IMG/VR virus record: IMGVR_UViG_2910649936_000002
Coordinates: 2,713-66,712 of that record
Strand: one strand, 5' to 3'
Source of the DNA: a virus
Lineage: Duplodnaviria > Heunggongvirae > Uroviricota > Caudoviricetes
Length of the DNA: 64,000 nucleotides
Shown here one piece after another: positions 1 through 64,000 of this stretch. The position numbers and the translations under genes are program-made. The notes below the pieces were generated by a model, which searched no databases, was not told where the DNA came from, and worked only from the letters and a program-made list of their open reading frames with translations. Positions within the stretch are counted from its first letter, which is position 1, and each line of letters starts with the position of its first letter.

Positions 1-168
1 TTCGTTGCTCTCAATGGAATACTAATGTGTTCATACATTTCTTTTACACAACTCATATCCGTTATTGTGTTCTCACAGAATTCATTTGTATATGCTTTTA
101 CATACTGTTTATATGACACTTTTTTAAATTTCGCTATTCTATCCAAATCCAAAATCTCCTATTCTTAT

Positions 169-777
169 TTATTGTATATATACATCTGCATATTGTCTTC
201 CAAAATTAATACACTCATCGTAAGTATTCATATAAATATCAATAACCCCTGATGTTGGGCATACGTCTGCAATAGTATATGTGCCAATACCGTTAATATT
301 TATAACTGTACCGATTGGAAAATCGCATGAGGCCGCACAGCCAACATAAGGGTATTCTCCATTTGCCATTGCATTGCCTGTCCATGTATAAGCTGTAATT
401 TGATATGTTCCTGCGTAATTGTTTGTACTTTGCGTATATTCATTTTCGGAATATGTATCTTCTACAGGAGCATAGTATTCTTCAGCCATAACTTCGGGAA
501 CTGATTCTTCTATTGTAATAACTTCTTCCGTACTTTGCGCTTCTTCTACGATTTCAGCTACTTCTTCTGCTTCAGTTTCTTCCGTATTCTCTTTTTCATT
601 TTTGTTTATAGCATCAGCTTCATTAGTTTCATTTTCTTTTATAGTCGTAGCAGTTTTGGTATTCTCTACTTTTTCTTTCCTATCATTAGCATCAGACTTT
701 ATATTATAATAGATGAATCCACTTAATATTACGATAATGCACGTACACAATGCACCAATTCTCATCTTCTTTTTCAT
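169..777 (-). CDS. Secreted or membrane-anchored 3D/DPBB-domain cell-wall hydrolase-like protein with an E-rich linker
   Basis: N-terminal hydrophobic anchor (IGALCTCIIVILSGFIYY) and an acidic low-complexity linker. The C-terminus (YQITAYTWTGNAMANGEYPYVGCAASCDFPIGTVININGIGTYTIADV...IDIYM...FGRQYADVYI) resembles the 3D domain of MltA/YocH-type lytic transglycosylases. Confidence 0.5.
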   Translation of the reverse strand: MKKKMRIGALCTCIIVILSGFIYYNIKSDANDRKEKVENTKTATTIKENETNEADAINKNEKENTEETEAEEVAEIVEEAQSTEEVITIEESVPEVMAEEYYAPVEDTYSENEYTQSTNNYAGTYQITAYTWTGNAMANGEYPYVGCAASCDFPIGTVININGIGTYTIADVCPTSGVIDIYMNTYDECINFGRQYADVYIQ

Positions 778-1124
778 ACGTTATCCTTTCTATCATATTG
801 AATAATTTTATTTCGGTTCATGTCACAAAGAATTTTATTAACTCCTGAAATAACTTTTTTAAGTACGATATTTTTATTTTTGTTAGAATACTCGGAATCA
901 TAATATGGAAAATAAAGCAACTCAGAATTATTATCAATTACATCATAACCAATATAATTATCAGGAAATGACACAAGAAATGATATAGAAATTGTAGGTA
1001 TATCTTTATATTTATACAATGGAAATATTAATTTATAACTTGTCCCATATTTTTTAAAGCCATAATCAATCAGTTTTTCATGGGTGCATGCTTTATTTAG
1101 CTTTAATATCTTTATGCGAATCAC
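774..1124 (-). CDS. Hypothetical protein
   Basis: 116-aa ORF whose start overlaps the end of the upstream gene. No motif recognised. Confidence 0.3.
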   Translation of the reverse strand: MIRIKILKLNKACTHEKLIDYGFKKYGTSYKLIFPLYKYKDIPTISISFLVSFPDNYIGYDVIDNNSELLYFPYYDSEYSNKNKNIVLKKVISGVNKILCDMNRNKIIQYDRKDNV

Positions 1125-1154
1125 ACTCCTTTGCGATAAATATTATGGGACTCA

Positions 1155-1691
1155 TCATTTAGAATCCCATAATACTATTTTTCCCTTTGATAACGATTTT
1201 TGTACATCTATGACACGTTGATTTGTACTTCCAGCCCAGGGGTAATTCAAATCAAACTTGTCTTTCTCATACATACCGTCCACTAAAACATCTGCTCTTT
1301 TCATAATAGACTGTCTTAATGCACTAGTTTCCGTTAAACGATCAACTGAACAATTGGAGAATAATTGTTCAAAAGTGAAGCCTGTGTATATCCATATTGT
1401 TTTTTCAGGAAAATATTTTTTGATTTTATCACATAGCGAAAAGATTGTTGTTAGATTTGATTCATGAAGTGGATCTCCGCCAGTAAATGTAATACCTGAA
1501 ATATAATCTTTGGAAAGCTCCTTAAATAATTCTTCTTCCGCTTCCTTATCAAATTCAATTCCACTTTTAATATCCCATGTTTGTGGATTTTGACATTCAT
1601 CGCAATGATGTTCACATCCAGAGCACCATAAACATACTCTGAGTCCAGAACCATTTAACATATCATCTGTAGTTATATTATGATAATTCAC
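1155..1691 (-). CDS. nrdG: Anaerobic ribonucleotide reductase activating protein (radical SAM)
   Basis: GLRVCLWCSGCEHHCDECQN matches the NrdG CxxxCxxC radical-SAM cluster motif. It sits immediately downstream of nrdD. Confidence 0.85.
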   Translation of the reverse strand: MNYHNITTDDMLNGSGLRVCLWCSGCEHHCDECQNPQTWDIKSGIEFDKEAEEELFKELSKDYISGITFTGGDPLHESNLTTIFSLCDKIKKYFPEKTIWIYTGFTFEQLFSNCSVDRLTETSALRQSIMKRADVLVDGMYEKDKFDLNYPWAGSTNQRVIDVQKSLSKGKIVLWDSK

Positions 1692-1705
1692 TGTCAGGCT
1701 ACCTC

Positions 1706-4700
1706 CTACATAGATTTTCTATCTCTAATTTCCGCATTTTTAGCTTCATTATATCTAGTATCTCCATGTACTCTTGTAAACCCTAAGTATCCATTCATCC
1801 TATCGATTTTAGTAATATCTTTACTTCCACAAACGGGACATTCGCTCATATTTAATTCTTCATGTCCGCAATGCTCACAATATGCAAGTGAAAGATTTAC
1901 ACCCTCATAAAAACCTTTTTTCATAGCTCTACGAATCAATGTTACTACAGCTTCTTTATTATAATTTACAGGATAACGACAATATTGAATTTTCCCACCA
2001 TTAAAGTAATTCCAGAATCTTTCTTCATAGTCTTGTTTTTCTATTGGAGTAATATCTTCCGATACATGGCAATGAAATGAATTTGATACGTATTCTCTAT
2101 CAGATACATTTTCAATAATTCCATATTGTTTTCTGAATTGTTGTACTTGCAATCCGCATAAGCTCTCAGCAGGCGTTCCGTAAATTGCATATAACAATTT
2201 ATCTTCTTCTTTGAACTGATTGATTTTCTTATTTATATATTTCATTACTTCAAGAGCAAATTCACCATCTTCAATAATGGATTTCCCGTTATATAGTTCT
2301 TGAAGTTCATTTAACGCGGTAATACCAAAGGATAATGTCATTGGTTTGAGGATGGATTTAATTTTATCTGTTGGTTTTAATGTTCCTCCATATAATCCAC
2401 CTTCACAAAACGCAACCGGATTTACAGAAGCTTTTATTTCTCCAATATAATCATATGTTCTTTTATGAAGATTACGGATCATTTCAAGATAATAATCCAG
2501 AACTTCCCAAAAATCTTTAGACTCATTTCTTGATTTTGCAAGAATCATCGGCAAATGTAGGCTAACAACGCCTAAGTTAAATCTACCTTCAAATACCGCT
2601 TTATCATTTTCATCCGCCGACTCCATTCCGCCCCTTTCATACCACGGAGAAAGAAATGCTCTGCAATTGTGAGAATAAACACCACTAACTTCAAAATGGC
2701 TACTATCTGTTTCGACATCATAGCTATAGTCATTTTTTTGAACTTTATTCACACTTACTACTGTTGAAATCTGATGATTTCTTTCTGAAAAGCTTTCAGT
2801 ATAATTATTACGTTTTTTCTCACAAGCAATGTATTCAATAAGTTTATTATCTGGATAAAATTCTATTCTATATCTAATAAGAGTTGGGTTATTTGAATTA
2901 TAATGGTTATAATATACTTTTGCAGGCATTCCCAGAGATTGCGCAAGAGCCATTTGTTGTAATGCAAGTTCTTTATTTGTAGATCTAATTTGTACAACAG
3001 ACCCACCGTGTGAATTCGGGTTAATATATCCATCTGCATCAATCATACCAGCAAGAAATGCATATTTACTTTCATTATTCCAGGAAAACACTTCATTAGG
3101 AATATGCCTATTCTTTTTATTTATTCCTCCGAACATACTAGTAAAATAATTAATGGCATACTGAAGATTTGATTTGTCATCTGCAATAGTACATATATCT
3201 TTATAATTCCCTTTACTTCCTCTATTTTGATTTACTATTTTTGAGTCTAATGAAAAATATTTTTTCATCGTAGATATATATTTTTCTGCAATTTCGTTTT
3301 CACCATTTTCTGCAATTGATATAAAAACATGATTATTTTGATAGCATCCATCACAAAGCACTACGCCTAACAACCAAGCTTTATCGGTATTGAATATAAT
3401 GTTTTCTTGATTATATTGTTCTGAATTTATATATATATTATCGTTGCAATTTAATTCGCAAACTTCTTTTGTAATTCCAGAACATGTGGTTATTTTATGA
3501 TCTGATGTGCAAAGTAGTCTTCGCCCGTTTGATAATTGAACATCTACCCATTCATCTGATAAATTACGAATAATCTTTTTTGTATTTACAAATCCATTTT
3601 TCGTGTCATATATCAAAACATCTTTTAATTCCATGTACAAATGTGGTTGACCTACTATTTGCTGTTTTACTTCAAAATGGTCAGTAAGCCTATTCCACAT
3701 ACGTTCGAAAGATTCCACATATAGTTTATCATTAAATTGATATGTTATTACTTCTTTGCCATCAACGCATCCCATTGGACTAACTACCTCGCCATATTTC
3801 TTGTACATACTCGGCACGTATCCTTCACCCGTAAGGGAAAGCCAGTCTGGGTACATAGTTTTCATGCTACACTCAACCCCGGCATTAAACACATCTTCGT
3901 TAATGCAACCTTTACCGTGCAAATTTTCATCATATAAAAACACTAACTTTGGAAATAAAACTGGTTTTTTAAAGCCCTTTTTTCCCTGTCCTTCTTTATG
4001 CACATTTAAAAATGTAATTGAAGCCATCTTTCCAAACTTACTTGTATCAAGACCAAATGTCATTGTAACGAAGGGATAGTCCCCTCTGGAACTGCCAACC
4101 GTGTTTAACTTATATTCAATTCCTTGCCACCCCTGTTCAAAATCTCTTTGGACTTTATTCGTAGCATACTCATTAGCAAGTTTTTCTATCGATACATCAT
4201 CGCATTTATTTTTTCTTGTTATTTCTAAATATTCCTTTTTATAACTCTCAAAGCTCTTTTTGGCATACGGTACTAAAATCGTATCAACTCTTGGAACTGT
4301 AAATCCTCCGTATTGTTGTGCGGCGGTTGAAAGAATAATATCACCCATAACATCAAATGCAGTGTCAAGTGAATTCGGCTCATTATACCATACGTTACCC
4401 ATTTCAAAGCCATCTTTCATCACTTCCCCAACTCGGAACAGACAGCAATTAAACGTGTCTCTTCTAGCAGCCATATCATGCACATATATATATCCGTCAT
4501 TGCATGCTTGCTTTTCATCCGTTGTCATAAAGAATTTCTGATACAATGCTTTATTTAAAACATTAAATACAAGACTTCGTTTTGTAGCTACTAAAGCAGA
4601 ATCAGTATTGGCATTGTCTTTATCACCTATATACATAATAGATTGACTTTTTTCATATACATCATCCATCATTTTTACAAAATCCAATTTATAATTTCTG

Positions 4701-4960
4701 TATTCTTGATATGATTTTCCTACCTCTGGATACATATTAAGCAATGTTTGCTCTACTACATTATGTACAAAACCAATCGGAACTTCCTCATCATCAAAAT
4801 TTTCAGCTTCTATTTCTTCATAAACTCTATTACATATAATTGCATAATCATGATCTGTCAAGGTTATCAATGCTCTTTTTGCAGCTTTTGTCACGGCATT
4901 AATTATCTTTTGCTCATCATAATCTTGCAGCGTATTATCCTTCTTAATAACTTTTAGCAA
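1706..4960 (-). CDS. nrdD: Anaerobic ribonucleoside-triphosphate reductase NrdD, interrupted by a LAGLIDADG intein
   Basis: N-terminal ATP cone (VIKKDNTLQDYDEQKIINAV). C-terminal Zn ribbon CEHCGHEELNMSECPVCGS and glycyl-radical region MNGYLGFTRVHG. Likely TTG start preceded by AGGAGG. An approximately 368-aa insertion lies between SPMG|C and VYSHN|C. Confidence 0.9.
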   Translation of the reverse strand: MLKVIKKDNTLQDYDEQKIINAVTKAAKRALITLTDHDYAIICNRVYEEIEAENFDDEEVPIGFVHNVVEQTLLNMYPEVGKSYQEYRNYKLDFVKMMDDVYEKSQSIMYIGDKDNANTDSALVATKRSLVFNVLNKALYQKFFMTTDEKQACNDGYIYVHDMAARRDTFNCCLFRVGEVMKDGFEMGNVWYNEPNSLDTAFDVMGDIILSTAAQQYGGFTVPRVDTILVPYAKKSFESYKKEYLEITRKNKCDDVSIEKLANEYATNKVQRDFEQGWQGIEYKLNTVGSSRGDYPFVTMTFGLDTSKFGKMASITFLNVHKEGQGKKGFKKPVLFPKLVFLYDENLHGKGCINEDVFNAGVECSMKTMYPDWLSLTGEGYVPSMYKKYGEVVSPMGCVDGKEVITYQFNDKLYVESFERMWNRLTDHFEVKQQIVGQPHLYMELKDVLIYDTKNGFVNTKKIIRNLSDEWVDVQLSNGRRLLCTSDHKITTCSGITKEVCELNCNDNIYINSEQYNQENIIFNTDKAWLLGVVLCDGCYQNNHVFISIAENGENEIAEKYISTMKKYFSLDSKIVNQNRGSKGNYKDICTIADDKSNLQYAINYFTSMFGGINKKNRHIPNEVFSWNNESKYAFLAGMIDADGYINPNSHGGSVVQIRSTNKELALQQMALAQSLGMPAKVYYNHYNSNNPTLIRYRIEFYPDNKLIEYIACEKKRNNYTESFSERNHQISTVVSVNKVQKNDYSYDVETDSSHFEVSGVYSHNCRAFLSPWYERGGMESADENDKAVFEGRFNLGVVSLHLPMILAKSRNESKDFWEVLDYYLEMIRNLHKRTYDYIGEIKASVNPVAFCEGGLYGGTLKPTDKIKSILKPMTLSFGITALNELQELYNGKSIIEDGEFALEVMKYINKKINQFKEEDKLLYAIYGTPAESLCGLQVQQFRKQYGIIENVSDREYVSNSFHCHVSEDITPIEKQDYEERFWNYFNGGKIQYCRYPVNYNKEAVVTLIRRAMKKGFYEGVNLSLAYCEHCGHEELNMSECPVCGSKDITKIDRMNGYLGFTRVHGDTRYNEAKNAEIRDRKSM
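2666..3769 (-). mobile_element. Intein with LAGLIDADG homing-endonuclease domain inside nrdD
   Basis: Begins CVDGKEVITY and ends VYSHN followed by +1 Cys. Two LAGLIDADG-type motifs (LLGVVLCDGC, LAGMIDADGYI). The host sequence flanking it is contiguous NrdD. Confidence 0.75.
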
Positions 4961-4998
4961 TAAATTGACCTCCTATTAATCTACTTTGCTTCATCTTA

Positions 4999-5697
4999 TT
5001 ATTCTTTCTGATATACCATTGAATTCAAGTAAATGAGTTCCTTGTACAAATCAATCCATGATATGCAACGTATATATCCATATTCTTTATTCCATGGATA
5101 TTCTTCTCCAAAAACAAATTTATAAGTCGCATTACTTGTTTTCAAATTATTCGCACAATCATCTATAAAAATACCGTCTGTCATGTCTACACATGATTTA
5201 TCTTTATGTTTATCTAAATCAACACCAATAAATTTAATATCCTTACTAATATGGTTATAAATCCATTCACTCTTTAAATTTAAATTAGGGGTATGACCGT
5301 GAGATACTACATAGACATCAAAATCATACATAAGTAACCACAATAATGATTCTGCATTTTCCATGAATTTGAGATGATTGAAAAAACGCGGTGTGTTGAA
5401 ATAAAAATCGAATATTTCTGACGAGGCACATTTACATTCTTCAAATGACCAGGAATTTATTTCAGATGGTAGAACTTTTTTGAACCCAGAATATTTTAGA
5501 AAATCTTCATTATATAAATCTACAATAGCAGTAATAGTATCAACAATAACACCATCAAAATCTAAGAACAATTTTGGTTTTACGATGATATCACTCCTTT
5601 CCCAGTTCATTCTTGACCCATTCACATACTTTATCCACAGACTCATCAAAAGGTCTATCATTTCGTAGATGATAGTGAAAAGTATGTCTATTTTCAT
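4999..5697 (-). CDS. HAD-superfamily 5'(3')-deoxyribonucleotidase-like hydrolase
   Basis: HAD motif I FLDFDGVIVD. The size and pattern fit the NT5C-like nucleotidase family. The real start is probably the internal MNWERS. Confidence 0.5.
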   Translation of the reverse strand: MKIDILFTIIYEMIDLLMSLWIKYVNGSRMNWERSDIIVKPKLFLDFDGVIVDTITAIVDLYNEDFLKYSGFKKVLPSEINSWSFEECKCASSEIFDFYFNTPRFFNHLKFMENAESLLWLLMYDFDVYVVSHGHTPNLNLKSEWIYNHISKDIKFIGVDLDKHKDKSCVDMTDGIFIDDCANNLKTSNATYKFVFGEEYPWNKEYGYIRCISWIDLYKELIYLNSMVYQKE

Positions 5698-6157
5698 ATT
5701 CTGTAAATTGTAAATTTTCGTCTACATATCGCCTTTTAAAATCTTTAATATCATCTCCACGTTTTTTTGCTCTTTCTTCAGTCAATTTAATTGGTGTGCG
5801 AATATAAATTTCAATAAATTTATATCGGTCGCCACACTTAACTTTCAAATTATCCAAACCCATAGGATCTATTACATACACATCAGACTTATCCAACATA
5901 TTAAATGTTGTAAAATATTTATATCCGTTGATTTCCGTATAAGCAACAATATCATTTTTGTATTGTTTTACTTCTTTTTCAGTAATAAAAATGTGATCTG
6001 CTCCACTTTTTTCCGATTTACGTTGTGGTCGTGTTGTATATGACATAACTGATATTAGGTTTAACCTTTTACAAACTTCTTTTGCAATACTAGACTTCCC
6101 AGATGCGGTACGCCCAAGAACCAAAAATTTAATTGGTTTGCTCACTGAATTCACCAT
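5591..6157 (-). CDS. Guanylate kinase-like P-loop nucleoside monophosphate kinase
   Basis: Walker A LGRTASGKSS. SYTTRPQRKSEKSGADHIFI matches the guanylate kinase signature S-x-TTR-x-x-R-x-x-E-x-x-G-x-D/H-Y/I-F-F/I. YTEINGYKYFTT resembles the Gmk AEVFGNYYGTS block. Confidence 0.6.
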   Translation of the reverse strand: MVNSVSKPIKFLVLGRTASGKSSIAKEVCKRLNLISVMSYTTRPQRKSEKSGADHIFITEKEVKQYKNDIVAYTEINGYKYFTTFNMLDKSDVYVIDPMGLDNLKVKCGDRYKFIEIYIRTPIKLTEERAKKRGDDIKDFKRRYVDENLQFTEYENRHTFHYHLRNDRPFDESVDKVCEWVKNELGKE

Positions 6158-6410
6158 TTTCCTTTTTTAATTTTTCTTTATTTACTTTTGTATGCATTGG
6201 GCATACACCTTTTTTCCATTTCTTCAAAATATGTTTCCTACAGTATCCTTGAGTTTTCCCAAGACATATAGTTAAATTTTTGCAACATGGATATGGACAA
6301 TTATCAAAATTAACTTTAGAAATATCACAAGATTCGATCAAATATTTTACAAAATTATCATTGCTTATTAAATCATCATTATTTAATCTATTCATATTAA
6401 GAGATATCAC
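6129..6410 (-). CDS. Hypothetical Cys-rich small protein
   Basis: CPYPCCKNLTICLGKTQGYCRKH...CPMH cysteine cluster. Confidence 0.3.
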   Translation of the reverse strand: MISLNMNRLNNDDLISNDNFVKYLIESCDISKVNFDNCPYPCCKNLTICLGKTQGYCRKHILKKWKKGVCPMHTKVNKEKLKKENGEFSEQTN

Positions 6411-6449
6411 CTTTATTTATAAAATTTAAACCTTCTCTTTTTAAATTTT

Positions 6450-6683
6450 TTACTTCTCAATTTTCCATTTCCTTATAAAATTGTAAAAATTTTCTTCCAC
6501 ATCAGTTCTGTCACTATGTATAATCACTTCAATCGGTTCAACTAAATTAAGGCTGTGCAGTCCCAAAAAACTTCTACCATTAATAACATGTCTACCTTGT
6601 GTAACTACAATATCACCTTCATAATATGCAATACCTTTTACAAAACAATTAATGTCAGTGATATTATTTAAATTAATTTTCAT
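6450..6683 (-). CDS. Hypothetical protein
   Basis: 77-aa ORF within the minus-strand operon. Confidence 0.3.
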   Translation of the reverse strand: MKINLNNITDINCFVKGIAYYEGDIVVTQGRHVINGRSFLGLHSLNLVEPIEVIIHSDRTDVEENFYNFIRKWKIEK

Positions 6684-6687
6684 TTCA

Positions 6688-6981
6688 TTAGTCTCCTTCT
6701 ATTTTCCAAAGCTTCATATCATTTATAAATCTAGCTATCACTTTTTTATCACATGTATGAATTATTGCTGTACATATATGATCTGGTGAAATACTCATGA
6801 CGCCTAGTGTAGATTTTGCGTCCACTGTATATCGTCCACAAATTAAATCAATATCACAATTATAATCTTGACATGTCGCAATAAATAATGCTGCATTCTT
6901 TGCTGTCTTAAATTGTAGTTTTACTGATACCATTGTCATACCTCCTAACTTATCATCGTTTAATATATCCTTCTCCTCCAT
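6688..6981 (-). CDS. Hypothetical protein
   Basis: 97-aa ORF within the operon. Confidence 0.3.
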   Translation of the reverse strand: MEEKDILNDDKLGGMTMVSVKLQFKTAKNAALFIATCQDYNCDIDLICGRYTVDAKSTLGVMSISPDHICTAIIHTCDKKVIARFINDMKLWKIEGD

Positions 6982-7138
6982 TGCGTAATCTTAATACTAT
7001 GTGTGAAGCGCAGTCAGAATCAGCTAATGAATGACCAATGCAATCAATCACATATTCTTTTCCCTCTAGTTCTGCAAGGATAAAATCATCTTTAATTAGA
7101 GATAATTCTTTAATCATCTGTCTACTTGTTACTATCAC
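6953..7138 (-). CDS. Hypothetical protein
   Basis: 61-aa ORF overlapping the neighbouring gene. Confidence 0.25.
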   Translation of the reverse strand: MIVTSRQMIKELSLIKDDFILAELEGKEYVIDCIGHSLADSDCASHIVLRLRNGGEGYIKR

Positions 7139-7158
7139 GTAATGTTACTTCCCTCCCC

Positions 7159-7482
7159 TTACTTCCTTATCATTGCTATCACTTCATCCTCTGTGATAAT
7201 GGGAATATTTAATTGTTTTGCTTTTTTATTTTTGGAACTATTTGAATTGATGTCATTATTAATTAGATATGATGTCTTTGCACTGACAGAACTAGACACT
7301 TTTGCCCCAAGAAATTCTAGTTTCGATTTTAGGTCGTCTCTATTCGAGAAATGTTCTAAAGAGCCTGTAATAACAAATGTTTGACCAGACAAGTTTTTGT
7401 TTTTGGATTCAGAGCTTTCATTTGTAACAAAGTGTATATTGCGAATAATCTGATATACCCTATCTTCACCATACATTGTCAT
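7159..7482 (-). pseudogene. ligA: LigA C-terminal BRCT-domain segment, in a different frame from the ligA body (frameshift)
   Basis: BRCT-like GQTFVITGSLEHFSNRDDLKSKLEFLGAKV....IPIITEDE. This frame stays open upstream to about 7564 and there encodes GFGEILSQNIHNWF, which matches the LigA HhH region. That places the shift near 7535-7565. Confidence 0.7.
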
Positions 7483-9167
7483 AAACCAATTATGGATATT
7501 CTGACTAAGTATTTCTCCGAAACCATTAATACTTGAAAAGTCAAAATTATTAAATCCTGCATATTCAAATTATCCCATGTTTTAAATACTTTAGTTAGCT
7601 CTTTAGATTGAGATGATCCAATACCAGGAATGCTTAATGCGCAAATAAATTTTGATAATGCAACATTTTTACTCTTTTCTATTGCTTTGGATAATTTAGC
7701 TACAGACTTTGTACCAAATCCCTCCATGCTAATAAGTTCTTGAAAATGACAGGTAAGCTCATAGATATCTGATAGATTCTTAACCCAACCAAGTTCAATA
7801 AATTTTGAAAGAGTTTCATCTGATAAGCCATCAATATCCATTCCTTTCCGGGATACAAAATGAGATACCCTTCCAAGTAGTTTTCCTTTGCAATATGGAT
7901 TAGTACATTTCAAAGCTTCACTATCTTTTTCTTTTATAACCTCTGTTTTACTACCACAGATAGGACATGAAACTGGAATTTCATAGGAATTACTTTTAGT
8001 AATATTGTCTCGAATCTGGGGAATAATTTCATTACTTTTATATACTGTAACCCTATCCCCTACTCCAATCTGAAGATTTTTCAAAATACTTACATTATGT
8101 AGTGAAGCTCTTGATACTTTTGTCCCGCAAAATTCAACTGAATCAAAGATAGCAGTCGGCGTAAGCGTACCTGTTTTACCCATTGTCCAATCAAACCCTC
8201 TGATAATAGTTTCCTCTTCTTCCTCATAAAATTTAAATGCAAGTGAATGTTTAGGGTGATGTCCTGTAGAACCAAGTGACAATCCATATTCGATATCATC
8301 GTATGTGATTACAAGTCCATCTATAGGTGTATGAGTTATCTGCGCCATGCGTTTTAAAATCTCAATTCGTTTTTCTATACTATCTTTTGTTGACATCTTC
8401 AACTGTAACGCACTTACAGTATCAAAGCCTAATATACTCGTTGTGTTTAAACGTGCCATAAAATGATTTCTATAATAAGTAACAAGGTCATTGGCACCAC
8501 AAAGGGAAACTAATTCTGCTTCATTTTCGATATACGGAACCTTCCATGCTACAAATTTAATATGCCTTTTCGCTGCAATATTACTATCTAACTGCCTTAC
8601 GGAACCACTCACTAAGTTCCTTGGATTCTTATATTTTTCATTTTCAGTTAATTCTGAATTAATTTTTTCAAAATCATCGTATGTGATAATTGCTTCTCCC
8701 TCAATTTCAAGGCGATGTTTATATGGAATCTGGAGTGGGATGTTTGTAAACACTCTGGCGTTATGTGTAATAATTTCTCCAGTCTCACCGTCACCTCGCG
8801 TTTCAGCTTGAATCAATTCACCCTTATCATATGTCAAAAGCACTGTTAATCCATCAAGTTTATGCATTAGAACACAGTCATTTTCTCCCATAAAAGCAAG
8901 CAAGTCATCTATATTTTTTGTTTTATTAAGAGATAACATTGGATGAGAATGCTTTACTTTTTCAAGCTTTGATACCGCTTCATACCCCACTGTCTTTGTA
9001 GGCGAATTTACATATGATATTCCAAGTTTATTTTCTAATGCAAGCAATTCATCATATAAATCATCGTATTCTTTATCTGATATCACAGAATTTGAGTTAT
9101 TATAATATTCATAACGATAATAATTTAATTTATTGGTAATTTCTTGTAGTTTATCTCTTGCGTTCAA
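7479..9167 (-). CDS. ligA: NAD-dependent DNA ligase LigA (adenylation, OB, Zn-finger and HhH domains); its C-terminal part is out of frame
   Basis: KxDG adenylation motif MHKLDGLTV. Zn finger CPICGSK...CTNPYCKGK. HhH IPGIGSSQSKEL. The N-terminal NAD-binding region is present. The last 25 or so residues of this frame do not look like LigA. Confidence 0.85.
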   Translation of the reverse strand: MNARDKLQEITNKLNYYRYEYYNNSNSVISDKEYDDLYDELLALENKLGISYVNSPTKTVGYEAVSKLEKVKHSHPMLSLNKTKNIDDLLAFMGENDCVLMHKLDGLTVLLTYDKGELIQAETRGDGETGEIITHNARVFTNIPLQIPYKHRLEIEGEAIITYDDFEKINSELTENEKYKNPRNLVSGSVRQLDSNIAAKRHIKFVAWKVPYIENEAELVSLCGANDLVTYYRNHFMARLNTTSILGFDTVSALQLKMSTKDSIEKRIEILKRMAQITHTPIDGLVITYDDIEYGLSLGSTGHHPKHSLAFKFYEEEEETIIRGFDWTMGKTGTLTPTAIFDSVEFCGTKVSRASLHNVSILKNLQIGVGDRVTVYKSNEIIPQIRDNITKSNSYEIPVSCPICGSKTEVIKEKDSEALKCTNPYCKGKLLGRVSHFVSRKGMDIDGLSDETLSKFIELGWVKNLSDIYELTCHFQELISMEGFGTKSVAKLSKAIEKSKNVALSKFICALSIPGIGSSQSKELTKVFKTWDNLNMQDLIILTFQVLMVSEKYLVRISIIGL

Positions 9168-9364
9168 GTAGTCTCCTCCTCTCTGAATACCACTCCATAT
9201 TCCTTCATAATCTCAATAATTTCTTTTGATGTTCTTTTTTCAATATTCCATTTCAGCATTTCATCTGATTTACATAGTGATAATTCATTAATATCGTTAA
9301 TATCATGCCCTTTCAGAGCCATGTAAGCAGGAATTGACATATTTATCGTTTCTATTTTTGGCAT
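9164..9364 (-). CDS. Hypothetical protein
   Basis: 66 aa. Its stop overlaps the ligA start (ATGA). Confidence 0.3.
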   Translation of the reverse strand: MPKIETINMSIPAYMALKGHDINDINELSLCKSDEMLKWNIEKRTSKEIIEIMKEYGVVFREEETT

Positions 9365-9537
9365 ATTAAAAACTCCCTATCAAACTGGAATCATACATCT
9401 GAAACTATATAACATAGCCACAACAAATCCGAAGGTAATAATCGCATATGGAATATCGCTCAATTCTACACGCCAACCTGTTACTACAAATAAAATCACC
9501 GTAACAATCAATGCTGCAATAATCATCATTATACAAC

Positions 9538-12500
9538 TCATACTTGATTCTCCTTAATTGAATCTGGCAAAGACATCCACGTTTGTCTTGAAGTATTATG
9601 ATTTGTACGAATACATCTCATGAACGCTTGTGGCTCAGCTAGTAAAAGACATCTTGTCTTTGCCCGTGTTAATAATGTATATAACATACAGTTGTCTAAA
9701 AGCGTATAATGTTGTTTATCAATAATACCTATTACTGTTCTAAAGCCCGATCCTTGGCAATTCCATGCGCTAAATCCATTTTGTACAAATTGATGTGTTT
9801 TTGGCATTTCAATACAATATGTTTGTGCTATTGTAGTGTGTATATCTTTAACCTTTTGGATACTTGTATTATGATATAAATAGTCTAAATATTTTACATC
9901 GTTATTGTAAATATTATTTTCATTACAGAATTGCAAGAATAATTTTAAAGATGCGTAACTAATATTTCTTCTGTCTTTTCGCATTATTTTATATGAGATT
10001 TTATTTCTTGGAATGTTATAATCTTTAACAATTTTTTCTATTATATTTTTGATGTATGGGATAGCATAATTACTAGAAGTCTTTCCAGTTTGTTCGTAAT
10101 ATTTATAGGATTTTTTCTCTTTCTCGTTGCTAATAAATCCAATTGTTTTTATAAATTTATCGCAATCAGTACCATATAAAAAGAGGTTATAACTTATTGC
10201 ATTTGTTCCATTTGGACAACAAGTGCTACGTTTCAATTTGGTTGATATAATTCCCATATTTAATAACAACATTTGTATTTGATTAACCAATTTCTCACAT
10301 GCAGACGTAAACGATATATGTTCGAATTTATTATTTTTCACACACACACTTCCGTCTTCAAACACTCCACGCAAAAATTCAATTTGAATCTCTTTTGGTG
10401 CTGACATTATTACATGTGGTACAAATTTATTGTTTGGTTGTATCCCGTCAATGTTTTCGCAAAAAGCCTTAATGTGTTTTGATGAAATTTCACTTAGATA
10501 CATTCCTCCCATTGTACCACCAGGAAGTACATTGCGTGGTTCCTTCGCTTTATACCCAAATATTTGATATATTACATTATTAAAATCCAGAACTACGTTT
10601 TTATGGTTTTTTCCGTATTTAATTCCGTGGTTTGACACTACTCCATCTGCAACCATATAACCTAAAAACCTAGCAAATTCTTTTGTTAAATACGTTGGGA
10701 TTTCATAAATTGAAGTTCTAATATCAAGCGTACTTAAATCAACCTTCCAATTATCTGGTAATGATATCTTATCTCCGTATATATTAGAATTTTTTATAAT
10801 CACAACATAATCATCATTAGTGATATCTTTAGCATATTTAGGAATAATATATCCGTCCTTACCTAAGACATTTATTTTATGGTCTGGAGTCGCCGTTAGT
10901 GAATACCCACGTTGAGAAGAAATAATAAGACACTCTGATATACCGGCATTATAAAATGCTTTTGGTTTTTCTAACTCATATCCATTATAAACATATGGAA
11001 CATCATCATTTAATATTTTTGATTCATATTTACCTGCATTATTATTCAGTTCATTTAATTCTATGATACCATTTGTGCTAAATAACATTGTGTCTTCTGT
11101 AACGCACTTATGGCATGTCATAGCATATGCTAGTTCAATTTCAGAAAGTTCATTCATCTTATATTCGACTATCTTCTTTCTGTCAAATGATACGGCTAAA
11201 TCATTATACTCAACTTCACAATACTTCACTTTTTTCTTTTCTTCATTTTTTTCTCCAATATACGTTATATAACCTATTTCTCCATTAAAAATATTTTTTT
11301 CATAGTTGTTAGTTATCTGCATAACTTTTGCTCCAAGTTTAAAAACTGTTTCTCCATATGAGATAAATTTAGACTCACTGCCTAATAATTTTTCTTGAAT
11401 AATTTTATTTAATTCTATGGAACTATTTATACAATTCTGTTTTCTTGGAGTAATAATGACGACCTCTCCTATATCTTCTGTTTCAATAGATTTTAAAAAA
11501 GTTTGAATTGCAATATTCTGTAATGCTTCTCTATTGTCTCGGAACATATAGTACATATCTTTTAATTTTCCACGTATAATTTTTAATGAAGGTTCACTCA
11601 AAGGACTGATACCGTCTCTTATGAGATTTGCATCAGATAAAATACCTGATAATTCTGCCTGTCGCATTGGTTTGGTAAGTTGATAAGAATTGAATTCAGA
11701 TCTGTGTATAATGTCAGAAAATACATTGCCATATCCAATTGGTGGTAGTTGCATATGATCTCCACATATAATTATTCTGGTTGTATCATTAACAGCCTCC
11801 AATAAAGAAAGAAACAATCCTGCGTTAATCATACTTCCTTCGTCAATAAGCAGAACATCTGTAGGCAATGGATTTTGGAAATTATATGTGAATTCATTTA
11901 GCCCCTGTGAACCAAGTAAGCGATGAATCGTGGATGAAGCAAATCCTGTTGCTTCTGTAATTCTCTGCGCTGCCTTTGCTGATAAGGCACAAGTAGAAAT
12001 TCTATAATTAAACCCTTGATAGACTTTGAGGATGCCTCTTGATATTGAACTTTTCCCTGTCCCAGCTTTTCCTGAAATTATAATGAGGTTGGATTGTATT
12101 GACTGTGTAATAACATTTTTTTGTTCTTCGGTATATTGAAACCCCTGTTCTTTCTCAGCTTCTTTGATATATTCATCAACTTTATTATCATCTTCTATCA
12201 CAACTATATGATTATCCAAGTTTTGCTTTGATACTAGGATATTAAATATTTTTTCTTCAATATGTCTATATTCTTTTGATCCAACTTTATCTTCTTCTAT
12301 ATATAAGAAAGTATTATGTTCTAACAAATCATCTAATAAATTGTAACACTCTGGAATTGTATCACTAATAGCATTTTTTAAATTATTTATATACACCCAT
12401 GTATGTCCACCGCTCTCTCCGCACTCTTTTAAGTAAAACATAATAAAGGCAGTCAACCGATGGTTCGACACCCGTAAATCTGGTTTGATTTTTAATGCCA

Positions 12501-13164
12501 TATCATCAATTCTTTTAAATCCAAGACCTTTGATTGCTTTAACCATGATATAAGGATTTTCTTTTAACTTTTGTTTAAGCAATGATGGATTTGGTTCTGC
12601 GTCAAGAAGTCTTTTAATCATATTGAAGGTCACACCCATTGGTTGCAATAGAGTAATAATGTCCGAAATGATATAATTTTTTATAATAGACTCTCTGATT
12701 TTATCCCAAGTTTTTTTCCCAACCCCACGAATTTTATCATACTCTAAATCTATCAGCCCACCATTCATAACATCTTCAATCACATTGGGATATTCGTATA
12801 AGATATTATCAGCGATGGATTCAGAAGATACTAATGATTTTAAAAATAGTTTCTGTTCTTCTTGAGATTGCGGTATTATCGCGATAATGGATATGGGTAC
12901 ATATTGATATTGATGGAATTTTTCATTATACTCACATCTCGCTTTTACGAGATATTCCGAACCTACATATAACTGTTGCATTTTACCAGCTATTGTACTC
13001 ATTTTTTGCGTAACCGCTTTATCGTCAAGTGGATCTTTATATTCTAAGTATTCTGGGATCTTATCTTTTGTAGTAAAATTAAATACACCCCAAGAAGTGT
13101 CTTCGTTGTAATATCGCTCACTCACAGGAACCATTTTAAATTCTAATATTTCCATATTATCCAT
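9538..13164 (-). CDS. RecD/Dda-like SF1 DNA helicase, interrupted by a LAGLIDADG intein
   Basis: HhH (GVGKKTWDKI). Walker A GKAGTGKSS. Motif II LLIDEGSM. Motif III CGDHMQLPPIG. Motif VI (AMTCHK|...|CQGSGF) is split by a 449-aa insertion. Confidence 0.8.
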   Translation of the reverse strand: MDNMEILEFKMVPVSERYYNEDTSWGVFNFTTKDKIPEYLEYKDPLDDKAVTQKMSTIAGKMQQLYVGSEYLVKARCEYNEKFHQYQYVPISIIAIIPQSQEEQKLFLKSLVSSESIADNILYEYPNVIEDVMNGGLIDLEYDKIRGVGKKTWDKIRESIIKNYIISDIITLLQPMGVTFNMIKRLLDAEPNPSLLKQKLKENPYIMVKAIKGLGFKRIDDMALKIKPDLRVSNHRLTAFIMFYLKECGESGGHTWVYINNLKNAISDTIPECYNLLDDLLEHNTFLYIEEDKVGSKEYRHIEEKIFNILVSKQNLDNHIVVIEDDNKVDEYIKEAEKEQGFQYTEEQKNVITQSIQSNLIIISGKAGTGKSSISRGILKVYQGFNYRISTCALSAKAAQRITEATGFASSTIHRLLGSQGLNEFTYNFQNPLPTDVLLIDEGSMINAGLFLSLLEAVNDTTRIIICGDHMQLPPIGYGNVFSDIIHRSEFNSYQLTKPMRQAELSGILSDANLIRDGISPLSEPSLKIIRGKLKDMYYMFRDNREALQNIAIQTFLKSIETEDIGEVVIITPRKQNCINSSIELNKIIQEKLLGSESKFISYGETVFKLGAKVMQITNNYEKNIFNGEIGYITYIGEKNEEKKKVKYCEVEYNDLAVSFDRKKIVEYKMNELSEIELAYAMTCHKCVTEDTMLFSTNGIIELNELNNNAGKYESKILNDDVPYVYNGYELEKPKAFYNAGISECLIISSQRGYSLTATPDHKINVLGKDGYIIPKYAKDITNDDYVVIIKNSNIYGDKISLPDNWKVDLSTLDIRTSIYEIPTYLTKEFARFLGYMVADGVVSNHGIKYGKNHKNVVLDFNNVIYQIFGYKAKEPRNVLPGGTMGGMYLSEISSKHIKAFCENIDGIQPNNKFVPHVIMSAPKEIQIEFLRGVFEDGSVCVKNNKFEHISFTSACEKLVNQIQMLLLNMGIISTKLKRSTCCPNGTNAISYNLFLYGTDCDKFIKTIGFISNEKEKKSYKYYEQTGKTSSNYAIPYIKNIIEKIVKDYNIPRNKISYKIMRKDRRNISYASLKLFLQFCNENNIYNNDVKYLDYLYHNTSIQKVKDIHTTIAQTYCIEMPKTHQFVQNGFSAWNCQGSGFRTVIGIIDKQHYTLLDNCMLYTLLTRAKTRCLLLAEPQAFMRCIRTNHNTSRQTWMSLPDSIKENQV
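9760..11106 (-). mobile_element. Intein with LAGLIDADG endonuclease inside helicase motif VI
   Basis: Starts CVTEDTMLFSTNG and ends FSAWN with +1 Cys. LAGLIDADG motifs FLGYMVADGVV and FLRGVFEDGSV. Removing it restores the helicase HK(S/C)QGS motif. Confidence 0.7.
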
Positions 13165-16100
13165 GTATCACTTTCACCGCCTTTCTTTTTTTAATTTCAT
13201 TTAACCATGTGTAGTATGATTTCATCTCTTTGACGATTACTTTATCGTCTGAATCTTTCTGGCAATATATTGCTACTTGATTTCCTTTTGCAATCAAATC
13301 TTCGTATTCCTTTAATTTACTGTGCCATACGATTCCTTCTGTTAATCCAAATGACGAATAAATATTAATGTATGCAAATGTCTTTCCATGACGGTCTTTT
13401 TTCTTTTGTACTTTTGCAATGATTCCTACAATTGTGCATAACTCTCCTTCTTCCACATCCTCAAATGCTCTAGAAAGATACCGATATGCGTCACAGAATG
13501 GATTGTCATTGATAAAAATTTGCAGTGCTTCAAATTCCCAAAATTCTTCATTTTCAAGATATTTATTATTTTCTCGGATATATTTTTGAAATCGCTCTGA
13601 TTGCTGTTTATCAAAGGCTTCTTGTCTCTTTCGATTGTATACTTCTAAGATTTTTTCTTTATCGTAATCATATTTTTTTAGACCAATTCGATATTTTTCT
13701 GGATCAATATCCCACTCCGCAATCAATGTCGCATATGAAGGTGCTTTTGCTACGGATTTAAATTTCAGTGGTTTATATAGGCTTTTCAAATATCGGATTA
13801 AACATATTTTTTTATCCTTTGTGGGTATTGCTCCAGCTTTAATCAAAGAAATAACTTGTGCTTTTGTAACACCTGTACGTTCGATAAAATCTTGTAATCC
13901 CATATATGCGCCATTTATATTTCGTTCGCTAATAATTGCATTTGCAACATTTTCTCCAATGCCACTGATAGCAGATAATCCAAACAATATTTTATTATTG
14001 CTAATCGAAAAATTCATTTCTGACTTATTAATATTAGGTGGTGTCACATTAATACCAAAGTCCTTCGCATCAATAATATATTTATTAATCATACCTGCCT
14101 TATCTTTGTTCAGGTTAAATAATGCTTTAAAAAAATAGATTGTATAATAAGTTTTTAGATATGCCGTTTGGAAACAAACTACAGCGTAAGAATAGCTATG
14201 GGATTTATTAAAACAATACCCACCCTTAGCAGACATTTCATCACTAATTATTTTTGCTAATTCTGCACTATATCCTGTATCTATGATCTCTTGATATAAC
14301 TTTTCCGATTCCTTCTTGACTAATTCAATATTCTTTTTCCCGATCGCCTTACGATAAAGATCCGCACCGCCATACGTTCTACCACCAAATTTGCGTACAA
14401 TATCTAATATTTCTTCCTGATATATCAACTGACCGTATGTATCTTTTAATATACTTTCCATATCTGGATGAATATAATGCACTTTCTCTGGGTTATGTTT
14501 GCATTCAATATATTCATCTAATGCTCCCATTGAATCTGGTCTATATAAAGCTAATACTGCGGATAAATCTTCCATATTCGACGCCTGAAGTCTTATTAAC
14601 AAATCTTTCATTCCAGCACTTTCTACTTGGAAGACTCCATTAGTCAATCCTTTGTTCAAAATAATATATGGCTTAGTATCATTGTAAAAACGAGGATTAT
14701 TGATATTAATCTCATATGGATCTATTCCAGTATCATTTATGATTTCCTGTATCATTGTTAGTGTTTGAACACCCAATAAATCAAATTTAATAATCCCTAT
14801 TTCTTCCACAATGCGCTTGTCAACTTGAATAACATGTTCACCCTTCTCTCCTAATTTCATCGGCATATAATCGTTAATATCTGTATCCACAATACCAACA
14901 CCTCCAGCGTGACATGATACGGTTTTAACTCGTCCACTCAAATGTAATGCTATATCAAATAATTCTTGGTATTGTGGGTTATTATTGACAAGCTCTTTAT
15001 TATTATCAAGACATTCTTCAAATGTATCATAGGTAAATTTTTTACTCAGTTTGTCCATTTCTTTATATTGGAATCCAAGTATTTTACCTACATCTTTGAT
15101 TGCGACAACAGGGGTAATAAAAGAGAAATTAATAATTTGGCATACATTACTTTCACCATATTTACGGGTTAAATAATCTATGACAAGCCCTCTGTCAGAG
15201 AAATCCACATCAATATCCGGCATTGATACTCTTTCAGGATTTAAGAATCGCTCGAAAATTAATCCATACTTGATTGGATCAAGCTCAGAAATTTTTAGAG
15301 TATAACATACCATACTGCCTGCTGCCGAACCACGACCAGGTCCCACAGCAATTCCATTATCCTTTGCATAATTTATGAAATCCCATACAATAAGAAAGTA
15401 TCCGTCAAATCCCATTTGATGAATTATGCCTAACTCATACTCTATACGTTGTTTATATTTTTCCTGTACTTCTTTATTAAGCTTATCTAATCCACGATAT
15501 TTCCACCCTTCCGCTACCAAATATTTTAAGTAGTCATAATTATTGTCAAAGCCTTTTGGAAGAGGGAACGTAGGTAGTTGCGGAGACTGAAATGGCATTT
15601 TTACGTCGGCAATTAAGTCAGCAATTTCATCCGTCCTTAACAACCCAACATTAACTGCTTCTTGTCCAATTTGGCCATCCATTATTTCATGAATTTCTTC
15701 ATCGCTTTGGATACAACATCCTTCGTATACTTCACTTGCAGTTTCGCTATCATGAGCAATCTGCACATACCGGCTCTGATATTTTAGATCTTCTTTGGTA
15801 GCGGCATGACTATCACATGTGATAATATATGGGGTATTTGTTATCTGTGAAAGCTTTAATATTTTTTGATTATATTCTGCTTGTTCTGGGTGATTATGCG
15901 ACTGCATTTCAAGATAGAAATAAGGGAAAATAGATTTGTATTCGTTGATATACTGAATGCATTTGTCAATATCTGGTTCTTTTGCTAACTTTGACGCTAA
16001 ACATGCTGAAGAAACAACTAAGTCTTTTCCATATGGTTTCATTGCCTCCAAGTCAATTCGTGGTTTATAGTAGAAACCTTCAAAATTACTTTTTGTAATC

Positions 16101-16402
16101 AGTTTATTAATGGCTTTTCTGCCATTCTCATTTCTTGCTAATACAATGAGGTGAAAATATTTACTATCTTTGTCTTGGACATGCATATCAAAACATTCAT
16201 AAAATTCTACCCCATAAATAATTTTAACATCAGGATATTTTTGCTTTAATTTATCATAATAACAGGCGCTATAAAGATTTCCATGCTCCGTAACAGCTAA
16301 TGCTTTTAATCCCAATTCACTTGCACGTTTTAAATTTTCTTCGGGTGTAGCATATCCATCTAAAAGACTATACATACTATGTGTGTGTAATGCACTGCTC
16401 AA
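13157..16402 (-). CDS. DNA polymerase III alpha subunit (DnaE-type) with N-terminal PHP domain
   Basis: PHP motif LHTHSMYSLLDG. Length 1081 aa. Polymerase core blocks (GPGRGSAAGS, HH hairpins). Its stop overlaps the helicase start (CATGGATAA). Confidence 0.85.
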   Translation of the reverse strand: MSSALHTHSMYSLLDGYATPEENLKRASELGLKALAVTEHGNLYSACYYDKLKQKYPDVKIIYGVEFYECFDMHVQDKDSKYFHLIVLARNENGRKAINKLITKSNFEGFYYKPRIDLEAMKPYGKDLVVSSACLASKLAKEPDIDKCIQYINEYKSIFPYFYLEMQSHNHPEQAEYNQKILKLSQITNTPYIITCDSHAATKEDLKYQSRYVQIAHDSETASEVYEGCCIQSDEEIHEIMDGQIGQEAVNVGLLRTDEIADLIADVKMPFQSPQLPTFPLPKGFDNNYDYLKYLVAEGWKYRGLDKLNKEVQEKYKQRIEYELGIIHQMGFDGYFLIVWDFINYAKDNGIAVGPGRGSAAGSMVCYTLKISELDPIKYGLIFERFLNPERVSMPDIDVDFSDRGLVIDYLTRKYGESNVCQIINFSFITPVVAIKDVGKILGFQYKEMDKLSKKFTYDTFEECLDNNKELVNNNPQYQELFDIALHLSGRVKTVSCHAGGVGIVDTDINDYMPMKLGEKGEHVIQVDKRIVEEIGIIKFDLLGVQTLTMIQEIINDTGIDPYEININNPRFYNDTKPYIILNKGLTNGVFQVESAGMKDLLIRLQASNMEDLSAVLALYRPDSMGALDEYIECKHNPEKVHYIHPDMESILKDTYGQLIYQEEILDIVRKFGGRTYGGADLYRKAIGKKNIELVKKESEKLYQEIIDTGYSAELAKIISDEMSAKGGYCFNKSHSYSYAVVCFQTAYLKTYYTIYFFKALFNLNKDKAGMINKYIIDAKDFGINVTPPNINKSEMNFSISNNKILFGLSAISGIGENVANAIISERNINGAYMGLQDFIERTGVTKAQVISLIKAGAIPTKDKKICLIRYLKSLYKPLKFKSVAKAPSYATLIAEWDIDPEKYRIGLKKYDYDKEKILEVYNRKRQEAFDKQQSERFQKYIRENNKYLENEEFWEFEALQIFINDNPFCDAYRYLSRAFEDVEEGELCTIVGIIAKVQKKKDRHGKTFAYINIYSSFGLTEGIVWHSKLKEYEDLIAKGNQVAIYCQKDSDDKVIVKEMKSYYTWLNEIKKRKAVKVIHG

Positions 16403-16427
16403 ATATCAATCATCCCCCTTCACTGTT

Positions 16428-18137
16428 CTACCATGCCATCTCTTCATTATCCGAATTAATTGTACTATTCCATATATCATCAGAATCATTCATACAATGT
16501 GTAGTGTTAATAATATTCGTAGATTCGATAATCACTTGCATAGTGCGTATTCCATTAAATATATTTATACCCGGTTTACCTACTAACTCAATTTCAATTT
16601 TTTCCTCATCATTCCAACAATCTTTTATCCAACTGAGAACTGGATCTTCGTCTTTACACTTGAATTTGACATATTCAATATCATTATACGTAAATTTATA
16701 TGTATCACTATTTTTTCCTAACAATTGAAAATCATCTTTGCAAAGTGTAACGTTAGATACTGCTATAATGGGATTCTCAATTCCTTGACCAATGAAATCC
16801 TGAAAACCAGCAAGTATTGAAATGAATTCTGGATTTATATTCTCAATATCATCTATAATATAATCGCATGTATATGTAGCATCATATTCAACATCTTGGA
16901 GTAATTCATTAAGTTTTTTAATAAACTCGTCTTTTTGTTCAAATTGTAAATCTACTAATCCGGCTGCATTATCATGCCCCTGTAATGTAGCAATTCCGGT
17001 TTGATTCACTACATCTTTTAAACTTTCTATAGGGCTATGATTAATATTTCTTGCACTACCACCATAAATAACTTTATTGTTATCATCAACGTGTTTTTGC
17101 AGAAGGATGCATGGACGATTCATAATATCTGCCACTTTCATTGCAACAACACCTGTTAGTGATGTATCCACAATATTAGAGGCATCGCACACTACAATTT
17201 TATTATCTTTGTCGTATGTTCTAAGACATTCCATAATCTCTGATGTACTCTTTTCTCTTGCTTTATCCTGTCTGGATTTTGCATTTTTGCATAATCTGGC
17301 AGCCCTGTCATAAATGCTCTCTTGAATTACTTCGGCAGGCTTGTCCTTTGTTGCTCGTTTTTTATATTCGAAACTCTCATCCGTTTCTATAAATGCACGA
17401 AATAATAACTCCTTTTCTTCGCTTGAGCCAAATCGTATACACCCATTAATAACACTGGTAATGTACCATTGAATATTATGAATATTAATATGATTGTTCA
17501 TGCTATAACTCTGAGCGTCAATTAATGCTTGAAAACATTTATTTTTAATATGATGTAATCCTTGTATGGCTATATATCGTGTTTCAAATGATCGCATATC
17601 CATCACATCACTAATATTTGCTAGTGCACACAAATCAATATAATCTTCAGCATAGTCATTCCAATAATAATCATCTAACGCCTGGAGAAATTTATAAACC
17701 ACTCCTGCTCCACATAAGTTTTTATTACTATAATCATCACTTATTTGATTATTCACTAAAACAGCATACTCATGTTTTTCTTTTGTATCTTCTTGCTGAT
17801 GATGATCAAGAATAATAATGTCCGTATTATATTTTTCATGAAGTTCGTTGCATTGTTTACAATCATTTGTGGAAGCATCCGGAATAATTAAAAGTTTAAT
17901 ATCTTCTGGAATTACTACATCACTAGATAATCCATGTGCTTTTGCTCTATCGTGCATAATATATTTTACAGGATAATCTTCTTTCATGTCTTGAATATAG
18001 GAATACATCATTGCCGCCGATGTAAAACCGTCCACATCCTCATCAATTAAAATCCCGATTTTATTCCGATTTTCAAAATGCTTTGCAAACATTTGTACTG
18101 CTTTTTCTATATTTTTTAGTTTCTTATATGGTATCAA
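16428..18137 (-). CDS. RecJ-like DHH-family single-strand exonuclease
   Basis: DHH motifs DVDGFTSAAMM, IILDHHQ, GGGH-type (GHDNAAG). Confidence 0.7.
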   Translation of the reverse strand: MIPYKKLKNIEKAVQMFAKHFENRNKIGILIDEDVDGFTSAAMMYSYIQDMKEDYPVKYIMHDRAKAHGLSSDVVIPEDIKLLIIPDASTNDCKQCNELHEKYNTDIIILDHHQQEDTKEKHEYAVLVNNQISDDYSNKNLCGAGVVYKFLQALDDYYWNDYAEDYIDLCALANISDVMDMRSFETRYIAIQGLHHIKNKCFQALIDAQSYSMNNHINIHNIQWYITSVINGCIRFGSSEEKELLFRAFIETDESFEYKKRATKDKPAEVIQESIYDRAARLCKNAKSRQDKAREKSTSEIMECLRTYDKDNKIVVCDASNIVDTSLTGVVAMKVADIMNRPCILLQKHVDDNNKVIYGGSARNINHSPIESLKDVVNQTGIATLQGHDNAAGLVDLQFEQKDEFIKKLNELLQDVEYDATYTCDYIIDDIENINPEFISILAGFQDFIGQGIENPIIAVSNVTLCKDDFQLLGKNSDTYKFTYNDIEYVKFKCKDEDPVLSWIKDCWNDEEKIEIELVGKPGINIFNGIRTMQVIIESTNIINTTHCMNDSDDIWNSTINSDNEEMAW

Positions 18138-18274
18138 ACATGTTTCATCAAGATTTTTGTATGTGATATAATCATCAATTCCTCTATTTTTAAAAAAATT
18201 TTTTTCAATGTTACCATGAATATTATTATCGCTGCTTTTTATTAATCTATATTTAATACTTCATCACTTCCTGT

Positions 18275-19303
18275 CTATTTGATTCTGTATATATTATTCT
18301 TTTTTAAATACTCCCATTTCTGCGGACTATCTGTTGGAGATTCTTTCTCATTTAAAATATTGTCAGTGTCATATACTGCATAGATCGGAATACCATCCGC
18401 AAATTTATTCGCAAGAGACGACAACTCATCTTTTGATACGTCTTTGTCTTGCACGAATACTATTTCTACGCTTAATCTGGTTAATAGTTCTATTTGTTGA
18501 ACGGATAGTTCTTTTCCACCCGTGGCACCAGCATTTTTATCTCCATAAGTCCACAATTGCATAACTCCCTTTTCTGCCTCAGTAACATAAATTCTCCCTA
18601 CACGTTTTACATAAGGCATGGATTTATTTAATCCGTAAATTACCCTGTTACGCGGGCAAGGCTCTAGGTATAAATACTTTAAATCATAATTGTTTAATTC
18701 TTTTTTAAATAATCTTCCTTTAACCCCTACTAAATCTCCAACCTCCGAAAAAATTGGGATAGTGATTCGATTTGATTCTGCGTCATATCCTATTTGAAAA
18801 TCTTGTTGAGTCTCATAGGAGATATTATCGTTATAGAAAAGGTCATTAACCCTGTTATGATAATAAGTAAGAATTTTCTCGGAGATTGGTTTTAATGATA
18901 TATCAAGTGAATTGTTATTGTCGTTTCTCTTCATTTTCAATATTAAATCTGTTATCTGTAGACTCTCTGGAATATCATCATTAAAATCATGATAATAATC
19001 TAACCCCAAAAGTTCACACAAATATTTCAATCCTTCTGGAAACGTAAATCTATTATTATAACAAACTAAATCAATTAAGTCTGTTTTTCTATCTACTTCT
19101 ACGATTTGTCTTGTATAATTTATACAAGGAAGATACTCATTATTCCGAATTACAATTGCTTGCTTGTTGTCACCATCTTTGTTTGCACATGTCCAATAGC
19201 CAGATGAATGGTAATAGATGTGATGACAGCCAATGGAAGATAATATTTCTTCCACGTGATTTTCATCATAAATATATGTCTTAAGCTGCCCCACATCCAT
19301 CAT
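18275..19303 (-). CDS. DNA primase (Toprim domain)
   Basis: Toprim signature IYVTEAEKGVM ... VFVQDKD (catalytic E and DxD). Cys/His cluster near the N-terminus. Positioned between the helicase and RecJ. Confidence 0.55.
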   Translation of the reverse strand: MMDVGQLKTYIYDENHVEEILSSIGCHHIYYHSSGYWTCANKDGDNKQAIVIRNNEYLPCINYTRQIVEVDRKTDLIDLVCYNNRFTFPEGLKYLCELLGLDYYHDFNDDIPESLQITDLILKMKRNDNNNSLDISLKPISEKILTYYHNRVNDLFYNDNISYETQQDFQIGYDAESNRITIPIFSEVGDLVGVKGRLFKKELNNYDLKYLYLEPCPRNRVIYGLNKSMPYVKRVGRIYVTEAEKGVMQLWTYGDKNAGATGGKELSVQQIELLTRLSVEIVFVQDKDVSKDELSSLANKFADGIPIYAVYDTDNILNEKESPTDSPQKWEYLKKNNIYRIK

Positions 19304-20856
19304 TAGTCACCATCCTTCGCTTTATTTCTTTTAATTAAATACCCAACTTCTTTCCAAACATTTAAGTCCAAGTCAATTTCAAACAATGGCATTCTTGCTT
19401 TATTACCACCTCTATTTTTGTCTACTTTAATTGCAAAGTATTGTCGTGCGAAATCCAAATCATGCGGCGTAGCTACTCCCCAATCTGTTTCTGCCATATA
19501 TTGATACTTATGATATTCTTCTTTGTCTATTCGCTTTCCAAGCATTAGGATATCAGCGACATGTTTAATCTGTTTCGCATTAGCAATATTGTTACTGGAT
19601 AACTGAAATACATCTGTAAATACTGTATCATCAGTTAATTGGAATACAGCAAAACAGAACATATGCATTTCTTTCATTAGCTCCTTAATCTTCGTTGCTG
19701 TTTGTTTTACTGTTTGCCAATCATCAATTCGATACCCTTTTAACGTATCATAACCGCAATAGTTTACACCATAGACCATCTTATGTTTTTTTAATTCAAA
19801 TTCTACAGCTTCATCAGAATAGTCCATGCCAACATCCTTAAAGAATAGCTTCCCATTTCTCTTTTCATCAACCCATGCAGCTACTTTCTGAACTTTTCTA
19901 TATTCCTCAGATTCTCTAGCCACTCTCGCAATAAAATCATCTTCAGATTCTATGTAGTGCCCATCTGCATCTTCACGTCGTTCAATAAAATTACCATTAT
20001 CATCTCGATACATTCCAAGAACTATCTCGCGTTCACATTTTTTAATTTCTACTCCATGATAAGGTTTGAAACAATCATTATTAATAACGGTAGTTATCAA
20101 GCAATTTCGTAAATCTGCCTCGTCCATCTCATTACTTAAGAGCAAAAATTTCTCATCTAAAACTAATACAATATATGCAATTAACATCATCATATTTCGA
20201 GATTTACCTTCATTTGACAGGAATCCATTAAATATAACTTTTCCAAGCCTACAGCCTCTGAACATTTCAGTTAAGATATCCCATGGTAATGGCAAACCCA
20301 TATCTGGCATAATCAAAAGCGATTCAACCTGTTTTGTCATTTTATCAGTAAGAATTACACTTTCTTCATTTGCATTGATAACTGTATTTATCTTATCTGC
20401 CTGTGAGCGAATAATTTTATATATATCCCTTGCAGTCCATTGATTAAAATTACGGTGATTTAAAATACGTTGTACCGGATATCCATTTTTTTCATACTCT
20501 CTAATCAAAGAATATTTTTTAACCAAGCCATAATAGTTTTTGACATCTTCAATATTAGCAAGATTCACCCATTCTGAAATAGTCTTCCATCCCTTATATT
20601 TTTTATAAATTTTAAGCCTGTCTATGTCTGATGACATAAAGATATTAACTTGGTTTTCTTCCATATTCTGTGAAAATGTCGTATACATTAACTCAAAATT
20701 ATCATAAAAAAATTTTGTTGCCTCATCTGAAAAATCATATTTGCTGCGCATGAAATTGCCATAGGAAACATATAAGTCTGGTTGCTTATAAAAACTACCT
20801 ACCAGCATAATTTCTGCTTGTATATTATTCACTGATTTTATTTCTAGTTCATTCAA
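19303..20856 (-). CDS. DnaB-like replicative DNA helicase
   Basis: N-terminal AEIMLVGSFYKQPDLYV resembles the DnaB N-terminal domain. P-loop GFLSNEGKS. Adjacent to the primase. Confidence 0.55.
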   Translation of the reverse strand: MNELEIKSVNNIQAEIMLVGSFYKQPDLYVSYGNFMRSKYDFSDEATKFFYDNFELMYTTFSQNMEENQVNIFMSSDIDRLKIYKKYKGWKTISEWVNLANIEDVKNYYGLVKKYSLIREYEKNGYPVQRILNHRNFNQWTARDIYKIIRSQADKINTVINANEESVILTDKMTKQVESLLIMPDMGLPLPWDILTEMFRGCRLGKVIFNGFLSNEGKSRNMMMLIAYIVLVLDEKFLLLSNEMDEADLRNCLITTVINNDCFKPYHGVEIKKCEREIVLGMYRDDNGNFIERREDADGHYIESEDDFIARVARESEEYRKVQKVAAWVDEKRNGKLFFKDVGMDYSDEAVEFELKKHKMVYGVNYCGYDTLKGYRIDDWQTVKQTATKIKELMKEMHMFCFAVFQLTDDTVFTDVFQLSSNNIANAKQIKHVADILMLGKRIDKEEYHKYQYMAETDWGVATPHDLDFARQYFAIKVDKNRGGNKARMPLFEIDLDLNVWKEVGYLIKRNKAKDGD

Positions 20857-20878
20857 ATACCGCCATCACCACCTACTC

Positions 20879-21763
20879 TCAACTAAAAATATCATCTAAC
20901 ACTTCACTTACGTCATTATTCCCTTCTGCTGATACACTCGGTTTTATATTTTTTACGTTTATCGGCGTATTTTCTATGATTGTTTTTTCATATTCTAACG
21001 CACGTTGCTTTTCTTTCCATTCCAAAAAATCTTCATATTTATTAACGAGGATGGAAAGGTCATATACAACCCTTCCAACTTCGCTAAACTCCTTTCCCTT
21101 TGCGACTTGTTTCTGATAAAGTTTGGTTAGATATGGTAATTTTGTTCTCCACATTTCTAGCAAATGAACTGGTGGGATTTTAACAGATACATATTTCTTA
21201 GATTCGCCTTTATATAGTGGCTGGAGATAACGCATGTAGAAGACGCTTACATCCTGTAAGTTGTAATTCGCTCGAATAAGATTATTGACATCATATTCTG
21301 CAAATATAGTTGCGGCATATGATGTGAGAGAATCTCTCATTGTAGAAATCAATGAAGCAGAATTTCTTTTTTTCTTTAATGCTTCGCATATATTATCTCT
21401 GGCATTTTTACGATAAATTTCTATATTATCATGTGCATTCATCCACTTTTTAGATTTCTTTACAATTCCATCATCGCATAATTTTTTAAAACATTCGGCA
21501 CAGTAAAATCCATTCTGATAGCGCAGCATATTAATTTCTTCTTCATTCTGAAACGAAAAAATTTTATTGCAGTTTTTACATTTTTTATGTATCTGCTTCA
21601 TCCTAGAAAAGCATTCAAAATGATATACTTTATTATCAAACATAACTGCTTTATTGTTACTTCGATTTATACGCACATCTTCTTTACAGTAAGGACATAC
21701 GCGATTAAAATATTCAATTCCGTTATCATCAATTTGAATTTTCATTCCTATGCCCCACTTCAA
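20879..21763 (-). CDS. Zinc-ribbon-containing hypothetical protein
   Basis: CPYCKED...CKNCNK...CAECFKKLC multiple CxxC pairs. Confidence 0.35.
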   Translation of the reverse strand: MKWGIGMKIQIDDNGIEYFNRVCPYCKEDVRINRSNNKAVMFDNKVYHFECFSRMKQIHKKCKNCNKIFSFQNEEEINMLRYQNGFYCAECFKKLCDDGIVKKSKKWMNAHDNIEIYRKNARDNICEALKKKRNSASLISTMRDSLTSYAATIFAEYDVNNLIRANYNLQDVSVFYMRYLQPLYKGESKKYVSVKIPPVHLLEMWRTKLPYLTKLYQKQVAKGKEFSEVGRVVYDLSILVNKYEDFLEWKEKQRALEYEKTIIENTPINVKNIKPSVSAEGNNDVSEVLDDIFS

Positions 21764-21766
21764 TAA

Positions 21767-22936
21767 TTATTTATTTGCATTTATTAATTCCATGACCTGC
21801 TTCAAAACCTCTATGTCTGTCACATTTTTATATGATGTCGGTAATCCCGCTTTTTCAACTGCCGCTTTAATCTGTGCTTTTTTTGGTACGGGAAGGTCTT
21901 TTAGAGTTGAGATGATTTCGCTTCTTAATGCATCGGCAGAATCACTATCAACAGTATTATTTTCAGAGTTATCATCCTCTGCTGGCTGTCCAAGTTCGCC
22001 CATAATTTCTTTCTTGTAAATATCTTTCTCAACGTCAACAGCTTTAGTTAGATCATTCTTCAGTACAAAAGACTGATTCTTCGCTGTTTTATCAATAACC
22101 GCTTGATAATCAAGTAACGTCGGATCTTCCACAATTTCATTCTCTCCATGCACACCAGTTCTATCTTTCACGATATGAGCACATACCATGCCAGTTTCTG
22201 AGTCTCTGAATGTACGGATAACTGTTTTCGCGTTATAATCAATTCCTCTGAATCCATCTGGAATTTTACGACCTGTTTCTACAGATTCCCTTTTACCATC
22301 AATTAAACGATTTTCCGTTTCTGACTTTTCTCTAGCAGTTACAATACAATGAACACCAGAAGCCATTAAATCAAGAATAAGATCTTGTCCCTTAAAGTTT
22401 ACAGTCTGATAGTCTTTCAATTCTAGGCCGGCGCCTTCAACTTTCACAAGTTTGGCATCCCCAATCAGTCCATCTTTTTCCGCTTTTACTTTATTTCTCT
22501 TTTTTGAAAATTCAATCAATCCCTGTTTTGTAGTTAAATTCAAAATGGTTGTACCATCTACAACAATTGCATCTGCTCTGAATGGCTGTCCATCGGCGTC
22601 ACGTACAACCTCTTCTGTTTCATCTCCATCATCATCCAAAACATAAAAATCTTCATTATTTTTTACTTTTGCAATATATTGCCTTACTTCTCCCAATGAC
22701 TGTGTATATACAATATAAAGATTCTCCGGATCAACTCCATTCGCTTCCATGTCCGCTACATAATCATCAATTGAGCCGGATTCTGGATCAAGGTACAAAA
22801 CTCTAAATGGTTTCCCATCCGGTCTTTTAAAGTACACAAGCTGCGAAGCCAATGTACTTTTTCCGGTAAAGGGTTCTCCATAAAGAACCATCATTAATTT
22901 ACTCTGAATCGCTTTACCTTTTCTTGCTTTTGCCAT
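21767..22936 (-). CDS. AAA_24/RecA-like ATPase (Sak4-type recombination ATPase)
   Basis: Walker A YGEPFTGKST. Walker B region YVLDDDGD. Typical phage AAA_24 architecture next to an SSB-like gene. Confidence 0.6.
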   Translation of the reverse strand: MAKARKGKAIQSKLMMVLYGEPFTGKSTLASQLVYFKRPDGKPFRVLYLDPESGSIDDYVADMEANGVDPENLYIVYTQSLGEVRQYIAKVKNNEDFYVLDDDGDETEEVVRDADGQPFRADAIVVDGTTILNLTTKQGLIEFSKKRNKVKAEKDGLIGDAKLVKVEGAGLELKDYQTVNFKGQDLILDLMASGVHCIVTAREKSETENRLIDGKRESVETGRKIPDGFRGIDYNAKTVIRTFRDSETGMVCAHIVKDRTGVHGENEIVEDPTLLDYQAVIDKTAKNQSFVLKNDLTKAVDVEKDIYKKEIMGELGQPAEDDNSENNTVDSDSADALRSEIISTLKDLPVPKKAQIKAAVEKAGLPTSYKNVTDIEVLKQVMELINANK

Positions 22937-23005
22937 ATATTAATTTGTCTCCTTTTTGTTTTGTATTTTTAATTATTTAGTCCAAATCTGGTGAACCACC
23001 AAGGT

Positions 23006-24082
23006 TTACCAGGGAATATCTTCATCAATACCTTCATCACCATTTGGTACACTTCCCCAAGCACTAGAAGCTGAACTCTCATTTGTAGATGAACCAAAGT
23101 CATCCTTCGCAGCCTGTGCTTTCTGTACCTTTAGCTTCGCTTCTGCAATACTAATTTCAGAGTATGTATCTTTGTCAATAGAACTAGGGTCAGCACCAGT
23201 AATGATAAATTCACGTTTTACTGGAGTTCCTTGTCTCTCCATTTTATTTGATTCACCCCAAACATTATCTGTCTGCACTTCTTCGACCTGTTCTGTCATC
23301 ACAATATTTCCCCACACTTTGATTGCAAAATACGGTGATAAATTCTTTTTCATTATCTTTGCTAGATTAGAATCTGTTACAATAAACTCTGCATCTTCAA
23401 TACTTGCATAGTTAATAATGTTCGCATTTACAACAAATCTGCCAGTTGGCTTGTCATCTTCTTTCTCTTGTTCTATGGAATCAAATACAATAACCTGACT
23501 AAATTCATGTCTGGGTTCAAAATCTTCTTTGGAAAAATCTAATGCTGATTTGCATAGAGAAACCTGATTCGGTACGAGTTTTACACTATTTCTTCTTTCA
23601 CCTTCATCATTAGTGAAACTACTATATTCAATGTTACCTTTAATAAATACGCTATCATCATCTTTTAGATTATCTGTTATAGCCTTGATAGAATCGAAAT
23701 CTGTAAGTCTCTGCCTTACATTCTCCATATCTCCTTTACTGTTGACTGCCTTTGTAACTCCAATATTATTACCAATAAGTTGAAAACCATCTTCTTTAAA
23801 ATTAAATCTTTCAGCCCAAGGAACCTTCTTTATTTCCGCTTTTTCTCCCTTAGTAGCACCAGGTTTACTGAAGTAAACATTATCCTGTGTCATCCCCTGC
23901 ATACTTACATACATTGTTTTTTTGTCTTCATACGTGACTCCAAATGATGTACGTCTCATTAACTTTCCTGTTTTTGTCGTGGATTCTTTATAAAAATTAT
24001 CCTTATCATGACCAGTAATCTTACCTCTAAGTTGAAAAGTTCCTTTTGTTTCCGGCAGATTAAAAATTCTTTCTTTTGCCAT
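23006..24082 (-). CDS. Single-strand DNA-binding protein-like (long form) with acidic C-terminal tail
   Basis: The C-terminus ...GDEGIDEDIPW mimics the SSB DDDIPF protein-interaction tail. Located in the replication/recombination module. Confidence 0.5.
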   Translation of the reverse strand: MAKERIFNLPETKGTFQLRGKITGHDKDNFYKESTTKTGKLMRRTSFGVTYEDKKTMYVSMQGMTQDNVYFSKPGATKGEKAEIKKVPWAERFNFKEDGFQLIGNNIGVTKAVNSKGDMENVRQRLTDFDSIKAITDNLKDDDSVFIKGNIEYSSFTNDEGERRNSVKLVPNQVSLCKSALDFSKEDFEPRHEFSQVIVFDSIEQEKEDDKPTGRFVVNANIINYASIEDAEFIVTDSNLAKIMKKNLSPYFAIKVWGNIVMTEQVEEVQTDNVWGESNKMERQGTPVKREFIITGADPSSIDKDTYSEISIAEAKLKVQKAQAAKDDFGSSTNESSASSAWGSVPNGDEGIDEDIPW

Positions 24083-24365
24083 ATAATATCCTCCAAATGG
24101 TATTTTTTTCTATATAAACGCCCATACAGACGGAACATAGAAGAACTCTATACGATCAACTATGTCAACAGCTTTTAGGGTACAAAAATCCAAGGTAGCT
24201 GATTTCACCTACAAAAAAGTAAAATTATTCAATTGATTAAATTGGGAAATAAATTATTGAAAATAGATTATTAAGACGGTGACATACTCCCACTGCCTAT
24301 GCTGTGCATAGAGGTGGGTTCTTGCCTAAAAAGGTTAAAGACGTTTTAAATTATTTTTTGAACTC

Positions 24366-24737
24366 TTATTTGTTATCTAAATCTTTTCTATATCTTACAC
24401 TTAATATGTTACATATATTTTGTACTTCGCTTTTATTATTCTCTAAATACTCCATGATTTTTTGAATCAGCTCAATTTCTTCTTTGTCAATTCCAATTGC
24501 TGTGTCATTTGACATACTTTCTATATATTCATCATGGGGTATATGACAACATTCATACAGGGTATCGTACTTGACTGGTATCACATACTTTTCTTCATAT
24601 GTTTCATCTGGGTCATCATCCAAATATACAGTCACACCCGATGTATCTATAGTAATTTTTACATTATGCCGTTTATTATTTTTGATAATGTCAATCAAAT
24701 CATTAATAATATTCAGAGTATTCACCTCCCTGTGCAT
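24366..24737 (-). CDS. Hypothetical protein
   Basis: 123-aa ORF. Confidence 0.35.
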   Translation of the reverse strand: MHREVNTLNIINDLIDIIKNNKRHNVKITIDTSGVTVYLDDDPDETYEEKYVIPVKYDTLYECCHIPHDEYIESMSNDTAIGIDKEEIELIQKIMEYLENNKSEVQNICNILSVRYRKDLDNK

Positions 24738-24754
24738 TATAATATCTGACTGGT

Positions 24755-24892
24755 TTATTTCTTAGAGTTAGAAAAACCATTCGAAAAAAGGTAAAAAAAA
24801 CAGACTTTTGTCAATATTTCCCATAAAAACCATAAATCGTTGCGCAAATTCCATTCCTCATTATTAGTTGTCTTATCCTCATCCACCGTCAC
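24755..24892 (-). CDS. Possible small ORF (45 aa, GTG start)
   Basis: GAGGAGGAG followed 6 nt later by GTG. Encodes VTVDEDKTTNNEEWNLRNDLWFLWEIL... Not in the ORF table because it is under 60 aa. Confidence 0.25.
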   Translation of the reverse strand: MTVDEDKTTNNEEWNLRNDLWFLWEILTKVCFFYLFSNGFSNSKK

Positions 24893-24951
24893 ACTATCTC
24901 CTCCTCTTGAAACAAATAATCTTGTGACTTGTGAGGAAAATTATATAATCG

Positions 24952-25197
24952 TCAGCCTTTCATTGTAGCATTCTTCCTGTAAGCTTCTCGTATGATCTCA
25001 CATGCTTCATCCAAATTTTCTAATGTCATTCGATTTTCAATCATACATTGTAAAATGATATTACTTAAAGTTGCCTTCTGTTCTTCTCTTGAAACACTGT
25101 CCAAGTCTTTTGCGTCCATTATTTTACATCCCCTATTTATTTCATCATTTAAATATAATTTTCTTTTTTCATTCAATATCTTCAAACTCCTCCACAT
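24952..25197 (-). CDS. Hypothetical protein
   Basis: 81-aa ORF. Confidence 0.3.
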   Translation of the reverse strand: MWRSLKILNEKRKLYLNDEINRGCKIMDAKDLDSVSREEQKATLSNIILQCMIENRMTLENLDEACEIIREAYRKNATMKG

Positions 25198-25366
25198 TCC
25201 ATGCCCAAAACAAATTATCCTCTTTTATTTTCACCTTTTTTCCGTAACACATAGCAATTGTAACAATCTTCCCCATCCACTCATGTGTTCTTCCTGACAT
25301 CATCCAGTGACGTGGAAGTTCATTATAGTCTTTTATTTTCACCATTTTCCCTGGATATAATTCCAT
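25169..25366 (-). CDS. Hypothetical protein
   Basis: 65-aa ORF. Confidence 0.25.
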   Translation of the reverse strand: MELYPGKMVKIKDYNELPRHWMMSGRTHEWMGKIVTIAMCYGKKVKIKEDNLFWAWNVEEFEDIE

Positions 25367-25385
25367 TCATATTCTCCTATATTAA

Positions 25386-25667
25386 TTATTCTCCAACCAA
25401 AATCCATAATTTTCTTTTCTTTGATACCTTAATACCATCAATAAAATCAAAATTATCGAAACTAACCATGAGCTCGGGTTTATTTCTTCTAATTTCACTT
25501 ATTGACGGATAAACACTAATGTTAACTAATATTCTTGGAAGAAATCGTTCTTCAGTATAATATGTTTTATCACATTCCATTCTTATCCAATCAGTAGTTC
25601 CAGTAGAAAACATTTCTTCAGGCGAAACTAATGGTTTTCCAATAACAATATTTTCTATGTATCTCAT
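25386..25667 (-). CDS. Hypothetical protein
   Basis: 93-aa ORF with an upstream AAGGAGTGG RBS. Confidence 0.35.
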   Translation of the reverse strand: MRYIENIVIGKPLVSPEEMFSTGTTDWIRMECDKTYYTEERFLPRILVNISVYPSISEIRRNKPELMVSFDNFDFIDGIKVSKKRKLWILVGE

Positions 25668-26172
25668 AATGCCACTCCTTAATCTGAATAATTTTCGATT
25701 ACTGTTATTCCGTGTTCAGTAGCACACATATGCTCAATCTTGCACCCGCGTTCTTCATTTCATCCCTGAACGAAATAAGCTATATCGGCAGTAGATAACA
25801 GTTCCAAAGACCTTCCAAAAAACCAAAGTGGTCTTGCACCCGCTGGGGCATTTTGAAAGAAAGAATCTATAACTTCTATTTCTTAATTTTTGCCAATATA
25901 CTCCCTTGCTTTTTCGATAGCGCACTCTCTTACTTTAAGAATTTCTTCATCCGTTTTATCTTTCATAGGCTGTGAAATAAATAATTTTTTCATCCAACCC
26001 TCCTTATTTACTATCCGTTTTAAAATTTCGTCCTGCTGTTTTCTTGATAATATTTTCATATATTAACCTCAAAACAATTCATCAAGTTCGCATATAATTT
26101 CATCTTTATCATTCAACAAATGTAAGTGCACATCAATCGGATATTGTGCTGACATTCTACACAAATCATTGT

Positions 26173-26391
26173 TTACTTTATTCTATCTTTCAATTTCAAT
26201 TCCTCCATACCATTTAAAAATCTTTTTTTCAATGATTCGGCATAATGCGTTGAATATTTTTTTGCTTCCCCAACAATAAATGCTTCTGTCTTATCATAAG
26301 GACTCCTCAAATCAGTCAGGCTTCTATCATATATCTCACACTTAGCCTGATAAAAACATACCATTTTTTTCATATACTGATTCCACTTCAC
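26173..26391 (-). CDS. Hypothetical protein
   Basis: 72-aa ORF. Confidence 0.3.
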   Translation of the reverse strand: MKWNQYMKKMVCFYQAKCEIYDRSLTDLRSPYDKTEAFIVGEAKKYSTHYAESLKKRFLNGMEELKLKDRIK

Positions 26392-26436
26392 CTTTCTGAT
26401 AAGGGATGCCTAAATACCTGCTCATAAATTCGCAAT

Positions 26437-26694
26437 TCATACATTCACCTCAAAAATCTCTCTGCAATTTGAACCTTTGCACTGATATGGCAATCGTGAA
26501 ATTTTAGTATATTCCTCAACAGGGAAGTTCTTCTTCCCGCAATACGGACAATGAACCCACTGTTTACCCGTCTTATAATCCATCTGTATGTACGCATGTC
26601 CGTTGTTGGGTAACGGTGCGTTCATATATTCCGAAAAGTCTTTTTCTAATCCCATGTACTTCTCCATGTCTTTAATTGCGTCTGTGATACTCAT
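26437..26694 (-). CDS. Hypothetical Zn-ribbon protein
   Basis: CPYCGKK....C...C pattern. Confidence 0.3.
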   Translation of the reverse strand: MSITDAIKDMEKYMGLEKDFSEYMNAPLPNNGHAYIQMDYKTGKQWVHCPYCGKKNFPVEEYTKISRLPYQCKGSNCREIFEVNV

Positions 26695-26888
26695 TCTATT
26701 TCTTCTTTAATTCTATCCTTTAAATTTTCTACAATTCTCTCACATTGTTGCCTGTGTACGCACCGGATAATATTAGTATATCGTAGGGGAGCACTAAGCA
26801 CCGATGTACAGTCAACTTGTTCTATTTCTGGTTTAAAACTCGGACAGTAATCGCAGTAGTCTTCAAGATATAACTTGTATCCTTTCAC
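26691..26888 (-). CDS. Hypothetical Cys-rich protein
   Basis: 65-aa ORF overlapping the upstream stop. Confidence 0.3.
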   Translation of the reverse strand: MKGYKLYLEDYCDYCPSFKPEIEQVDCTSVLSAPLRYTNIIRCVHRQQCERIVENLKDRIKEEIE

Positions 26889-26897
26889 TTTTTCTTT

Positions 26898-27125
26898 TCA
26901 CTCCTCGAAGTTATCATTTAAAAAATTCTGTATATACTCATAATCCCATCCACCAGAGTCATTAATATTCGTATCGTCCTTTAATAATTCCCACGCTTCT
27001 TCTTTGGTATCAGCTTCACCAATAAGCCAGTCATAATCTCCGCATGTTTCGCAGTGACATTCCTCAACGTCTAATTCTTGATCAGATGTAAATAATCCGC
27101 CCATATGCGATTCGTAAATATACAT
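26898..27125 (-). CDS. Hypothetical acidic protein
   Basis: 75 aa, CHCETCGD motif. Confidence 0.3.
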   Translation of the reverse strand: MYIYESHMGGLFTSDQELDVEECHCETCGDYDWLIGEADTKEEAWELLKDDTNINDSGGWDYEYIQNFLNDNFEE

Positions 27126-27151
27126 TATTTTTCTCCTATAAAATCTCAGTT

Positions 27152-27346
27152 TTAATTAAATATCCAATATGCTGCAAGCAAGCCCAACGAATAAATGCCC
27201 AGTACAATAGCCAGTACAATAGTCTGTGTTATTAAAAAATGAACAACTCCTTGATCTATAATTGTCAAAGCACAACAAACAATAAACCAGATTAATAAAA
27301 GTACCAATATAGTCCAATCAAGAACTTTTTTAATTTTCTTATTCAT
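27152..27346 (-). CDS. Small membrane protein
   Basis: Two predicted TM helices (ILVLLLIWFIVCCALTII, IVLAIVLGIYSLGLLAAYWIF). Confidence 0.35.
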   Translation of the reverse strand: MNKKIKKVLDWTILVLLLIWFIVCCALTIIDQGVVHFLITQTIVLAIVLGIYSLGLLAAYWIFN

Positions 27347-27371
27347 TTTCGACTCCTTATCGTATTGTGTT

Positions 27372-28400
27372 TTAGGTTTCTTCCTTCACTACTCTTTCAT
27401 TTACGCTCATTACAAACTCATTGATTTTATTATAATCAGGCTTATCAGGCAATGATGTATTTTCTTTATCGTATTCTAATCGCTTTTCAAGTTTGCCTAC
27501 CATTTCAAAGAACTCAGGAATCGGCTGTCGATTACTGTCCAAATACTTCCCGTTACGAATACCCATCAAAAGATCGTGTTCTTTTTCACGATAAGTAATA
27601 ATCTGTTCTTTTTCGAGAATATCAAAGCACATATAATACAAACGAACTAAGTGCATCATATGCTTTCCTAATTTATTCTTCTCTATCGCATTCTTATTTC
27701 TTTTGCCAATCTTAGAATAATCTTTTACAATATTATTCATTTCTGACCACATGGACTTGTAATCTCGTAATGGATAATGATGCAGATTCACATCCATAAA
27801 AATTTCTGTATCATATTCTTCCTGGTTAGACTTATCAATATAAAGTTTGATACTGTCTTCAGGGAACGAAGAATATCTTTCCGGAAACGTATAATAAGCA
27901 TTATTGATACTATTCAAGATATGCTGCTCTCTCTGCTCTTGATTTACCAGACGAACAACTTTATTGTCCAGACGTCGCAATTGTTGATTGGCATACCCAC
28001 CAAAAGAGCAAACAGCTTTCTTGGATAAAAACATATGTGCATTATCAAGCAATTCTTTTCCAATGCCTGATACGGATAAATAGTGATCTGGTCTTAATCC
28101 AAGCAATTCAATTGTATTTGGGTTTACATTAATAAGAAGAGAGATAAGTTTATTGAATGAATAGATAGTCGTATCTGTTGCTTCATTTACAAATTGCTCA
28201 AAATTCTCATTTGTAAGTAATTCACGCTTGCTATTTAAAGCGCATCCACGGATATCTAAATCACTACTCTCAGTGTTTGTCCCATACGCATGACTTCCGC
28301 CAAGACCTAGTAGAATAATATTATTTCCGAGATGTCTGTCTTCTCTTAGAAAATCATAATCTGATTTTGCTACAGTTTCATAAATCTGTTTAATATTCAT
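27372..28400 (-). CDS. Pol-beta-superfamily nucleotidyltransferase (KNTase/CD-NTase-like fold)
   Basis: LGLGGSHAYGTNTESSDLDIRG matches the G[GS]-x9-13-DxD nucleotidyltransferase signature. Confidence 0.5.
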   Translation of the reverse strand: MNIKQIYETVAKSDYDFLREDRHLGNNIILLGLGGSHAYGTNTESSDLDIRGCALNSKRELLTNENFEQFVNEATDTTIYSFNKLISLLINVNPNTIELLGLRPDHYLSVSGIGKELLDNAHMFLSKKAVCSFGGYANQQLRRLDNKVVRLVNQEQREQHILNSINNAYYTFPERYSSFPEDSIKLYIDKSNQEEYDTEIFMDVNLHHYPLRDYKSMWSEMNNIVKDYSKIGKRNKNAIEKNKLGKHMMHLVRLYYMCFDILEKEQIITYREKEHDLLMGIRNGKYLDSNRQPIPEFFEMVGKLEKRLEYDKENTSLPDKPDYNKINEFVMSVNERVVKEET

Positions 28401-28422
28401 AAAAACACATCTTTCTTAAAAA

Positions 28423-29052
28423 TCATTCCTTAACATAATAATCATAATCTATATTACTTATAAAATCTTTAATTCCCCCATTTTCTATAACAACAAATTC
28501 TGTTGCAAATTCTGAAAAGTCTTTCAAACTGCTCGGTTCATATTCGTCCGTTTCTTCGTTGTATGTTTCAAACCATCTTTCTACACCATCATCAACAGAC
28601 GTATTTTTGAAGATAAAATAGGGATATGCGTTTTCGTCAATGGAACGAATCGTATCAGATATTTCTGTAAATCTTTCGATAATATGCTCTCGTTCCAAAG
28701 CGCCTACATTATCTTCTTTGTCTTTGAGATACTCTTTATGCGTTTTGGCAAATTCCAAAATACTATCGGCTATACACTCTTTGTCTTTTGTAAAATACAC
28801 GCATTGATTTGACATTTCCCAACAAATTCGCTCGCATGTATTGTCTGAATGATTCATCAAATCGTTGATTTGTTCCCATACATTATTGCCATCAGATCCA
28901 ATAATAGACTGTATATATCCGAATTTTTTTGGGAGATATTTATCAGATAAAACATCCCATATGATAGGAGAAAACAACCATGAATTTTTAAATTCTGCCA
29001 GCACTTCTCCGTAAAATTTTTTATCCATTACCCACAAACTGCTATAACTCAT
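28423..29052 (-). CDS. Hypothetical protein
   Basis: 209-aa ORF between two NTase-fold genes. Confidence 0.35.
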   Translation of the reverse strand: MSYSSLWVMDKKFYGEVLAEFKNSWLFSPIIWDVLSDKYLPKKFGYIQSIIGSDGNNVWEQINDLMNHSDNTCERICWEMSNQCVYFTKDKECIADSILEFAKTHKEYLKDKEDNVGALEREHIIERFTEISDTIRSIDENAYPYFIFKNTSVDDGVERWFETYNEETDEYEPSSLKDFSEFATEFVVIENGGIKDFISNIDYDYYVKE

Positions 29053-29115
29053 ACTTCCTCCACTTTCCCATCAATCTTTTCACACCGTATCAAACTGAAC
29101 AGTGTATTCCTTCTC

Positions 29116-29820
29116 TTAATCCATTCCATCGTAAAGGCTTTCCGATAATTCAACTTGCCTATCATCAAGCTTTCTTATCGCCTTGATTATCTTCATCTTT
29201 GTTTCTCGACATGGAAAATACCCGTACTTCGCATACCTTAACATTCTTTCAAATGTACTCATTGGATATGGAATTTCATTGTCCGTGACAAGTCTCTTTA
29301 AATGTAAATGCTCAAAAAACTTGTCATCGTACATGACTCTGTATTCAATATGTGTCTCTGGCTTTTCTTCGTCGCCTACAGATTCGATTGCAAACGGTTC
29401 ATGCTCAACTTCTGCGCCAGTTTCATCTTCAACCTCTGCCTTATAGTAAGCAAATTTCGTAATAGTAAAATCAAACTGATTTAAAATTTCTTCTGCCGCC
29501 CCAAAAATCTTGCAACACAGTTCAATCCTAACTCCTGTTTTTTTATGTTTATAAGCCTTTACATTGTCATTTTCATAGCAAAAAATGTATTCCTCGTCTC
29601 CTTTATCGTCGCCCTCATAACCAGGAGTCATAGAGTCGAAATACTGAACCGCTTCGTCATAATCCGATCGACTTTTAAAGAAAATATCTAAATCCTTAAT
29701 TTTTTCCTTATTAAATATGTTCTTAAAACAGCCTCCACAAATAAATCCATGGTGTCCTATCATAAATTCATCAAGCCAATTCAGCATCCAGAAATTATCT
29801 CTTTCTTGAGTAACTAGCAT
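29116..29820 (-). CDS. Minimal nucleotidyltransferase resembling the head domain of CCA-adding enzyme/poly(A) polymerase
   Basis: ICGGCFKNIFNKEKIKDLDIFFKS aligns with the tRNA-NT head motif GGxVRDxLLGxxxxDxDxxT. Confidence 0.4.
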   Translation of the reverse strand: MLVTQERDNFWMLNWLDEFMIGHHGFICGGCFKNIFNKEKIKDLDIFFKSRSDYDEAVQYFDSMTPGYEGDDKGDEEYIFCYENDNVKAYKHKKTGVRIELCCKIFGAAEEILNQFDFTITKFAYYKAEVEDETGAEVEHEPFAIESVGDEEKPETHIEYRVMYDDKFFEHLHLKRLVTDNEIPYPMSTFERMLRYAKYGYFPCRETKMKIIKAIRKLDDRQVELSESLYDGMD

Positions 29821-29828
29821 ATCTCTCC

Positions 29829-30080
29829 TTATCCAATCACTATTTTATGTTTTCCGTCACTATTTCTATATATCTTACACCCACATTCTTTAATACTTAC
29901 AACTTGTTTGTTATACTCAATAATCTGATTTGGATTTACTACATAAATCTTCCACATTTTATCCAATGTATTTTCAAACTCTTTTTTACGTATAGCTATA
30001 TCCATCTTTCTTTGATCCTTTGCCCTATAAGATGAATCATATGCCTTAAACATATCATTTAAAAAATCGTTGTTTACCAT
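29829..30080 (-). CDS. Hypothetical protein
   Basis: 83-aa ORF. Confidence 0.3.
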   Translation of the reverse strand: MVNNDFLNDMFKAYDSSYRAKDQRKMDIAIRKKEFENTLDKMWKIYVVNPNQIIEYNKQVVSIKECGCKIYRNSDGKHKIVIG

Positions 30081-30242
30081 ATAATTTCTCCATTTAAATG
30101 AAAGTTTTACTCATCACGATAACTGTACAAAATAAAATAGAAACATACGCAATCATTCCCAAAACTGCACCTAAAGATATGCATTATATTTTTACTAAAA
30201 CGTTTCTAAATCTTTTCAATCCACCTATACGATTCTCTATAT

Positions 30243-30800
30243 TTATATTTCATTTCCCCAGCAATCCCAGCCTTCCGCCTGCTGCCGGGCGAACAATTCC
30301 AGCTTTTCCGACCCTGGAAACATTTTCTCCAACATCATCCTCGCTACAACGGGCTTACGACTATGCATAGTACTTTGTTCCCTGAATACCGTTGTCCACA
30401 CGCCACGTTGGTCTCTGGCGGGCATTAGCATATTTCCTTTTTTATAAAACCAAAGTAAATACTCATGCGAAAACCGAACTGTAAACGCAGGCGCAATCCC
30501 ATTTTCTTTGTCCCATATCATGCGTGCATGGAGCGTGTAGCCTAATTCCTGCATCATCTGTTCGGTTTCGAGAAGGTACTTGTCAATCGACCATATAAAT
30601 ACATTATGTTTCTTCTCGCATGCCAGATTAAATACCTTCTCGTGGATGTCTTTTATCTCTCCTAGCGTCATTGTGGGATAATCCAGCTTTTTCCCTTGAT
30701 TTGGTCGGCATTTTCTAAGATTTCCTTTTGATTGTTGCCACGGCGGGTCGGTGTAAATTATGTTATACTTTTTGTTCGCGTTAAAAATATCTACTTTCAT
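30243..30800 (-). CDS. MT-A70-family DNA N6-adenine methyltransferase
   Basis: Motif IV IIYTDPPWQ. SRKP and ELFAR blocks characteristic of MT-A70. The gene is conspicuously GC-richer than its surroundings. Confidence 0.8.
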   Translation of the reverse strand: MKVDIFNANKKYNIIYTDPPWQQSKGNLRKCRPNQGKKLDYPTMTLGEIKDIHEKVFNLACEKKHNVFIWSIDKYLLETEQMMQELGYTLHARMIWDKENGIAPAFTVRFSHEYLLWFYKKGNMLMPARDQRGVWTTVFREQSTMHSRKPVVARMMLEKMFPGSEKLELFARQQAEGWDCWGNEI

Positions 30801-31122
30801 TTTCTATTTTGGAGTAAACTATAGTTTTAAGCGCGCGCAAACCTCTTTTTTCCTCCAAATTTTATTCACAATTATTACTTCTCACTTATATGAATAAGAC
30901 TACTCAATTTAACATGATATGTTCATGAAACCATTAGAATTTGACATAACATCAGTATGATACTCTACCTGAATATTACTTCATTCTATTATCCTCTTCT
31001 TTATACTACAAGTTTGTATTATTATCTTCTCTTTTGTCCGACCTATTAAAACAAATAACATCTCCAGTCTGTCTGTCCGTAATAATAACAGCGTCTGCTT
31101 TATCTCTTATATAAGATATGTT

Positions 31123-31344
31123 TCATTTATTTTTGATATCTGCATTTATGTATTTATTTGATACCTTATTTAAGAAATATAATAAAAATGGAATAATCAA
31201 ATTTGAAATCCCAATTATCATATTGAAAGCACATAATACCGGCGAATAATTGGTAAGCCCATAAAGAATATTCGCCATACCGAACAAAAAATTATACCAA
31301 TAGTCTATTAAATATTTATGCGTTTTGTGTTGTCCTCTTATCAC
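31123..31344 (-). CDS. Small membrane protein
   Basis: Hydrophobic 73-aa ORF. Confidence 0.3.
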   Translation of the reverse strand: MIRGQHKTHKYLIDYWYNFLFGMANILYGLTNYSPVLCAFNMIIGISNLIIPFLLYFLNKVSNKYINADIKNK

Positions 31345-31561
31345 CTTTCTCTAATTCTATACGTAGCTTTAATACTACGTATAGAAAACCAATACTGTTT
31401 ATCTTTTATGAAACCATTTGGATGCCCAATTCTCTCTACTGGTAATTATACTAATAGCATTAAAAACAAATGCAACTATATAAAAAACTATAAAACCAAT
31501 ACAGGACAAAAATAACAGAATAACAATCAATCCCAATAATACCAGAATTAAACTTTCCATA

Positions 31562-32434
31562 TTATTCACCTTTTGTATCGGTTACAACTGCATCGCCTCC
31601 ATTTACAGTTACCCAACCATGTTCCATGCGAGCTTCCGCCTCTTTCATATCAATCAGTTCCTGAGTAATGGACTCAGAAATAAGTCTATTTGCTTCAGCT
31701 TCTGCCTGTGCATTTGTAATTGTAACGGCTGCATCTGCTTCAGCTTTAGCTTTTGCAGCATCTCCCTGTGCAATTGCCGTCTGCTTATCTAGTTCCGCTT
31801 TTTCAGCATCCTGCTTTGCCTGTTCCTTTGCCTGAACTTTCGCCTGTAGTTCTTCATCAAGCTGAACATCAATAATCAATGCCGAAGAAATTTCAATTCC
31901 ATATTCGTCGTTTAACTTAGAGTTGAGATATTCCGTAATTGCCTGACTGACTTCAGATCTTTTATCAGAATAAATATCCATAACACTAAACTGAGGCGTT
32001 ACTTCCTTGATATAAGCAATAATCGAATTCTGTACCATAGAATCAACAATCTGATCCCCGTCCATACCATTAAATTTTTCATAAAGCTTTGTCACCCGAT
32101 CAGCCATAAAGTTATAATTAACCGTCATATTTAGCTTTACCATACCACCATCTGCCGGTGCATCTACATGCCAATCAGCATGTTCGTCCTCATTGTAATC
32201 TTCTGGATTGTTACTAAGAACCAACTGCTGCTGTGCAATTGGATAATCTTTTACCTTATCAAATGGACTCACAAAGTGAAAACCTGGAGTAAGAGTTTCT
32301 TCTTTTACTCCGTTCTTCATTGAATACACAACTCCTACTTCACCTTGTCCAACATATGTACCTGCCGTAACAGCCCATGCAGCGGCACCGACAACTGCCA
32401 GTCCAATAATTACACCAACCACTTTTGCTTTCAT
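31562..32434 (-). CDS. SPFH/band-7 (prohibitin/flotillin-like) membrane protein
   Basis: N-terminal TM anchor. SPFH-domain core (GEVGVVYSMKNGVKEETLTPGFHFVSPFDKV). C-terminal Ala/Lys/Glu coiled coil. A GGAGG RBS lies 9 nt upstream. Confidence 0.75.
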   Translation of the reverse strand: MKAKVVGVIIGLAVVGAAAWAVTAGTYVGQGEVGVVYSMKNGVKEETLTPGFHFVSPFDKVKDYPIAQQQLVLSNNPEDYNEDEHADWHVDAPADGGMVKLNMTVNYNFMADRVTKLYEKFNGMDGDQIVDSMVQNSIIAYIKEVTPQFSVMDIYSDKRSEVSQAITEYLNSKLNDEYGIEISSALIIDVQLDEELQAKVQAKEQAKQDAEKAELDKQTAIAQGDAAKAKAEADAAVTITNAQAEAEANRLISESITQELIDMKEAEARMEHGWVTVNGGDAVVTDTKGE

Positions 32435-32437
32435 ACT

Positions 32438-32611
32438 TTACATTTCCTCCTTGATATCTTCTTTTATTTTTTCATGTGTCTCTTTTTCAATTTCAAATAA
32501 ACTATTTCTTCTCTGTATGGATATGTCAATTTTGCTCCACACCCAATACACTAATAATCCCGCTAGACTAAGAATTAACACTAAGCCAACAAACAATAAA
32601 AATCTTCCCAT
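32438..32611 (-). CDS. Small single-pass membrane protein translationally adjacent to the SPFH gene (possible NfeD-like partner)
   Basis: Translated by hand: MGRFLLFVGLVLILSLAGLLVYWVWSKIDISIQRRNSLFEIEKETHEKIKEDIKEEM. Its stop lies 3 nt before the SPFH ATG, and its 3' end contains the SPFH RBS. Not in the ORF table because it is under 60 aa. Confidence 0.45.
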   Translation of the reverse strand: MGRFLLFVGLVLILSLAGLLVYWVWSKIDISIQRRNSLFEIEKETHEKIKEDIKEEM

Positions 32612-32784
32612 AATTTACTCACCACTCTTTACTTTTTGAACCACCTTTAAAACAATATTCTTTTTCTCAAAATATTTATCGTGCTTTAGAAGCCACCATG
32701 ATTTTTAAGAAAATTGTGAGAGATACATTCTTTCAGTTTTATACAATATTAAAGCGAATGTAGATTTCTTCTATATTAGCTTCA

Positions 32785-33045
32785 TCACAATTCTTTCAAC
32801 TGTTTTTTCAGTTCTTTAATATGATTAGATATGGAATCAATAATCATATTTGATAATTCAGTATATTTTCTTAAATCCAATATCTTATCGTACATTTGAT
32901 TCCCAGAAAATTCATCGCGCCATTTTACATATTTAGCCTTAATTACGTTTGCACCACATTTATCATTAAAAGCTATTAAAAAACATTCCAACTCGTTTAT
33001 TTCTGTCGTTATTTCATTTCCTTGTTTTAACCGTTCTTCTGTCAT
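32785..33045 (-). CDS. Hypothetical protein
   Basis: 86-aa ORF. Confidence 0.3.
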   Translation of the reverse strand: MTEERLKQGNEITTEINELECFLIAFNDKCGANVIKAKYVKWRDEFSGNQMYDKILDLRKYTELSNMIIDSISNHIKELKKQLKEL

Positions 33046-33358
33046 AATAGTTCCTTTTCAATTTCTTTTCTCACTTGGTTTCTGATAATTTTCTTTGCAA
33101 TTTTATGCCACTTCTTCTTTGCTCCAACCGTTATGATTATTAGCCCAGCAAGCATATTTCCTGTCAAAATTAGAATAATAATCATTATGATTAACATTTT
33201 GAAAATCTCTCATAAATTACTTCTCTTTCTGTTTATCGTTATTATTACTCTTTTTCTTTTTCGCAACTAGCATTTCCGCTTTCAAATAATTATCCAATTT
33301 TTTCATATTGCTAATCATCTTCTGATAATGCGTTACTTGTTTCTTTTTACTTTTATTC

Positions 33359-34867
33359 TTACCCATTATTTTTTTCCTTCTCTTTTACTTTTAATCCCAT
33401 CTCTAAATATAGTTCATCTACTATATTCTCTTTTCGTTCCAAACATTTATAGATTTTTGTCTCGTCAATCGTATGCTTCGCTTGTAAAATAATATATGTA
33501 CATTTGTTTTCCTGTCCGATACGGTGAATTCTATCTTGGCTTTGACGATATTCTTCATAACTGAAACTTAGCGAATAATAAATGTTATAGGTGCATTTTG
33601 TAAAGGTTACTCCTTTCCCCAGCAATTTAGGATGAGCAAAAAGTAATCTGATATTACCCTCTTTAAATTCGCGAATGATCTCATCACGATTCTTTGTTTT
33701 TGATGTAAGTCCTACACCTTTAAACTTCTCCGAAAGAGATTCAATTTCATGTGTAAACTGACACCATACAATTACTTGCTTGTCCCCTATCTCTTCCAAA
33801 GTTTGTTTTAATAAATCTTCTTTATTTGTCTTAAACGTAGAAATTGTTGCGTCTTTATTAATAACAAACCCACTAAAAACTTCTCTTATTTTCATTAACT
33901 TAGCTGTAAATTCAAATTTCGACCACTGATTTATATTGTCTTTTATATCTTGCATTATATTGTCATAATACAAACTTTGTTCTTTTCCCATCTCAAATTG
34001 TTTAATTTCAAAAACCTTTGGAGGCAAATCAACGCAATCTTCTTTTTTTAAAAAAACAGCACCTTCAGATAATCGCGCAAATAATCTATCTTTATCATCC
34101 TGGGTTTGATACCATACATGTGGATTTGCCATATCCTGATGAAAATATGTAGCCTGCCATCCGTAATACGAATTACCGAATAAGTCTGGCAGCACAAACT
34201 TCATTTGTGGATATAATTCTAAATTAGAATTTGGGTTTGGAGTTCCGCTAAGAACATAGCGTCTGGGAATAACATCAATCATAGATAGAATATCTGTTGT
34301 AATCTGTGATTTCATATTTTTCATCACAGAACTTTCATCTACAATCATGCATTGAAAATCAGATTTGCGTATTTCATTTTTTAGGATTTTGTATGTATCA
34401 TAGTTCATTACGTATACATCTACTTTTGCATGAAGCGCTTCGATTCGTTTACTTTGACTATTTCCCCAACAATTTATAATCTTTATTTCTGGATAGAACT
34501 TACGACAATCATCTATCCAGGCAGTTTCAATCACAGATAATGGACATAGAACTAATGTCTTACCGATATGTTTAGCAATTTCTAAAGCCGTTATAGTCTT
34601 TCCTGTCCCCGTATCCATAAAGATACCATATCCCTCATGATTTAACGCTTCATTCACAATATCCGCTTGATACTTTCGCAGAAATTTTGAGGTTTCATAT
34701 TTACTTGTCTGTTTCTCTGGAATCTCAAATTGACTATCTATTAATCCGACTTGTTTTAGAATCTTTGCTGAAGAATCCGGGAAGAACCAATGTCCATCCC
34801 TGAACCGTCTTCCCTCTATTGTTCTTATATATGGTATCTTCTCCACTGGCACTTCAATTTCAATCAA
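33359..34867 (-). CDS. SNF2/RAD54-family helicase (DEXH ATPase)
   Basis: Motif I DTGTGKTITALE. Motif II MIVDESS. Helicase-C blocks LLFAHPKLLGKGVTF and RQSQDRIHRIGQ. Confidence 0.8.
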   Translation of the reverse strand: MIEIEVPVEKIPYIRTIEGRRFRDGHWFFPDSSAKILKQVGLIDSQFEIPEKQTSKYETSKFLRKYQADIVNEALNHEGYGIFMDTGTGKTITALEIAKHIGKTLVLCPLSVIETAWIDDCRKFYPEIKIINCWGNSQSKRIEALHAKVDVYVMNYDTYKILKNEIRKSDFQCMIVDESSVMKNMKSQITTDILSMIDVIPRRYVLSGTPNPNSNLELYPQMKFVLPDLFGNSYYGWQATYFHQDMANPHVWYQTQDDKDRLFARLSEGAVFLKKEDCVDLPPKVFEIKQFEMGKEQSLYYDNIMQDIKDNINQWSKFEFTAKLMKIREVFSGFVINKDATISTFKTNKEDLLKQTLEEIGDKQVIVWCQFTHEIESLSEKFKGVGLTSKTKNRDEIIREFKEGNIRLLFAHPKLLGKGVTFTKCTYNIYYSLSFSYEEYRQSQDRIHRIGQENKCTYIILQAKHTIDETKIYKCLERKENIVDELYLEMGLKVKEKEKNNG

Positions 34868-35891
34868 TTACATCACCTACTGAATCTTTCAGTTTTTTTA
34901 TTTCAGATTTCTTCATACCCAGCTCATTTAATTGTGCTTCAAGCAATTTGATTTCGGCACACAGTTCCTTTTTCCTATCACGCATTTCTTTCATTTCTTC
35001 TTTTTCAGCTTTTCCCTTTTCTTTGTTCAGTTCGCCAATCTGAAGTTGTTCTTTAAAACGCTCTAACATTTTTTCATATGAGTCATCGGATTCAAATACT
35101 GCCTCATCCCACTTATTGAAGATTTCCTGTGCTGCATCGTAAAATTCTTTCTTCAGCTCAATTCCAATTGCATTTCTATGGTTTTCAATAGCTGCACGGT
35201 TACAAGTTCCAGAACCAGCAAACGGATCAAGAATCGTATCGCCAGGGCAAGAGTATAACTTAATTAATCTTCGACAAAGTTCATAAGCAAACGGTGTCAT
35301 ATGATTTGCACCACCGATAGAACTATTCGGAATCTTCCACACGCCAGAAGCCCATGTCGCCCATTCTTCCAGTGTAATATCACTACCACTTTCCCTACTC
35401 ATAAGACCATCTGTTGACTTCTTATATACATATACATATCCAAAATTGGCGGCAATGATTGTATCTCTAACCTTAAGGTTTCTGTACCAAAGAGAACCGT
35501 CTGAAATCATTGCTCTTTGTGGCGTATATTTTTCCCAACAGATTTCACTCCACAAACAAAATCCATTATCTGTAAACATTTTATTAATTGCACCAGTAAT
35601 AGATTCTTTACCTCTCCGACCATCTCGACCAATCGTATAATTATAATCTTCATACTGCATACAGAACTTACCGCCTGGCTTTAGAACCCTCTGACACTCG
35701 GCAATAACTAAACCGAGCAGGTAATAATATTCCTCATACGATTCACAGTTACTTAGATCACTCGGATCATTACTATATACTCGAAGATTATGATACGGTG
35801 GACTTGTAATAATCAAATCGACGCACCCGTCATCCATCTTTTTCAGTTCTTTTAAACAGTCCCCATTAATCCATGTATTTTTTACCTTCAT
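34860..35891 (-). CDS. DNA methyltransferase, PF01555 N4/N6 type (beta class)
   Basis: GDCLKELKKMDDGCVDLIITSPPYHNL (motif IV SPPY) followed by motif I ILDPFAGSGTCNRAA. The C-terminus is coiled-coil. The gene start overlaps the SNF2 gene by 8 nt. Confidence 0.85.
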   Translation of the reverse strand: MKVKNTWINGDCLKELKKMDDGCVDLIITSPPYHNLRVYSNDPSDLSNCESYEEYYYLLGLVIAECQRVLKPGGKFCMQYEDYNYTIGRDGRRGKESITGAINKMFTDNGFCLWSEICWEKYTPQRAMISDGSLWYRNLKVRDTIIAANFGYVYVYKKSTDGLMSRESGSDITLEEWATWASGVWKIPNSSIGGANHMTPFAYELCRRLIKLYSCPGDTILDPFAGSGTCNRAAIENHRNAIGIELKKEFYDAAQEIFNKWDEAVFESDDSYEKMLERFKEQLQIGELNKEKGKAEKEEMKEMRDRKKELCAEIKLLEAQLNELGMKKSEIKKLKDSVGDVID

Positions 35892-36153
35892 GCGCCTCTC
35901 CTTTTCTGTTGATATTATTAATTAATTCCAATAAGCACTCACTTAATTTTGTGTTCCCCTTCTCCATTTCTTAATACTTTACATCCCACTTTTTTTAATT
36001 TCATCAACCTGTTTTTGAATAACTTTGTTGCTGATAATTATTAAATAAATCTCCAAAAATATTGTCAAAATTATTTGTACCTGATATATTTATCGCCTAC
36101 CCTTCTACGTGATTTTCCTTATTTACGTATCATTTATTCCTCGCTCAATAATG

Positions 36154-36579
36154 CTACTTTGGTTCCCACATAGAATATTCCTCATCATTATCTAAACTAG
36201 TACATATATCACATGTATGCGGAGGTGGATATGGAATGCCATATTTGCATGTAAGACATGTTCTCTTATTGTTATAATTCTTTGTGTCTGATATATCTGT
36301 ATCACTACAATATTCTTTGCATCTAATTGATATAATCGAGTTATGATTATCAATAATTTTTCTAATATTAGAGTCATCATAATACTTACATACTCTCTTT
36401 TTCATACAACTATTGCAATCTGAACCTGGAACATCAAATGTCATAGCTGGCTTAACATCGCTTTCTAAAATACATGTAATATCATCATCCAAAATTCCAT
36501 CTTCATTTGTATGTTTGTCGATCGCTTTTATTACGTCATCCAATAAAACAAATTTATCTACCATATTTCCTACCACCAA
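36154..36579 (-). CDS. Hypothetical Cys-rich protein
   Basis: Multiple CxxC-type clusters (CNSCMKKRVCKY, CLTCKYG, CDICTS). Confidence 0.3.
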   Translation of the reverse strand: MVVGNMVDKFVLLDDVIKAIDKHTNEDGILDDDITCILESDVKPAMTFDVPGSDCNSCMKKRVCKYYDDSNIRKIIDNHNSIISIRCKEYCSDTDISDTKNYNNKRTCLTCKYGIPYPPPHTCDICTSLDNDEEYSMWEPK

Positions 36580-36677
36580 TCACTTATCTTAATCTTTATG
36601 CTTTACCAAATTTTCTATTGTAATATTTTAATTAATAAATTAAGATTTCTTTTACTAATTTATTAAGTATATTACTT

Positions 36678-37478
36678 TTATTTTTTCTCCACACAACATT
36701 TCATTTTCCTATAACTATCTACTCTCTTTTTTCCAATTTCAAATATATCTGGATCTTTTTCAATACAAATATACTTCCTTCCTGTGTTCATACTAGCAAT
36801 AGCTAATGTCATACTACCCGCACAACTATCCAACACAATTTCTCCTGGATTTGTATACGTTTTAATCAGCCACTCAATCAAAGCAACTGGTTTTTGTGTA
36901 GAATGAATGGCACATTTTTGACTATCTTTTGGAAATTTCAATACACTTCTAGGATACCTTTCAGTCGAATCATAAGTAGTCAATCCATGAGTTCCGTAAT
37001 CGGTTGTCTCTTTGCAACCAACCTTATGTTCAGCTTTACTAATTTTTCTTACATGACCTGTTGTCTTTTGTGGATTATATGTTGGGGGGGTTTTATAGAA
37101 AATACAGATATCTTCATGAGCCCGAAGGGGCATTCGCTTTGCATTTAGAAAACCAGTTGGTTGGGATTTCTCCCAAATCAGATTATATCTCCATAATTTA
37201 CGGTTACTTTGCATCAAGTCTGACGTGAACATTCCATTTGCAAATAAAACTATTACACCATTACTTTTTATTATTCGTTTATACTCAGTCCAAAGACCTG
37301 CTTTTTTATTTTTATAAAACCAATCTAGCACATATTCTAATGTATATTCTCCTGCTTGATTGAAACATTTCAACAACGAAATAATATCTTTTTCATAATA
37401 TATTTTATTGCCAAGTATCACATAATCATTAAACGGGATCACTGTATCCCATTTGTTTCTCTTTGTCTGGCTAACCAT
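36678..37478 (-). CDS. DNA methyltransferase, PF01555-like (beta class) with a G7/C7 homopolymer inside motif IV
   Basis: HSTQKPVALIEWLIKTYTNPGEIVLDSCAGSMTLAIAS matches the HPTQKP...DPFAGSGT block. Motif IV is the variant FYKTPPTYNP and is encoded across a 7-nt C run (plus-strand G7 at 37084-37090). Confidence 0.65.
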   Translation of the reverse strand: MVSQTKRNKWDTVIPFNDYVILGNKIYYEKDIISLLKCFNQAGEYTLEYVLDWFYKNKKAGLWTEYKRIIKSNGVIVLFANGMFTSDLMQSNRKLWRYNLIWEKSQPTGFLNAKRMPLRAHEDICIFYKTPPTYNPQKTTGHVRKISKAEHKVGCKETTDYGTHGLTTYDSTERYPRSVLKFPKDSQKCAIHSTQKPVALIEWLIKTYTNPGEIVLDSCAGSMTLAIASMNTGRKYICIEKDPDIFEIGKKRVDSYRKMKCCVEKK

Positions 37479-37587
37479 ACGGAAGGTCTGTAATTATCGC
37501 ATCTATTGATTTGTCAGAAATGTATTTCATTATCTCTAAACAGTCACCATTGTATAAATTATTCGCTTTAACTTCCGTAATATTTAA

Positions 37588-37863
37588 TCACCACTCTTTC
37601 GTCAAATAACTATTTCTAATGTGCTCCCATTCGTCAGGCATGAAATTAAACTTATCTCTATTTACACACCAAGGGATAATCCTTAAATTGCTAATTTCCC
37701 AACTTCCACCTTTAGATATTGGAATTGCGTGTTCTAATGATGGCTTTGCATTATTTACTTTATTTTCCGCAATCCAATTATTAAATGTTTTATTAAATCC
37801 TTCATCGTAATAAAAATATTCAATAAATTTTTGATATTCTAGATCCGTATAATTTATCTTCAC
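37588..37863 (-). CDS. HNH endonuclease
   Basis: EHAIPISKGGSWEISNLRIIPWCVNRDK matches the HNH core (His...Asn...His/Asn). Confidence 0.55.
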   Translation of the reverse strand: MKINYTDLEYQKFIEYFYYDEGFNKTFNNWIAENKVNNAKPSLEHAIPISKGGSWEISNLRIIPWCVNRDKFNFMPDEWEHIRNSYLTKEW

Positions 37864-38048
37864 TCTGTTTTAATTCTTGTCTGGAATAATTTTTCTGAGA
37901 ACTGCTGTTGTAATCGAGTATAATTGCGACATGCAATTTTATGAGTTGTTAAAAAGTTTCTCGGATATTTGTCATATTTTGGACTGATTGTATTCATCAT
38001 TCGTGCATAATCTAATAACTCACTCACAATATATGTTACATCATCCAT
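37860..38048 (-). CDS. Hypothetical protein
   Basis: 62-aa ORF. Confidence 0.25.
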   Translation of the reverse strand: MDDVTYIVSELLDYARMMNTISPKYDKYPRNFLTTHKIACRNYTRLQQQFSEKLFQTRIKTE

Positions 38049-38057
38049 TAAAATATT

Positions 38058-38291
38058 TTATAATACAATCAATAAACTTTTCATCAGTACAGCCACTCCT
38101 ATAATGACCATAATTACATAAAATACAAAAGAACTCAAAATATATATTTTCTTCTGTTTTTCATCAAGGTGTAAAAGAATATAATTATCCGCTTTTTCAT
38201 ACAATTTCTGCATTAAAGGATTGAATATTACGAATATTATACCTGCAATACAACCACAAATAGCTGCAACAATAATATTTTCTATTTCCAT
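38058..38291 (-). CDS. Small membrane protein
   Basis: Two TM helices. Confidence 0.3.
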   Translation of the reverse strand: MEIENIIVAAICGCIAGIIFVIFNPLMQKLYEKADNYILLHLDEKQKKIYILSSFVFYVIMVIIGVAVLMKSLLIVL

Positions 38292-38321
38292 ATCATCACA
38301 TCTCCTAAAATCAAAATATAC

Positions 38322-39488
38322 TTAACTATTATGTCTAAGCAGATATTCCCTGCTTACGTTTTTAAAACTCTGTTGTCCATATAAATCACGATATACAAAT
38401 CCTTCTCTCCTTACTTTGGGATTGATCTTGCTAAATCCATCTGCTTCCAACTTTATCTCTTCCATTGTTTTAGGAAGATAATAATTGGTATCAATAATTG
38501 GAACTGTCTTAAATTCATATAATTTACAAATGTACTCCATTAATGCGTTATCAATACGAACTCCATCAATAACAATATTGAAGACATATAAGTCATTTTC
38601 TTTTAACTTATATGGATTTCCTTGTACATTGCCAACACCTTCCCCCTGTATTACAACACGATTATAATTATTTTTAATTGCAATCTCTTTTAATTTGTTT
38701 TCAATATCATACTTGTCAGAAAGCTCCCAATAAATATTTGATTCATGATAGCATTCCTGATTGCGATCTGCTTGGCGCACATTCCGAGAACACACGATAT
38801 ATTCAAACTTATCCTTCCCTTTCTTTAGTCTATTCACGGCAAATGTACAACTTGTGCCATCTAATTTTTCTGTCTTTACCCACGGTTCTTCAGACTGTAA
38901 ATAAAATGGACAATTTTCAATTCGATTTTCATCTGTCTTTTTTATCCATTCTGGGAACTTTTTAGGATTATCTTTTTTACGACTACCAAAGAAAAGAAAT
39001 AGAATTTTTCTTCCAGATTTATACTTCATCATTTTTTTAATCACTGGATTCTTAAACAGTTCCTTATGTCTTACTGCCATAGACTTGTATTTTGCTTCAG
39101 GATCAACTTTATTGGATTTCCTTCTGACATCTTCTAAGGAAGAATATATAATTTTCAAATCTGTTGTTACATCTGTTCCTATTGGTTTATCTAATAATTC
39201 TGGAAATGATGTAATAGGAAGTGCCAATCCCTGACTGATAACCTTAAATTTGCCAAGTTTCATGGTCTTTACTTTGTAATGCTTCGATTTCAAAAAACTG
39301 AATCTTTCATCACTTTCAGGACACTTGCTATCAATTTCAATATAAACAGCCTTATCATCCGGCTTAAATTCGCCTTTCTTTGCGATACATACCCAACCTA
39401 ATACACCAATTAATTCAATGTTATCTGCACCTTCAATCGGTTTTACCCATTCAATTTTTTCAATATGTGCTAATGCTCTTTCAGCCAT
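38322..39488 (-). CDS. ATP-dependent RNA ligase-like nucleotidyltransferase (Rnl family)
   Basis: Motif I TEKLDGTSC (KxDG). Motif IV VIQGEGVG. Motif V-like ENDLYVFNIV. An N-terminal OB-like extension. Confidence 0.5.
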   Translation of the reverse strand: MAERALAHIEKIEWVKPIEGADNIELIGVLGWVCIAKKGEFKPDDKAVYIEIDSKCPESDERFSFLKSKHYKVKTMKLGKFKVISQGLALPITSFPELLDKPIGTDVTTDLKIIYSSLEDVRRKSNKVDPEAKYKSMAVRHKELFKNPVIKKMMKYKSGRKILFLFFGSRKKDNPKKFPEWIKKTDENRIENCPFYLQSEEPWVKTEKLDGTSCTFAVNRLKKGKDKFEYIVCSRNVRQADRNQECYHESNIYWELSDKYDIENKLKEIAIKNNYNRVVIQGEGVGNVQGNPYKLKENDLYVFNIVIDGVRIDNALMEYICKLYEFKTVPIIDTNYYLPKTMEEIKLEADGFSKINPKVRREGFVYRDLYGQQSFKNVSREYLLRHNS

Positions 39489-39527
39489 TAAGTTACTCCT
39501 TTCTTTAGATACAATGAAAGATTCATT

Positions 39528-42086
39528 TTATATATTCTCTGTAGGCACACTCATTTTTTTACCAATTATTTCTACTACCGGAACCGTCACACCATTCCCT
39601 GCCTGTTTATACAATTGACTGTCACTATTCACAAACGCTGCGCGTTCAAAATAATCATCTGTCCATCCTTGCAGGCGGAAACATTCGCGAGGCGTTAAGC
39701 GGCGGATTGCTATATAGCACTGGTATTTTTCGTACCAAACGGCGTAACAGATATCTCCATTCGGAAGCTGAATATAGATTCCATCACCGTAGTCACCATG
39801 TGTATCACATTTCAATGCAAATAGATTGTCCTTTTGCACCGAATCAATCGTGTTTGAACATCCATCTGCTCTTACTTCGTGTTCAAGAAATGTATGCCTA
39901 CTGACTTTTAATTTCCCTGATTCATAATCTTTTCTTATTTTCTTCCCATACTCATTTCTTGTAGTCCTCAGACACCCCAAAGGTGATATAGCTACGCCAT
40001 GCCTATCCTGTGCCGTCAGCGTAAACATCGGTTCTCCATTTTCTTTAAATCTACGTCCATTCTGGCGTTTTTCTGCTCTATCTGGTGTGAGGACCGGGAT
40101 CGCAACCTTCGGCTCATTCCCTGAATGTCCGCAACCAATAATAGTTCTTGAAATGCTACCATTCCCATGAACAACTTTGTGTTGATTATAATTGTTGCCT
40201 GGCAATTCAAAGTCTTCGCTTATTTTTATCCCCACACTCGGCTCTCTGCCACCGCCCTGCATAGTTCCTAATGCAGGACTTATTCCGTCTTTGTCGTAAA
40301 CTCTGTAAGCATTTGGATTTTTCCTTTTACTTTCCATCATTCCTATCTGGCGAATACTATTTTCTCCATCCGCTCCCGTGACAGGAAGTATTTTTGCTCT
40401 ACCGAATCTTCTAAGATGTCCGACAGTGTATATCCGCTCCCGGTGCTGCGGGACGTACCACTCGCTATGTATATTTTGCCATTCGATATCATACCCAAGT
40501 CTGTCCAATTCAGAGAGGATTGACAGATAGTCGAGTCCTCTGTTGCTAGAAAGCATTCCTTTAACATTTTCATAGATAAGCCATTCAGGTCTGTTTTCTT
40601 CTTTTTGTTCTTCCAGCAGTCTAAAAATTTCTCGTATAAGGCTTGATCTGTCACCTTCAAGCCCTGCTCGTTTTCCGGCGATGGAGAAGTCCTGACAGTT
40701 GTGGACTCCCATATTGTTGGCTGTGTAGCTGTTGTCATTTTCTACCTCCATGTTGTACACAATTTCTTTTCTTTTTGGATTATATTCAATATTTTTTACT
40801 GGTTGCCATAAACACCCATCAATAAAATAAGATAGGCTTTTTATGCTATTCGGTCTGAAAATAATCCGCCATGTATCTTTCTGATTTACAATGCGATTTT
40901 CTATAATATGCTGTTTTAGCTTCTCTGTGTAATAAATGCTATATCCAACATGATGCACTTTAGAAACGCATTCGCCCAATTGATATGCAAGTTTTTTACT
41001 TATAGTCGTCGCTTTCCATACGCCGCATGAGTAACTTCCATCTCCGCTTAAATATCCATTAAGGAAATACTTTAAATGATCGGTGTCCAAATCCATAATA
41101 AACTGTGGAATTGTTTTATTCTCTGCGCCACGTCCGCATTTCAAACACAAAGAAAATAACCTATTGTCTTTTATAATATATTTTGTAACTGATTTTCCAA
41201 TAGATATATGCATCTTGAACGATTTACTACGAGATTTAAACTCATCTTCCTTTCCGTCCCCTATGCAGAAAATAACTCTTCTATCACTCGATGGTCTGTC
41301 ATTCCTTTTACTGTCTCTTAAATATCCATCAGCAACATACCTACCAAGAATCCAACACTCATCTTCTGTTAAATCATAAATATTCTTATTGTTGTTATTG
41401 ACAGTAAACTGAATAAGTTCATTTCCATCAAATTTTTGTACTTCTTTCCAATACGGATCGGAAATTTTTATTTCATATTTTCGTAGTTCATTATTCCATG
41501 TTTTTATTTTGTCTCTTACATAAAACCTATGATTCCCAGTCACTTCTGTTATCGGACTTCCTTGCACTTTTAGAGTATATATTCCCCTTTTGACATTAAC
41601 CATTGGTTTTATAACACGCTGCCATCTATTCTTATGAGTGAGAACCATATCGCCGCTTTGGATTTCTTCTATCGGTATTTTTCCCCTATGAGTGGTGATT
41701 AATGTCCCTTTTACAAAACAAGGCGCTCCGAAGCACCAGCAGTCTACTGCCGGAAGATCTTTGACTCGTACTGCTCTAATGTCATTTGCGTACCATTCTC
41801 CATTACGGTATTCCTCCTTTAAAATTTCTTTTTGTCTTTTCTTTAATGGTAATGTCTTTAAATATTCTCTCTGTTCATCGGTTATCAAGTGCATAGATGT
41901 GTAACTTGCCGTTGCGAACTTATCCCACTCGCAAAATCCAACGCATTCATGTCCTGCCAGTTCCATTCCACGCCGGAAACCGCCGATTCCGGCAAAAAAG
42001 TCTATAAATTTTAATTTCTTTTTGTTACTGTTGGAATAATATATGTTATCTCCTCCTCCATTCCTCATCAAATTCTGATTATTCAT
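39528..42086 (-). CDS. DNA (cytosine-5)-methyltransferase interrupted by a LAGLIDADG intein at the catalytic PC motif
   Basis: Motif I IDFFAGIGGF. Motif IV split as FGAP | intein | CQDFSIAGK. ENVKGM (VI), QHRERIY (VIII), GNGVTVPV (X). Confidence 0.85.
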   Translation of the reverse strand: MNNQNLMRNGGGDNIYYSNSNKKKLKFIDFFAGIGGFRRGMELAGHECVGFCEWDKFATASYTSMHLITDEQREYLKTLPLKKRQKEILKEEYRNGEWYANDIRAVRVKDLPAVDCWCFGAPCFVKGTLITTHRGKIPIEEIQSGDMVLTHKNRWQRVIKPMVNVKRGIYTLKVQGSPITEVTGNHRFYVRDKIKTWNNELRKYEIKISDPYWKEVQKFDGNELIQFTVNNNNKNIYDLTEDECWILGRYVADGYLRDSKRNDRPSSDRRVIFCIGDGKEDEFKSRSKSFKMHISIGKSVTKYIIKDNRLFSLCLKCGRGAENKTIPQFIMDLDTDHLKYFLNGYLSGDGSYSCGVWKATTISKKLAYQLGECVSKVHHVGYSIYYTEKLKQHIIENRIVNQKDTWRIIFRPNSIKSLSYFIDGCLWQPVKNIEYNPKRKEIVYNMEVENDNSYTANNMGVHNCQDFSIAGKRAGLEGDRSSLIREIFRLLEEQKEENRPEWLIYENVKGMLSSNRGLDYLSILSELDRLGYDIEWQNIHSEWYVPQHRERIYTVGHLRRFGRAKILPVTGADGENSIRQIGMMESKRKNPNAYRVYDKDGISPALGTMQGGGREPSVGIKISEDFELPGNNYNQHKVVHGNGSISRTIIGCGHSGNEPKVAIPVLTPDRAEKRQNGRRFKENGEPMFTLTAQDRHGVAISPLGCLRTTRNEYGKKIRKDYESGKLKVSRHTFLEHEVRADGCSNTIDSVQKDNLFALKCDTHGDYGDGIYIQLPNGDICYAVWYEKYQCYIAIRRLTPRECFRLQGWTDDYFERAAFVNSDSQLYKQAGNGVTVPVVEIIGKKMSVPTENI
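40698..41720 (-). mobile_element. Intein with LAGLIDADG endonuclease inserted immediately before the catalytic Cys of the C5-MTase
   Basis: Starts CFVKGTLITTHRGK and ends GVHN with +1 Cys, which is the PCQ catalytic cysteine. LAGLIDADG motifs ILGRYVADGYL and FLNGYLSGDGSY. Confidence 0.75.
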
Positions 42087-42255
42087 CTATTTTTTATATA
42101 AGTACACTGATACAAATAGCTGGTTACTTATAATCCTTTCATTTTATTATTTAATATACATATCTTTAAATTTTGAATTATATGGATTTTTAGACTAGAT
42201 TTTAGTCTTTGACAACTGAGAATCTATATTTGTTTAGAAGTTTAAAAAGTTTATT

Positions 42256-42810
42256 CTATGTTATTTTAAAATCATACAATGAACGTTCATAAACATTTAA
42301 CTTTTCAATTATTAAATCTTTGGGTAATAAATTCCTACAGAAGTAGGCTGAAGCAAATGGACTTCCCTTTGCAGGTGTACCCATATTTTTGCTATTATGA
42401 TATGATATTCTTTTGTCAAAACTAAGTAGTTGTATACCTTGTTTAAAATATTTATACCTTGAAATACCTTGTAACGAATTTAGTGGCAGTAATATTGCAA
42501 AAGGTTTTTTAAAAAAATATAATCTCTTTAATATTTTATCTTTATTAGAAAATGGTGGATTACTTACAATAATATCCCATTTATCAGGTGCATAATTTAA
42601 AAAGTCTTTTCCTTCTAACAAAGAACTCCTAATCACACTATAGCCTTTTTCTTTTAATCGATTATAATAAGCACTCCATTCCTCATCAAACGGACACCAT
42701 ATTATTTTATCTTTTGGAATATATTTAATAATGGCATCGACAGCATAATATGGCGTATAAAGCTCATTATCACTTCTATCAGAAGAAAGATATCCTATAT
42801 TAAGTCCCAT
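42256..42810 (-). CDS. Small putative N6-adenine methyltransferase (gamma-class motif order)
   Basis: ELYTPYYAV (motif X-like), IIWCPFDEEWSAYY (motif I-like), DIIVSNPPFS (motif IV NPPF). Only 184 aa, so it may need a partner or be truncated. Confidence 0.45.
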   Translation of the reverse strand: MGLNIGYLSSDRSDNELYTPYYAVDAIIKYIPKDKIIWCPFDEEWSAYYNRLKEKGYSVIRSSLLEGKDFLNYAPDKWDIIVSNPPFSNKDKILKRLYFFKKPFAILLPLNSLQGISRYKYFKQGIQLLSFDKRISYHNSKNMGTPAKGSPFASAYFCRNLLPKDLIIEKLNVYERSLYDFKIT

Positions 42811-42871
42811 ACCAATTACTCCAATATAAAGTTGTAATATTTAATTTCATATACGGTTTTATTTGCCTCCA

Positions 42872-43186
42872 TTACTCAATACTGTTGATATATTCTTTAA
42901 ATATATCAAAATCTTCTTTTGTCATACATACTTCAGAATAGTAAAAATCTTTATTTCTAATAATAGCCCAAATCTTTTTTAATTTTTTCCAGATAATACT
43001 ATGAACCTTTTCATCTTGGTCTCTATACCAATTAGCTCCAATGCAAGTAACATATGCGTATGTATCTGTATCATCAGGAAGTCCTTCATAACAATCTTTT
43101 TCTATTCTAATATGTACACCATCATCACATCCACAATCGCATGATACAATTAATTCTTTTCCATTATTCGATTTCAAAATTGACAT
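42872..43186 (-). CDS. Hypothetical Cys-containing protein
   Basis: 104-aa ORF, CDCGCDD motif. Confidence 0.3.
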   Translation of the reverse strand: MSILKSNNGKELIVSCDCGCDDGVHIRIEKDCYEGLPDDTDTYAYVTCIGANWYRDQDEKVHSIIWKKLKKIWAIIRNKDFYYSEVCMTKEDFDIFKEYINSIE

Positions 43187-43247
43187 TGTTTAATACTTTC
43201 CTTTCTGCTAATAGATTTTTTACTATTATTTTATTTATAATTTAACA

Positions 43248-43577
43248 TTAACTTTTCATTGTATTTTCTTCAATGAATTTATATCTCATTACAATATATC
43301 TACATGTCTTGTTAATATTGTTTTTCATATTAAGAACCTTGGTTTTCTTTTCAGCGTATTCATATTCCTTATAAAATCCGCCTCTGCTATTCATAATAAT
43401 ATCACCTGTTGCAAGATCCTTCACTGCATATAGATATCTTACATTTTTGTCTGCATATGTGTTACTTTCACACACCTGTTTGCACAGTAATTGATTCTCG
43501 TTTTCGAGCAATGCAATTCTTTCAAGTAAATATTCTTCCACAGAACTATAGTGTTGTGTCTTAATAAGGTCTTCCAT
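43248..43577 (-). CDS. Hypothetical protein
   Basis: 109-aa ORF. Confidence 0.3.
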   Translation of the reverse strand: MEDLIKTQHYSSVEEYLLERIALLENENQLLCKQVCESNTYADKNVRYLYAVKDLATGDIIMNSRGGFYKEYEYAEKKTKVLNMKNNINKTCRYIVMRYKFIEENTMKS

Positions 43578-43702
43578 ATTTTCTTCTCCATTTTTGTATC
43601 ATATTTTCTCGTAACGCAAAACCACCATGTAGTTTACAGTAATTACTAGATATCCTACATTCCAAAAGAGCCAGTTTCATTCTAGTAGAAATGTTTGTGT
43701 TT

Positions 43703-44368
43703 TCACCCATCATGTCTCCAATCATTTTGTACACTTTTAATAGATATCCCAGATTCTTCTATCTTAATCCATTCATCTAAAGTTAAAGGAATATAATTTG
43801 AATACATACAAAAACAATTAATCATATTAATCGGTGCCGGGGACGGATTATCAGAACTTCTACTTATTCTCGGAAAACCTCTTACAAACTCCTTATAATG
43901 TTCTACGCCAACTACATCTGGAGTCTTGTGGATATGGCCATGAAGCATATATGTTTTTGGATTTCCATTTTTATCTCGTCGAAATTGTCCATTATAGCAC
44001 ATCACTGGGTAATGGCAGCATATAACCTTTCTTCCATTATCATTCAACTCCATATAATAGTCGATCCGTTCAAACCTATCTTTATTAAATTCTCTTTTTA
44101 GCACAGCTTTATCATGATTTCCAATACACAACCATAAGCGACCGTTCAACTTATCTATCAACCTATTCGTTTCTTCTACATTACCAATTGATAGATCTCC
44201 CAAAATAATGACTTCTTCTTTTTTCCTTACTCTTGAATTCCATTGTTGAAGCATGAATTCATTCATTTCTTCCATGCTTTTAAACCCTCGCTTATCCATT
44301 CTAGTATTCATGTTAGTATGAAAGAAATGATTGTCTGCAATATAATATCTCATAAATAACAACCTCAT
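43703..44368 (-). CDS. Calcineurin-like metallophosphoesterase
   Basis: Metallophosphoesterase motifs DNHFFH (DxH), ILGDLSIGN (GD), GNHD, HGHIH. Confidence 0.7.
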   Translation of the reverse strand: MRLLFMRYYIADNHFFHTNMNTRMDKRGFKSMEEMNEFMLQQWNSRVRKKEEVIILGDLSIGNVEETNRLIDKLNGRLWLCIGNHDKAVLKREFNKDRFERIDYYMELNDNGRKVICCHYPVMCYNGQFRRDKNGNPKTYMLHGHIHKTPDVVGVEHYKEFVRGFPRISRSSDNPSPAPINMINCFCMYSNYIPLTLDEWIKIEESGISIKSVQNDWRHDG

Positions 44369-45111
44369 AAGATTCTAATAATCTGTTCATATAAACAAAT
44401 TGATTTTTCAGAATCAAAATTTTGATTTACATGCATATGTCCAAAGAACCATTTTCTATAATCAATAGCTTCTTTAATCTTTTGTAGATAGTCTGTTAAT
44501 CTATCTGTCTGATATATTGTCGGATTACTATCCATCATTCTTAAAAGTGATGTACATGGAGAATGTGTCACAATAAAATCAACTTTATTATTTGATTTCT
44601 CCAGATTATCCCATCCATTTTGCATTTCCTCTTCGCTTGGCAGTTCTCTTTCCCACCATGACACATGATTAATTCTAAACTGCTTACTATAGTCATATCG
44701 CCATTTTTTAATACGTGGATCGCCTATTTCTAAAACGCCATCTCGAATATCATGGCTACTTGCACCACCAAAAGTGAAAAATGTTTTCCCGGATATGTCA
44801 TAAATCTTACCTCTCATCAAATGGATTACTGACGGTCTGAGAAAATGTACCTTCCCGTTATGCCATTCGGATACAGGGAGATTATCAAGTATGTCGTAAT
44901 TTTCGTGATTTCCGTCCACAAATAATGTAGTAAATAGTTTATCTTCTAGCCAATCCAGATTATATTTCTCTCTCTTAGAATCATCCCAGATACCGAAGTC
45001 ACCGCAGATAATCACGTAATCGTCTTTTGTCATTTCATCTTGTTCTGGGAATGCTCTCTTATTTAGCCTCCCCATCCAGTCTCCATGTGTGTCACCCGTT
45101 ATATAAACCAT
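44365..45111 (-). CDS. PPP-family (lambda-phosphatase/ApaH-like) metallophosphoesterase
   Basis: GDTHGD (GDxHG), CGDFGIWDD (GDxxDRG-like), DGNHENY (GNHE), FGHMHV. Its stop overlaps the next gene's start. Confidence 0.7.
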   Translation of the reverse strand: MVYITGDTHGDWMGRLNKRAFPEQDEMTKDDYVIICGDFGIWDDSKREKYNLDWLEDKLFTTLFVDGNHENYDILDNLPVSEWHNGKVHFLRPSVIHLMRGKIYDISGKTFFTFGGASSHDIRDGVLEIGDPRIKKWRYDYSKQFRINHVSWWERELPSEEEMQNGWDNLEKSNNKVDFIVTHSPCTSLLRMMDSNPTIYQTDRLTDYLQKIKEAIDYRKWFFGHMHVNQNFDSEKSICLYEQIIRIL

Positions 45112-45119
45112 GTCTTTAT

Positions 45120-45329
45120 CTAAGCCTCTCTGTCCTCTTTAATTTTCTTCGTTGCAAGAATATATTCTCTGTATTCATCATAGCCTTTAAACTTAATATA
45201 TTTACATTCATTTACATCAAAACAATTTTCACCCACATACATGCAAATTACTTTAAAGTGTATCACTACAAAATATTTCTTTATCCTTCGCAAAGATAAT
45301 CGGATGCCCATAATATCCATTATGGGCAT
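45120..45329 (-). CDS. Hypothetical protein
   Basis: 69-aa ORF. Confidence 0.25.
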   Translation of the reverse strand: MPIMDIMGIRLSLRRIKKYFVVIHFKVICMYVGENCFDVNECKYIKFKGYDEYREYILATKKIKEDREA

Positions 45330-45723
45330 TATATACGGCTATCTGAAGAATCCCTTTTGTAGTCACAAAATCAACAAATTGTATGCCACCACAATCATCA
45401 TAGTAGCCGCTTTTATTAACAACTTCTTTATTTAGTTCCTTATCAGTTAAATTTACCTCTAACAGATCCGCGCCAACAAAATCTTGCTCATTATCATTAG
45501 AATAGAAATATCCCCAATGTTCACAACAATTCTGTCCATTCGAAATAAGGATATTGAATTCATGCTTATCAGTGGTAATTCTATATCCATCGTATTCTTC
45601 GTATGTACATAAGGCACTAGGCATTTCCATGATACCTAATCGTCCACCAGAACCATTTAATGTCCCGGTATTAGTAAGACAAACATTTGTGACTTCTTCA
45701 ATTTTTAATATTTTACCTAACAT
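45253..45723 (-). CDS. Hypothetical protein
   Basis: 156-aa ORF. Confidence 0.3.
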   Translation of the reverse strand: MLGKILKIEEVTNVCLTNTGTLNGSGGRLGIMEMPSALCTYEEYDGYRITTDKHEFNILISNGQNCCEHWGYFYSNDNEQDFVGADLLEVNLTDKELNKEVVNKSGYYDDCGGIQFVDFVTTKGILQIAVYNAHNGYYGHPIIFAKDKEIFCSDTL

Positions 45724-45846
45724 ATTTACTCCTTTTCAAATGAAATCAACTCCATAGATATTTAAATCTATACGAACAGTCCTAACTCACACCATTTCTT
45801 GATTACTTTTGAATTTCAGATTTTATAACTGGTATCTCCAAGACAA

Positions 45847-47040
45847 TCAATACTTCATTTTTTCTCTCTCCCGTACTTTCTCACGTGTTTCCCCATAACT
45901 AAAATACGTCTTATCAAAATCATAATTCATACCCCATACATCATCATTCAAGTATTCATTCATGTGTGTTATAGCAAGTGAACAGTTTGTATAAGGATAT
46001 GGCTGTTCTGCTATTAATTGAAAATCTTCTAATACTCTTTGTATTAATCTTTCAATATCAATGAATCCATATCTCAATGTTCCTTGATGTGGATTTGGGA
46101 CATTTGTATAATCAACCATATCTCTATTAATATCTGCTTTTTCACACTCATCCTCCAGACGTCCAACTCCATGACGTGTTATATATGTTCTTGTGACATA
46201 GCATGTTTCTATATTAATCTTCTCTTTTGGAAAAGTATTTCCAATAATTTCTAACGGATTTTTGACACCTGTGTTACTTGGCGTAAGATGGGGATAATAT
46301 GTTCCATTATTCTGGTCAAGAAGCAATCCCTGTCCATTTTCAAAGATAATATTGGCATAATGGCATAATATTTCATCTCCGCACTTATTTATACAGTCCT
46401 TCATGAAATAAATATCATCTATATATCTGTCAATTAATCCTATACTATAAACAATTTCATCCCATTCCGATTTGTTGATATCTATATTTTCTTCTTTTAG
46501 CTTTTCTAAAAAGTATTCATCTCTAATTCTATATAATAGATTTCGTATATCATCGCTACCTAATACGAATAACTGTGATAGACAAAGATTATATTTTGGA
46601 TAATGACATCGTTTTAAAGTTTCATAAATCCCAACACCACAACTACCGTGTCTATCTTCAGACCGCTTCTCTTCAATCATTTGATTTAAAATCATATCAA
46701 ATGGTGTGGAAATCTTACATAAAGGATGCACATATACTTTTGGAATGAATCCGATTTCATTAAGCTCTTTCCACTCTTGGCAAAATATCATAGGATTTAA
46801 AATAAAATATTTAGAAAGATATGTATGAGCATTATTAAATATTCCAGAGCCAAAATGATGGAAAACATGCCTTATATTATCAGGAGTTGTTACTGTATGA
46901 CCTCTTTGCGCTTCTCCATTGCTACACACAACAATGCAATTTTCATTTTGCATAGCTGCCTGGTTAGAAAAATAATCTGTCATAAATCCCTTTCCCTCGT
47001 CGCCAAAATTAGCACCAATAACAATTTTTATATTCGTCAT
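45847..47040 (-). CDS. Adenylosuccinate synthetase homolog (PurA/PurZ family)
   Basis: P-loop GDEGKGF (PurA GDEGKGK). NGEAQRGHT (PurA GG-x-NAGHT). GSCGVGIYET (PurA GTTGRGIGPAYEDK). YVTRTYITRHGVG (PurA TTGRRRRTGW region). 397 aa, which is shorter than bacterial PurA. Confidence 0.75.
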   Translation of the reverse strand: MTNIKIVIGANFGDEGKGFMTDYFSNQAAMQNENCIVVCSNGEAQRGHTVTTPDNIRHVFHHFGSGIFNNAHTYLSKYFILNPMIFCQEWKELNEIGFIPKVYVHPLCKISTPFDMILNQMIEEKRSEDRHGSCGVGIYETLKRCHYPKYNLCLSQLFVLGSDDIRNLLYRIRDEYFLEKLKEENIDINKSEWDEIVYSIGLIDRYIDDIYFMKDCINKCGDEILCHYANIIFENGQGLLLDQNNGTYYPHLTPSNTGVKNPLEIIGNTFPKEKINIETCYVTRTYITRHGVGRLEDECEKADINRDMVDYTNVPNPHQGTLRYGFIDIERLIQRVLEDFQLIAEQPYPYTNCSLAITHMNEYLNDDVWGMNYDFDKTYFSYGETREKVREREKMKY

Positions 47041-47059
47041 ACAACAACACCCCTTCTAT

Positions 47060-47938
47060 TTACCATGCGATACAATTTTCTTCCTTAATATCTAAAACAG
47101 TATTTGAATCGGATGTATCAGAAGCAGAGATAATAATATCAATAATCTCATCAGCTATATTATTTAGATTAACTCTACGAAAATGCTTATCATCCAAATA
47201 CTCCTTGAATGACGCTTCGATTCCCTCACTGTCCCAACCAGACCGATGATTAACATCCAAATGATAGATATCAAATTTTTGAATCGTCTCTTCATATAGA
47301 TCTTTTGTTTCAACATCTGATTGTAGTTTATCACCTGTTGAGGCTTCAAGTCCTGAACGGGTTCCTCTTATCGGAAGGTATGGATTCAATCTCTCATCCC
47401 CCATAGTGATAATAATTCCACGTTTTCCTCTGTTCCAGCAATCAAGTTTTGTATGTCTTGCTCCAAAATACCACGCAGCAGTGTATGATTCGTAATTATT
47501 ACCACCACCACCAAATTCAAAATATAACTTGTCTAACTGTTCAGCAATGCGAATATCTGATTCAAATTGCGACGCCTGTATTGGTGAAGCGTCATAAGCC
47601 AAATCACCAATTCCCATAATCATAAATTCAACATCTGTTACTTTCTTGTATAATTCTGTCATTATAGTATTTAATTTTTTTGCAACTTCTACCGCTGTCT
47701 GTCCCATACTGCCCGTAACATCCAGTGCCAAAATCACAGGGAGAGTATTAGGATGCTCGTCTGAATCACAGCACTCCCTAATCACATTGCATGGATCTAA
47801 AGCAACGTCTAAATGTCTTGATTTAAACATTTCTTGATTAGAATAAGATCCGGTTATTTCTCCAAGCGAATCAACTGACATTCCCTTCGTTACCGAATAT
47901 GTAGCATATGCTTCCCTTGTCCATGTTCCACTTCCCAT
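47060..47938 (-). CDS. von Willebrand factor A (vWA) domain protein
   Basis: MIDAS-type ILALDVTGSMG (DxSGS-like) with downstream T and D residues. Confidence 0.65.
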   Translation of the reverse strand: MGSGTWTREAYATYSVTKGMSVDSLGEITGSYSNQEMFKSRHLDVALDPCNVIRECCDSDEHPNTLPVILALDVTGSMGQTAVEVAKKLNTIMTELYKKVTDVEFMIMGIGDLAYDASPIQASQFESDIRIAEQLDKLYFEFGGGGNNYESYTAAWYFGARHTKLDCWNRGKRGIIITMGDERLNPYLPIRGTRSGLEASTGDKLQSDVETKDLYEETIQKFDIYHLDVNHRSGWDSEGIEASFKEYLDDKHFRRVNLNNIADEIIDIIISASDTSDSNTVLDIKEENCIAW

Positions 47939-47941
47939 AAA

Positions 47942-48538
47942 TTATTTATCCTCACTTTCTCCGATTAATTCTTCATCATCGTCATCATCGTCCATATCGA
48001 AAATACCATCAAAAAGTCCACCCATGTTACCACCCATCATCATAAATGGTAACACTGTATTTAAGCTTCCCGATGTATTAGAACCAGTATTGTCTTTCAT
48101 CATTTCAGAAAGCATCATATACTGCATAATTTTATTCGTGCCTTTTTTACCTTTAACAATGTCGTTTCCAAACATTGATACAATCTTTCCATAAAAATAT
48201 GTATTACCCATAAATACATGACGTTCTGGAAGAATTGTTTCAACCGTCGAATCTTCATAATTGATCACTGTCAATTTATTTTTTTCAGACTCAATCACAC
48301 ATTTCGGTTTGCCACTAACGAGAATAATGTCTCCTGGTTCTGCTTTGTTCGTAGGAATTACAAAGAAAAACTCTTCTCCAATATCAAAAGCAAAATTGTC
48401 ACAGTTAGTGAGTCTTCCCGTTTTCATGTTATAACTTTTGTATCCACCACTTGTCTTTACCGCAATACCTCCATTCATAGATATTTTGCACATTCCCGGC
48501 TGTACTTTTCCGAACATTTTGTTAAGCATTGTATTCAT
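47942..48538 (-). CDS. Hypothetical protein with Met/Gly-rich segment and poly-Asp C-terminus
   Basis: The C-terminus FMMMGGNMGGLFDGIFDMDDDDDDEELIGESEDK. A 3-nt gap separates it from the vWA gene, so the two are probably co-transcribed. Confidence 0.35.
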   Translation of the reverse strand: MNTMLNKMFGKVQPGMCKISMNGGIAVKTSGGYKSYNMKTGRLTNCDNFAFDIGEEFFFVIPTNKAEPGDIILVSGKPKCVIESEKNKLTVINYEDSTVETILPERHVFMGNTYFYGKIVSMFGNDIVKGKKGTNKIMQYMMLSEMMKDNTGSNTSGSLNTVLPFMMMGGNMGGLFDGIFDMDDDDDDEELIGESEDK

Positions 48539-48595
48539 GTTTTCTCTCCTTTTTATTTCTTATATTTATATATTCTCCGATGAAAGTAAAGTTTC

Positions 48596-48764
48596 ATTGC
48601 GCTTTATACTTCTTCGAAACTCCACATTTTTTACAGCGATATACTTTTGTATAATTGTTAGGATACCTTTTGTCTTTCGATGAATCCCACACAGTGTTCT
48701 CAAATATTAGTTCCCACTTATGTTTACAAAAGCAACTCCGTATGTAGCTAATTAGCCATCTCAT
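48596..48764 (-). CDS. Possible small Zn-ribbon ORF (about 56 aa)
   Basis: Hand translation MRWLISYIRSCFCKHKWELIFENTVWDSSKDKRYPNNYTKVYRCKKCGVSKKYKAQ after a GGAAGGAACAGG RBS. Coordinates are approximate. Not in the ORF table. Confidence 0.2.
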
Positions 48765-48780
48765 AAGTCCTGTTCCTTCC

Positions 48781-48969
48781 TTATTTATATTTTACAAACT
48801 TCGCCACATCATTAAGGTGGCATCTAAAGGCAAGTGTACCGTCTTCATCATATAAAGTTAGATAATTTGCTGTATCTTCGATTTCAACATTCTTAAAATA
48901 AAATTCTGGCGAATCTAATTCTTTACAAAATGATTTATGCAATGCCACATATATGTTCCACTTATTCAT
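48781..48969 (-). CDS. Hypothetical protein
   Basis: 62-aa ORF. Its ATG overlaps the stop of the upstream small ORF (ATGA). Confidence 0.35.
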   Translation of the reverse strand: MNKWNIYVALHKSFCKELDSPEFYFKNVEIEDTANYLTLYDEDGTLAFRCHLNDVAKFVKYK

Positions 48970-49094
48970 ATTTTATTGCCCTCCACCTTAACACCTTTCC
49001 GTTTCAGCCACTTCTCCGCGTTTTCCCGTTGCATTTGCTCTCCCTGCGCACGGATTAGCTTTATCGCCGCGGGCTTATTCTTTCGCTTCTTCAT
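48966..49094 (-). CDS. Possible small basic protein (42 aa) in a GC-rich stretch
   Basis: Hand translation MKKRKNKPAAIKLIRAQGEQMQRENAEKWLKRKGVKVEGNKI. ATGA overlap with the downstream gene. Its 3' end carries AAGGTGGAGG, the RBS for that gene. Local GC is about 50%. Confidence 0.35.
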   Translation of the reverse strand: MKKRKNKPAAIKLIRAQGEQMQRENAEKWLKRKGVKVEGNKI

Positions 49095-49278
49095 TAGTAT
49101 ATTTCCTGTTTATTTGTATAATCCAATCGCTATAAAATAAAGCATTATAATAATTGCAATCGCCGGATATAAAATATGTGTTATCTTATATACCTTATTT
49201 GCTTTTTTTGTGAACGCTGTATCAATTCCCTCTATAAAAAATAAAAAATTAACACATAGAACAATTATTGCTAATGTT

Positions 49279-49536
49279 TCATTCATCTGTGTATCTCCTG
49301 TTCCATGCTTTTGCCGCTTCTTCTTCCGTCAGATAGTATCCCGATGAAGCACCACATCCACCTCTTTGAACGCTACAAACAACGCTTTTATATATGCAAT
49401 GCCCCGGATGTTCATATTTGTTACAAAGGCATAAATCTGTATCAAAATTTCCACACTCTTCTAAACTATGTACGTCTGTAAATTCCAAATTTTTATTTTT
49501 ACAATGCGGACACGGTTTTAATTTAATCTCGCTCAT
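49279..49536 (-). CDS. Lar-family (restriction alleviation) like small Zn-ribbon protein
   Basis: MSEIKLKPCPHCKNKN....C..C...EEEAAKAWNRR matches the Lar consensus (M-x-ELKPCPFCG ... EAI-x-AWNRR). Confidence 0.5.
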   Translation of the reverse strand: MSEIKLKPCPHCKNKNLEFTDVHSLEECGNFDTDLCLCNKYEHPGHCIYKSVVCSVQRGGCGASSGYYLTEEEAAKAWNRRYTDE

Positions 49537-49708
49537 TCTGCACCTCCTGCACTATCTCTTTGACACAATTCGAACAATAGCACCCCTCATATCCTTCTAC
49601 CTTATATAAAAAGCGCATCCAGTTCCTATTCCATATACCGTTGTCTGTACACCTCTTGCAACTTCCTTGTCCCTCTCCTTTGCATTGTGTGATTTTAAGA
49701 TTGCTCAT
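49523..49708 (-). CDS. Hypothetical Cys-rich protein
   Basis: CKGEGQGSCKRCTDNG...CYCSNC. Confidence 0.3.
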   Translation of the reverse strand: MSNLKITQCKGEGQGSCKRCTDNGIWNRNWMRFLYKVEGYEGCYCSNCVKEIVQEVQNERD

Positions 49709-49875
49709 TTCCTGCTTATCTCCTTTATCACATTCATTCTCATTATCGACTCTAACACTACTTTGCTACTATATACCTGTTTGCACCCACAATTTTTACA
49801 TGATCGCTTTTCCCATCTTTATGCGTCTGGAAAGAGTATCTAAATCCGCAATTCGGGCAAATGTATTTCCGCATG

Positions 49876-50385
49876 TTACTCTGCACCTCCTGATAATTCT
49901 GTATTGTCGAAAATGTTGCCGACACATTCCAATCCATACAAATTTATGTTATCCTCACAAAGCAATTCATCCTCACATCTGATTTTCTTTCTTGTCTTTT
50001 TAGCATATCTGAGCGGGACAAAAACAAATGCACCGTCCACAAACACAACTTTCCATAATTTCCAATCCCTCTCATCCTCAGAGGCTTTACTCATTACAAT
50101 GCCATTCTCCCAAATCCGCTTACCGTTCTTGTCAGTCAGCCCCGTGTACTGGCAGAGGGTTTCGGGGTCAATTTCATATCTTGACATTCCACCATCAGAC
50201 ATCCAAGTAATAATACAATCAACTTCTTTTTCTTCTATTATGCACAATGGTCTCCTTATTTGTTGCCATTTGCAATAATATCCCTCTACCCACCATTCCT
50301 CTTTCGGCAACTCCCGCCAATTCTTACGCTTTGTTTTGAATAAGATTTCTCTGCTCAAATTCTTCATCTCCTTGCTCCTCGTCAA
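49876..50385 (-). CDS. Hypothetical protein
   Basis: 169-aa ORF in the GC-richer island. Confidence 0.35.
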   Translation of the reverse strand: MTRSKEMKNLSREILFKTKRKNWRELPKEEWWVEGYYCKWQQIRRPLCIIEEKEVDCIITWMSDGGMSRYEIDPETLCQYTGLTDKNGKRIWENGIVMSKASEDERDWKLWKVVFVDGAFVFVPLRYAKKTRKKIRCEDELLCEDNINLYGLECVGNIFDNTELSGGAE

Positions 50386-50539
50386 ACATACTTTTTACTC
50401 TGTCCATAGTTTTATAACACTCTTGCGTACCCTCAAAATTCGCAAAGCTATGCAGAATAGGCAATTCTATATGTTTTTTATTTCTTTCACACATAAGATA
50501 CTCACAATTTCTACAGCAATATGTTTTATCTTCACTCAA
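50324..50539 (-). CDS. Hypothetical Cys-rich protein
   Basis: CCRNCEYLMCERN. Confidence 0.25.
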   Translation of the reverse strand: MSEDKTYCCRNCEYLMCERNKKHIELPILHSFANFEGTQECYKTMDRVKSMFDEEQGDEEFEQRNLIQNKA

Positions 50540-50783
50540 ATTTCATTCCCTCCAATTTCTCGATCTGCTTTTTCAGACTGGCAATTTTATTTCGGCACAT
50601 TTCTTCGGCTTTCTTGATTGCGGATTGCTTGTCAAAAAATACTTCCTCTTTTTTTGGATAAAAAATACCAAATTCATCATTATTCCAAAAGGCAAATATT
50701 TTTTCTTTATCTTGCGTTTGAGTATCGGATTCAGCTTCAATAATCCCATCTGTCAGCGCATATTTAGTTATCCAAACTTTCAT
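50532..50783 (-). CDS. Hypothetical protein
   Basis: 83-aa ORF. Confidence 0.3.
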   Translation of the reverse strand: MKVWITKYALTDGIIEAESDTQTQDKEKIFAFWNNDEFGIFYPKKEEVFFDKQSAIKKAEEMCRNKIASLKKQIEKLEGMKFE

Positions 50784-51323
50784 TTATTTTTTCTCCATTT
50801 CTTTCAACTTCGCTTCGGCTTCTTCGTGGGTAAGGAATACGGTTTTGCCGATACAATCTTCGTTAAATATTTCTCCTGTATCATTGATTCCTTCGATAAG
50901 ACTCGTATGAAAAAATATACAATTACACGTTGATACCTCTATGAAAACAACTCTATATTCTGAAATAAAATTTCGTGTTGGTTTGTAGAGAATATCTCCT
51001 ACACAGCATAAAAACTCCAACAGTCTCCCCTCTTTATCCGCTTCCTTCCACCGTTCCCACTTGTCTACATCTTCGTCGGTCAGAAGTCTCGCCTTTTGCG
51101 GATTGCCAATCTCCACCTCTGGATGCTCTATGAGATGTTTTGCGACAGTTTCAAGAAGTCCGTCACATTCGCCGTACACTTTTTTAAGCTGTTCTTCCAA
51201 ATCTTCATAATGTGCCAGTTTGTTTATAGCCTCCCAATCTTGTGTATAATTCGTATAATCCTTTTTGGATTTTGTTTTTATCCAACAGGAAGTTTTTCTT
51301 TCTGTTAATCTATCCATCCTCAT
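50784..51323 (-). CDS. Hypothetical protein
   Basis: 179-aa ORF. Confidence 0.35.
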   Translation of the reverse strand: MRMDRLTERKTSCWIKTKSKKDYTNYTQDWEAINKLAHYEDLEEQLKKVYGECDGLLETVAKHLIEHPEVEIGNPQKARLLTDEDVDKWERWKEADKEGRLLEFLCCVGDILYKPTRNFISEYRVVFIEVSTCNCIFFHTSLIEGINDTGEIFNEDCIGKTVFLTHEEAEAKLKEMEKK

Positions 51324-51538
51324 TCCTCCGGCATTTCATAATATTCACTCTCGCAACATACCGCTTCTGCCATCACTTTACAGGCGCGTTCTAAGTCCTT
51401 ATATTTTCCAAGTATATGTTTCTTCCTTCTGTCTTTTACATTTTGACATTTAAGTACACACATATTCATTTCAATGTTATATGCCTCATATACATTTCCG
51501 TCTTGAGCTTTAATTTTCATTTTTATCTCCTTCTTCAA
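51320..51538 (-). CDS. Hypothetical protein
   Basis: 72-aa ORF. Confidence 0.3.
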   Translation of the reverse strand: MKKEIKMKIKAQDGNVYEAYNIEMNMCVLKCQNVKDRRKKHILGKYKDLERACKVMAEAVCCESEYYEMPEE

Positions 51539-51743
51539 TTTTAGGAATGAGTATATGCTTCATAAAAACCGGAACTGTCAAAGCTATTATTGACAATAAC
51601 CCCATTGCCACGCTTGCGTTTTTGATAGCCACAGCGCCTATAAAAGTTATTAGTGGAGTATATATACTCATAGAAATTTTAAGTACAACAACTGTTTTCT
51701 TTACAGCACGCTTTCCGCTGTCTGAATAAAAAATCATTTTCAC
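51510..51743 (-). CDS. Small membrane protein
   Basis: Two TM helices. Confidence 0.3.
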   Translation of the reverse strand: MKMIFYSDSGKRAVKKTVVVLKISMSIYTPLITFIGAVAIKNASVAMGLLSIIALTVPVFMKHILIPKIEEGDKNEN

Positions 51744-51775
51744 TCCTTCTCCAGAATTTCATCAACGCAGGCGTT

Positions 51776-52024
51776 TCAACCAATTTTCCCTGCTTTATCA
51801 ATAGCTTGTCTTGCTCTCGTACTCATAAACATTCCGTCTAGCGCCTCCGGCCCTCTGTAATCCTTTCTTTGCGGTATTGGCTTTATCGGACACCAATCTG
51901 GCTTTGCATTATAAATCGTTCTCTGTTTCTCCTCACAAAACAAGTTATCTCCTTTGATTGACGCCCTCCTGCACTCAGCGCATATTACAGGTATATCATC
52001 TACCACAACAGTTCCTTTTGCCAT
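51776..52024 (-). CDS. Hypothetical Cys-rich protein
   Basis: CAECRRAS...C...C. Confidence 0.3.
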   Translation of the reverse strand: MAKGTVVVDDIPVICAECRRASIKGDNLFCEEKQRTIYNAKPDWCPIKPIPQRKDYRGPEALDGMFMSTRARQAIDKAGKIG

Positions 52025-52263
52025 TAGTCCGCCTCCTCGCTTTCATACACTTCACTTGCAATCCCCTTATTATTCATCGCAAAAATGTACGCCGATAATT
52101 TTGCTTCTATTTGGCATAACTCAACAAACTTGTGCGGGTCTTTGTTCTCAAAATCGTTCCTCATTTCGCCAAGTCTTTCACATGCAATCATATTTAAAAT
52201 ATTTAATTCATTTTTTGAAAACGGAAAACTCCCGCTTTCGCTGTCATAAGACATCATATTCAT
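52024..52263 (-). CDS. Hypothetical protein
   Basis: 79-aa ORF. Confidence 0.3.
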   Translation of the reverse strand: MNMMSYDSESGSFPFSKNELNILNMIACERLGEMRNDFENKDPHKFVELCQIEAKLSAYIFAMNNKGIASEVYESEEAD

Positions 52264-52586
52264 TTCTCACTTTCTGCCGGGCTTTTCAGGTATTTCAAAA
52301 ATCTCTCTTTACCAAATCCGTAAGTGCATATACCAGCTATATATTCCGCCAGTTCCTCATCCGTCATGCTCCTGATTCTGTCGGCGTTGGTCTGATTTTT
52401 CTTTTTATTTAACATTCTGTTTATCCTCCCCACTACTTCCTGTGTTGAACACTTCCATATCTTACTCAACCGCTTAGTCGAATCGGTATATGTAGTCAAT
52501 GCCATGCAAGCGTGTTCATGCGGTTCTGCGTTTGTCCAAGTTCTGCACATTCCGTCTTTTCTAAGCCATATTATCATCAATTTCAT
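52260..52586 (-). CDS. Hypothetical protein
   Basis: 108-aa ORF. Confidence 0.3.
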   Translation of the reverse strand: MKLMIIWLRKDGMCRTWTNAEPHEHACMALTTYTDSTKRLSKIWKCSTQEVVGRINRMLNKKKNQTNADRIRSMTDEELAEYIAGICTYGFGKERFLKYLKSPAESEK

Positions 52587-52589
52587 TAT

Positions 52590-53306
52590 CTATTCCTCCG
52601 GTTTCTCGCACTGCTCAAACTCTATTACCCATACCCACGGATTTGCGTTCCAACCATAGAGCTGCAAGTCTTTCTTTTTGATGGTGGAGTCCCATATATC
52701 TTGAAGAGCAATAATGTGAGCAAGTCTAATGTATTCTTCTGTTTCATAAGGCATTTGCCGTATATAGCTATCAATACACTTCTTTTCAACGCCCTCTTTT
52801 TCAACATCTTTGTTCGTTATATCCTGCAACTGTTCCACTCTCACATCCGTAACTTTCAGCCAGATACGGGCGGCTTCTTTTGGCATGTAGATTGATGGAC
52901 GCCAGACCATTCCAATATCCGAACCGGGTGCATCTTCGTCTGCCTTGTAAAAATAATGGCTTAACGCTTCAATATAACTTCCATGTCCATCACTTTTGTA
53001 AACAGGTTCAAACCAAACCTCGCTACTGTCTGAAATATCCGAACACTCAATATATCCGTAATTCCACGTTTCACGCACATACAAAATATCTCCCGGCTTG
53101 TATGGACACGCACATACAAAATTGTGTGCTGCCCCTTTAACTGTTGAAGGCAAGTCCGTTCCATAAGCAAAACCTTTCCAACTAAATCCGTCTTGTACGC
53201 TGTATATAGGCTGAGGTTTAATCACTCGCCTTATAACCGACTTTCTCCCGTCCAAACTCGCCCGAACCATGTCGGTGTTAAATAATATCGACTTTATTCT
53301 GTTCAT
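52590..53306 (-). CDS. Hypothetical protein with possible ASCH/PUA-like N-terminus
   Basis: N-terminal FNTDMVRASLDGRKSVIRRVIKP resembles the ASCH beta-barrel start (f...mv.ail.GkKt.TrR). This is a weak call. Confidence 0.3.
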   Translation of the reverse strand: MNRIKSILFNTDMVRASLDGRKSVIRRVIKPQPIYSVQDGFSWKGFAYGTDLPSTVKGAAHNFVCACPYKPGDILYVRETWNYGYIECSDISDSSEVWFEPVYKSDGHGSYIEALSHYFYKADEDAPGSDIGMVWRPSIYMPKEAARIWLKVTDVRVEQLQDITNKDVEKEGVEKKCIDSYIRQMPYETEEYIRLAHIIALQDIWDSTIKKKDLQLYGWNANPWVWVIEFEQCEKPEE

Positions 53307-53309
53307 GTT

Positions 53310-53543
53310 TTATTCCTCCGCTGCGCATATCTGCACTATAGTTTCGCTCTTTATATGCTCAAATATTGCGAATGTAGCAGTTGGGTTCATTTTCCTGTAT
53401 TGAGCGTAACACTCCTCTGCCTTTTCAATTTCTTCATATGTTCCTCGTGGAAACCATATCCCCCTCACCTTGTTCCAATATGCAACCACATATTCTATGT
53501 TTGTATTCCCTGAATTGTCTTTGAAGCCGTCAAGTAGATTCAT
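53310..53543 (-). CDS. Hypothetical protein
   Basis: 77-aa ORF. Confidence 0.3.
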   Translation of the reverse strand: MNLLDGFKDNSGNTNIEYVVAYWNKVRGIWFPRGTYEEIEKAEECYAQYRKMNPTATFAIFEHIKSETIVQICAAEE

Positions 53544-53546
53544 CTT

Positions 53547-53948
53547 TTACCCCTCCTTAAAGAACTCTTCCCGTTCCCTCAGACGTTTTCCGTCCGGGCT
53601 TTCCTGTGATTTCATCTCATCTTCCTCACTCCAATCTATCTCCTGTCCGCATTTCGGACAATGTTCATAATCGTCATAATCTACTTCGTATCTTTCACTA
53701 CAGCACGGACAAATCCATGTGTCATATACTAATTCGCCTTTATTATCGTAACCGTCTCCTTCATAGTCAGGCTTCTTCGCTTTCTGCTTCTCCACCGCCT
53801 CCCTGCACTCTTCCGCCGTTCCAATTCCCCTGTACTGCTGGATTTCCTTTAAAGCTTTGATTGCCATGCCAAATGCAACTATGTCTTGCGCTTGTATATA
53901 ATACTTTGTACGATTCTCTAATATTTCAATCGCTTCTTTCTCTGTCAT
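53547..53948 (-). CDS. Hypothetical Zn-ribbon protein (start moved to the internal Met)
   Basis: WICPCCSERYEVDYDDYEHCPKCG. Its start MTEKE forms an ATGA overlap with the stop of the Lar-like gene and has a GGAGAGGA RBS. The longer MESTGRRGRCRG extension in the ORF table is probably an artifact. Confidence 0.4.
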   Translation of the reverse strand: MTEKEAIEILENRTKYYIQAQDIVAFGMAIKALKEIQQYRGIGTAEECREAVEKQKAKKPDYEGDGYDNKGELVYDTWICPCCSERYEVDYDDYEHCPKCGQEIDWSEEDEMKSQESPDGKRLREREEFFKEG

Positions 53949-54196
53949 TCCTCTGCACCGTCCTCTCCTGCCCGTTGATTCCAATCGTCCACTGCAAATT
54001 TAATTTCTTTTAAAACAATGTCAAACGCTTCATTGTCTAATTCCACCCTGTGATGTTTTACCAACCCGCAATTAGAGTTATTACATTTAATTCGCAAGTC
54101 ATATATTGCAGTCGTACAATTACTTCCAATATGCTTAAATTCGGAGTATACATCTGTTCCGCATATCGGACACGGCTTTAATTTAATTTCTCCCAT
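53945..54196 (-). CDS. Lar-family-like small Zn-ribbon protein (paralog 2)
   Basis: MGEIKLKPCPICGTD....CNNSNCG....AVDDWNQRAGEDGAEE. Confidence 0.5.
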   Translation of the reverse strand: MGEIKLKPCPICGTDVYSEFKHIGSNCTTAIYDLRIKCNNSNCGLVKHHRVELDNEAFDIVLKEIKFAVDDWNQRAGEDGAEE

Positions 54197-54226
54197 GCTT
54201 AAACACCGCCTTTCTCGTTATATATA

Positions 54227-54430
54227 TCATGCTCCCAACTCTTTAAATGATGTAGGGTCATATAATGTAGTTCCATCGTTCGATTCGTTCCACCAATGAC
54301 CGCCGCCCGAAATTGTATAATCGTCCGTTCCAACCATTCCGTATTTGTTTTTTACTACATAATTTCCACTTTTTTCTGGCTTTCCAGATATAAAATTCTT
54401 GTATGTCATTCTTCTTTCTTTATCAGTCAT
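54227..54430 (-). CDS. Hypothetical protein (start moved to the internal Met MTDKE)
   Basis: Has the same ATGA-coupled junction as 53948. Confidence 0.35.
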   Translation of the reverse strand: MTDKERRMTYKNFISGKPEKSGNYVVKNKYGMVGTDDYTISGGGHWWNESNDGTTLYDPTSFKELGA

Positions 54431-54699
54431 TCCTCTGCACCGTCCTCTCCTGCTCGTTTGTTCCACGCTTCTTTACAAGCCTTTTGGCATTCAGCGCATT
54501 TTTTATACGATTTATCTAACCACACGTTAAACAGCGCACATTTCGGTACGTTCCGTTCCATTTGTGCTTTTCTGCCATGTGTCCTATTTCTATGCGTATG
54601 ATATTGGCACACATCCTTCCCCCAGAAATCTCCTCCATATGTGCAAGTGTCAATTTCAGGAGATACTAAATGCTCAACTTTTATTTTGATTTCTCCCAT
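54427..54699 (-). CDS. Lar-family-like small protein (paralog 3)
   Basis: MGEIKIK... CAECQKACKEAWNKRAGEDGAEE. Its C-terminus is identical to paralog 2. Confidence 0.45.
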   Translation of the reverse strand: MGEIKIKVEHLVSPEIDTCTYGGDFWGKDVCQYHTHRNRTHGRKAQMERNVPKCALFNVWLDKSYKKCAECQKACKEAWNKRAGEDGAEE

Positions 54700-54701
54700 G
54701 C

Positions 54702-54953
54702 TTAAATCCCTCCCTTCTCGACAATTTCTATTGCATATTCTATAGCTTCTACCCCACAGGTATCATCACATTCATTACATGCTTGACCTGCTTCTTCCAA
54801 TTCCTCAATCACCTTTTCCTTGTCAAAAGCGACTGACTTGGCAATATCCTCCAACGCCTTATAAATTCTGTCAGCCTGTTGTCCTTCGACACACGCTTCA
54901 TCATGCAGAATATTCCATAATCTTTCATCATCAATATTAATCAGCTTGTCCAT
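54702..54953 (-). CDS. Hypothetical acidic Cys-containing protein
   Basis: 83-aa ORF. Confidence 0.3.
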   Translation of the reverse strand: MDKLINIDDERLWNILHDEACVEGQQADRIYKALEDIAKSVAFDKEKVIEELEEAGQACNECDDTCGVEAIEYAIEIVEKGGI

Positions 54954-55028
54954 CTTCGCTCCTTTCAGTCGCTTGTTCCAGCTTTCGGCAAGGGACTTAC
55001 GCCCCTCGCCTGGTTTACTGACTATGAT

Positions 55029-55817
55029 TTACTTTGCATCAGGAAATACAAAAATTGAAGATGGAAGGATAAAAAACGGACGCACGCCCCCGCCGTCATA
55101 CCCACAACCGTTGCAGCTCACGCGGCCACCGTAGTCGACATACTGGACAAAAGAAGAATCATAGACTGCCGGCGTTGAATTTGGTGTTACAAGCCACCAC
55201 CAAGAATTACCAACAAAAATATTTTCTCTGCATTCCCTATATAAATTAATGTCTGGAATTCCTAAAATATCTTCGTTTAAAATGCCGTAATCTTTTAACC
55301 CATCAAGAGATGTTAAATCAATTGATACAGGAACCAGATTTTCTCCATATTTTTCTTCAAGTGCTTTAGCAAAATCGCTATTAACAACCCTTTCCCTAAT
55401 ACTTGATTCAGCATAATTAGTTGTGCAACCAAACTCGGAATAAAACAATGGATAGCATGTATGAAGATATGTATTACCATTCTCTGTTTTAAGTTTCGTA
55501 CATGGTTGTCCACATATCTCAACAATATTTTGTTTTACCCATCTTTTTGCAGTGTTACGAAAATCTGATTCATATTTCTCTTTTTTCTCTTCATACCATT
55601 CCGGAATAATATCTTGGTCAACTATGTATTTCCATTTTGTAATATCAGAAAGAAGATTATTTTCATGTGGAATCAACTCTACCTTTACCCAATTTGCCTT
55701 TACAATAAAGCTGTCTCTCACATTTAATTTTCTTAGTAACGCTGAATGACTCTGATTATACATCGGCGCAAGATACACTTCGTTTTTAAAGATAATACCT
55801 GATAAAAAATTACACAT
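55029..55817 (-). CDS. Hypothetical protein, paralog A, with a conserved C-terminal WWWL...GCGYDGGGVRPFFIL module (DUF1566/Lcl-C-like?)
   Basis: The C-terminal 60 aa are nearly identical to 62444..63121. The last 89 nt are identical at the DNA level. Confidence 0.5.
   Translation of the reverse strand: MCNFLSGIIFKNEVYLAPMYNQSHSALLRKLNVRDSFIVKANWVKVELIPHENNLLSDITKWKYIVDQDIIPEWYEEKKEKYESDFRNTAKRWVKQNIVEICGQPCTKLKTENGNTYLHTCYPLFYSEFGCTTNYAESSIRERVVNSDFAKALEEKYGENLVPVSIDLTSLDGLKDYGILNEDILGIPDINLYRECRENIFVGNSWWWLVTPNSTPAVYDSSFVQYVDYGGRVSCNGCGYDGGGVRPFFILPSSIFVFPDAK
55035..55123. repeat. Direct repeat copy 1 (89 bp, 100% identical to 62450..62538)
   Basis: tgcatcaggaaatacaaaaattgaagatggaaggataaaaaacggacgcacgcccccgccgtcatacccacaaccgttgcagctcacgc. 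GC-rich. Covers the last 27 codons plus about 10 nt of the 3' UTR of paralog A. Confidence 0.9.
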
Positions 55818-55964
55818 AATTATTATTCTCCTTTTCTTAAATCCAAAATTTTTTAATTACAAGTTCATTTTTTAGCCACTAAATACCAATTGCTTCTGTT
55901 AGATTTACATATAGCATAATATTTCTCATACTTTACCCGCCTTTATCCCTCAACAAAATCATTT

Positions 55965-56861
55965 TCATACAGCTATCTTCTCCTTTTGTCGCATATAGTT
56001 TTCTACATCTTGTTTCATAATTCTAAAATTTTGTCTCTGGTCATTCATGTAGATATGATTTCTCTTAAAGTAGTCTACAATCCAATCATCTAAATCCATA
56101 TCATTTTCTGTAGCATATGTAACTATTGCTAATAATGATTTTCTATTTTTTTCATCCATTAATTTAGAATTATTGTCTACGTTAATCGTTAGGTCATCCA
56201 ATAGTTCTTCGCAAAATTCAATCTGGTCATCTCGTAAATCATAATCTAATACTTCCCGTACGAAATCATAATCAGATATTAATTCTTCTTCAGGTTCATC
56301 ATCTTTATGAAAGAACTCTTTCATTAATGTTTTTAATATGGATATTTTTGTTGTAACAACGATTTTATCTTTTGTACCACGACGTTTTTCATTTTCTGCA
56401 TTTAATTCTGTGTCCTCAAATTTCAATCCATCTACAGGCTTATTAATTAACTCTTCTTTAAATGCATCCAGAAACTCTAAGAACCTCGCATCGTCTAAGT
56501 TAAAAGTAGTAAAATAATCAAAAGTAGCGATCCATGCATATATATTTTTGCTTATAAAAATATCTTGGTATTTATTTGCGCATACCGTTTCAATACGATT
56601 CATATATTCTGATATCTTCTTAAATTCATCTTCGTACTGTTTATTGTTCAAATATTTATACATATTCCTTGCAGTGCTTGTCCAATTGTCTAAATGGAAT
56701 GTTGCCATTACTGATTCACATACAATTCTTTCATACGTTCCGTTTTTTGGTTCAGATGATGATGGGTGTATAGTATCAAGGAAAAATTTTGAATTGGCAA
56801 TATTTTTAACTTCTCTTGCATGTATGTCAAGATATGTCAAGGCTTTCTGATTTGTATTCAT
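55965..56861 (-). CDS. Hypothetical protein
   Basis: 298-aa ORF downstream of the DUF262-like gene. Confidence 0.35.
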   Translation of the reverse strand: MNTNQKALTYLDIHAREVKNIANSKFFLDTIHPSSSEPKNGTYERIVCESVMATFHLDNWTSTARNMYKYLNNKQYEDEFKKISEYMNRIETVCANKYQDIFISKNIYAWIATFDYFTTFNLDDARFLEFLDAFKEELINKPVDGLKFEDTELNAENEKRRGTKDKIVVTTKISILKTLMKEFFHKDDEPEEELISDYDFVREVLDYDLRDDQIEFCEELLDDLTINVDNNSKLMDEKNRKSLLAIVTYATENDMDLDDWIVDYFKRNHIYMNDQRQNFRIMKQDVENYMRQKEKIAV

Positions 56862-56879
56862 ACCTTTATGATTGTTATA

Positions 56880-57395
56880 TCATCTAACTAATTTGCTAAT
56901 CTCCTTCATTGCACAATTAGGATGAATGACAATACGTACTTGAAACATATCGAATCGCTTTTTTAATTCATTTGGAAGCTCGTCAAAAGTTTTTCCACTT
57001 AGCTTGAAGATCTTCCTTTCCCATTCGATACTTCCATCTTCCTGTTTCATAACCTTTCCATGTTCATCACGCTTCTTTTCTTGATATTCAATTTCTGCAT
57101 CTTCCATCGTTCTCGAAAATTTATGATTTCCGTAACGAATAATACGCATAGCCGCTGTTCGTTGCATGCCATCCACAATATATTGCTGTACAATACCATC
57201 TGTATATGGGATTTCTCCAAGAACAATTGGAGGAAGATACCCACCATTTAGTAACGTTACGGCAATTCCATCTACAAATGAATTATCTGCACAAAATTTA
57301 CGTTGTACATCCTGATTCTCACTAATGTCTCCACCTTTAACATCAGCTAAATATGCACTCACAGGTACATTAATCTCTTTTACCTTTATATCCAT
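56880..57395 (-). CDS. DUF262/ParB-like nuclease-domain protein
   Basis: LPPIVLGEIPYTDGIVQQYIVDGMQRTAAM matches the DUF262 core (iP.i.l....y.viDGqQR) of the GmrSD/DndB/ParB superfamily. Confidence 0.5.
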   Translation of the reverse strand: MDIKVKEINVPVSAYLADVKGGDISENQDVQRKFCADNSFVDGIAVTLLNGGYLPPIVLGEIPYTDGIVQQYIVDGMQRTAAMRIIRYGNHKFSRTMEDAEIEYQEKKRDEHGKVMKQEDGSIEWERKIFKLSGKTFDELPNELKKRFDMFQVRIVIHPNCAMKEISKLVR

Positions 57396-57418
57396 TGTTT
57401 TCTTCCTCCTACTATTTC

Positions 57419-57982
57419 TTACATTAATATTCGTATATTTTCATACGATTTGATGACTTGCAAACAATTCACATATTCTTTTCTTGTTATTTTAAGTTGA
57501 TTTAATATCTCATTAGGTTTATATTGATATACCAGCAATCTTAATACTGCCTGTTGTGTAGTAGACAATTTTTCCATATAAGCTGCGATATTGTCACTAT
57601 ACATTTGCTCAAATATATCGTTTTCTAATGTTTTATTATCTTGTATCATCTCTACTAAACTAATATCTTTACCTTCCGTCACACAAATTGTTTGATCAAT
57701 TGAGCATGCAATTCTATCCGCTTTTCTTTTCTGCCTATTTCTTCTTGTTATTTCTGTCATAATCTTTTTATATAGACATGAATATAAAAAAGCTTCGAAT
57801 TTTTGTTCTCTATCATATCTTTTTAGTACATCAACAAATACTTCATTGGCCAATGAATAAAAATCATCCATATCTTTTTGACTAATCCCACCGAATTTCT
57901 TTAATATTTGATCTACTAACTTATGTAATTTTTTCGCATTGTTTTTGTAATAAATCTCTGTATAATCCATATTATCCTCCAC
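57419..57982 (-). CDS. Sigma-70-family-like transcription factor
   Basis: A region-2-like segment (FYSLANEVFVDVLKRYDREQKFEAFLYSCL) and a C-terminal HTH (QQAVLRLLVYQYKPNEILNQLKITRKEY). Confidence 0.45.
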   Translation of the reverse strand: MEDNMDYTEIYYKNNAKKLHKLVDQILKKFGGISQKDMDDFYSLANEVFVDVLKRYDREQKFEAFLYSCLYKKIMTEITRRNRQKRKADRIACSIDQTICVTEGKDISLVEMIQDNKTLENDIFEQMYSDNIAAYMEKLSTTQQAVLRLLVYQYKPNEILNQLKITRKEYVNCLQVIKSYENIRILM

Positions 57983-57988
57983 ATTGAC

Positions 57989-58594
57989 CTAAAGTAAAAT
58001 CTCATCCACATCCCGAATATTAAATGTTCTTTCCTCTAAACGTTGTACTGTTTTCTGCAATTTATTTTCAGCGATACCAGCCAAGTTTAAATCTAACAAT
58101 GATTGCACTACACTTAATTCATCTTTAATACTTCTTCTCCTTTTCATAATCTCTCTGACTGTTTTATACGACATATAACCAGCACATGCATTTTTATTTT
58201 TATCTAGTTCAATATCATGTAAACAATTACTGAGTTGTTTATCTACATTAGATAAATTCGCAAGCAATTGATTTTTCCGCTTGTTTGCGTCAATTGCTAA
58301 CATATTTAATCCTTCTACTTTTTTCATCCATTCTGTAACAGATTGGGGAACCTGATAGTCTTTACAAACAATTATTTTATTTTCGTTCTTTGCTTTTCTT
58401 TCTGCCGAAGAAATTTCAGGTATCGGAATAACCGTGAAATGAAATCGTTTTAACGTTTTTGGCAAATTATCAACTAAGTTTTTTGCTTTTGAATATTCAA
58501 ATCTTTGCATTTGATTTTTTGGACATGTCTCCACTTTCCCATCTTTGAGTTTGATATACACATCTTTTTGTTGATTACATATAGCATAATCCAT
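57989..58594 (-). CDS. Hypothetical protein
   Basis: 201-aa ORF. Confidence 0.35.
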   Translation of the reverse strand: MDYAICNQQKDVYIKLKDGKVETCPKNQMQRFEYSKAKNLVDNLPKTLKRFHFTVIPIPEISSAERKAKNENKIIVCKDYQVPQSVTEWMKKVEGLNMLAIDANKRKNQLLANLSNVDKQLSNCLHDIELDKNKNACAGYMSYKTVREIMKRRRSIKDELSVVQSLLDLNLAGIAENKLQKTVQRLEERTFNIRDVDEILL

Positions 58595-58637
58595 AAAATA
58601 TCCCTTCTTTCATACATAATTTCGTAAAAATGGTCGC

Positions 58638-58709
58638 AAAATCCCAATTGAGCTAATCGGATTCGAACCGATAAATACATGAATCAAAGTCATGTGCCTT
58701 ACCTTTTGG
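58638..58709 (-). tRNA. tRNA-Gln (anticodon UUG)
   Basis: Minus-strand sequence TGAGCTA TT GCC..GGC A CATGA CTTTGAT TCATG TATTT ATCGG TTCGAAT CCGAT TAGCTCA A. It has a 7-bp acceptor stem, a 5-bp anticodon stem with a 7-nt loop (anticodon TTG), and a T-arm GGTTCGAATCC. CCA is not encoded. Confidence 0.7.
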
Positions 58710-58772
58710 CAATAGCTCATTACATATTTCTATATTTAATTGTTAAAAAATTTGAAAATTTTGCAGAAACGC

Positions 58773-58801
58773 TTGAACAATATCTCGAAAATGTGTAATA
58801 T
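58773..58801 (+). promoter_or_regulatory. Strong sigma-A-like promoter on the plus strand (TTGAAC -17 nt- TAATAT), pointing antisense into the MazF-like gene
   Basis: TTGAAC at 58773-58778, a 17-nt spacer, TAATAT at 58796-58801. No plus-strand coding gene with an RBS follows it. Confidence 0.4.
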
Positions 58802-58963
58802 ATAATATGCATAGTTGTTTCTGCAATTATGTTGTGTTTGAGAAGACATATTTTTAGGTGCGGCAACACCAGTGACAAAATACGTCTTCTCTTTTTTTAT
58901 GTTTACATGTTATCACAAACAAATGTTCTAGTCAATCCAATTCAAAACGTATGTTCTATTTTA

Positions 58964-59323
58964 TTATCTAATCTGAAAATTTGCATCATATACTTTCTTG
59001 ATATTTTTTTGGTTAGAATAATCTGATATATATCCTATATGCTTTAGTATTCTCTTTTTAGAAATCTGTCGTAAACATTCACCAAGAACTATTGAGTCCC
59101 TATCCAATTTGTTATCATTATCTTTTCTAATTAGAGTATGCGTAGGTTGATTCGGATTCTTATTTTTTGTACTTAATGGCATAACTAACGTTGTTGGACT
59201 ATATAAATTTCCAATATTATTTTGTATAATAACCGCTGGGCGTTTACCACCCTGTTCAGAATCGATTACATCTTTCCCAAAATCTACGATTACAACATCA
59301 TATTGCTTTAAGGTTTGTTTCAC
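58964..59323 (-). CDS. mazF: MazF/PemK/EndoA-family endoribonuclease toxin
   Basis: VIVDFGKDVIDSEQGGKRPAVIIQNNIGNLYSPTTLVMPLST...PTHTLI...RDSIVLGECLRQISKKRL is highly similar in pattern to B. subtilis EndoA/NdoA ([32 protein letters not shown]...PTHVEI...RDSVILLEQIRTIDKQRL). Probable GTG start after AAAGGAGG. Confidence 0.8.
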   Translation of the reverse strand: MKQTLKQYDVVIVDFGKDVIDSEQGGKRPAVIIQNNIGNLYSPTTLVMPLSTKNKNPNQPTHTLIRKDNDNKLDRDSIVLGECLRQISKKRILKHIGYISDYSNQKNIKKVYDANFQIR

Positions 59324-59353
59324 TAATCGAATCCTCCTTTCATCTATTTCTAT

Positions 59354-59410
59354 ACAAAAAAAGAATGATGAGGGGACAATGCTCCAGCATCATTCTTACA
59401 TTATTTTTTA
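59354..59410 (-). terminator. Rho-independent terminator hairpin (probably bidirectional)
   Basis: Stem AAGAATGATG / CATCATTCTT (59361-59370 / 59388-59397) with a 17-nt loop. It is followed by U7 on the minus transcript (plus A7 at 59354-59360) and by a T6 run on the plus strand (about 59404-59409). Confidence 0.6.
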
Positions 59411-59677
59411 AATATCTCGTTTTGGCGCACGATTTGTTCTTTTACCATTGAATACATCAATATAACCATAATCATTCGAAACATGAACCGGCTCTCTTTT
59501 TTGACTATCCCATGCTTCTTGTTCTGTTTTAAATAGTCTGGATTCCGGCAATCTAATTGCTCCACACGATCCTACCAATTGTATCACATAGAATTTTCCT
59601 TGTCTTGCGGAAACACGTGCCTTTCTTACATTCATGTTGTTTTCAAGAATATAGCATATATCATCTTTCTTAAACAT
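59408..59677 (-). CDS. Hypothetical protein
   Basis: 89-aa ORF upstream of the terminator. It does not look like an RHH or AbrB antitoxin. Confidence 0.35.
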   Translation of the reverse strand: MFKKDDICYILENNMNVRKARVSARQGKFYVIQLVGSCGAIRLPESRLFKTEQEAWDSQKREPVHVSNDYGYIDVFNGKRTNRAPKRDI

Positions 59678-59688
59678 TATATCATCTC

Positions 59689-59919
59689 CTATTCATCAAA
59701 TTCCAATGTTATATAGTTAAACTTCTTGTCTTTCCATTTCCGAACAACCTTACCGAATTTAGATTTAAGTCTTTCAGCATTTTTATAATTGCCACTTGCT
59801 CCATATGAATTTTCTAAAAGATACCAATAGCTTGCCGGCAATTTATATTCAGTAACCTCCATAATATCTCCTATTTCACAGCAATCTATATTTTCAGTAG
59901 TAAAATCCATTTCGCGCAT
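59689..59919 (-). CDS. Hypothetical protein
   Basis: 76-aa ORF. Confidence 0.3.
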   Translation of the reverse strand: MREMDFTTENIDCCEIGDIMEVTEYKLPASYWYLLENSYGASGNYKNAERLKSKFGKVVRKWKDKKFNYITLEFDE

Positions 59920-59972
59920 TAATTTAGTCTCTCCTTCTATATATTATAGAAGATATTATACCATATACTGTA

Positions 59973-60959
59973 TTAGATTTCACTCAAATCTATCCCATAG
60001 CTTCCTTGAATATACCACTTTTTCGTTGTATCTACACTAGATTGTCCCATCTGTTGCTGTGCAAAGACTGCACCAAAATTTTTTGACATTGTAGAAGCAT
60101 ACCAGTGTCGCAACATATGTGGCGTAATCCCATTGCCATATGTTTTAAATATATCCTTGATAGTTCCTTCCGTTACACGTCCACCACGCCTGGTAATATA
60201 TAATGCATTTTTCGACTCTTCATTGATATATGGAATCTTATTCCTTATTTCTAGCCAACGCTCAATTGCTTTAACGGACTTTCCAGTTAGTAACACACGT
60301 CTTTTTTCACACTCACGATTCTTCCCCTTACCTAATATCAGAATGAATGCACGTTTCTCATTATCATCACCATTTAAAAAAACATCATCTAAGTCAAGAT
60401 TAGCAAGTTCAGTTTCCCTAATTCCAGTTCCCTTTAATAAATTAAAGATAGATAAATTTCGCTCTCTTACCATTTCATCTTTTTTCTTAGACATTTTTTC
60501 TTCAATTAAATTTAATTCTGCAACATCAGGCACAACCGCAATATTAATATTTCCAGAAATCCCTTTGTATCCAGATTTTGATACAACATTTGTTATAACT
60601 GGACATTTATTTGTATCTACTAAATATCCCCAAAAACTTTGCAAACGATTCTTATATACTTCCACTGATGTAGGACTGTATCCTCTTTTCTCTTCTAAAT
60701 CCGTAAGATATTGTTTAATATCTTCAGCTTCTACTTCCATCATGTCTCCTGGTTCAATATCTGAAATGTTCAATTTTTTAATAATTTTACGAGCAATACA
60801 ATCATTTAAAAAATCCCTAATCGTAGTATAATAATCACGTTTTGATTTAGTGCTATTTAATCGAATAAAAAAGCGTGTAATAAATTCCGGTATCTTAGCT
60901 TCTTCAAATTTCCTGTTTAACTGCTCATTTTCTTTTTTTCTAACTTCATCTTTATACAT
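59973..60959 (-). CDS. Tyrosine site-specific recombinase/integrase (XerD-like)
   Basis: Catalytic residues in context: GTGIRETEL (Arg), GKGKNRE (Lys), HMLRHWYAS (His-x-x-Arg), KKWYIQGSY (Tyr). Confidence 0.8.
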   Translation of the reverse strand: MYKDEVRKKENEQLNRKFEEAKIPEFITRFFIRLNSTKSKRDYYTTIRDFLNDCIARKIIKKLNISDIEPGDMMEVEAEDIKQYLTDLEEKRGYSPTSVEVYKNRLQSFWGYLVDTNKCPVITNVVSKSGYKGISGNINIAVVPDVAELNLIEEKMSKKKDEMVRERNLSIFNLLKGTGIRETELANLDLDDVFLNGDDNEKRAFILILGKGKNRECEKRRVLLTGKSVKAIERWLEIRNKIPYINEESKNALYITRRGGRVTEGTIKDIFKTYGNGITPHMLRHWYASTMSKNFGAVFAQQQMGQSSVDTTKKWYIQGSYGIDLSEI

Positions 60960-61085
60960 ATTGCCACCTCCTGTTTATCCCTTTCTCTATTTTGCATATT
61001 GCGCAAAGAAAAAAGCACTGGCTTTCCAATGCTTTTCAAATCATAATTTTAGATATGTAATAATAAGATACTTTGTTTATTTGTT

Positions 61086-61307
61086 TTACAAATAATGTCC
61101 TTCAATATGATAATCTCCAGCGCTTAAAGACAACGACGTATTATCTTTTACCCATTCATTTAATTCTTCGGGAGTTGGAAAAGATATCGCCACATTCAAG
61201 TCAACACAAATCGGCAATCCATCTTCTGGCACTTCAGCATCTTCAACCAAACTTCCTAATCGTTCTTTATCATTTAAAACAATAAAATAATGCCATGATC
61301 TCTCCAT
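61086..61307 (-). CDS. Hypothetical protein
   Basis: 73-aa ORF. Confidence 0.3.
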   Translation of the reverse strand: MERSWHYFIVLNDKERLGSLVEDAEVPEDGLPICVDLNVAISFPTPEELNEWVKDNTSLSLSAGDYHIEGHYL

Positions 61308-61329
61308 AATGTCACCTCATTACATAAAA

Positions 61330-61524
61330 CTATTCTTTTAACTGTAAATAATATTCTATCTGTGCAATCTCTGTTTTAATCTTCTTCATTTCCAATAGAG
61401 AATTAATCGCATTATCTTCATAATTCATAGAATCCATATCTTTCAGATCGACTTTAAAATACTCTTGTAGCTTTTTAAGTCGCTCCCGCTTTATTTCCAA
61501 TTCGTATTCCATTATTTCACGCAT
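61330..61524 (-). CDS. Hypothetical coiled-coil protein
   Basis: 64-aa ORF, charged helical. Confidence 0.3.
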   Translation of the reverse strand: MREIMEYELEIKRERLKKLQEYFKVDLKDMDSMNYEDNAINSLLEMKKIKTEIAQIEYYLQLKE

Positions 61525-61558
61525 TTATATTCTCACCTCTCTACATGAAAGTTAAATT

Positions 61559-62239
61559 TCATCTTATTCTTCTTATACAAAATTCACTCATAAATTCAAT
61601 AATTGCACCATCTTCTCCACTCTCATAAAAAGAAATAAGCAATCCCTTAAATTCTTCTAACTTGTCAATTGGTATTTGAAAAATGCCAATATTATTTTCA
61701 ATCAATACTTTGTTCGCCATAAGTTGTGCTACGCGCTTATTTCCATCAATAAACATTTGTGTTCTGGCAATATAACAAAAGTATTTCAGTGCCTTTAATT
61801 CAATATCTTCTATCTGTTCTATTTTATTTACACACTCTATGATAACTCCTGTTTGTGGTATTTCAGGTTCCCATGATGTTCCACCTATCTGTACGGGTAT
61901 AGTTCTTATTTCTCCAGCATAGCTAAAAAGCAATTCACCAACAATTTTATCATACTCTCTTAATAGTGCGATACAATTCTTATACTCAATATTATCTAAT
62001 AAAAATTGCCATGCTCGTTTCATATTAATAACAAATAAAACTTCTTCTGTTTTTGTTGTTGTCGGTGCGTTAGCTATAATTGCCTCTGTTTTTGGAAATG
62101 TCGTGCCTAATCCCTCTAAATTAGCGCTTTTCCAAATGCTATCTATTAATAGCCTTTTTGCCATTTCAATTGCTGTATCACGCATATTAACATCTCCTTT
62201 AATGATTTTCGTATATATTATACTACGCAAATAGTACAT
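61559..62239 (-). CDS. Fic/Doc-family protein with a non-canonical motif (His replaced by Gln)
   Basis: YIARTQMFIDGNKRVAQLMANKV fits HxFx(D/E)GN(G/K)R except for Q at the catalytic His position. Confidence 0.55.
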   Translation of the reverse strand: MYYLRSIIYTKIIKGDVNMRDTAIEMAKRLLIDSIWKSANLEGLGTTFPKTEAIIANAPTTTKTEEVLFVINMKRAWQFLLDNIEYKNCIALLREYDKIVGELLFSYAGEIRTIPVQIGGTSWEPEIPQTGVIIECVNKIEQIEDIELKALKYFCYIARTQMFIDGNKRVAQLMANKVLIENNIGIFQIPIDKLEEFKGLLISFYESGEDGAIIEFMSEFCIRRIR

Positions 62240-62289
62240 GTGCCAATTTCATTTTTTCTTTATAAGATTAATTTTATTCATATTTTTTC

Positions 62290-62379
62290 TTACTTTAAAT
62301 TCTGCTGATCGATCCAATCCTTAATGATTTGCAATAAATACCATCCAACAACTGATACAATAATTCCTGGTAATAACAT
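62290..62379 (-). CDS. Possible 29-aa hydrophobic peptide upstream of the fic-like gene
   Basis: GGAGGAAATATCT ATG. Hand translation MLLPGIIVSVVGWYLLQIIKDWIDQQNLK. Confidence 0.25.
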   Translation of the reverse strand: MLLPGIIVSVVGWYLLQIIKDWIDQQNLK

Positions 62380-62443
62380 AGATATTTCCTCCTTCATATT
62401 ATAATCTATTTCCACATTCCATGTTTATTGAATTGCCTACGCT

Positions 62444-63121
62444 CTACTCTGCATCAGGAAATACAAAAATTGAAGATGGAAGGATAAAAAACGGACGCAC
62501 GCCCCCGCCGTCATACCCACAACCGTTGCAGCTCACGCCGCCATCGGAACAAACAAACCGGACGTAAGAAGAATCATTTCTTGAAGGTGTTTGATTGGGT
62601 GTTGCAAGCCACCACCAAGAATCTACTTTTCCGATAATCTTACTATATTTGCGGTACTGATCGAACGTCATCAGGCTTACTTTGTCAACACATGTTCCAT
62701 AATCATCATATCCATCCATAGATAAAAGGTCTACCTCATGTCCAATAATACTTTCTGTTCCAAATTTATTTTCAAGTTCTTTAAAATATTCTCCATTAAA
62801 ATATGCACGGATATAGCTATTTCCCCAATTATTTGTTAAGCCGAATTCCCATTTCTTCTCTAATAACTTTTTTGTTACTACTGCCGTTGTATCATTTATA
62901 AAATGCTCACATACTATATACTCAACTCCATCACTATCTCTAAACACATTACCAGGTTTTAACGTAAATAGTCTAACTAATTTTCCACCTTCATCAATTC
63001 TGATCTGCATACTTCCATTTATTTTATTAACGATTACTATAATATCTTTCCCTGTATTATTAATTACACTTACATTATTTTTCATAATTTGAATCTCCTC
63101 TTTTATATTTTTATTATTCAC
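62444..63121 (-). CDS. Hypothetical protein, paralog B of 55029..55817, sharing the C-terminal GCGYDGGGVRPFFIL module
   Basis: C-terminus KVDSWWWLATPNQTPSRNDSSYVRFVCSDGGVSCNGCGYDGGGVRPFFILPSSIFVFPDAE. Confidence 0.5.
   Translation of the reverse strand: MNNKNIKEEIQIMKNNVSVINNTGKDIIVIVNKINGSMQIRIDEGGKLVRLFTLKPGNVFRDSDGVEYIVCEHFINDTTAVVTKKLLEKKWEFGLTNNWGNSYIRAYFNGEYFKELENKFGTESIIGHEVDLLSMDGYDDYGTCVDKVSLMTFDQYRKYSKIIGKVDSWWWLATPNQTPSRNDSSYVRFVCSDGGVSCNGCGYDGGGVRPFFILPSSIFVFPDAE
62450..62538. repeat. Direct repeat copy 2 (89 bp)
   Basis: Identical to copy 1. The flanking sequence diverges immediately on the coding side. Confidence 0.9.
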
Positions 63122-63427
63122 TTATAAGCTCATACAATGTTTCATTAAGTTCGGAAAAATCACAATGTACAGTATTTCCATTTGTATTATCAGTAATTTC
63201 GTAATGTCCTTGTCCATTCTCAATAATAGTTTCAATAGTGAATCTCTGCATCCGCCCGTCTCCCTTCAAAAATATAATAAAAAAGCATCTGAATATTTAT
63301 TCTCCAAATGCTTCTTAAAATTCCATAATTCTTTTTTTTGAACTTAAAAGGATGTTAAATAACTTAACACGAAAGCTTTACATCATATTCTCATCTTCTA
63401 CATTAGATTCTCTCTAAAATGTGAATT

Positions 63428-63661
63428 CTATTTCTCATTGATATGCTGATAGTAGCTTACATCTTCATCATCTGAAATTTCACCATCGAAATATGGAGAC
63501 GGTTCTATATCTCGATCATCATAATCATCATAATCAAGATTTATTCTTCCAGCTTCTACTGCCTTTCCAACCTCATTCAATGCCTCATCTATAGATTCCA
63601 CATTATCCACAATCACTGTACGTGAAAATATTTCCCTTACTCTAATAGCATATTTACTCAT
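63428..63661 (-). CDS. Hypothetical acidic protein
   Basis: 77 aa, with a GGGTAGGAGG RBS upstream. Confidence 0.35.
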   Translation of the reverse strand: MSKYAIRVREIFSRTVIVDNVESIDEALNEVGKAVEAGRINLDYDDYDDRDIEPSPYFDGEISDDEDVSYYQHINEK

Positions 63662-64000
63662 TCTTTTGTCCTCCTACCCTTTGCTATTTGCTTCTACTTC
63701 ATATTCTCTGGAATAACATTCATAATATGCAACTAAATATTTTGCCATATCTATATTCCTCTTATCATCCTTTTCTACATATAATTTTCAATTTCTCTAA
63801 TTGCATCTTTTCTGGGTTTATAACATCCAGTGCATTTTGTTTCTCGCCACATATTATCTTTTGTTAATAGATAATCTACACTTTCATAATGACTGAATAC
63901 ACCATTCATTGTGCATCTACATGGTTTTAGTGCATGTAAATAACCTTTTTAATTTTTAATAAACCAGAAATTGCCTTCAATAGATTTAATATTTATTAAC

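Follow-up and report, generated by a model that had tools for sequence, protein, structure and literature searches.

We propose that the mazF gene studied here is probably a stranded remnant of a conserved phage cassette, cut off from its partners by two flanking deletions and lying next to an unrelated riboregulatory switch. The original prediction, made within the 64-kb stretch of DNA analysed here (the window), was an orphan MazF toxin opposed by an antisense RNA of about 600 nt that spans its entire mRNA. From our comparison with about 70 related phage loci, mostly in 90- to 175-kb phages of gut Lachnospiraceae, we find no support for an RNA antitoxin in the form of a 600-nt antisense transcript. 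The toxin gene and the features upstream of it are as follows:

59973-60959, minus strand: tyrosine integrase gene, upstream of the cassette position and syntenic in relatives
59689-59919, minus strand: w76, hypothetical 76-aa gene upstream of w89
59408-59677, minus strand: w89, conserved hypothetical 89-aa gene directly upstream of mazF
59353-59397, minus strand: intrinsic terminator of w89 (stem 59361-59370/59388-59397, then U7 at 59353-59360)
59333-59340, minus strand: Shine-Dalgarno sequence AAAGGAGG, 9 nt upstream of the mazF GTG
58964-59323, minus strand: mazF/pemK toxin gene of a Mediterraneibacter prophage (119 aa, GTG start, ORF intact)

By its sequence, mazF (58964-59323) encodes a complete MazF/PemK toxin with predicted RNase activity. 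Its product matches PF02452 of Pfam over residues 6-103 (E 2.8e-24; 85.9 bits, cut-off 23.1) and phrog_1936, "MazF-like growth inhibitor," of PHROGs (E 8.9e-20). Among PDB sequences, S. aureus MazF (2MF2/4MZM, E 2e-18) and B. subtilis EndoA (4MDX/4ME7, E 2e-15) match it, in agreement with the earlier description of a strongly EndoA-like toxin. Alignment to solved MazF structures shows that seqGG(k/v)RP and the active-site loop are retained; R28 and T45 are invariant across the MazF clade, all 24 invariant family columns are kept, and the 3 deviations found across 42 conserved columns do not exceed the family range. The Shine-Dalgarno sequence is homologous to that of the relative L151, in which AAAGGAGG precedes an ATG start; in the window the start codon is GTG. 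The 3' end of the gene is altered, so that the protein ends in ...NFQIR where the family has ...NFGE. An identical MazF is annotated in the isolate genome of Mediterraneibacter sp. NSJ-55, on a 1.96-Mb contig; an exact-protein lookup in our contig index and a megablast of positions 56000-62000 against GenBank phages returned no match.

In the relatives, mazF belongs to a cassette of constant order: a divergent gene encoding a small DNA-binding protein, then mazF behind a strong promoter, then an unannotated acidic ORF of about 93 aa (p93) that is translationally coupled to mazF. An ORF of the p93 family lies -22 to +21 nt from the mazF stop in 67 of 67 related loci and also in L151, L154 and L155, and a divergent ORF of 52-117 aa is found upstream of mazF in all relatives but one truncated locus. 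In L004-L007 and L151-L156 the divergent ORF has HTH_3/HTH_26 or RHH domain matches. Despite their different N-terminal folds, these DNA-binding proteins have a common C-terminal helix and a tail of the form DDPxxxRLLxY, an arrangement also found in modular antitoxins and one that speaks for them as antitoxin candidates. A strong intergenic mazF promoter can be read in L151 and L154, and the order in L154-L156 is w89 homologue, hairpin, convergent regulator gene, TTGACA-17-TATAAT and mazF, the hairpin between the first two genes being bidirectional. None of the approximately 70 relatives has an upstream co-directional MazE or PemI (AbrB/RHH) gene.

The cassette therefore offers two candidate partners for MazF. 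We infer that p93, and not the divergent DNA-binding protein, is the neutralising one; its median pI is acidic (5.5), whereas that of MazF is basic (9.3). Correlations of pairwise identities between MazF and the two candidates (r 0.74 versus 0.64) gave no discrimination, and the co-evolving partner could not be told apart in this way. For p93 itself, we found no Pfam, PHROG or meaningful PDB relative, a PDB sequence-profile search included, and its AlphaFold2 model from a 29-sequence alignment (pLDDT 54.5, pTM 0.28) was too poor for a fold search.

The window shares the synteny of these loci, from the integrase through the cassette position and the LexA-box spacer to the tRNA, 201-aa and sigma-like genes, and has neither a p93 within about 25 nt of the mazF stop codon nor a divergent ORF with a strong promoter. 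The first deletion comprises about 330 nt just past the w89 terminator, where the relatives carry the regulator gene together with the promoter of mazF: the gap between w89 and mazF is 415 nt in L154-L156 versus 84 nt in the window, and these 84 nt contain only the terminator and the Shine-Dalgarno sequence. The ribosome-binding site of mazF lies about 20 nt past the terminator and its GTG start 37 nt downstream of the terminator stem; our promoter scan found no promoter-like site between this terminator and mazF. The second deletion, of about 290 nt, took p93. Its junction lies inside the last three mazF codons and is visible as the altered MazF C-terminus. A profile of 51 unique post-p93 regions, built with the window left out, gave a single match in the window (58962..58726, minus strand; E 2.9e-21), and since this match begins 2 nt past the mazF stop codon, p93 is cleanly missing.

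The toxin had been described as lacking an adjacent antitoxin, and this holds: no MazE-like, p93-like or cassette-regulator-like ORF lies beside mazF. We also followed the suggestion to look for a MazE-type homologue farther away and found none in the 64-kb window; with 44 canonical upstream-of-mazF proteins as queries, no credible match to a MazE/PemI-type (AbrB or RHH) antitoxin emerged among the 536 window ORFs, and no homologue of p93 or of the cassette regulator was found anywhere in the 64 kb. As a control, a co-directional ORF ending -60 to +40 nt from the mazF start was present in 44 of 78 canonical MazF loci, a set consisting mostly of distant chromosomal mazEF loci from a MazF-alignment scan of genome contigs. 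The window locus does not have this canonical type II layout of an upstream, co-directional and co-transcribed antitoxin. A type III (ToxIN-like) layout is not seen either, as positions 58500-60000 contain no tandem repeats and what precedes the terminator is a protein-coding gene. The Enterocloster phages CB473P1 and PMBT24, which carry a MazF in the tail module without p93, were considered and set aside as uninformative for this locus.

The upstream neighbour, said earlier not to be MazE-type and to be split from mazF by a terminator, is indeed so: neither w89 nor w76 has a Pfam or PHROG match, and the hairpin at 59361-59397 stands between w89 and mazF. That this hairpin terminates in both directions was right for the minus strand, where the U7 abuts the stem, and not for the plus strand, where the T-run begins 6 nt past the stem. 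On the minus strand it has a dG of -13.9 and a z of -3.2, a moderate strength. It occupies the place that the bidirectional hairpin has in relatives, between w89 and the convergent regulator gene. A promoter-like site ahead of w76 (GTGAAA-17-TATAAT at 59983..59955) is the probable start of a w76-w89 unit, and mazF mRNA would arise from nothing but read-through of that unit. Since mazF lacks its own promoter, follows directly on a terminator and begins with GTG, it would be expressed weakly or not at all; we infer that this low expression explains why the toxin is tolerated although no partner neutralises it. Given the intact ORF and the good Shine-Dalgarno sequence, MazF may be made by terminator read-through and be functional.

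The spacer of 244 nt that follows mazF holds two convergent parts, a LexA-box promoter and an sRNA promoter. The features in and downstream of it are as follows:

58945-58956, minus strand: LexA (SOS) box 1, GAACATACGTTT, 8 nt past the mazF stop codon
58907-58935, minus strand: sigma-A-type promoter TTGACT-17-TAACAT (with TG), directed away from mazF, predicted start near 58900
58917-58928, minus strand: LexA box 2, GAACATTTGTTT, within the spacer of the TTGACT-17-TAACAT promoter
58808-58898, plus strand: predicted sRNA of about 91 nt (5' stem-loop 58809-58832, linker UGUUGUGUU, terminator hairpin 58840-58891, U7 58892-58898)
58773-58801, plus strand: sRNA promoter TTGAAC-17-TAATAT, homologue of the relatives' TTGAC(T/A)-17-TAAAAT/TATAAT
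58761-58826: 10-nt perfect inverted repeat TTGCAGAAAC / GTTTCTGCAA, flanking the sRNA promoter on both sides
58648-58719, minus strand: tRNA-Gln(UUG) gene, first gene product downstream of the LexA-box promoter
57989-58594, minus strand: gene for a 201-aa conserved protein, syntenic in relatives
57419-57982, minus strand: gene for a sigma-70 region 2-like protein, syntenic in relatives

The two LexA boxes are predicted operators of the form GAAC-N4-GTT(C/T), 28 nt apart and overlapping the minus-strand promoter. Clostridial LexA boxes have the form GAACnnnnGTTT/C, and the form in the window agrees with B. subtilis and clostridial LexA operators (PMC4234289). The same layout of box, -35, box and -10 is found after p93 in the relatives; the 105 nt that follow p93 hold 8.0 strict GAAC-N4-GTTC sites per kb versus 0.022 per kb elsewhere (about 360-fold). 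The tRNA-Gln gene takes the same position in many relatives. The LexA-boxed promoter would fire on the mazF strand, away from mazF, into the tRNA-Gln, sigma-like and replication genes.

The plus-strand promoter at 58773 had been called a near-consensus sigma-A promoter. Its sequence and position are correct; near-consensus it is not, as it agrees with 8 of 12 consensus positions and falls under our scan threshold of 9 of 12, a scan in which the 13 promoter-like sites were fewer than in shuffled sequence (21.2). The predicted promoter is real by homology: nearly all 42 unique relatives have an sRNA promoter with at least 9 of 12 consensus positions, and a GCAGAAWCGC motif upstream of its -35 is conserved in them. 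The sRNAs that follow are 71-138 nt long in the relatives, and no Rfam family was matched at gathering or permissive thresholds. In the window, the terminator hairpin (apex GGUG-CGGCAA-CACC) has a dG of -17.5 and a z of -4.0 and is followed by T7 at 58892-58898. All the features of the conserved countertranscript sRNA, namely the convergent promoter, the stem-loop, the GGUG-N6-CACC terminator and the U-run at the leader start, are present. The window copy is the weakest of the family, with TTGAAC as its -35, two A-C mismatches in the hairpin stem and a hairpin more stable on the opposite strand (-23.2 versus -16.3).

The relatives' hairpins have a median dG of -21.5 and a median z of -3.5, their stem sequences are entirely different and a T-run always follows; in the background, such a hairpin was found at only 0.8% of 7093 T-runs. 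Of 36 unique loci, 29 have the more stable hairpin on the sRNA strand (G-U pairs, 60 versus 35), and the orientation of the apical loop is flipped between relatives. MAFFT with RNAalifold recovered only the 4-bp apical stem, the basal stems differing in length; basal-stem covariation was judged from independent folds and the background control.

The sRNA is fully complementary to the first approximately 90 nt of the LexA-box promoter transcript. The convergent promoter would make a countertranscript of about 90 nt that terminates exactly where the leader of the LexA-box promoter begins. In such a scheme, the sRNA would damp or gate the SOS-controlled early operon, as a countertranscript or immunity RNA does, and would not regulate mazF.

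These results bear directly on the antisense model. An RNA of about 600 nt spanning the mazF mRNA overlooks the plus-strand terminator hairpin at 58840-58891 and its T7, which lie between the promoter and mazF; because of this terminator (58840-58898), a transcript from 58773 should stop near 58898. Its 3' end would then lie 65 nt away from the mazF stop codon (58964-58966), outside the coding sequence. The 65-aa plus-strand ORF at 58829-59026 does lack a Shine-Dalgarno sequence, as had been noted. An RNA-based antitoxin or antisense control of mazF is not supported, as the sRNA unit has its own terminator and does not overlap the coding sequence; because the same unit is present in about 70 relatives with MazF protein partners, the sRNA is not a substitute antitoxin. 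Tested in trans, it paired with the translation initiation region and coding sequence of mazF no better than shuffles did. The locus does not look type I-like either, since the predicted sRNA does not overlap mazF at 58964-59323 and the toxin is a 119-aa soluble MazF-fold RNase rather than a small hydrophobic peptide. The plus-strand promoter belongs to a conserved, predicted sRNA gene that has its own terminator and is separate from mazF.

Other explanations of an intact toxin gene without its partners were weighed against the two deletions. The original prediction had allowed for an antitoxin encoded elsewhere. On that view the toxin could be a solo one, made at a low level through read-through of the w89 terminator and neutralised in trans by a MazE, a p93 or another inhibitor whose gene lies in some other part of the Mediterraneibacter genome or in a different prophage, with MazF acting as an addiction, exclusion or abortive-infection factor. 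The intact mazF ORF with all its invariant residues and a good Shine-Dalgarno sequence would fit, as would the merely moderate w89 terminator (dG -13.9) and the site at 59983..59955 that could supply read-through, and AimX and YosL of phi3T are known non-cognate phage binders of MazF (PMC10769878). We nevertheless hold this doubtful, as no candidate lies within the 64 kb, the loss of the strong promoter and the change from ATG to GTG point to reduced rather than maintained expression, and the layout occurs in one of about 70 loci, so that it is not a recurrent architecture under selection. It is highly improbable that w89 or w76 is a new type of antitoxin replacing the usual partners. Both belong to no known family, and they lie directly upstream of mazF on the same strand, the usual antitoxin position; however, a terminator separates w89 from mazF in the window, no w89 homologue was found in the 3.5-kb mazF flanks of 63 viral-contig loci, which argues against linkage, and in the relatives w89 homologues coexist with the full cassette, a convergent gene and a bidirectional hairpin lying between w89 and mazF. 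On this synteny we rejected w89 as the antitoxin. That the missing segments were simply collapsed or lost in assembly is barely credible. Nothing specific speaks for it, although both deletions are clean; the reading frames and signals are intact at both junctions, no flanking repeats would favour collapse, and the identical protein with its altered C-terminus was deposited from an isolate genome, on the 1.96-Mb contig.

A further explanation, which we consider unlikely, has the sRNA act in cis on an unterminated mazF mRNA, whose 3' UTR would be fully complementary to it, through RNase III-type decay. From the mazF stop to the sRNA region there is no U-tailed terminator on the minus strand, the T-run of 58840-58891 being on the other strand, and in the relatives the mazF-p93 operon is always closely followed by the sRNA unit. 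However, the sRNA leaves the mazF coding sequence uncovered, stopping 65 nt before its stop codon, and is tied to the LexA-box promoter by its 3' end, which falls where the transcript from that promoter starts. Relatives with protein partners all carry the sRNA, it shows no complementarity in trans to either the translation initiation region or the coding sequence of mazF, and in some relatives a small hairpin directly follows p93. More speculatively still, and in our view quite improbably, MazF would be no fossil but a type II toxin under purely RNA-level control, made by read-through from an mRNA whose 3' UTR meets the countertranscript. If so, the sRNA and the LexA-box switch would set MazF levels and couple a phage mRNA interferase to SOS and the lysis-lysogeny decision, and a purely RNA-controlled MazF would be a natural hybrid of type I and type II toxin-antitoxin logic. 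We prefer the reading of a toxin gene stranded by two deletions.

The locus and its relatives can be placed among known systems. With MazEF/EndoA-EndoAI (B. subtilis ydcDE, S. aureus mazEF, plasmid pemIK), the toxin shares the MazF/PemK fold, the Arg of GG(K/V)RP and the loop Ser/Thr; unlike in those systems, the partners in this clade are a divergent HTH/RHH protein and a downstream acidic 93-aa protein, both deleted in the window. Toxin-antitoxin loci of three components with a separate regulator are exemplified by omega-epsilon-zeta and paaR-paaA-parE. The relatives' cassette resembles them in combining a DNA-binding protein, a toxin and a small acidic partner without a DNA-binding domain, but its regulator is divergent and not in the same operon, its toxin precedes the putative antitoxin and its toxin is of the MazF family. 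The AimX and YosL proteins of phi3T/SPbeta show that phages can encode small inhibitors that bind MazF and whose architecture is not that of canonical MazE (PMC10769878); both imitate the C-terminal helix of MazE and are directed at the MazF of the host. Functionally, p93 could be of that kind, although it has no detectable similarity to MazE among PDB sequences and is coupled to a phage-borne MazF.

As for the RNA, txpA/RatA and bsrG/SR4 (type I, 3' overlap) likewise have a convergent small RNA just past the 3' end of the toxin gene, whereas the window has a MazF RNase in place of a small membrane peptide and an sRNA that stops short of the coding sequence and is tied to another promoter. The closer likeness is to phage and plasmid countertranscripts (P22 sar, P1/P7 c4, P4 CI RNA, lambda OOP; pIP501 RNAIII, pT181 RNAI), which are also short, highly structured RNAs from a constitutive, convergent promoter; they are complementary throughout to the 5' leader of an important early or replication operon and have a hairpin loop suited to loop-loop contact. 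Like these, the sRNA has stems that are hypervariable among relatives, as expected of specificity determinants; unlike them, it has a LexA-boxed target promoter and a tRNA as the first downstream product, and it shows no sequence or Rfam relationship to them. Host LexA is already known to repress a phage promoter in GIL01, where, as in the window, paired SOS boxes lie over the -35 and spacer of a phage promoter heading early genes (PMC4551915). GIL01, however, is a 15-kb tectivirus and the phages considered here are roughly 100 kb or larger, and the window promoter is also opposed by a countertranscript.

Had an RNA antitoxin for a phage MazF been borne out, as first proposed, it would have added a new class to the known kinds of toxin control. 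For this locus the evidence favours a plainer reading, a toxin gene stranded by two deletions. The MazF clade with p93 and a modular divergent DNA-binding protein is not in the family libraries searched (Pfam, PHROGs, Rfam and PDB sequences), and either of its two constant partners could be the antitoxin. Also absent from these libraries is the conserved regulatory spacer, where an early promoter with LexA boxes faces a predicted, structured countertranscript running head-on against it; the hypervariable stems and flipped apical loop of that RNA are the pattern expected if it determines immunity or specificity. The MazF clade and the regulatory spacer are both widespread in a large family of gut Lachnospiraceae phages, and both can be studied in a cultured host, Mediterraneibacter sp. 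NSJ-55.

This locus carries a degenerate MazF cassette, of a kind with unusual partners, beside a conserved switch made up of LexA boxes and a putative countertranscript. Its elements and the genes next to it are as follows:

59361–59397: hairpin, real, with a U7 tail on the minus strand, directly after an 89-aa gene
58964–59323, minus strand: mazF/pemK toxin gene, 119 aa (PF02452, E 2.8e-24; PHROG "MazF-like growth inhibitor")
58935..58907, minus strand: promoter-like site TTGACT-17-TAACAT with TG, from the promoter scan
58840–58891, plus strand: hairpin of a strong intrinsic terminator, with T7 at 58892–58898 (dG -17.5, z -4.0)
58773–58801, plus strand: promoter TTGAAC-17-TAATAT, read directly from the sequence
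58648–58719: tRNA-Gln
57419–57982, minus strand: sigma-70 region 2-like protein (PHROG "RNA polymerase sigma factor", E 7e-07)
56880–57395, minus strand: GmrSD_N/ParB-like domain protein

The window is a prophage, since its gene content includes an integrase and genes for phage replication (DNA polymerase, helicases, a RecJ-like nuclease, ligase and NrdD); its G+C content is ~32%, and essentially all large ORFs are on the minus strand. The mazF coding sequence is intact: 24 of 24 invariant columns of the family alignment are kept, and the deviations in 3 of 42 conserved columns are inside the range of the family. The start codon is GTG, whereas relatives have ATG. The nearest solved structures are S. 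aureus MazF (2MF2/4MZM, E 2e-18) and B. subtilis EndoA (4MDX/4ME7, E 2e-15), and the deposited protein of Mediterraneibacter sp. NSJ-55 (1.96-Mb contig) is identical.

An alignment of MazF homologues, used to scan viral contigs, yielded 63 loci, mostly on 90–175-kb phage contigs and with MazF at 48–67% identity; more related loci (numbered within L001–L156) were added through exact-protein lookups. The gene order is constant: integrase, small genes, a divergent small DNA-binding protein, mazF, an ORF of ~93 aa (p93), a spacer of ~250 nt, tRNA(s), a 201-aa gene and a sigma-like gene. A member of the p93 family (HMM E 1e-25 to 1e-43) follows mazF within -22 to +21 nt in 67 of 67 loci, plus L151, L154 and L155. 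No relative of p93 was found in Pfam, PHROG or PDB, and its structure model is poor; its median pI is acidic (5.5), against 9.3 for the basic MazF. Because p93 is co-transcribed and coupled with mazF, acidic and co-occurrent in 100% of cases, we infer that the antitoxin is most likely p93; the divergent DNA-binding proteins are further candidates, and correlations of pairwise identity do not single out one of the two as co-evolving with MazF.

The divergent ORF, of 52–117 aa, lies 5' of mazF in all loci except one that is truncated, with HTH_3/HTH_26 matches in L004–L007 and L154–L156 and a weak RHH match in L151–L153. In L151 and L154, the two relatives inspected at base level, a strong promoter, TTGACA-17-TATAAT, lies between this gene and mazF. 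When the divergent proteins of L004, L006, L102–L104, L114, L125–L133, L139, L142, L151 and L154 were compared, many had in common a C-terminal "DDPxxxRLLxY" helix and a K-D-D-T/S-K/E end, across N-terminal folds of several kinds (three sequence types of HTH; RHH in L151, L138 and L144). This build recalls the modularity of classical antitoxins and suggests a shuffled partner-binding or degron module. In L097–L101, the p93 coding sequence contains a first LexA-like box, CGAACATTTGTTCTG, within its 3' end, and a second box comes right behind the stop codon, so that operator region and cassette physically overlap. The virulent ~100-kb Enterocloster phages CB473P1 (L002) and PMBT24 (L003) each have a MazF homologue (38–44% identity) at 3492–3848, in the tail-gene module, flanked by the genes for the major tail and tape measure proteins. 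Neither p93 nor a recognizable antitoxin adjoins it; it is an apparently partnerless phage MazF in a context different from that of the window.

The window MazF lacks every partner usual for its clade as well as its own promoter. Neither p93 nor the cassette regulator was found anywhere in the 64 kb by tblastn, HMM and phmmer searches, and 44 proteins encoded upstream of mazF in canonical loci, used as queries, found no MazE-like protein in the window; the toxin is thus an orphan, as originally predicted. A DNA profile of 51 unique spacers following p93, with the window left out, has a single match in the window (58962..58726, minus strand, E 2.9e-21). Since the match starts 2 nt past the mazF stop codon, p93 (~290 nt) is cleanly absent, and the junction is visible in the MazF C-terminus (...YDANFQIR* in the window, ...YDANFGE* in the family). 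Upstream, relatives with a homologue of the 89-aa gene (59408–59677, minus strand; L154–L156) show this gene, a hairpin, a convergent regulator gene, a promoter and then mazF; the gap between the 89-aa gene and mazF is 415 nt in these relatives and 84 nt in the window. From this layout, the window has kept the hairpin and lost the regulator and mazF promoter. The hairpin at 59361–59397 agrees with the terminator that had been placed between mazF and its upstream neighbor. The promoter scan, whose yield in this A+T-rich region is below that from shuffled sequence, detected no promoter-like site between this terminator and mazF. The gene is most likely a remnant stranded without transcription, and its scant expression would be why it is tolerated; promoter loss would logically have come before, or together with, loss of the neutralizing partner.

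The original prediction also proposed an antisense RNA from the promoter at 58773 covering mazF end to end, possibly as an RNA antitoxin. This promoter is exactly where it was placed on the plus strand, although, with no more than 8 of 12 consensus positions matched, it stays under the threshold of the promoter scan. The covering transcript does not hold up: the terminator hairpin at 58840–58891 (15-nt arms, 93% complementary) intervenes between promoter and mazF, so the transcript would be ~91 nt (~58808–58898) and end 65 nt short of the mazF stop codon. At 59361–59397, the plus-strand T-run starts 6 nt past the stem. The 58773 promoter is the window copy of a conserved sRNA promoter, and the sRNA unit, which ends before mazF, is equally present in relatives with intact cassettes, which speaks against an RNA antitoxin.

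Could the toxin nevertheless be held in check? A working solo MazF may be neutralized in trans, and phage-encoded proteins that bind MazF yet are not MazE do exist (PMC10769878). The sRNA might also act in cis on a read-through mazF 3' UTR; this possibility is weakly supported, as the sRNA has zero overlap with the mazF coding sequence, is tied to another promoter and shows no trans complementarity to mazF. The 89-aa gene as antitoxin is rejected on grounds of synteny, and no type III-like RNA array was found in 58500–60000.

The promoter at 58935..58907 points away from mazF, toward the tRNA-Gln, the conserved 201-aa gene and the sigma-70 region 2-like gene, and two GAAC-N4-GTTT sites, spaced 28 nt apart, flank and overlap it; they have the form of the clostridial and Bacillus LexA box (PMC4234289). 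The sigma-like and GmrSD_N/ParB-like genes directly downstream are one fused 700-aa protein in several relatives. Nearly every unique relative has in its spacer, in mazF orientation, LexA box, TTGACA, LexA box and TATAAT, and strict GAAC-N4-GTTC occurs at 8.0 per kb at the post-p93 position versus 0.022 per kb elsewhere in the loci. An A-run, a long hairpin, a short ACACATAA-like linker and a small stem-loop come after TATAAT, and then, in reverse complement, a promoter TTGAC(T/A)-17-TAAAAT/TATAAT with a GCAGAAWCGC motif ahead of it. Read on the opposite strand, the spacer is in nearly every unique relative a predicted sRNA gene, with a promoter matching at least 9 of 12 positions, a transcript of 71–138 nt, a terminator hairpin (median dG -21.5, z -3.5) and a T-run; among 7093 other T-runs of these loci, only 0.8% have a comparable hairpin ahead of them. 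Basal stems differ wholly in sequence between phages, and pairing is always kept. In 29 of 36 unique loci, the sRNA strand folds into the more stable hairpin, with more G-U pairs (60 versus 35), a comparison somewhat favoring that strand as boundaries came from its fold. The window copy is the weakest seen, with -35 TTGAAC and two A-C mismatches in the stem that make the hairpin more stable on the opposite strand (-23.2 versus -16.3). No Rfam family matches the sRNA.

The apical stem-loop of the terminator, GGTG-N6-CACC (window 58840–58891; equivalent hairpins in L001–L154), has the loop CGCCAA in most phages and its exact reverse complement TTGGCG in L096, L114–118 and L134; likewise, CGGCAA in the window and L109 is TTGCCG in L001, L008 and L092. 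This flipping, while basal stems co-vary freely, suggests that leader and countertranscript recognize each other by kissing (loop-loop) contacts, or that a site in double-stranded DNA is read either way. A perfect 10-nt inverted repeat (TTGCAGAAAC at 58761–58770, GTTTCTGCAA at 58817–58826) brackets the sRNA promoter; in relatives, GCAGAAWCGC lies just upstream of the -35 and its complement within the sRNA 5' stem-loop, with partly matching substitutions. The pair could be operators or a long-range stem in the sense leader.

The replication module holds two further observations. An 852-aa protein (39528–42086, minus strand) has an unusual multidomain architecture, with DNA methyltransferase PHROG matches and weaker primase and NrdD-like ones. 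Among the replication genes also lies:

45847–47040, minus strand: adenylosuccinate-synthetase homologue, 397 aa (PF00709, E 2e-32; best PHROG phrog_1211, E 1.7e-61)

Phages whose DNA has 2-aminoadenine in place of adenine carry the PurZ-type enzyme of phrog_1211. A check of nine ORFs between 42256 and 51323 showed neither an HD-type dATPase nor a MazG-like gene, so PurZ and PurA are both candidate assignments.

The interest of the locus lies chiefly in what the comparison revealed about the phage family, and less in the window mazF itself. The U-run of the sRNA stops at the predicted start of the transcript from the LexA-box promoter, so that the two RNAs would be complementary over the entire sRNA. 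Most plausibly, the sRNA acts as a countertranscript gating the SOS-controlled early operon, with a mode of action like that of the well-established P22 sar, P1 c4, P4 CI and plasmid copy-control RNAs. The repressor would be the LexA of the host, for which phage GIL01 is a precedent (PMC4551915).
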